NCBI RefSeq assembly: GCF_006345805.1
Contig: NW_021832922.1
Coordinates: 1 to 29,248, forward strand
DNA: 29,248 nucleotides
DNA from: Octopus sinensis
Taxonomy: Eukaryota
Reading direction: 5' to 3'
The position numbers were made by a program, and so were the translations under genes. Below the pieces are notes generated by a model. It searched no databases and had not been told where the DNA came from. It saw only the letters and a program-made list of their open reading frames with translations. Shown piece by piece: positions 1-29,248 of the stretch; position 1 is the stretch's first letter; each line of letters opens with the position of its first letter.

Positions 1-110
1 AGAATAAGTACCGGTCTTACAAAAAAATAAGTACTGAGGTTGATCCATTCGACAAAAATTTTTTGAAGACAGTGCCGCAGCATGGCCGGTGTCTAATAAC
101 AGCCAAAACA
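1..110 (+). mobile_element. SINE family A, 3' fragment
   Basis: cttacaaa..aataagtac..gtgccgcagcatggcc matches the 3' part of the full copy at 7681-7740. Confidence 0.65.
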
Positions 111-338
111 CATTTTTTAAAAAATAAAACATGAAAGGTAAAAGATTCTAGATAAGCAGATATTGTGCAAAGACGCTACACAAGACCTTTTACCTGGGAT
201 TTTTAATATATAGTACCTTAGCATTGAGCCATTGTCTGATTATTCTCAAGGAGTACGAAACGGTAACAGCAGAGGCTTCAACAAAGTTTAATGGCCAACC
301 AATTCGTGGAGCAGGGGCGGGTAACAAGGATATTCTTG

Positions 339-560
339 TATTCTTTTAATCGTTTCAGTCATTTGACTGTGGCCATGCTGGAGCACCGCCTTTAGTCGAA
401 CAAATTAACCCCAGCACTTATTCTTTAGAAGCCTAGTACTTATTCTATCGGTCTCTTTTGCCGAGCCGCTAAGTTACGGGGACGTAAACACACCAGCATC
501 GGTTGTGAAGCGATGGTGGGATGGGGGACAAACACAGACACACAAACACACACATACGCA

Positions 561-596
<36 letters not shown>

Positions 597-764
597 TTAC
601 ATATATATACGACGGGCTTCTTTCAGTTTCCGTCTACCAAATCCACTCACAAGGTTTTGGTCGGCCAGAGGCTATAGTAGAAGACACGTGCCCAAGGTGC
701 CACGAAGTGGGACTGAACCCGGAACCATGTGGTTGGGAAGCAAGCTTCTTACCACACAGCCGCC
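339..764 (-). mobile_element. tRNA-derived SINE family A, near full length, with internal microsatellite
   Basis: Reverse complement begins ggcggctgtgtggtaagaagc (A-box-like) and contains gggttcagtccc (B-box-like). Highly similar to 7381-7760 and 15520-16052. Confidence 0.9.
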
Positions 765-862
765 ACTCAAAATAATGTATTACTGTGTGTGTGTATGTGT
801 GTGTGTGCGCGCGCGCTTATAAAGTAATATATCTCTATTTTCATGCCTTTCTCTTTATGTCT

Positions 863-914
<52 letters not shown>

Positions 915-1019
915 GTATTTGTTTTATATAGGCATCCGCGTGTACATTCCAAATGCTTGAGCGAAGGGCGTGGATCCCAGTCGGTAAATTGCAAGAAGGG
1001 AACAAACCCGATTGCTTAC

Positions 1020-1091
1020 CAAGTTTAATCAAAGGAACTCAAACAGTTTAATTAAGGGAGCTCGAGCCGGTTCTTCTCAGCTGTTGTCCAA
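1020..1091 (-). other. Candidate non-coding exon (72 nt)
   Basis: Minus strand has acceptor tttaactatttcgacttcag| with a branch-like TTAAC and donor CTTG|gtaagc. All three frames contain stops. Confidence 0.35.
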
Positions 1092-1529
1092 CTGAAGTCG
1101 AAATAGTTAAATAGTCGCTGCTGATTTCTTCATCCTATCATCACAAGCACCTCCTCACTGACAAAATCTTAAGATTTATAGACATAGTTAACTCCCACAA
1201 GATTACACCTCTATCTCGCCTCCTTCTTTCAACTTATCTCTATTTTCTTCATATGTTACCTAACGTATATTGGCTTCTTATCTGCCCGAAGGGTTTTCTC
1301 ATCTGTCTGTCTGTCTATCTCTGTCTCTCTGTCTGTCTGTCTCTCTCTGTCTCTCTCTCTCTCTCTCGCCTCACTTCCATCTCCCTCTCTCTCTCTGTCG
1401 CTTACCTTCTCCATCTCTTTCTTTGTTCTTCACCCTTCTCCCCTCTCTCTCTCTCTCTCGTACCAACCTCGCTTTCCTTGTTTTCTCTTCTAATATTCCA
1501 TATCAAATTCTCTCTCACTGTCTCTATTT

Positions 1530-1634
1530 GTATGTATGTATGTATGTATGTATGTATGTATGTATGTATGTATGTATGTATGTATGTATGTATGTATGTA
1601 TGTATGTATGTATGTATGTATGTATGTATGTATG
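1530..1634. repeat. (TATG)n microsatellite
   Basis: Perfect tetranucleotide array. Confidence 0.97.
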
Positions 1635-1741
1635 TGCATGTATGTATGAGCTTGTAAAGTTTTATATGCCTGTTTCGTTCCCTCTATTTTTGTCTGTGTG
1701 TGAACACATACGCACGTGTATACATGTATATATGCATTTGT

Positions 1742-1772
<31 letters not shown>

Positions 1773-1895
1773 TGTGTGCGTATAAATGCTTGTATGTGTT
1801 TCAGTGTGTGTTCATATAAATATATTTTTAGTTCTTCCCGCTTCTCTCTTTCATCCTCTCCTTTTAATTCATATTTTCACATTTTCGCAAGTATC

Positions 1896-1926
<31 letters not shown>

Positions 1927-2089
1927 CCCCTCTCTCTCTCTCTCCCTCTTTCTATGCCTGTCTGTCTGTATGTATCTATGTATGTATGTGTATGGAAATT
2001 TGAGCGTATATGAGAGCTTGTGTATGTATTATGTATGCATATCTGTCTATCCCGTTCTCTGTCTACGTATGTGTATATATGTATGTATG

Positions 2090-2099
2090 TGCACATGTA

Positions 2100-2130
<31 letters not shown>

Positions 2131-2435
2131 GTTTGTATGTATGTATGTATGTATGTATGTGTATGTATACATGTATATATGTGTATATATATATATATAT
2201 GTTTGTATGTATGTATGTATGTATGTGTATGTATACATGTATTATATAAGTGTGTATATATATGTATGTATATATGTATATATATATATATAAATATGTG
2301 TATGTATATATAAGTATGTACATATATATATATATGTAGATATATATGTGTGTATATAATTTATGTATATACATATACATTTATATATATATGTATATAT
2401 ATATATATTTATATAATATATATATATATAGTATA

Positions 2436-2466
<31 letters not shown>

Positions 2467-2515
2467 CATATATATATACACATGTATATGTATGTATGTA
2501 TATATGTATGTATGC
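2090..2515. repeat. Compound (TA)n/(TATG)n microsatellite
   Basis: Direct observation; includes a ~70-bp unit duplicated at about 2093-2240. Confidence 0.95.
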
Positions 2516-2678
2516 GTAAAATTTATTATTCGCGATTTACATCTGTCTCTGTCTAATCGCAACTCTCTCCTTCGCCATTTTCCATTCTCTCTTCTCCGCT
2601 TCCACTTTCATAGTCGCCTGTGTGTTCTTGTTCCGCTTGTCTTTCTCAATCTCTATCAGTCTATATCATATATATATA

Positions 2679-2748
<70 letters not shown>

Positions 2749-2941
2749 ATTTGTCTATTAAGCCGGCGAAATAGAATAATCGGTTGAGCGTCGGACAGAA
2801 TGCCTTCCAGCATTCTATCTGGGAATTACATTAATACGATACATATATCTGTGGAATATTCAACCACAAGCGGTAAGTATCCACGCCTGTCACACAAGAG
2901 AGCGATGTTCGATTTCTCGCCGAGATGGTTATCATAGACAC

Positions 2942-2997
2942 GCTTTCGACCTTAAGCACCGGTTCTTGTTCGATCACCAAAGTTAAGCAACGATGAG
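2942..2997 (+). pseudogene. 5S rRNA-derived fragment (5' half)
   Basis: agcaccggttcttgttcgatcaccaaagttaagcaacg closely follows recalled invertebrate 5S rRNA (..CACCGGUUCUCGUCCGAUCACCGAAGUUAAGCAACG..), including the box A region. The 3' half is absent. Confidence 0.8.
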
Positions 2998-3483
2998 ACC
3001 CCATGACCCCCTCAATGGTGAACCCCTCAACTATTTAGACACAGTCCATTTCAGGCTACAGTTCCCAATATATTATTATTAGGAAATACCTTTTTACATT
3101 TTTAATTCTTCAATTTCTTTCAGTCATTAAACTGCGGCCACGCTGAGGCAAAACCTTGAAGCGTTTTAGTCAATGATATCCATCACAGTACATACTTCAG
3201 AATGTGATAAATTTGCGGTTTATATTTATTGCACTTTGTTCACATATGAACTTAACCCACGTGTATTTTTCCTGGATCTCTTGTCCCTTTTTTTTTATTC
3301 ATTTATTTCATTTTCTATCTTCCTTCTCTTCCCGGTCTTTCCTTTCGTATCTGACGAAGGACTAAATCTGAAATGTTATATTTTTACTCTAAAAATTCCT
3401 TCGACTTTCGTTGTTTTTTTTTGTTAATTCTCTTTGTTCTGTCTATATATATATGTATGCAAGCATGTATGCGTGAATCTATG

Positions 3484-3710
3484 CAGGCGTTGCTGGGTGG
3501 TAAGAAGTTTGTTTCCCAACTACATGGTTCTGGGTTCAGTTCCACTGCGTGCCACCTTGAGAAAGTGTCTTTTGTTATAGGCCTCAAATCGAACAAAACC
3601 TTGTGAGTCGATTTGGTTGACGGAAACTGAAAAAAGCGCGTTGCATATTTGTTCGAGTCATATTCTTCAGGGTGGCTGTCAAATGACTGAAACATGAAAA
3701 AGGTAAAAAA
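3484..3710 (+). mobile_element. SINE family A, internally deleted, diverged
   Basis: Head gtggtaagaagtttgtttcccaactacatggttctgggttcagttcc; tail gtcaaatgactgaaaca. Confidence 0.85.
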
Positions 3711-3716
3711 CATTTA

Positions 3717-3779
3717 CGTATGTATGTTTGTATGTATGTATGCATGTCTGTCTGTCTGTATGTATGCATGCACGTATGC

Positions 3780-3812
<33 letters not shown>

Positions 3813-3872
3813 TGTATGTATGTATGTATGTATGTATGTATGAATATATGTATGTATGTATGTATGTATGTA
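3717..3872. repeat. (TATG)n microsatellite
   Basis: Direct observation. Confidence 0.95.
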
Positions 3873-4111
3873 CACGACAGGCTTCCAAACACCTTTTGTC
3901 TACCAATACCATTTGCAAGACATTGGCCGGTCAAGATTTGAGAGAAATTTTGCTGCTATTTTTAGACGTTCGTGCGACCACATAAAAAGTAACCCAATCG
4001 GACCGTTTTATGCTGTTGTTGTTGTTGTTGCTGTTTTTGTAATTTAACTGCTGATGTTGTTAGGGTTAGGGTTACCAAAACCAGAAGTACAATTTCAGAA
4101 GGATAGATTGA

Positions 4112-4305
4112 TTGAATAGTCAGCGCGTCGAACAAAATACATTGTGATATTTCCTACATCTCCTAATGTTATGAGTTTAAAATTCCGATACAGCCGAGAT
4201 AGAATTTACCTTTCATCATTCTTCGGGTCAACGAAATAAACTTCGAACCGATGCAATCGATATTTCGTTTTCACTAAATTTCTGGCCCCTTGCCTAAGTT
4301 TAAAA
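4112..4305 (+). mobile_element. SINE family B, old diverged copy
   Basis: gagtttaaaattcc..cctttcatcattcttcgggtcaacgaaataa..ccttgcctaag collinear with the family B copies at 12038 and 27071. Confidence 0.6.
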
Positions 4306-4885
4306 AAAAAAAAATTCAAGCGTTAATGTAACTAACAATCGAAGCCTTGTCGTCTTCTCACGGTAATTAATAAATTAAGGTGTTTCGTGATTTCCGGTAC
4401 CCCAATATGGCGACGGGTGGTCTCGGTTATATGTAACTGTGGTCAAAAGGGGACTGAAAGCTGAAATTAAATTGAAGAAGCCCCTGACCTGTTGGTGTAT
4501 GCTTAAGTGGACAGGCGTGACTAAAGGAACCGTTGTATACGTGACGACGCCTGAAAAGTGAAACGTCGCAATAGATAACGTTAAGATACACGCGCGTGCG
4601 CTCGCGTGTGTGTAAGTGTGTGTGTGTGCGTGTTTGTGAGTGTGTGCGAGTATGTGTGTGTGCGTGTGTGTATGAGAAATAGAGAGAGAAAGAAAATAAG
4701 AACAGCAAATAACGTAGATATGCATCTGTATACACATATATACACGCACACATCAGCGACAGACACGTGTGTGCGTTATGGGCATGTTATTATACAGTCA
4801 TGTATGTATGGATGTATGTATGTGTATATGTATATGTGTATATATACACGCACAAAAATGTGTCTATATATATATACATATCTGC

Positions 4886-5086
<201 letters not shown>

Positions 5087-5630
5087 GTACGTAGATGGAT
5101 AGATAAATAGATAGTTAAAGTTATTAATATAGATATATATATACATGCGCATGCGCACACACACGATCAAAGAATGAAGAAAGTGAAAGAGAGAGAGAGA
5201 GAGAGAGAGGGGTGGGAAGAGACAGACAGAATGATAGGCAAACTAATACACGTACAGAGAAAGATAAATGGCAAGGAAGTGTCATTGCAATGTTAGCAAT
5301 CATAAGAAGATAGTGGACACACGTACACACACACTCACATACTCACTCACACACACGCACATAGACACAAAAACAGCTATCTATCTATCTATCCATCTAT
5401 CTATCTATCTATCTATTTACGTATGTATGTATATATCTATCTGTCTGCCTGTTTATCTTTCTAAGCGCGCATGCAGACACACACGCGCGGCGCCACACAC
5501 ACACACACACACACACACACGCGCGCGCATACACACACACACAGAAAGACAGACACACATTCAGGAACATAACGCATTAACAGAGACACATATTTATAAA
5601 GAGAGAATTAAAGAACGGTGTGTGTGTGTG

Positions 5631-5670
<40 letters not shown>

Positions 5671-5824
5671 AGGGGAAAGGAGTGAGGAAATGATAATGAG
5701 GGGAAAATAAAAGGGACACGTAAGGAAGCAGGAAAAGTAATTAAGAACTGTATTTGATTAATTTGGAAGAAGTTAGGGGTCACGTATACGCCATATGTAT
5801 ACAGACATATAAATACAAACACGG

Positions 5825-5975
5825 TGGACGTTGGTATGACTTAGCAGCCATATGGCTTTAAGTTCGGTCCGACTGTGACGCACCATAAGCCAGTGTCTCC
5901 CGCTGTAGTTCCGGACAAATCAATGCCATGTGAAGGAATTTCGTTGATGGTAACTGTGTGGGAGACCGTCGTATA
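5825..5975 (+). mobile_element. SINE family A, highly diverged 5' half
   Basis: ccatatggctttaagttcggtcc..gtgtctc..gttgatggtaactg..ccgtcgtata collinear with 7400-7540. Confidence 0.55.
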
Positions 5976-6083
5976 CATACAATCATAGATATATATTTAT
6001 ATAAATAAGGATAAGATCGTTAATTTAAATATTGATCTTATCAAGTGGCCAGAATGGGAATAAAAACCTTCGAAGGTAATAAT

Positions 6084-6458
<375 letters not shown>

Positions 6459-6611
6459 GATAGTTAAATAAGATTCGGGTAAAAATCTTGTAGAATGCTA
6501 TGCAAAGCACGTCCACAGTTATTGGCCACCTGATGTTATCATACAGTGGGAATTATCCTGCTACCGGATATACACTAGAAATTCCATAGTCTCCTATATA
6601 GTTTATATAAA

Positions 6612-6909
6612 TAGCTAAATGATAGAAAATGGAATGAACAACATTCTTTAAAATACTATAATTTTTCGACAAGTTTTTACACCTATACTACATTGGTGAG
6701 ATATGCTGTGTGATCATTATCATCCTTCCAAGGTATAAAATGCACCTTATTTAAATAATCACCTGAGAAGGTGCATTTTACGCTTTGGATGGATGATAAT
6801 GACTATACACCATCTCATCAAAGTACTGCAGGAATAAAAATGTGTCGAAACAATTGTAGTGAATTTAAATAAGGAATGTCGATCATTTCTCTTTATTACC
6901 ATTTATCTA
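6612..6909. mobile_element. ~300-bp imperfect palindrome, MITE/fold-back-like
   Basis: taaaatgcacctt/aaggtgcatttta at the centre, tcattatcatcc/ggatgataatga, tttcgaca/tgtcgaaa; ends tagctaaatg/catttatcta with TA at both termini. Confidence 0.75.
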
Positions 6910-7205
6910 CCAACATACTTGTTTGTGTGCGTGCATTTGCCTCAAGGGCCAAAATGTAGAGCCGCCAAGAATAGGTCGAATGTCCAGTTAGCCGCGCCTA
7001 ATCATCAGTGACCAAGCAGTAGCGCCCAATTGACTCATGGGACACAAAAAATCAGATTCGTTTTTTACTCCTTGTAATTTCAAGTATCGAAAATTTATCT
7101 CCCCTTCTCATTCAGTGTCATCAATAAGTTACACTAGGTTCTTGTTTACCTTCTCTATCTGCATAAGTAAGTTTTAAAAACCGTGTGCGCGCGCGTGCGT
7201 GTCAA

Positions 7206-7321
7206 CTAGAGTAAAGTGAAATGAAGTGTTTTGCTCAAGAACACAACGCACTGGCCAGTTCGGAATTTGGAATTTGAAACCACGATCAAGCGATCATGAG
7301 TACCACACTCTAAGTACGCGC
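7206..7321 (-). mobile_element. SINE family C, 5' part
   Basis: gtgaaatgaagtgttttgctcaagaacacaacgc matches 11048-11080. Confidence 0.8.
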
Positions 7322-7328
7322 TGTCTCG

Positions 7329-7359
<31 letters not shown>

Positions 7360-7380
7360 ACACACAAACACACAGGCACA

Positions 7381-7537
7381 GGCGCGGCTGTGCGGTAAGA
7401 AGCTTGCTTCCCAATCATATGGTTCCGGGTTCAGTCCCACTGCTTGACATCTTGGGTAACTGTCTTCTACTATAGCTGCGGGCCGACCGAAGCCTTGTGA
7501 GTGGATTTGGTAGACGGAAACTGAAAGAAACCCGTCG

Positions 7538-7570
<33 letters not shown>

Positions 7571-7760
7571 TTGTGTGTCTGTGTTTGTCCACCCAACATC
7601 ACTTGACAACCGATGCTGGTGTGTTTATGTCGCCGTAACTTACCGGTTCGGCAAAGGAGATCGATAGTATAAGTACTAGGCTTACAAAGAATAAGTCCTA
7701 TAGGTGGTGCTCCAGCATGGCCGCAGTCAAATGACTGAAACAAGTAAAAGAGTAAAAGAG
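7381..7760 (+). mobile_element. tRNA-derived SINE family A, near full length
   Basis: A/B-box-like head, internal (TA)n(TG)n, (TAAAAGAG)n tail. Confidence 0.92.
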
Positions 7761-7811
<51 letters not shown>

Positions 7812-8204
7812 TGTGTGTGTGCGTGTGTATCGTAAATGATTTTCTTTCCTCAAGAAAGTTGTTAGAGAAAGCAGAACGGAAGTTTCAATTTCCTGTAATA
7901 AAAAAAAATATGATGAATAGCATTAATCAAAAATATAATAAAATATTAGAGGAACAAAGAGTATGTTGAAAATCCCTGCTTCTTTGAAAAATAAATGAAC
8001 TTTCGCATATCACGCACTCATACATACGCCCACACTCATACGGCTCTCTCTCTCTCTCTCTCTCTTTCTATCTCACTTGCACACTCATACACACACCGCC
8101 TCTCTCAATTTTCTTACTCACTTTCTTTCTCTTTCCTACACACACACACACACACACGCGCGATTTACATCTTGTTTTAGATATAAGGATTTCCGACATC
8201 TTTT

Positions 8205-8632
8205 CCTTCTTTTGTTTAAGTCAATGAACCGCGGCCATGCTGGGGTATTGCCTTGAAGAGTCAAAATATATCGATCTCGGCATTGTTTTAAAGTCTGCTT
8301 CTTATTCAACCGGTTACTTTTGCCGAGCCGCTAAGTTACGGAGACATAAACAAAACAACACCTGTTGTCAAGCACTGGCGGGAGAACAAACACAGACGCA
8401 AGCACGCACGTATGCACACACACACACACACACACACACACCACACAATTATATTATATATCATATTACATATGTATAAAACGGTCTTCAATACAGTTTC
8501 CGTCTACCAAATTCACAAACAAGGGAATTTGTCGACCCTAGACTTTAGTAGAAGACACTTGCTCCATGTGCCACACAGTGGGACAGAACCTAAAACCACG
8601 CCGTTGCAATGCGAGCTTCTTAACTACACAGT
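8205..8632 (-). mobile_element. SINE family A, diverged
   Basis: gcggccatgctgg, ttttgccgagccgctaagttacg, cagtttccgtctaccaaat, gtagaagacacttgc. Confidence 0.85.
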
Positions 8633-9180
8633 GATTGGTTGACCAGGCATACATTTGTAAAAATATGACTGTTAACATTAATTAAATCGACTCGAGTATT
8701 TTGTCCTGGTCTTTATTTCATTGACTCTAATAAAATTGAAAAGCAGAGTCTACCCTAACGGAATCAAAACTAATTACGTAAAAACATTAAAACAGTCGAG
8801 CACTGTGGACTGATTTCCGTCCCTCATAAACCTAAAAACTTATAACGAATGAAGTAAGGGCAAAAAGACGTTTCATGAAAGTGTAGCGCGAGATATACAC
8901 CCGAAACTCCATCTGTAAAATGCGTACTCACAAGCTAAAAACCATCGAGAAGATCTCTATGTGGCCTCCACCCGACCTGCTGAAAATGGTATACTAATCA
9001 TCCTAAACCGTGGTGCTTGTCCAGAGTATTTTCATCAGTCTGTTCTCTAAGTCCGTGTTTGTTTTCAAACTTTGAGTTAGCCATTGTTTTATACGTTCTA
9101 AGTAGATAACAAAGCTTTCCTTTCATAAGTCCCAAATAAATCTAGTGGTTCAAAAAATTTGGAGTGTATATCGTATTATG

Positions 9181-9213
<33 letters not shown>

Positions 9214-9289
9214 TATAATAAATGAAATAAAACATATGCATACATATAAACATATATGTACGTACCTACCTCTACATGTACATATACAC

Positions 9290-9914
9290 GCATATATGAG
9301 TACAGGACACCAAAGGGACGTCGAACACAAAGAGAAACGAAAACATAGACACAAACCAAAGTACTGGACATTTTTTTTAAAACAACAAAAAATGGAGTAC
9401 AGGACAATTAACACAACGAAAAAACCCCTTCTTCAGTCGCTAAGGTTTCATCTACTCTACATTTCGAAGGATAAAAGCGAGACGTATCTTCGACAAGAAA
9501 CTTTCCTTCCTGCAAAAAGCAAATCAATTAAATTTCTGAGATCTTTTCGCAGAGGGGTAAAAAATGGTAAAAAAATGGTAAAAAAACAGGACAGTAACGA
9601 CAGTACAAAAATATAAACAGTAAGAAAATAAACAGTAAAAAATATAACCAGTAAAAAAATATATAACAGTAAAAGACAGGACAGGGAAAAACAAGATAAG
9701 AAGGGCTGTTGGCGCCGAACGAAAAAAAGTATTGCAAACGCAGAATTTTTTGTGAACGACAGGAGAGCAGGAAGAATGTCGTCCAGTTACCTTGAAGGCC
9801 AGGCCAAAAAGACAGTCAGGGCGGAAGTATCGTCGCGGGTGGACGACGGGAAGGGGGGAGGAGGAGCAAGAGGAAGGGAGAGAAGAAAGGGAATGGCTGC
9901 GAGGAGACCATGAA

Positions 9915-9918
<4 letters not shown>
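9290..9918. mobile_element. Unclassified ~630-bp putative repeat between (TA)n tracts
   Basis: Strongly strand-skewed (A/G-rich on +) non-microsatellite block with short internal repeats, bounded by TA-rich tracts. Single copy in the window. Confidence 0.35.
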
Positions 9919-9963
<45 letters not shown>

Positions 9964-10909
9964 ATATATATTCCTTCTTTCCTGAGCGTCCAATAGTACT
10001 ATATTTGTTCCACGTCCTCGCGTTGTTGTGTTTTTTTTTGTGCTTTCATGTTTGGATTAACTATATATATATATATATTATATATGTATGCATGTATGTA
10101 TATATGTATATATATAGTAAAAAGTTCGTTATAGACATGTATAATATAAAATCTCATATAAAACATCTCATATAAAAGAGATATTAAAAGTTCAAATTAG
10201 AATTTAATTGCCACATGCGACCGTTTCAAATGGCAATTCAAACATATAAGAAAAAAACATTAATTATAATAATAATAATTAAAATAGTTATATATTACCA
10301 TTCTCGTCAGTGTAAAAAAAATGAAACGAAGACATCAAAAAACGTATTACCTAAAATAAATTTTAGAAGGAAAAACAAAGAGGTTATGTCGGAGAAGCTG
10401 ACCGGACATTTGCAAATAAATTGTAATAGAGGAAAAAGGAAGAGAAACAGGGACATGTTAATGTATTTTCGAGTCTATCTGTAATAAACTATAAACTAAT
10501 CTGGCCAACGGATATATTTAAAAAAAGTAGGATATATATTATATATACATATCCTACTTATATATATATATATAATATATATATTATATATATATATATA
10601 TATAATGCCAGGACACTGCTCTTGCAGAAACCATGTGGAAACCCGCTTTGTGTATGTATGTGTGTGTGTTTACCGGGAAACCGTAATGATTGAAAATTAA
10701 TATCCAACCGTACTCCTTCTTGTTGACTTCAATTTTTTTTTTTTCAATTATCTATTCGCACACGACAGAAGCCCAAACACAGACCTGGAAGTACGTATAA
10801 TACTACTACTGAAGAGCACAGGGTGAAATCTGAAGGTGGACTAGCTTTATACTGTACTCTATTACGTTCTTAACAGAATATACCATAACTATAAATATAT
10901 ATAAATTAA

Positions 10910-11158
10910 ATGCGCCCTTTTAAAGCCTAGCCAGGCTCATGGGCCCGGTTTCCCATTTTCAATGGTGTATGTGTTCCCTCAGCTGGACGGGACGCCAGTC
11001 CATCGCAGCGTTACTCATTTTTACCAGCTGAGTGGACTGGAGCAACGTGAAATGAAGTGTTTTACTCAAGAACACAACGCGTCGCCCGGTCCAGGAGTCG
11101 AAACCACAATCTTACGATCATGGTGCTGACACTCTAACCACTAAGCCGCGCGCCTCCA
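10910..11158 (-). mobile_element. tRNA-derived SINE family C, full length
   Basis: Reverse complement ggcgcgcggcttagtggttaga (A box)..ggtttcgactcc (B box)..ttgagtaaaacacttcatttcacg..gcgatggactggcgtcccgtccag. Confidence 0.9.
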
Positions 11159-11162
11159 CACA

Positions 11163-11225
<63 letters not shown>

Positions 11226-12037
11226 GATATATGATATATGATATATAGACGCCAAATATGTCTTGTGTATCACATGTAATACATAGGATAAACGAAGGGT
11301 TAAATACCTCTTTACTTTAATAAAAAAAAAGGGAAGGCAGGATGGACTTGGTTGGAACGCTTTTTCGCATAATTCTACTGGATCAAAGTTGAAGCTGGAT
11401 TAAACAACAGCCGCAACTCTTTGTACATTCTTAACTATTTGTGAACAACACACAATTAAAATGGCCAGAGATGCTAATATTACTAGGTTTATAATCTGTC
11501 ATGAGCACCGAAGGAAGCATGTATATCATTGAGCCTTAAATACATCACAAAATTCTCTTTCTGTTTTTTTTTTTTTTTTCAAGGTTGAAAAATACAGGCC
11601 CCAAACAAACTGCTAATTTTATGACCAAAGATCAAGTTTCAAGTACAGCAATTCACACATCTGGAAGAGTGCTCAAAAGAAAAAAAATTGAACTACGGGG
11701 AAGAAATGTCGTTAGCTTCCTAGGCAGATTTTTACTTCCCGTAACATTAAAATTAGTTAGCAACTACAGAAGCTTCTTACTGACTATTTTTATGCGTTCT
11801 ACTGTAACTGATAGAAAACCACCACCTTCACCTAGTCCAATCACGATAGTTAACAAGGAAGGTTCAATGCGGTGGCTTGGTTTCACTTGCTAGAAATAAC
11901 AACCAAATCTCTAAAATCACACACTACTGCAATATAAAAAGGAAGGACACAATGAATCATGGGATCTTGTCTTTTTCATTCGCAAAACGAGCCCCCTTTA
12001 ATTTTGCTCAGATTGCTTTCAATTTTGGTATATCGAT

Positions 12038-12223
12038 AAGACGGTGAACTAGCAGAAATGTTAGCACGCCGGGCGAAATCCTTGGCGGCATTTCGTCTGT
12101 CTTTGCGTTCTGAGTTCAAATTCCGCTGAGGTTGACTTTGCCTTTCATCCTCTCGGGGTCGATAAATAAAGTACCAGTTGGGTACTAATTGACTGACCAC
12201 CTCCCCAAAAATTTCGGGCCTTG
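12038..12223 (+). mobile_element. SINE family B with 17-bp target-site duplication
   Basis: TSD aattttggtRtatcgat at 12021-12037 and 12224-12240; B-box-like gagttcaaattcc. Confidence 0.9.
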
Positions 12224-13261
12224 AATTTTGGTGTATCGATGCAACATATTTTTCTGTGCTTCTGCGTGTTAGTATTTTTCTGGCTTTTTCTGTGTGTTAA
12301 CATTTTTACATAATTTTCATTTCATATATTTTGGAGGCTCATTGACTCAGATAGCTGGATTTATGATTTCACAAAGTTGATTCTATTCATAAAAATTTAA
12401 ATTAGGAGTATTTCTTAAACCGTTAGCTTCACATTTCAACAGCTTAACTGAAATTTAGCCCACGTAACAGGAACTGAGAGGAATATTGTGGAATAATGAA
12501 ACTGTGGGTGGTACAGATAATTTGATATCATTTTTGAATTTTGCATACAAAAACATATAAGATACAGGTATTCTTTTCCTTGGGACAAAATTTTTGTTGA
12601 CCAGTGTTATTCTTATTGTAGTTTACAAATCCAAGCAGGGAAACGTTACTCAACTTTGGAGTTCTGGAGACAGACACCCCCCTTCACATACACACACACA
12701 TGTATACATGTACATATAGACATATATGAATACATACGTCTACATGCACTTATATATTAATGATATACAAAAAATACATGGCATGTATACATAATACTGA
12801 AATACGCATAAAGTAAACACATTCAGACAAATATATTAATGTAACAAATTTAAAAAATAATAAAAACATACAATCAATGAAGAGGCGAAAAAAAGCAGTT
12901 AGATGATATATGCTGATTTTATTACGTATATATTAAGAAACCTACTATAAATTTCACACGGTACAACCTTAAAGTTGACACCGCTCTGCTAAACGCCGAA
13001 AATTTCTTTCTCGCTATTGGCTAAAAATATAGTTTTTCCGGTCTTTAAATCTCTGTAACTTTTTTCTCCAAATTTTTTTTTTTTCAGAAACTTCACACCT
13101 TCATAGCAATGAGACTGGAAGACTACATTATTATAGCCGATTTTCAGATGTTTTACTTCTTTTTAAAAAATACATATTTTGCAAATGAAAAAAAAAAAAA
13201 ACTAGATCCGAATCATGTAGTATAAGATCAGCAGTCCCTAAACGTTTTGCCAAGAGGGAAA

Positions 13262-13398
13262 ATTAACGGAGTTGTTTGTGTGTCGGATAAAATGCCTCGT
13301 GGTTAGAAATCCGATGCTCTCCGCTCTGAGTTTAAATCCGCCGGGGTCAGTGTTGCTTTTTATCTTTTCGAAGTCGATAGTGTACCAGTACTGGGATC
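13262..13398 (+). mobile_element. SINE family B, diverged fragment
   Basis: ctctgagtttaaatccgccggggtc..gctttttatcttttcgaagtcgata..gtaccagtactggg. Confidence 0.65.
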
Positions 13399-13489
13399 TT
13401 TTCTCTATCTTTCTCTCCTTCCGAAAGAACCCGGCGAGGGAGGGATGGCATCCACTACGTTTAAAATGTCGAAAAACACGATATTTGTC

Positions 13490-13712
13490 ACGACACTGCT
13501 CTTACGGAAACTGTGTGGAAACTCGCTGTGTGTGTGTATATCTTTTTCCCTTTGTTTTTCCACCACATGACAACCGGTGTTGATTTGCTTACATGCACGT
13601 AACTTAGCCATTCGGCAAAAGAAACCGATAGACTTTAAAACTTTTCAAAACCTTTCATTGCCGTACGCCAGCATGGCCGCAGTCCAATGACTGAAGCAGA
13701 TTAAAAAAAGAA
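13490..13712 (+). mobile_element. Element with family A 3' half and a different 5' part
   Basis: gacaaccggtgttg..gtaacttagc..ttcggcaaaaga..ccagcatggccgcagtccaatgactgaa; the 5' gacactgctctt..gtggaaac segment recurs at 10612-10645. Confidence 0.7.
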
Positions 13713-13800
13713 GAAGAGGAAACAATAACGCTACGCATTTATTTTAACCGACGCGATAACTATTCGCCCAGCTGAGCGCCTTTGTCTTTATTACTTATAA

Positions 13801-14226
13801 CCCTTTCTATTATAGGCACAAGGCCTGAAATTTGGGGATAGCCGATTACATCGATTCCAGTACTCAACTGGTAATTAATTTATCGACCCCGAAAGGATGA
13901 AAGATAAAGTCGACCTCGGCGGAATTTGAACTCAGAACGTAAAGATGGACGAAATACCGCTTAGCATCTCCTCCAGCGTGCAAACGATACTTATTTCTTT
14001 ATTGCCCACAAGTGGCTAAACACAAAGGAGACAAACAAGGACAGACAAAGGGATTAGGTCGATTACTTCGACCCCAGTGCGTAACTGGTACTTAATTTGT
14101 CGAACCCGAAAGGATAGAAGGCAAAGCCGACCTCGGCGGAATTTGAACTCAGAACGTAAAGATGGACGAAATACCGCTAAGTAACTCCTCCAGTGTGCTT
14201 ACGATTCTGCCAGCTCGTCGCCTTTG
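13801..14226 (-). mobile_element. Dimeric SINE family B with 12-bp TSD
   Basis: Two collinear monomers; tattacttataa at 13789-13800 and 14227-14238. Confidence 0.88.
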
Positions 14227-14549
14227 TATTACTTATAATAACATAAAATATAACATACAGGGCGCTTCCTAAGAAACATCAACTGTGTCGATCTCAACAC
14301 TTTCCCTCCAAACCAAAATATTAAAAAGAAAAACGTAAACAACAAACTGTTTCTTTAAGAGCCAATGCGGTCGTTTGATTGGTTCAGACAATTGACACTT
14401 AAACGCAACCAATAACCTTCCTTCTTGATATTTCACCAGTTAATGGAATAAAGTGCCATAGAAAGGCAGACAGCTTTTTTAGTCTTTGGTATCAAATTAC
14501 TTCTGGGTTCGGGTCAAGAGTTAATCCATTTGTACATCGCTTTTATTGT

Positions 14550-14770
14550 CTGTTACTGTTCAGCCCCAGGCCATACCTGATCGAGCAGAGCAAAGGAAAT
14601 GTGATATTGTAAGCGCATTCCGACTATGACCTTCCTGTCTTTTTCCTGTGTTAAGAAAACACAAGATCACATTTTGTGGGATATTTTCCTTTACTGAGAC
14701 GGTAGTGTATGATTTCAAGAAGGTTTGGCTGCTCTCTCTAGCAATTCGAGCGCTCACATACGGACTCCAC
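14550..14770 (-). mobile_element. Old dispersed repeat family E (most complete copy)
   Basis: Core similar to tgctagaaatagcagccaaa and a 3' gctcgatcagg..cctggggctRaaca motif. Partial copies near 3935, 8953, 11330, 11860, 19185, 20382, 21330 and 24020. Confidence 0.65.
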
Positions 14771-14909
14771 TGTTGGTTCGTAGTCGTCTTCGAAATTGAA
14801 AGAAACGCAGAAAACATTTGACAGGCGTCAGTCTTCAAGACCATTAATGAAATTCTTGTATTTACATTTTCATGGCATTTATTTACTTTTTGTTTATTTA
14901 TTTGTCCAC

Positions 14910-14965
<56 letters not shown>

Positions 14966-15122
14966 TTACCTGTCCTTCTATCTGTCTGTCTAACTATCTA
15001 TCTATTTATCTACCTTTCTATCTGTGTGTCTGTCAGTTTCTATCTATCTATCTATCTATCTATCTATATATATAAATATATATATATATGTCTGTCATTC
15101 GATCTGTCTATCGCACGCTGTA

Positions 15123-15192
<70 letters not shown>
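14910..15192. repeat. (CTAT)n compound microsatellite
   Basis: Direct observation. Confidence 0.93.
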
Positions 15193-15196
<4 letters not shown>

Positions 15197-15519
15197 TAGT
15201 CAGACTGTCTGTCAAACTACCTATCGATATATCTGTCAACATACTCCAAAACTTTTTAAACTAATGAAAAACGTCGCTCTCCATTCGTTTCCCTTTTCTG
15301 CAAGGTCGCCTCAAGAGTCGAGACCAATATTACAACGCTTGAAGTTATCCTTAAAGCTTAGCGTTATAACGTAAGAAGGGATGACCTACAGGGCGCTTGC
15401 TGTTGCAAAGCTGACCATTGAACAGTTATTTGGGGACTCCATTAGAAAAGCTTCGATACCAGTAATGTTGCACATACACGCACACGTACGTACTTACACA
15501 TACACACGTTCGTACATAT

Positions 15520-15790
15520 ACTCTTTTACTCTTTTACTTGTTTCAGTCATTTGATTAAGGCCATGCTGGAGCACCGTCTTTAGTCGAGCAAATCGCTCCC
15601 AGGACTTCTTCTCTGTAAACCTAGTACTTATTCTATCGGTCTCTTTTGCCGAACCGCTATTGTTACGAGGGCGTAAACACACCAACATCGGTTGTCGAGC
15701 GATGTTGGAGGGGGGACAAACACAGACACACAAAAATATACATACACGCACACACATACACATATATATATTTACATACATACATGCATA

Positions 15791-15821
<31 letters not shown>

Positions 15822-15822
15822 C

Positions 15823-15878
<56 letters not shown>

Positions 15879-16052
15879 CACACACATGTATACGACAGAC
15901 TTCTTTCAGTTTCCGTCAACCAAATCCACTCACAAGACTTTGGTCGGCCCAAGGCTATAGTAGAAGACACTTGCCCAAGGTGCCACGCAGTGGGACTGAA
16001 CCCGGAACCATGTGGATCGTAAACAAGCTACTTACCACACAGCCACTCCTGC
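15520..16052 (-). mobile_element. tRNA-derived SINE family A, full length, expanded internal microsatellite
   Basis: Highly similar to 339-764; (ctctttta)n tail at 15520-15537. Confidence 0.92.
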
Positions 16053-16384
16053 ACCTCTAATAAACGTATATATATATTAACAAATATACACACATACGCA
16101 CATACAAAAATTGTGAACATACAATACACACACACATAAATATGTATGCAAAGATTACACACACATATGCATACATACATGCATGCATGTATACATACAT
16201 ACATACATACATACATACATACATACATAGACACAAAGGAAAAACAATGCAAAATTCATAAGGGAATACATGAAGGCATGCATTAGTACAGGGGATGGCC
16301 CAGAGGATGATAAGAAAACCACAGAAACAAGGGCGAGAAGTAAATGAAAAGAAGAAGAAAGACTTCGCGAAGAATATTTGTTTA

Positions 16385-16667
16385 TCTGTAAGTTACTTCA
16401 GTCTTTGGACTGCGGCCATGTTGGGGCAACGCCTTGAAAGTTATATATTCGAATAATCGACAAAATTACTTTTTTTCTTTTGTCTTTTTAAGTCTGCTAC
16501 TCATTCTGTCGGTATCTTTTACCGAACTGCTAGTTTGTTGGGATGTAAACAAAGCAACACCGATTGCCAGACGGAGGTTGGGGTGCTAACACAAACACGC
16601 ACACACGTATATATATATATATATATTATATATACGTACGTGTACATGTGTGTGTGTGTGTGTGTGT

Positions 16668-16716
<49 letters not shown>

Positions 16717-16882
16717 CTGTCTACTTCTATCTATACGGCGGCTTCCCCACGGTTTCCGTCAACGAAATCCTCCCACTTATCATTGGTCGACTCAGAGCAA
16801 TAACGGGCCGCACGATGGGTCTGAACCCGAAAAGACGTGGTTGGTGCAAAGCAAGCCTTCTGTGCACACAACCATGCGTGCG
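16385..16882 (-). mobile_element. SINE family A, diverged
   Basis: actgcggccatgttgggg..gtttccgtcaacgaaatcc..ctgaacccg..gtggttgg. Confidence 0.75.
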
Positions 16883-17067
16883 CATGTGAATGACTAAAAG
16901 GGAGTATATGTAGAAAAGTAAGAGAGAAATTAATGTAGACATACTCTTGGAAGGAAAATAATTAAGCAAGAAGGGGCTGTACATAATGAGCTGAAATTTA
17001 CTGGAAGCAAAATATAATAGAATGCATGATGGGTTGTGCAACTGAGGGGCCGAGGGAGGGCAGTGGA

Positions 17068-17114
<47 letters not shown>

Positions 17115-17569
17115 ATGAGTGAGAGAAGCAGAGACAGACAGACAGACTGTGATTCCTAATATGGAGTATAACACCCCACCGGTGGGGCCTAAGAAAATTG
17201 TAGTTGGGCGAGGAATCCAATTTTTCTTCTTTTTTGTTTATAGGACATGGAATTGTGATATCTTTTTTTCTTTGTCAGTAATGTACATTTTTTGTACTCA
17301 ATGCTTAATATAAGAGTTACCGGTAGATTCTTTTGTATTCAAAATTGTGATGAAATATTAAAAATAAAGTTTTGTTTTCTTCCAATCGCAGGTGGGACAT
17401 ACATTTTTCTGGCAAGTTATAGTGGAGCTAGCGGGGAAAATAGGTTGGGAAGCACTGCGTTTTGAATTCAAAATTAAAGAAATTAACAGTGACAAATTGT
17501 TTAGTGTAAAGGATTCGATATAAGCTAAATTTATTAACTGATTGCATCAGACTCTGTGTGTGTGTGTGC

Positions 17570-17623
<54 letters not shown>

Positions 17624-17771
17624 GAGAGAGTGAGTGAGTGTGCATGTGTGTGTGTGAGTGAGTGTGTGTGTGTGTGTGTGAGTGAGTGAGTGAGTGTGTA
17701 TGTGTCTGAGTGAGTGCGTACGTATGTGAATGAGTGAGTGAGTGTGTGTGTGTGTGTGTGTGTGTGCGTAA

Positions 17772-17990
17772 AGGCGTGTGGCCTAGTGGTAAAGTGTTGC
17801 ACTCACCATCGTTAGATGGTGGTTTCAATTCCCCAATCGAGCAGTCTGTTGTATTCTTGAGCAAAACTCATTTCACGTCGCTTCAGTCTACTTAACTATC
17901 TATAAGTGCAATGGACCGGTGTCCCGTTTAGGGCAAAGTGTTGCGATGTATATCACTTGTGCGCCATGGAAACCGAGTAACCAGACGTAT
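17772..17990 (+). mobile_element. SINE family C, diverged
   Basis: ggcgtgtggcctagtggtaaag..ggtttcaattcc..ttcttgagcaaaac..gcaatggaccggtgtcccgt. Confidence 0.75.
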
Positions 17991-18623
17991 CTGTCCGAGG
18001 ACTCAAGACAGCAATGTCCCAAGGTTACCTTTTCCTTACCCAAATTCGTACGTATGCTTGTGTCTGTATATGTATGCGTGTGGGTGTGTGGCTGGAGATT
18101 CAAAATAAAAAAATTAATTATTCAAGGAAAAGTACCCGTGGGATAGTTATGACATGATGTAAACGATTACTAAAGCATGTGATATACAAAAACATGGTGC
18201 TTTACAAAAGAAATAATACTAACTGTTACCTGTAAAAATAAGTTTCTAAAGTATCGGGTTACTAGTAAATGCACAGGGGAATCAGTACCAGAAGGTTTAC
18301 AGAGAAAATAAAGTTGAAATAAGTGAAGGAGCTACAGGAATAGGAACAGTTTCATTGCCTTAATTAGTATACTGAAATATACAGTTATCTTACATGTATA
18401 TACAAGGGCATATCGAAAAAAATATAGGAGGATCAGTTAATTATGATTTTACGTATTTAACACTTGCCGTCGCCGATCCACATACCTATTGCAGCGGTCC
18501 TTCAGTTTTTGTAAGCCCTGTAAAAAAAACTCAGAAGTTATAGATTGGGCTTCCAACAAGGCCTTTCGCGACACTCTTAAAACCAGGAACTGTTTAGTAC
18601 TCTTCGTATACACTTACACGCAT

Positions 18624-18685
<62 letters not shown>

Positions 18686-18732
18686 TTGTATATGTGTTTA
18701 GTTATTTACTGTTATTATTATTTGACAAATGT

Positions 18733-19043
18733 GTTCAAATTTCGCCGAGGTCGACTTTGCCTTTCATCCTTTCGGGGTTGATAAAACAAGTACCAGATGT
18801 AATCGACTCATCTCCTCCCCCAAAATGGTTGCCCTTGTGGCAAAATTTGAAACCATTAAAAGACAAATCTAACGCGGCGAGCTGGCATAATCGTTTGTAC
18901 GCCGGACAAAACTGTTTAGCACTATTTCTTCCGGCTTTACGTTCTGAGTTCAAATTCCGCCAAAATCAACTTTCGGAGTCGATGAAATAAGTACCATCTG
19001 AGCACTATTTCGGGCCTTGTGCCTTTAGTAGAAAGGGTTATTA
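18733..19043 (+). mobile_element. Two tandem SINE family B copies
   Basis: A 5'-truncated copy at 18733-18860 and an internally deleted copy at 18872-19043, delimited by three gacaaatSt motifs. Confidence 0.85.
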
Positions 19044-19396
19044 GACAAATGTATTTTGAGTATAGAACGTACTTTAAGAATCGGAGCACTTACAAGTAGA
19101 GAATTTCAGGTAGAGCTCTTCGTGCCTTGGTTGGCAACTCATCCAGTGGCGGTACCAAATAGTCTGATATACAAGTCAATGAGAGACTCACTATGTGGCC
19201 AGTCGATATGATAGATTTAGCAAACCTACCTCAAATCCAACTCTGTTTTCATTAACAAAAATCGAGGCGGTCTCAACTGGAACGCTATTGAACATAGATC
19301 TAACAATACAGTTATATATTTAAGACATGAGAAATTATTTACATTATTTATTTTATTTACATTTGACAGATATTTGTCCTCATCTTGTTTGTTGAT

Positions 19397-19442
19397 AACA
19401 CAACGTTTCGGCTGATATACCCTCCAGACTTCATCAGGTGCC
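19397..19442 (-). ncRNA. Minimal type I hammerhead ribozyme motif (one stem II mismatch)
   Basis: Reverse complement GGCAC-CUGAUGA-A-GUCUG-loop-CAGCC-GAAA-CGUU-GUGUU. Confidence 0.65.
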
Positions 19443-19444
19443 CA

Positions 19445-19520
19445 CGTACATATGGTATAGTGGTTAAGAGTACGGGCTACTAACCCCAAGATTCCGAGTT
19501 CGATTCCAGGCAGTGACCTG
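19445..19520 (+). promoter_or_regulatory. tRNA-derived Pol III internal promoter (not a functional tRNA)
   Basis: A box tggtatagtgg 19453-19463, B box gagttcgattcc 19496-19507, partial anticodon arm ggg-ctactaa-ccc; no good acceptor stem. Confidence 0.8.
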
Positions 19521-19529
19521 AATAATAAC

Positions 19530-19588
<59 letters not shown>

Positions 19589-19827
19589 TAAGCTGTTACT
19601 GCCCATGTATTTTAATTTAACCTTAAAAAAAAAAATGAACGAACTATTGAGTTTGGTTTAATGGCCTACCAATGTATACTATGAGTTTCTTTACCCTAAG
19701 AGTCGGGAAGACGCTCGGCAAGAAGTGGAAGCAAATTTGAAAAAAGAAGAAAAAAAAAATAATAATAATAATAATAATGATGATGATGATGAAGATGATG
19801 ATGATGATAATGATGATAGTAATAATA

Positions 19828-19870
<43 letters not shown>

Positions 19871-19920
19871 TACATCGAAAATACCTTATGAATGAGAACC
19901 CAGGTTCGAAATTTTCCCAA

Positions 19921-19966
19921 GACACCTGAAGAAGGCTGGAGGGTATATCAGCCGAAACGTTGTGTT
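19921..19966 (+). ncRNA. Minimal type I hammerhead ribozyme motif
   Basis: GACAC-CUGAAGA-A-GGCUG-(10 nt)-CAGCC-GAAA-CGUU-GUGUU; stem I GACAC/GUGUU, stem II GGCUG/CAGCC, palindromic ACGU in place of stem III. Confidence 0.78.
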
Positions 19967-20136
19967 AACAACAAACATGATGAGGACAAATATCCGTCAA
20001 ATGTAAATAATGTAAATAATAGATCTAGTACTCAGGGCAGAGCTTGGTCTAAACAACGTCATCACCCTCTTCAACTCACCATGAAACCAATAATTAACTA
20101 TTATCGACATTCTGATCACCACTTGACCAATAATAT

Positions 20137-20345
20137 CCTTTCTAGTAAAGGCACAAGGCCTGAAACTTTGCGGGAGGAGGTAAGTCGATCACATCGACCA
20201 CAGTACTCAACTGGTACTTATTTTATCGACCCCTAAAGGATAAAAGGCAAATTCGACCTCGACTGAATTTGAACTCAGATTCTGAACACTGACAAAATGC
20301 CACTAAGAGTTTTGCCCAGCATGCTAACGATTCTGCCAGCCGACG
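20137..20345 (-). mobile_element. SINE family B with probable 13-bp TSD
   Basis: tgaccaataRtat at 20124-20136 and 20358-20370; body collinear with 13801-13990. Confidence 0.85.
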
Positions 20346-20713
20346 CTTTCTCCTAACTGACCAATAGTATTAACAACAAAGGAATCTCCATTTGGTCGCT
20401 CGATCAGCTAGAGATGGCAGTCAAAATCTTCTCATAGGGATCTAGTCTGTTTCAGTCTCAAAATCAGCACCCTTTAATTTGCTCAGATTGTTTTCAAAGT
20501 TGGTGTATCGATGCAGATCAACTACGCTCAACTAATTATCTCTTTGATGTTATTTGGAATTAAAGTTTGGAAAATTTGGGTAATTTTAGCCAAGATATTT
20601 TTTCCACGTGTTCATGGCTTCAGAGGAATAAGCGTGGAAAACTGCATCAATATATTAGGAAATTACCATTTGTAAATCTCTCAACGAAAGATATTCAGCA
20701 ACAGTACTCTAGA

Positions 20714-20954
20714 GTAAAGATAACCTGCCAACATAACATGACAGTCCTTGTTTAGGACGAATGTTGCTGTAGTTTAGCCCCAGGAGACATCGTCTCCAGC
20801 TCGCTATACGACACGATCTGTGTCCTAGTTCGAAAAATATAAGGACACAGATCGTGTCGTATAACCAGCTGGAGACGATGTCACCTGGGGCTAAATTACA
20901 GCAACATTCGTACTAAACAAGGACTGCCATGTTATGTTGGCAGGTGATCTTTAC
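20714..20954. mobile_element. Near-perfect fold-back (113-bp arms, 15-nt spacer), MITE-like
   Basis: 20714-20826 against the reverse complement of 20842-20954 shows 7 mismatches and no indels. Confidence 0.9.
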
Positions 20955-21069
20955 GGCATCAATATAATCAATTTTCAGATTTTTTACTACCTTTTAAAAA
21001 ATGCAGATTTTGTGACTAAAACATACTAGATCCCCTCATGGGCACAGAAGTTTAGAAACAGTGTCTATG

Positions 21070-21288
21070 ACTCACAGAGCCGGTTACCTGGTTTCCATGA
21101 CATACAACCATCGAGGACAAAACGCCAGTCCAGTTCATCGTAGGGTTGCTCATTTATGACTGAGTGGACTGGGCTAACGTGAAATGAGGTGTTTCACCCA
21201 AGACCCAAAACGCTGTCCTGTCCGGGTATTGAAACTACGATCTAACGATCGTGATGCAACACCTTACCGACTTGGCCACACGCCTTCA
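21070..21288 (-). mobile_element. SINE family C, diverged
   Basis: acgccagtcca..ctgagtggactgg..aacgtgaaatgaggtgttt collinear with 10930-11155. Confidence 0.75.
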
Positions 21289-21510
21289 CACTCCTCACTG
21301 AAGGAAACTAATTATTAACCATAACATTTAAAAGACGGGATGGTGTGATGTTGATCAATAGGTCTACTCGATCTTGGTCTTGTCATTCTTGACTCGACCG
21401 AGGCCCAAGAATTCTTGACCGCAACATTAGACTGACCAGAGGCAAAACAGCAGTAACTAAAATCTCACTTGCTCTTGTCTTGATTCCCATCACAATCTTA
21501 TCTCCAGCAT

Positions 21511-21519
21511 CCCACCACC

Positions 21520-21551
<32 letters not shown>

Positions 21552-21651
21552 CAACAACAACACTGCCACCACCACCGCCATCACCAAAACTAACAGCATC
21601 ACCAAAATCATTACCACCACTACCACCACCACCAACAACAACACCAACACC
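21511..21651. repeat. (CAC)n/(CAA)n trinucleotide tract
   Basis: Direct observation. Confidence 0.9.
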
Positions 21652-22069
21652 CGCATTAGAAGCAACAAGAGGAACGGAAGTTTAACCATTCCCGACGAAA
21701 TAAATTAATGTCAGTGGAATAAAAAAAAACAACTTAAACACACGATAAAAACTAGAACAACAATAACACGTGCGAAAAGGACAGGAGAAATATTTTATGG
21801 AAATCAGAGGAAAGAGGTTCGTATAGTGAAATATGTAGGTAATTTAAGGGTCCAATGCTAAGTAAGGTCATTTACTGTTCCTTAGGAGACAGGAGACAGA
21901 GGTGACAGGCCGATGTCAAAAAGAATTTCTAGGAGTAGATTGCATTCAGCGCCCCCTATCAGGATTCACATGTTGATGAACTGGTTAAGAAATGTTTTGT
22001 GTATTCGATATCATGTTTTAGAAATAGGGAAGAATGTTTCAATCGTGGTTATATCTATGCATGTATGTA

Positions 22070-22490
22070 TATGCGCGCGCGGTGTGTGTGTGTATGTGCA
22101 TGTGTATGTGTGTTTGTGTGTGTGTGTATGGGTGTCTATGTGTGTGTGTATTTGTGTGTGTGGTGTGCGTGTGTGTTTGTGCGTGCGTGTGTGTGCGTGT
22201 GCGTGTGCGTGTGTGTGAGTGTGTGTTTGTGCGTGCATGTGTGCGCGCGCGCGAGTATCTGTACGGGTGTGTGTGTGTGAGTGTGTGTTTGTGCGTGCAT
22301 GTGTGTGTGTGTGTGCGCGCGTATGTGTATGGGTGTGTATGCGTGTGTGTGTGTGTGAGTGTAGGTATGTGTGTCTGCGCGCGCGAGTGTGTATCTGTGT
22401 GTGTATGCGTGTGTGTGTGTGTGTGTGTGCATGCGTGTGTGCGTATGTGTGTATGAGTGTGTATTTGAGAGAGAGAGAGAGAGAGAGGAA
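22070..22490. repeat. Degenerate (TG)n tract followed by (GA)n
   Basis: Direct observation. Confidence 0.93.
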
Positions 22491-22901
22491 GGGAAAGTGA
22501 GAGAGACAGACAGACAGAGACAGAAACAGAGGGATGGGCAGAGACAGACAATGAGAGTGGCCAGTAAGGCGCCTGTAGTTCTCCCACCTGTCTGTTGTGT
22601 CCCTGCAACATTGCTGTTCACGCTATGAATGAATGATCCACATTCGTGGTCACGGCATATTTAGGGTGTAACTCAGTTTCGCACCTCTCCTTGAAAAACG
22701 CATTTTTTGAAAAACACTTTTCAGATCCCTACGTTTTAGAAGTCGAGATTACGAATATGCAAAGAAAAAAAAAAGAAAAATCTTTTTTATCCACCCACCC
22801 ACCCCACTTAAAATTTCGAACTTTTTCGAAATTTTTTCTTCTCAATGTTTTAGACGGAAATTCCAAATATACGTTTCCAAAATTTTAAATTCAATAAGCA
22901 T

Positions 22902-23051
22902 ATTATTTACATTATTTACAATTGACGAATATTTGTCCTCATCTTCTTTGTTGTTAACACAACGTTTCGGCTGATATACCCTCCAGCCTTCATCAGGTGT
23001 CTTGGGGAAATTTCGAACCTGGGTTCTCATTCATAAGGTATTTTCGATGTA

Positions 23052-23096
<45 letters not shown>
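22902..23096 (-). mobile_element. Family D, 5'-truncated (AAT linker plus 3' module)
   Basis: Near-identical to the reverse complement of 19860-20020. Confidence 0.88.
22956..23001 (-). ncRNA. Minimal type I hammerhead ribozyme motif with canonical CUGAUGA core
   Basis: Reverse complement GACAC-CUGAUGA-A-GGCUG-GAGGGUAUAU-CAGCC-GAAA-CGUU-GUGUU. Confidence 0.8.
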
Positions 23097-23176
23097 GTTT
23101 GCTCGACTAAAGGCAGTGCTCCAGCATGGCCGCAGTCAAAGCCTGAAACAGATAAAAGAATAAAAGAATAAAAGAA
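23097..23176 (+). mobile_element. SINE family A, 3' fragment
   Basis: tttgctcgactaaaggcagtgctccagcatggccgcagtcaaa followed by (TAAAAGAA)n. Confidence 0.85.
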
Positions 23177-24986
23177 TCGAATGGCTATGAGGGAGCACTC
23201 GAGTAAAACTGGAATCAAAATCAGGCAAAATATGATTGAGGACCCCTTATTTGTATGGGGTTTGGAACACAAATTCACATTAAAATAGAATAATTAAGGT
23301 GAAGTATTCTATGATATTACGTTTAATAAACTTGTGAGATAAGGCCGAGAAGATACAAGATGAAATACAGAGATGAAATACAGAGTAAACTATAGAATTC
23401 TTTTCTACTCTAGTTTTATGGAATAAATGACTCCCAAACTCGGATTCAGCATGAAAAAGTACACCAATATACCTATTTGAAAATTTTCACTTAATTTTGA
23501 AATGTCAAAATCTGTGAAAACAGAAAAGATCTCTTTCAATCACTCATTTTTCGTTTTTCTGATGGTAAATTTTCCCCTCTCTGTACATTTTTATCACTCT
23601 CTCTCACTCTCTATAAAAGTATATAGCTTACGCTGTGTATGTGTGTGTGTGTGTGTGAGCGTGTGTATATGGATGTGTGCATAACCACCCACAAACATAA
23701 CAACATTCACTCTCATTCATATAGTAGGGTGACAGAGCAATTTTAAAAAGGTATGAGAAGGATATTTTATTTTAATAGCATACTTTTCTGTTAGCAAATG
23801 TTTTTACTTACACTTGCACGCACGCACACACATACACACACACACGTGCACACACACACGTGCACACACTCGCTTGATGTGGGTTGGGGTTAAATATTTA
23901 AATTACAATTTTTTTTATCGTTGCTTAAATCACAGCAATGGACCATAGTATCCTCATTCAATAGAATGTGTTTATGTGGAGAAAAATATTAAAAAAACCC
24001 AAAGATACGAGGAAAGTAACAGGTGGTCGTGGGATGTGCTAGAAACAGCAGATAAATGCTCCTTAAATCTACCATTTCATCTGAAAATTATTTTGAATTT
24101 ATAAACAAAAGCCGATTTCAGAATCGCACCGTCCGTATTTTAAAACTAAGATTTAAGACGAAAATCGAAAAAGAGCCAAATTTTAGAATTTGAAGCGGTG
24201 AGGCGGGATTAATGAAAATATTTTTTTAAAATTTCACTATTGTTTTAAAATCACGTTTCATTTTCTGTTTGAACGCAAAAGGAAGTGGGGAACTGTAATG
24301 CTGGTCTCCGATCTGCAAAACCTTTTTTTAACCTTCAAGGCTTCTTCCATCGCTTTTAAGTGCGTAGTGCAGAAAAAGCATCGGCCAAAATCGGTAGGGG
24401 GGGGGGGCGGAAAATTAATAAATTTTCAATTATTTCTTTTTAATCACCGAAAATATGAATATATAAACGCCCTCGCGCAAGCCGCATGACGCGAGTACAA
24501 TCGCTCATACAAGCACACGCGAAATTGTGAGCATACGTGTACGTTAGGTCTAATGTACTCACGATCACAAAGCAAATTAGATAGCTACTTATGGAGGTTA
24601 AAAGTAAACTTAATTCAGCCATACTTTAAAATGAATTACGTTAACAGTTACTCAAAATTCATTCCCGCTGCATTGTGCGAAAGTACATTTATATGCGTGT
24701 AGGCATCTCGAGAGTCTTTCAAAAGTTTTATTAATGATCTTCTTATTAGTCCACAGAATAAACAGAGATTCTTCGGAGCAGAGACGGCCTCTCCTACAAA
24801 TTATGTTGTATGGTATCGCGTGCCTTACTATGGACCAAGTTATACTGTACTTCTAGCTTCCTTCAGTCGCCATACAGAATCGGCGAAAGATGTTGAATAT
24901 CTCTTATTGATTAACTTAAAGCTGGCGACATGGCTACGATAATAATTCTTAAATGAATCAGCCGTCTGTCCAATGTAAAAATACAT

Positions 24987-25018
<32 letters not shown>

Positions 25019-25100
25019 TATATAAAGGATCGTAAAGCCAAAACAATGCGAAGTAAATGCATGGTAAATCACAAGAAAACAAATATATGAATTAATGCTG

Positions 25101-25110
25101 ACTTACCTTG
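25101..25110 (-). promoter_or_regulatory. Consensus splice donor CAAG|GTAAGT (candidate exon ends at 25107)
   Basis: Perfect donor consensus at the edge of a non-repetitive, CpG-containing block. Confidence 0.45.
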
Positions 25111-25799
25111 TATTTAATATTTCGGGGTTATGACCCCATTTTCAAGAAGATAAACGAATGTTGCCGATGTGCGCGCGTGTGAGCGTGTGTGGAGTGGACA
25201 TGCGCGGAAAGGTGTTGGTATAGCAATCAGTTAGCTTCCTGTAACTCTCTTCTGTTGTTGAACTTAGGTTTCTTTTGGTGTATGAGGATGGCTTCAGAAA
25301 TTCTAAGGTTGCCTCTATTCCGCTGTGTTGCCTTAATGTGTGCTGTGAATTCCCCGGATCTGGTATTTCCGTAGACGTTTCTTCACGGAAGTGTCTGCGT
25401 GCGTGTGCTTCCTATGTATATATATACATACGTGTGTGTGTGTACGTTCATATCGAACGGTGAGAATGCATGATCAACACCGCATTGGTGGCTAAATAGT
25501 TTTCCTTTGTGGATTAACAAGGCTACCAATGGTTCCATGTAAGGAGTTATCTCTTAACAATTTTCAAGCCACATGGGAATGGTACTCATCTTCAGTTTGG
25601 AGGCAAATACACATACACAGACATATTTCAATAAACATATTATCAATTATTGTTATATAAAATACAGTGGTAAGTCAAACATTTATTGAACGATCAAGTC
25701 ATTACATTTAACTAAAGCACTACACTTTTTTTGAAGAAAAATAAAGCTGATTATGACTTCAACTTGTGTGAGTGTGTGATAGATATAGTACAATATAAT

Positions 25800-26108
25800 T
25801 AATGTGGTTAGGGCATTCGGCTCATGATCGTAAGGTCGTGAGTTCAATTCCCAACGACGCGTTGTATCCTTGAGCAAGACACTTTATTTCACGTTGCTCC
25901 AGTCCACTCAGCTGGGAAAAATGAATAACACCTGTATTTCAAAGGGCCAGCCCTGGCAGAGTCTATGTCATACTGAATCTCCCTAAAAACTACATTAAGG
26001 ATACACGGGTCTGTGGAGTGCTCAGCCAATGTACGTTAAATTCGCGAGCAAGCTGTTCCGTTGATCGGATCAACTGAACCCACGTCGTCGTAACCGACGG
26101 AGTGCCAA
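25800..26108 (+). mobile_element. SINE with family C head/core and an alternative 3' half
   Basis: gtggttagggc..gagttcaattcc..ttgagcaagacactttatttcacgttgctccagtccactcagctgg, then sequence unrelated to 10910-11010. Confidence 0.85.
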
Positions 26109-26370
26109 TTGATTAATATATATATATATATATATTATATATTATATATATATATATATATACGTATATATATATATTATATCATATAATATATATATAT
26201 ATATATAATATATATAATATATATATATATATATATTATATATGTACACACACGCACGCACATATATATATATATAGTATATAATATGAACACTCGATAA
26301 GCAAACGTACGCCAACATCTCCATAAATTCTTTACACTTTAGCAACCGCCCCATACGCCCATACAAACAC

Positions 26371-26410
<40 letters not shown>

Positions 26411-27070
26411 CCGCACTGGTTTCGTTTTTCACCCACAGTTGGGTTATGTTTCAACGTGCACCAACTTAGCACAGTCTACAGGAGAGAAACCATTTCCTAT
26501 GATAGATATACTTGCGAGTATGTATGTATGTATGTATGTATATATGTATGTATGTATGTATGACTGTGTCTATGTATATATATATATATATATATTTGGG
26601 TGTATGTGTGTGTTTCGTGTTCGTACAGGCGTGTGTCATAGATATAATATAATATAATTAATGTTAAAATATTCATATCTCTGAACAGCTATTTATTTTC
26701 TCACTAGTATTTTCTTTCAATGGCAGATATCGTGGTGAGACGTACAAGTTTACAACGAAGATGTTTTTGAGTGTTTGCTTCGCGGTTTCAGTTTCCCATT
26801 AGAACTATTTCAAGACAGTTAACAACGCTGTGCACTCAGTCTAGATACGTACGTGTAAACTTGAAAAGAAGATTCGCCGGGCCATGATATGTGTAGATTT
26901 CAATGTACGTTCCTTGGTAGTTTGATAGATGAAATAACTCCAATTCTTTATTCAAAGTATATTATTTGAATTACATACGCCATAAATGCGACAACTTCTC
27001 TAAGTATCACGGAAGACGTAATTGTTGTATCTTGCTGAAGGCAGGGGCTTCTAATAATCCTTTCCACTAA

Positions 27071-27369
27071 GGCAGCGAGCTGGCAGAAACGTTAGCACGC
27101 CGGGCGAAATGCTTAGCGGTATTTCGTCTGCCGTTACGTTCTGAGTTCAAATTCCGCCGAGGTCGCTTTGCCTTTTATCCTTTCGGGGCCGATAGATTAA
27201 GCACTGGGGTCGATGTAATTGACTTATTCCCTTTGTCTGTCCTTGTTTGCCCCCTCTATGTTTAGCCCCTTGTGGATAATAAAGAATTAGGTATTTCGTC
27301 TGTCTTTACGTTCCGAGTTGAAATTCCGCCGAGGTCAACTTTGCCTTTTATCCTTTCGGGGTCGATAAA
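27071..27369 (+). mobile_element. Dimeric SINE family B (second monomer truncated)
   Basis: ggcagcgagctggcagaaacgttagc..gagttcaaattcc..tail ctttgtctgtccttgtttg..aaagaatta, then a second monomer from about 27291. Confidence 0.9.
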
Positions 27370-27387
27370 TACAGCGTAAACTATAGA

Positions 27388-27600
27388 ATTCTTTTCTACT
27401 CTAGGCAAAAGGCCCGACATTTTGGGGTAGGGTGCTAGTCGATTAGATCGATCCCAGTACGCAACTGGTACTTAATTTATCGACCCCGAAAGGATAAAAG
27501 GTAAAGTCGACCTCGAAGGAATTTGAACTCAGAACGTGCAACAGACGAAATGCTCAGCGGTATTTCGTCTGGCGTGCTAACGATTCTGCTAGCTCGCCGA
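27388..27600 (-). mobile_element. SINE family B monomer, inverted relative to 27071-27369
   Basis: Collinear with 20137-20345. Confidence 0.9.
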
Positions 27601-27740
27601 CTTAACCTTAAGAAATATTCTTCTCTACCCTAGGCACAAGCCCCGAAATTTTGGGGGAGGGTGAAAGTGAACGTCAATAATTAAAAACGAAAACAAAGAT
27701 AAAATATGAAAAATAAACTATACAACGGTCATAAAATAAA

Positions 27741-27982
27741 AAGCTTGCTTACCAACCACATGGTTCTGGGTTCAGTCCCACTGCGTGGCACCTTGGGTGT
27801 CTTCTGCTATAGCCTCAGGCCAACCAAAGCCTCTTGAGTGGATTTGGTAGAAGAAAGCTGAAAGAAGACCGTCGTAGATGTATATGTGTGTATGTCTGTG
27901 TGTCTATGTTCGGCCGCCCCCACCCCCATCGCTTGACAACCAATGCTAGTGTGTTTACGTCCCCGTAACTTAAATGTTCGAC
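27741..27982 (+). mobile_element. SINE family A, truncated
   Basis: aagcttgcttaccaaccacatggttctgggttcagtcccactgcgtggcaccttggg. Confidence 0.88.
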
Positions 27983-28320
27983 ATTATTATTATTTTTTAA
28001 ATACCAAGAACAATATTCAAAAAAATATTTTTAAAAGATATATAAGAAAACCATGGCAAAACAAGAAATAACCCATTCATTCTTTCACATTATTATAAAA
28101 ATCATATATATGTTATTATAATAACAATACGCTATTTATTTATGGGTAAATAGCAAAATAATATATTTAAAATACTGTATCATCTCTAATCAAATAGCAA
28201 ATAATATCATAAATTAAATTGCATTAATTACTTATAATAACCATTACTAAAAATCAAAGATTCATAATTAAAAATTACGTAGTTTATATAAGACAAAAGT
28301 TTCAAAAAACATTATCATAA

Positions 28321-28488
28321 TACATTATTTACATTTGACGGATATTTGTCCTCATCTTCTTTGTTGTTAATTCTCTCGCAGCCTTCATCAGGTGTCTAGG
28401 GGAAATTTCGAAGCTGGGTTCTCATTCCAAGGTAGTTTTTCGATGTTGTTATTATTATTATTATTATTTATTATTATTATTATTATTA

Positions 28489-28523
<35 letters not shown>

Positions 28524-28565
28524 CATTATTATTATATATTATTATTATTATTATTATTATTATTA

Positions 28566-28620
<55 letters not shown>

Positions 28621-28736
28621 ATCATCCAGGTCACTGCCTGGAATCGAACTGCGTTTACAACAAACAAGATGGGGACAAACATCCGTCAAATGTAAATAAT
28701 ATACATAATTTTTCGTCTCTTAAATATAGAACTGTA
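28321..28736 (-). mobile_element. Family D second composite copy with inverted 3' end; ribozyme partly deleted
   Basis: 3' module 28321-28445, (TAT)n, tRNA 3' part 28627-28650, inverted 3' end plus tail 28655-28736. Confidence 0.85.
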
Positions 28737-28884
28737 TAATAACATTAATTCCGTAGAAATTAAATAAACGCTGAATTAACCAGTTACCCCCACCCAAAGA
28801 ATTTAATCATACGGACTTCATAAATGTCCTTTTGATAATTACTCATTTCCATACTAAAAAAGAATAATGCTAAAATTAATAAAC

Positions 28885-28990
28885 TGCCTGTATTTGTCCC
28901 ACACCACTGCTTGACAACCGGTGTTGGCGTATTTACGTCACCATAACTTAGAATAAGTACCTGTACGACACAATAAGTACTAGGCTTTAA
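28885..28990 (+). mobile_element. SINE family A, internal fragment
   Basis: tttgtccc..gcttgacaaccggtgttggcgtatttacgtc..taactta..taagtactaggctt. Confidence 0.75.
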
Positions 28991-29248
28991 AAGCAATATA
29001 TATGCGTTTGTGAATTTGTGTTGCAAAATTCCTGATGTAAAGTTGTGTATTGAAACAGATATTGTATTTCGGGACGGCCACACTCACTATATATTCGTTT
29101 TTCACTTGTTTATTGCTGTTCTTTTTCTGAACTCGTATCCATTGTTCGGAAATCTTTCGTCTTCAGCGACATTTTCCTTCCTTGTGTACGCTCCTTCTCC
29201 GCTTACACCATTAAGTGGAGCAGAGAAGAAACAGGAAACAAAACAATT

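What the first reader, a model, noticed from the sequence alone, without database searches (positions are those of the whole stretch)
19294..19442. Penelope-style integration signature: inverted 3'-end copy with an extra tail, whole unit inside one TSD
The 5' side of the element is an inverted copy of its own 3' module. It extends ~28 nt (ttctcatgtcttaaatatataactgta on the minus strand) beyond where the direct copies stop at tgtaaataat. The sequence atagatcta flanks the entire composite. The interrupted host is a family E repeat (about 19185-19305 resuming at about 20020-20060), which supports a single insertion event. Inverted truncated pLTRs with a short tail extension are an established PLE hallmark.
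Basis: partly seen in the sequence, partly recalled or inferred. Interest (0 to 1): 0.8.

Follow-up and report, generated by a model that had tools for sequence, protein, structure and literature searches.

The report
Penelope retrotransposon pair with tRNA-like head
This is a head-to-head pair of truncated ends of a Penelope-type retrotransposon inside one 9-base target duplication, a known signature; across the genome almost every such pair has exactly one long and one short end, and the element's terminal repeat begins with a tRNA-like sequence that may act as its promoter.

Summary
ATAGATCTA flanks a head-to-head pair of 5'-truncated ends of a Penelope/Poseidon-type element (PLE), set in an older repeat that reads through with one copy of the 9-mer. 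I found the autonomous parent (RT plus C-terminal GIY-YIG); the repeated module is its pLTR and ORF start, with a minimal hammerhead motif. Three corrections: the tail is 38-40 nt, not ~28; 19593-19757 is a LINE fragment nested in the (AAT)n tract, likely a second event; and the tail is not a property of the inverted copy. In 89 position-ordered loci, 39 of 41 classifiable pairs had one long and one short end and none had two long ends; the long end sat on the more complete half 18 times and the less complete half 20 times. Inverted pLTRs, tail and TSD are published PLE hallmarks. I did not find in print a tRNA-derived A/B-box head inside an autonomous PLE's pLTR, where 37 of 80 copy 5' ends pile up. 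Likely mechanism: both cut target strands prime reverse transcription, one at each of two adjacent start sites. Pol III transcription is an untested possibility.

The parts
19252..19302 (+). Left part of the interrupted older host repeat (weaker match from about 19221)
   Evidence: profile alignment across the empty site
19294..19302 (+). Target site duplication, left copy (ATAGATCTA)
19303..19342 (-). Tail: 38-40 nt of ORF 5' sequence (about +130 to +167/169 from the ATG) present only on this arm; the long end
   Evidence: continues in frame into the ORF in L252, L256, L257
19343..19440 (-). Inverted, 5'-truncated arm (ORF +32 to +129) with a minimal hammerhead motif at 19397-19440 that has a stem II mismatch
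19439..19520 (+). tRNA-derived head of the pLTR: starts at -7 (19439), tRNA +1 at 19446, A-box-like 19453-19463, B-box-like 19496-19507; TG at 19439-19440 is shared with the inverted arm
   Evidence: sequence; head of a sister copy aligns from +1 to genuine tRNA genes above all 200 shuffles; not called by ARAGORN or Rfam
19521..19591 (+). (AAT)n tract of the pLTR, 5' part
   Evidence: present between head and module in sister copies
19593..19757 (+). 3' end of another retroelement, a LINE with zinc-knuckle and restriction-enzyme-like motifs (R4/Dong-like by recalled motifs), nested in the (AAT)n tract
   Evidence: 86-90% to the sequence right after the ORF stop of longer copies in L085/L231, L018, L277; Pfam gave only zf-RVT below cut-off
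19758..19870 (+). (AAT/GAT)n tract, 3' part
19871..20020 (+). Direct arm: pLTR module with the ORF start codon at 19892 and a minimal hammerhead motif at 19921-19966; stops at about +127 to +129, the short end
20019..20027 (+). Target site duplication, right copy; first 2 nt shared with the element end
20028..20066 (+). Host repeat resumes

Best explanation
The two arms are head-to-head, 5'-truncated ends of one Penelope/Poseidon-type retrotransposon inside one target duplication, likely made when the element's enzyme cut both target strands with a stagger and primed reverse transcription from each cut end. One end likely started at the distal RNA site (about +165 to +168, giving the tail) and the other at the proximal site (about +120 to +140, no tail), probably on RNA from the same source copy. 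Both cDNAs stopped early and were likely joined at a 2-nt microhomology; gap filling made the duplication. A LINE fragment likely entered the (AAT)n tract later. Shown: anatomy, parent element, two end classes, one-long-one-short rule, shared TSDs, allele sharing. Inferred: two-strand priming, coupling of site choice, order of events.
For: Ends fall in two classes, +118 to +141 and +157 to +174, with none from +142 to +156 among 98 pair ends (5 fall outside both). 39 of 41 classifiable pairs are long+short, 2 short+short, 0 long+long (binomial against independent choice p=4e-10). An exact match of 7 nt or more next to both ends in 24 of 49 pairs against 32 of 1212 swapped flanks. In 69 long+short pairs the arms share 56 minor alleles against 23 +/- 4 in permutations. 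In the window, and in 20 of 39 pairs, each arm holds sequence the other lacks. In vitro, the anole Poseidon protein cuts and extends both strands, starts at two adjacent internal sites that bound the tail, and is predicted to be a dimer (PMC11167929, parts 1-2 of 4 read).
Against: In that in vitro work the start site did not differ between strands, so the coupling is not shown there. 25 of 49 pairs fail the exact TSD test (mean divergence to column majority 5.5%, explains some). 40 of 89 loci had no partner at first; with 10 kb more, only L071, L104 and L073 gained a TSD-supported one, so pairing is not obligatory. Some diagnostic sites are discordant within pairs (position 62: 6 pairs share the minor allele, 6 differ between the two alleles), and the window's own arms differ there. 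No empty-site allele was seen.
Confidence: 0.6

Rival explanations
1. Fold-back: one cDNA starts at the distal site, snaps back on the short palindrome at the pLTR 5' boundary, copies itself to make the second arm, and is joined short of the tail; the perfect palindrome then loses its centre by asymmetric deletion.
For: Explains allele sharing and one tail per pair. Of 10 non-ORF copies that keep position -7 under a strict pattern, 8 carry a 3-10 nt inverted stub; inverted heads without a module occur (L068, L072, L074). Self-priming was inferred for rotifer PLEs (PMC3846280, passages).
Against: Needs large one-sided deletions where the short-ended arm holds the whole ORF and the tailed arm under 200 nt plus head (L260, L264). 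Lone short-ended copies are as common as lone long-ended ones (21 and 19). Some within-pair discordance remains.
Confidence: 0.27
2. Two independent insertions side by side, the 9-mer being chance.
For: PLE copies tend to insert next to each other (PMC6765202, passage); both ends are AT-rich.
Against: Cannot give 39 of 41 long+short, the TSD excess or the allele sharing; the host repeat reads through with one 9-mer.
Confidence: 0.03
3. The tail is made after synthesis, by endonuclease resolution or trimming of one end of an intermediate, not by a second start site.
For: Proposed in PMC8557442 (passages). Short ends spread over about 24 nt, as trimming would give.
Against: Part of that spread comes from the variable 9-nt repeat; the in vitro start sites match the genomic ends in the anole element.
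Confidence: 0.1

Closest known systems
Penelope/Poseidon-clade PLEs (Drosophila virilis Penelope; Anolis Poseidon PAc; Adineta Pen2/Pen2a)
   Same: One ORF with RT and C-terminal GIY-YIG; pLTR overlapping the ORF start; hammerhead near the ATG; inverted 5'-truncated pLTR; 30-40 nt tail often at one end; 8-10 bp TSD around the whole unit (PMC3846280, PMC8557442, PMC11167929).
   Different: The pLTR here is a tRNA-like head plus (AAT)n directly after the ORF stop. Reported promoters are Pol II-type (internal DPE-type in D. virilis, PMC2377424 passages; TATA/Inr-like in Adineta). The one-long-one-short rule is described there in words, not counted, in the passages I read.
Schistosoma Sm-alpha / Sj-alpha SINE-like elements
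   Same: A Pol III-type promoter followed by a hammerhead (PMC6765202, passage).
   Different: Those are short non-coding repeats; here the head is part of a protein-coding PLE unit and is followed by the module in 28 of 30 head-anchored loci.
TRIMp3 elements (Cassandra, Helenus, Ajax)
   Same: Small-RNA-derived promoter inside a terminal repeat (PMC10886601, passages).
   Different: LTR-type and non-autonomous; that paper expects autonomous partners to need Pol II.
L1 twin priming
   Same: Both target strands prime; inversion inside one TSD.
   Different: In L1 the two cDNAs cover different parts of one RNA; here both arms cover the same ~100 nt and start at two fixed internal sites.

Membership tests
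EN+ PLE, Penelope/Poseidon type | Single ORF with RT and C-terminal GIY-YIG endonuclease | tested here: met
   RVT_1 over cut-off in L269 (35.4 bits), below it in L254, L259, L261; C-terminal piece L260 had no Pfam hit but matches GIY-YIG/HTH_animal clusters at 0.97 and 13 homologues at 53-66%, 12 with PF26215. No unbroken full ORF among 20 long copies (longest open stretch 401 aa).
EN+ PLE, Penelope/Poseidon type | pLTR that includes the ORF start; tandem pLTR-ORF-pLTR units | tested here: met
   Module reads in frame through the tail into the ORF; units in L252, L254, L255, L259
EN+ PLE, Penelope/Poseidon type | Optional 30-40 nt tail and inverted 5'-truncated pLTR | tested here: met
EN+ PLE, Penelope/Poseidon type | Short TSD around the whole unit | tested here: met
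   24 of 49 pairs, 7-14 nt maximal match; window 7-9 nt
EN+ PLE, Penelope/Poseidon type | Minimal type I hammerhead motif in the pLTR | tested here: met
   Core boxes, extra base before G10.1-C11.1 and palindromic 15.2-16.2 as described in PMC4209133 (passages); the predicted fold of 19915-19968 gives stems I and II, though not better than shuffles (z -0.96); no Rfam hit; cleavage untested
EN+ PLE, Penelope/Poseidon type | RT groups with the Penelope/Poseidon clade in a tree | not tested
   No named reference RTs in hand; clade assigned from domain order and recalled motif shape, which differ from the other GIY-YIG families sampled
tRNA-derived SINE (SINE2) | tRNA-related head with A and B boxes | tested here: met
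   Aligns from +1 over 67-71 nt to tRNA-Ala(TGC) and tRNA-Arg(TCT) genes above 200 shuffles; only six amino-acid types sampled, isotype unresolved
tRNA-derived SINE (SINE2) | Free-standing non-autonomous unit, separate from its autonomous partner | tested here: not met
   The head lies about 35 nt after the ORF stop in ORF-bearing copies and is followed by the module in 28 of 30 loci; short copies are truncations of the same unit
tRNA-derived SINE (SINE2) | Pol III transcription | not testable with these tools
   Indirect only: 5' end pile-up, scarcity of T4 runs
Non-LTR retrozyme | Head-to-tail tandem monomers each with a hammerhead | tested here: not met
   Neighbouring modules are head-to-head in 49 of 89 loci; no tandem arrays of the short unit seen; definition from bioRxiv 10.64898/2026.07.22.740005, part 1 of 5

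The most novel reading that the evidence does not exclude
An autonomous, protein-coding Penelope element whose whole unit is transcribed by RNA polymerase III from a tRNA-derived promoter built into its pLTR, so that it is its own SINE, and whose dimeric enzyme primes both target strands on one RNA at two fixed sites, one each.
Probability: 0.25. Interest if true: 0.8.

Novelty: new variant of a known kind. Interest (0 to 1): 0.47.

Why it matters
How PLEs make their inverted structures and tail is stated to be unresolved (PMC8557442). This family offers thousands of short, countable products (3,996 exact matches to one 24-mer), and the near-strict one-long-one-short rule is a constraint any mechanism must meet and that the existing in vitro system can test. 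A tRNA-derived head in the pLTR of an autonomous PLE would, if it is a working Pol III promoter, go against the expectation that protein-coding retroelements need Pol II. It also means that many copies which look like tRNA SINEs are PLE ends, and that each pair is a built-in inverted repeat.

Tried and rejected
Random 100-kb blocks held one module in 200 kb, too few to sample. Rfam and ARAGORN found neither hammerhead nor tRNA in the element. The 15 best GIY-YIG Pfam hits were other PLE families or non-PLE genes without this module. One search was wasted: the query was a DNA transposon nested in the L104 ORF. 'PLE-mobilised free SINE' was my first reading and was dropped once the head was found fixed behind the ORF stop. 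T4 scarcity was weakened by controls: 14 runs seen against 39 expected in 14 ORF copies, none shared by more than 2 copies, and other PLE families have about 9 per 2.3 kb, but no single stretch was significant against synonymous shuffles (best p=0.06) and this ORF has half their Phe content. Sequencing runs: no RNA holder listed; all four runs laid were contigs; X3, X4, X5 run from the flank into the tail and X9 did not cover the flank, so no empty site. Three look-ups in earlier findings returned nothing. Literature searches for a tRNA head or Pol III promoter in a PLE gave 0, 17 (judged from listings, one read in passages), 0 and 2 papers; Penelope with twin priming gave 3 unrelated listings. 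Repbase, Dfam and most subscription papers could not be searched, and no supplements were read, so the family may already be catalogued. PMC5785218 was not held.

Full report
Observation. The window is contig C9393 of a 2.72-Gb animal genome; its repeats look octopus-like to me, which is recalled and not tested. ATAGATCTA occurs only at 19294 and 20019, and 19343-19440 is an inverted copy of 19923-20020 at 93%. Against a natural read-through copy the inverted arm extends 38 nt past the direct arm without gaps; runs X4 and X5 read T at 19304, which extends the match by 2 nt to the TSD. The tail is therefore 38-40 nt. The flanks belong to an old repeat: single-sequence searches were weak, but a profile with 44 hits aligns across the empty site with no net gap for one 9-mer and a 9-column insertion for two. 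Contigs of X3, X4 and X5 run from the left flank into the tail, so the left junction is shared by these samples and no empty allele was seen.

What lies between the arms. After a 2-nt overlap comes a 5'-extended tRNA-like head (19439-19520), an (AAT)n tract, 165 nt matching the 3' end of a different LINE, more (AAT/GAT)n, and the direct module. The LINE piece follows the ORF stop of longer copies, and in L085 a 2.1-kb copy sits in the same tract. The truncation points differ between loci, so I infer separate, later insertions. Its R4/Dong label rests on recalled motifs; Pfam gave only a sub-threshold zinc-binding hit.

The parent element. Seven lone copies had the end of a PLE ORF upstream. 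A search with the ORF 5' part gave 225 candidates and 40 matches; 20 were fetched at 9 kb. The unit is ORF stop, about 35 nt, head, (AAT)n, ATG, hammerhead motif, short end, long end, rest of ORF. The module is thus pLTR plus the first 43-56 codons, and the tail is ORF sequence, as in Adineta Pen2a and anole PAc. RT is supported by Pfam, the C-terminal GIY-YIG by feature look-alikes and homologues. All 20 copies are broken.

Unbiased test. A 24-nt pattern inside the module, independent of tail and orientation, has 3,996 exact matches. I used the first 92 of the 100 listed, all on C1; they make 89 loci after merging L081 with L080, two matches in L134, and dropping L099 as a duplicate of L098. 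49 are head-to-head pairs and 40 lone. Among pairs, 39 are long+short, 2 short+short, 0 long+long, 8 have an unclassifiable end. Reading the odd ones by eye: L059 is long+short split by a SINE; L088 may be a long end with a deletion; L129 looks short+short; L134 is a complex duplication; L110 was mis-paired and is a direct copy with its own 12-nt duplication. Ends cluster at +118 to +141 and +157 to +174. Exact duplications of 7-14 nt lie next to both ends in 24 of 49 pairs and 32 of 1212 swapped controls. Lone copies are 19 long and 21 short; 10 kb more sequence gave TSD-supported partners for L071 and L104, a 12-nt remnant for L073, and unsupported distant ones for L058 and L065. The tailed arm reaches further 5' in 18 pairs, the other in 20, 1 tie. 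In 69 pooled long+short pairs, some from similarity-biased loci, arms share minor alleles 56 times against 23 +/- 4; same RNA, same source locus and gene conversion are not separated by this.

Mechanism. The simplest reading is a staggered double cut with priming from both ends, one at each start site, then joining of the two truncated cDNAs. The in vitro PAc data supply two-strand extension and two start sites but not the coupling. Fold-back with later central deletion remains a real rival: short inverted stubs at the head boundary show that snap-back occurs (8 of 10 non-ORF copies caught by a strict pattern).

The head. It aligns from +1 to real tRNA genes of this genome above all shuffles, does not fold as a tRNA, and has 2,659 exact matches to a 23-mer; 28 of the first 30 are followed by the module. 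Of 80 aligned head or spacer copies, 37 have their 5' end between -10 and +1 or at the palindromic junction there, 29 within +2 to +51, none in the 43 nt upstream, and 14 further into the ORF. The full unit L259 starts exactly at +1. This fits an RNA 5' end at the head, as a Pol III start would give. A weak hairpin at the same place (-7.3 kcal/mol) could instead stop RT or let two cDNAs anneal. T4 runs are scarce on the sense strand, but the controls leave this as a hint only. There are no RNA data.

Comparison and verdict. Inverted pLTR, tail at either or only one end, and TSD are published (PMC8557442, PMC3846280: passages; PMC11167929: first half of the text). Pol III promoter plus hammerhead is known for Schistosoma Sm-alpha (PMC6765202, passage) and tRNA-like LTRs for non-autonomous TRIMs (PMC10886601, passages). 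Octopus repeat surveys list Penelope and Dong-R4 as abundant but the passages I saw describe no such structure (PMC13282606, PMC8967140). My searches found no tRNA-headed autonomous PLE, with Repbase and Dfam unchecked. The finding as written is a known hallmark. The counted one-long-one-short rule and the tRNA-derived pLTR make it a new variant of moderate interest.

Noticed in passing
window 28321-28740: A second head-to-head pair of the same family: short end at left, tailed end at right, partial head, imperfect duplication near both ends.
   Followed up: partly
window 22901-23096 (-): A lone short-ended copy, truncated in the (AAT)n tract, 97% like the direct arm over 192 nt.
   Followed up: partly
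window 20714-20954: A 113-nt inverted repeat, 94% complementary, 15-nt spacer; MITE-like or fold-back; related sequence flanks L055.
   Followed up: no
L085/L231, L071, L087, L106, L130: Several LINE families, and a further abundant repeat, insert into the (AAT)n tract of this PLE's pLTR and push the two arms apart by up to several kb.
   Followed up: partly
L134:2143-5984: An inverted duplication that includes flanking host DNA, followed by a further tailed module; suggests copying ran past the element end.
   Followed up: no
L332-L344, L142-L156: Other GIY-YIG PLE families with open frames up to 883 aa; no A/B-box head within 500 nt downstream in the 12 tested; hammerhead-like motifs in L145, L150, L156.
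   Followed up: partly
L104/L157: A mariner-like DNA transposon (label recalled) of about 1.3 kb interrupts the PLE ORF; 2,537 candidates in the genome, the best at 96-97% identity.
   Followed up: no
L101:3799-4433: Four tandem copies of the same LINE 3' fragment separated by (AAT)n.
   Followed up: no
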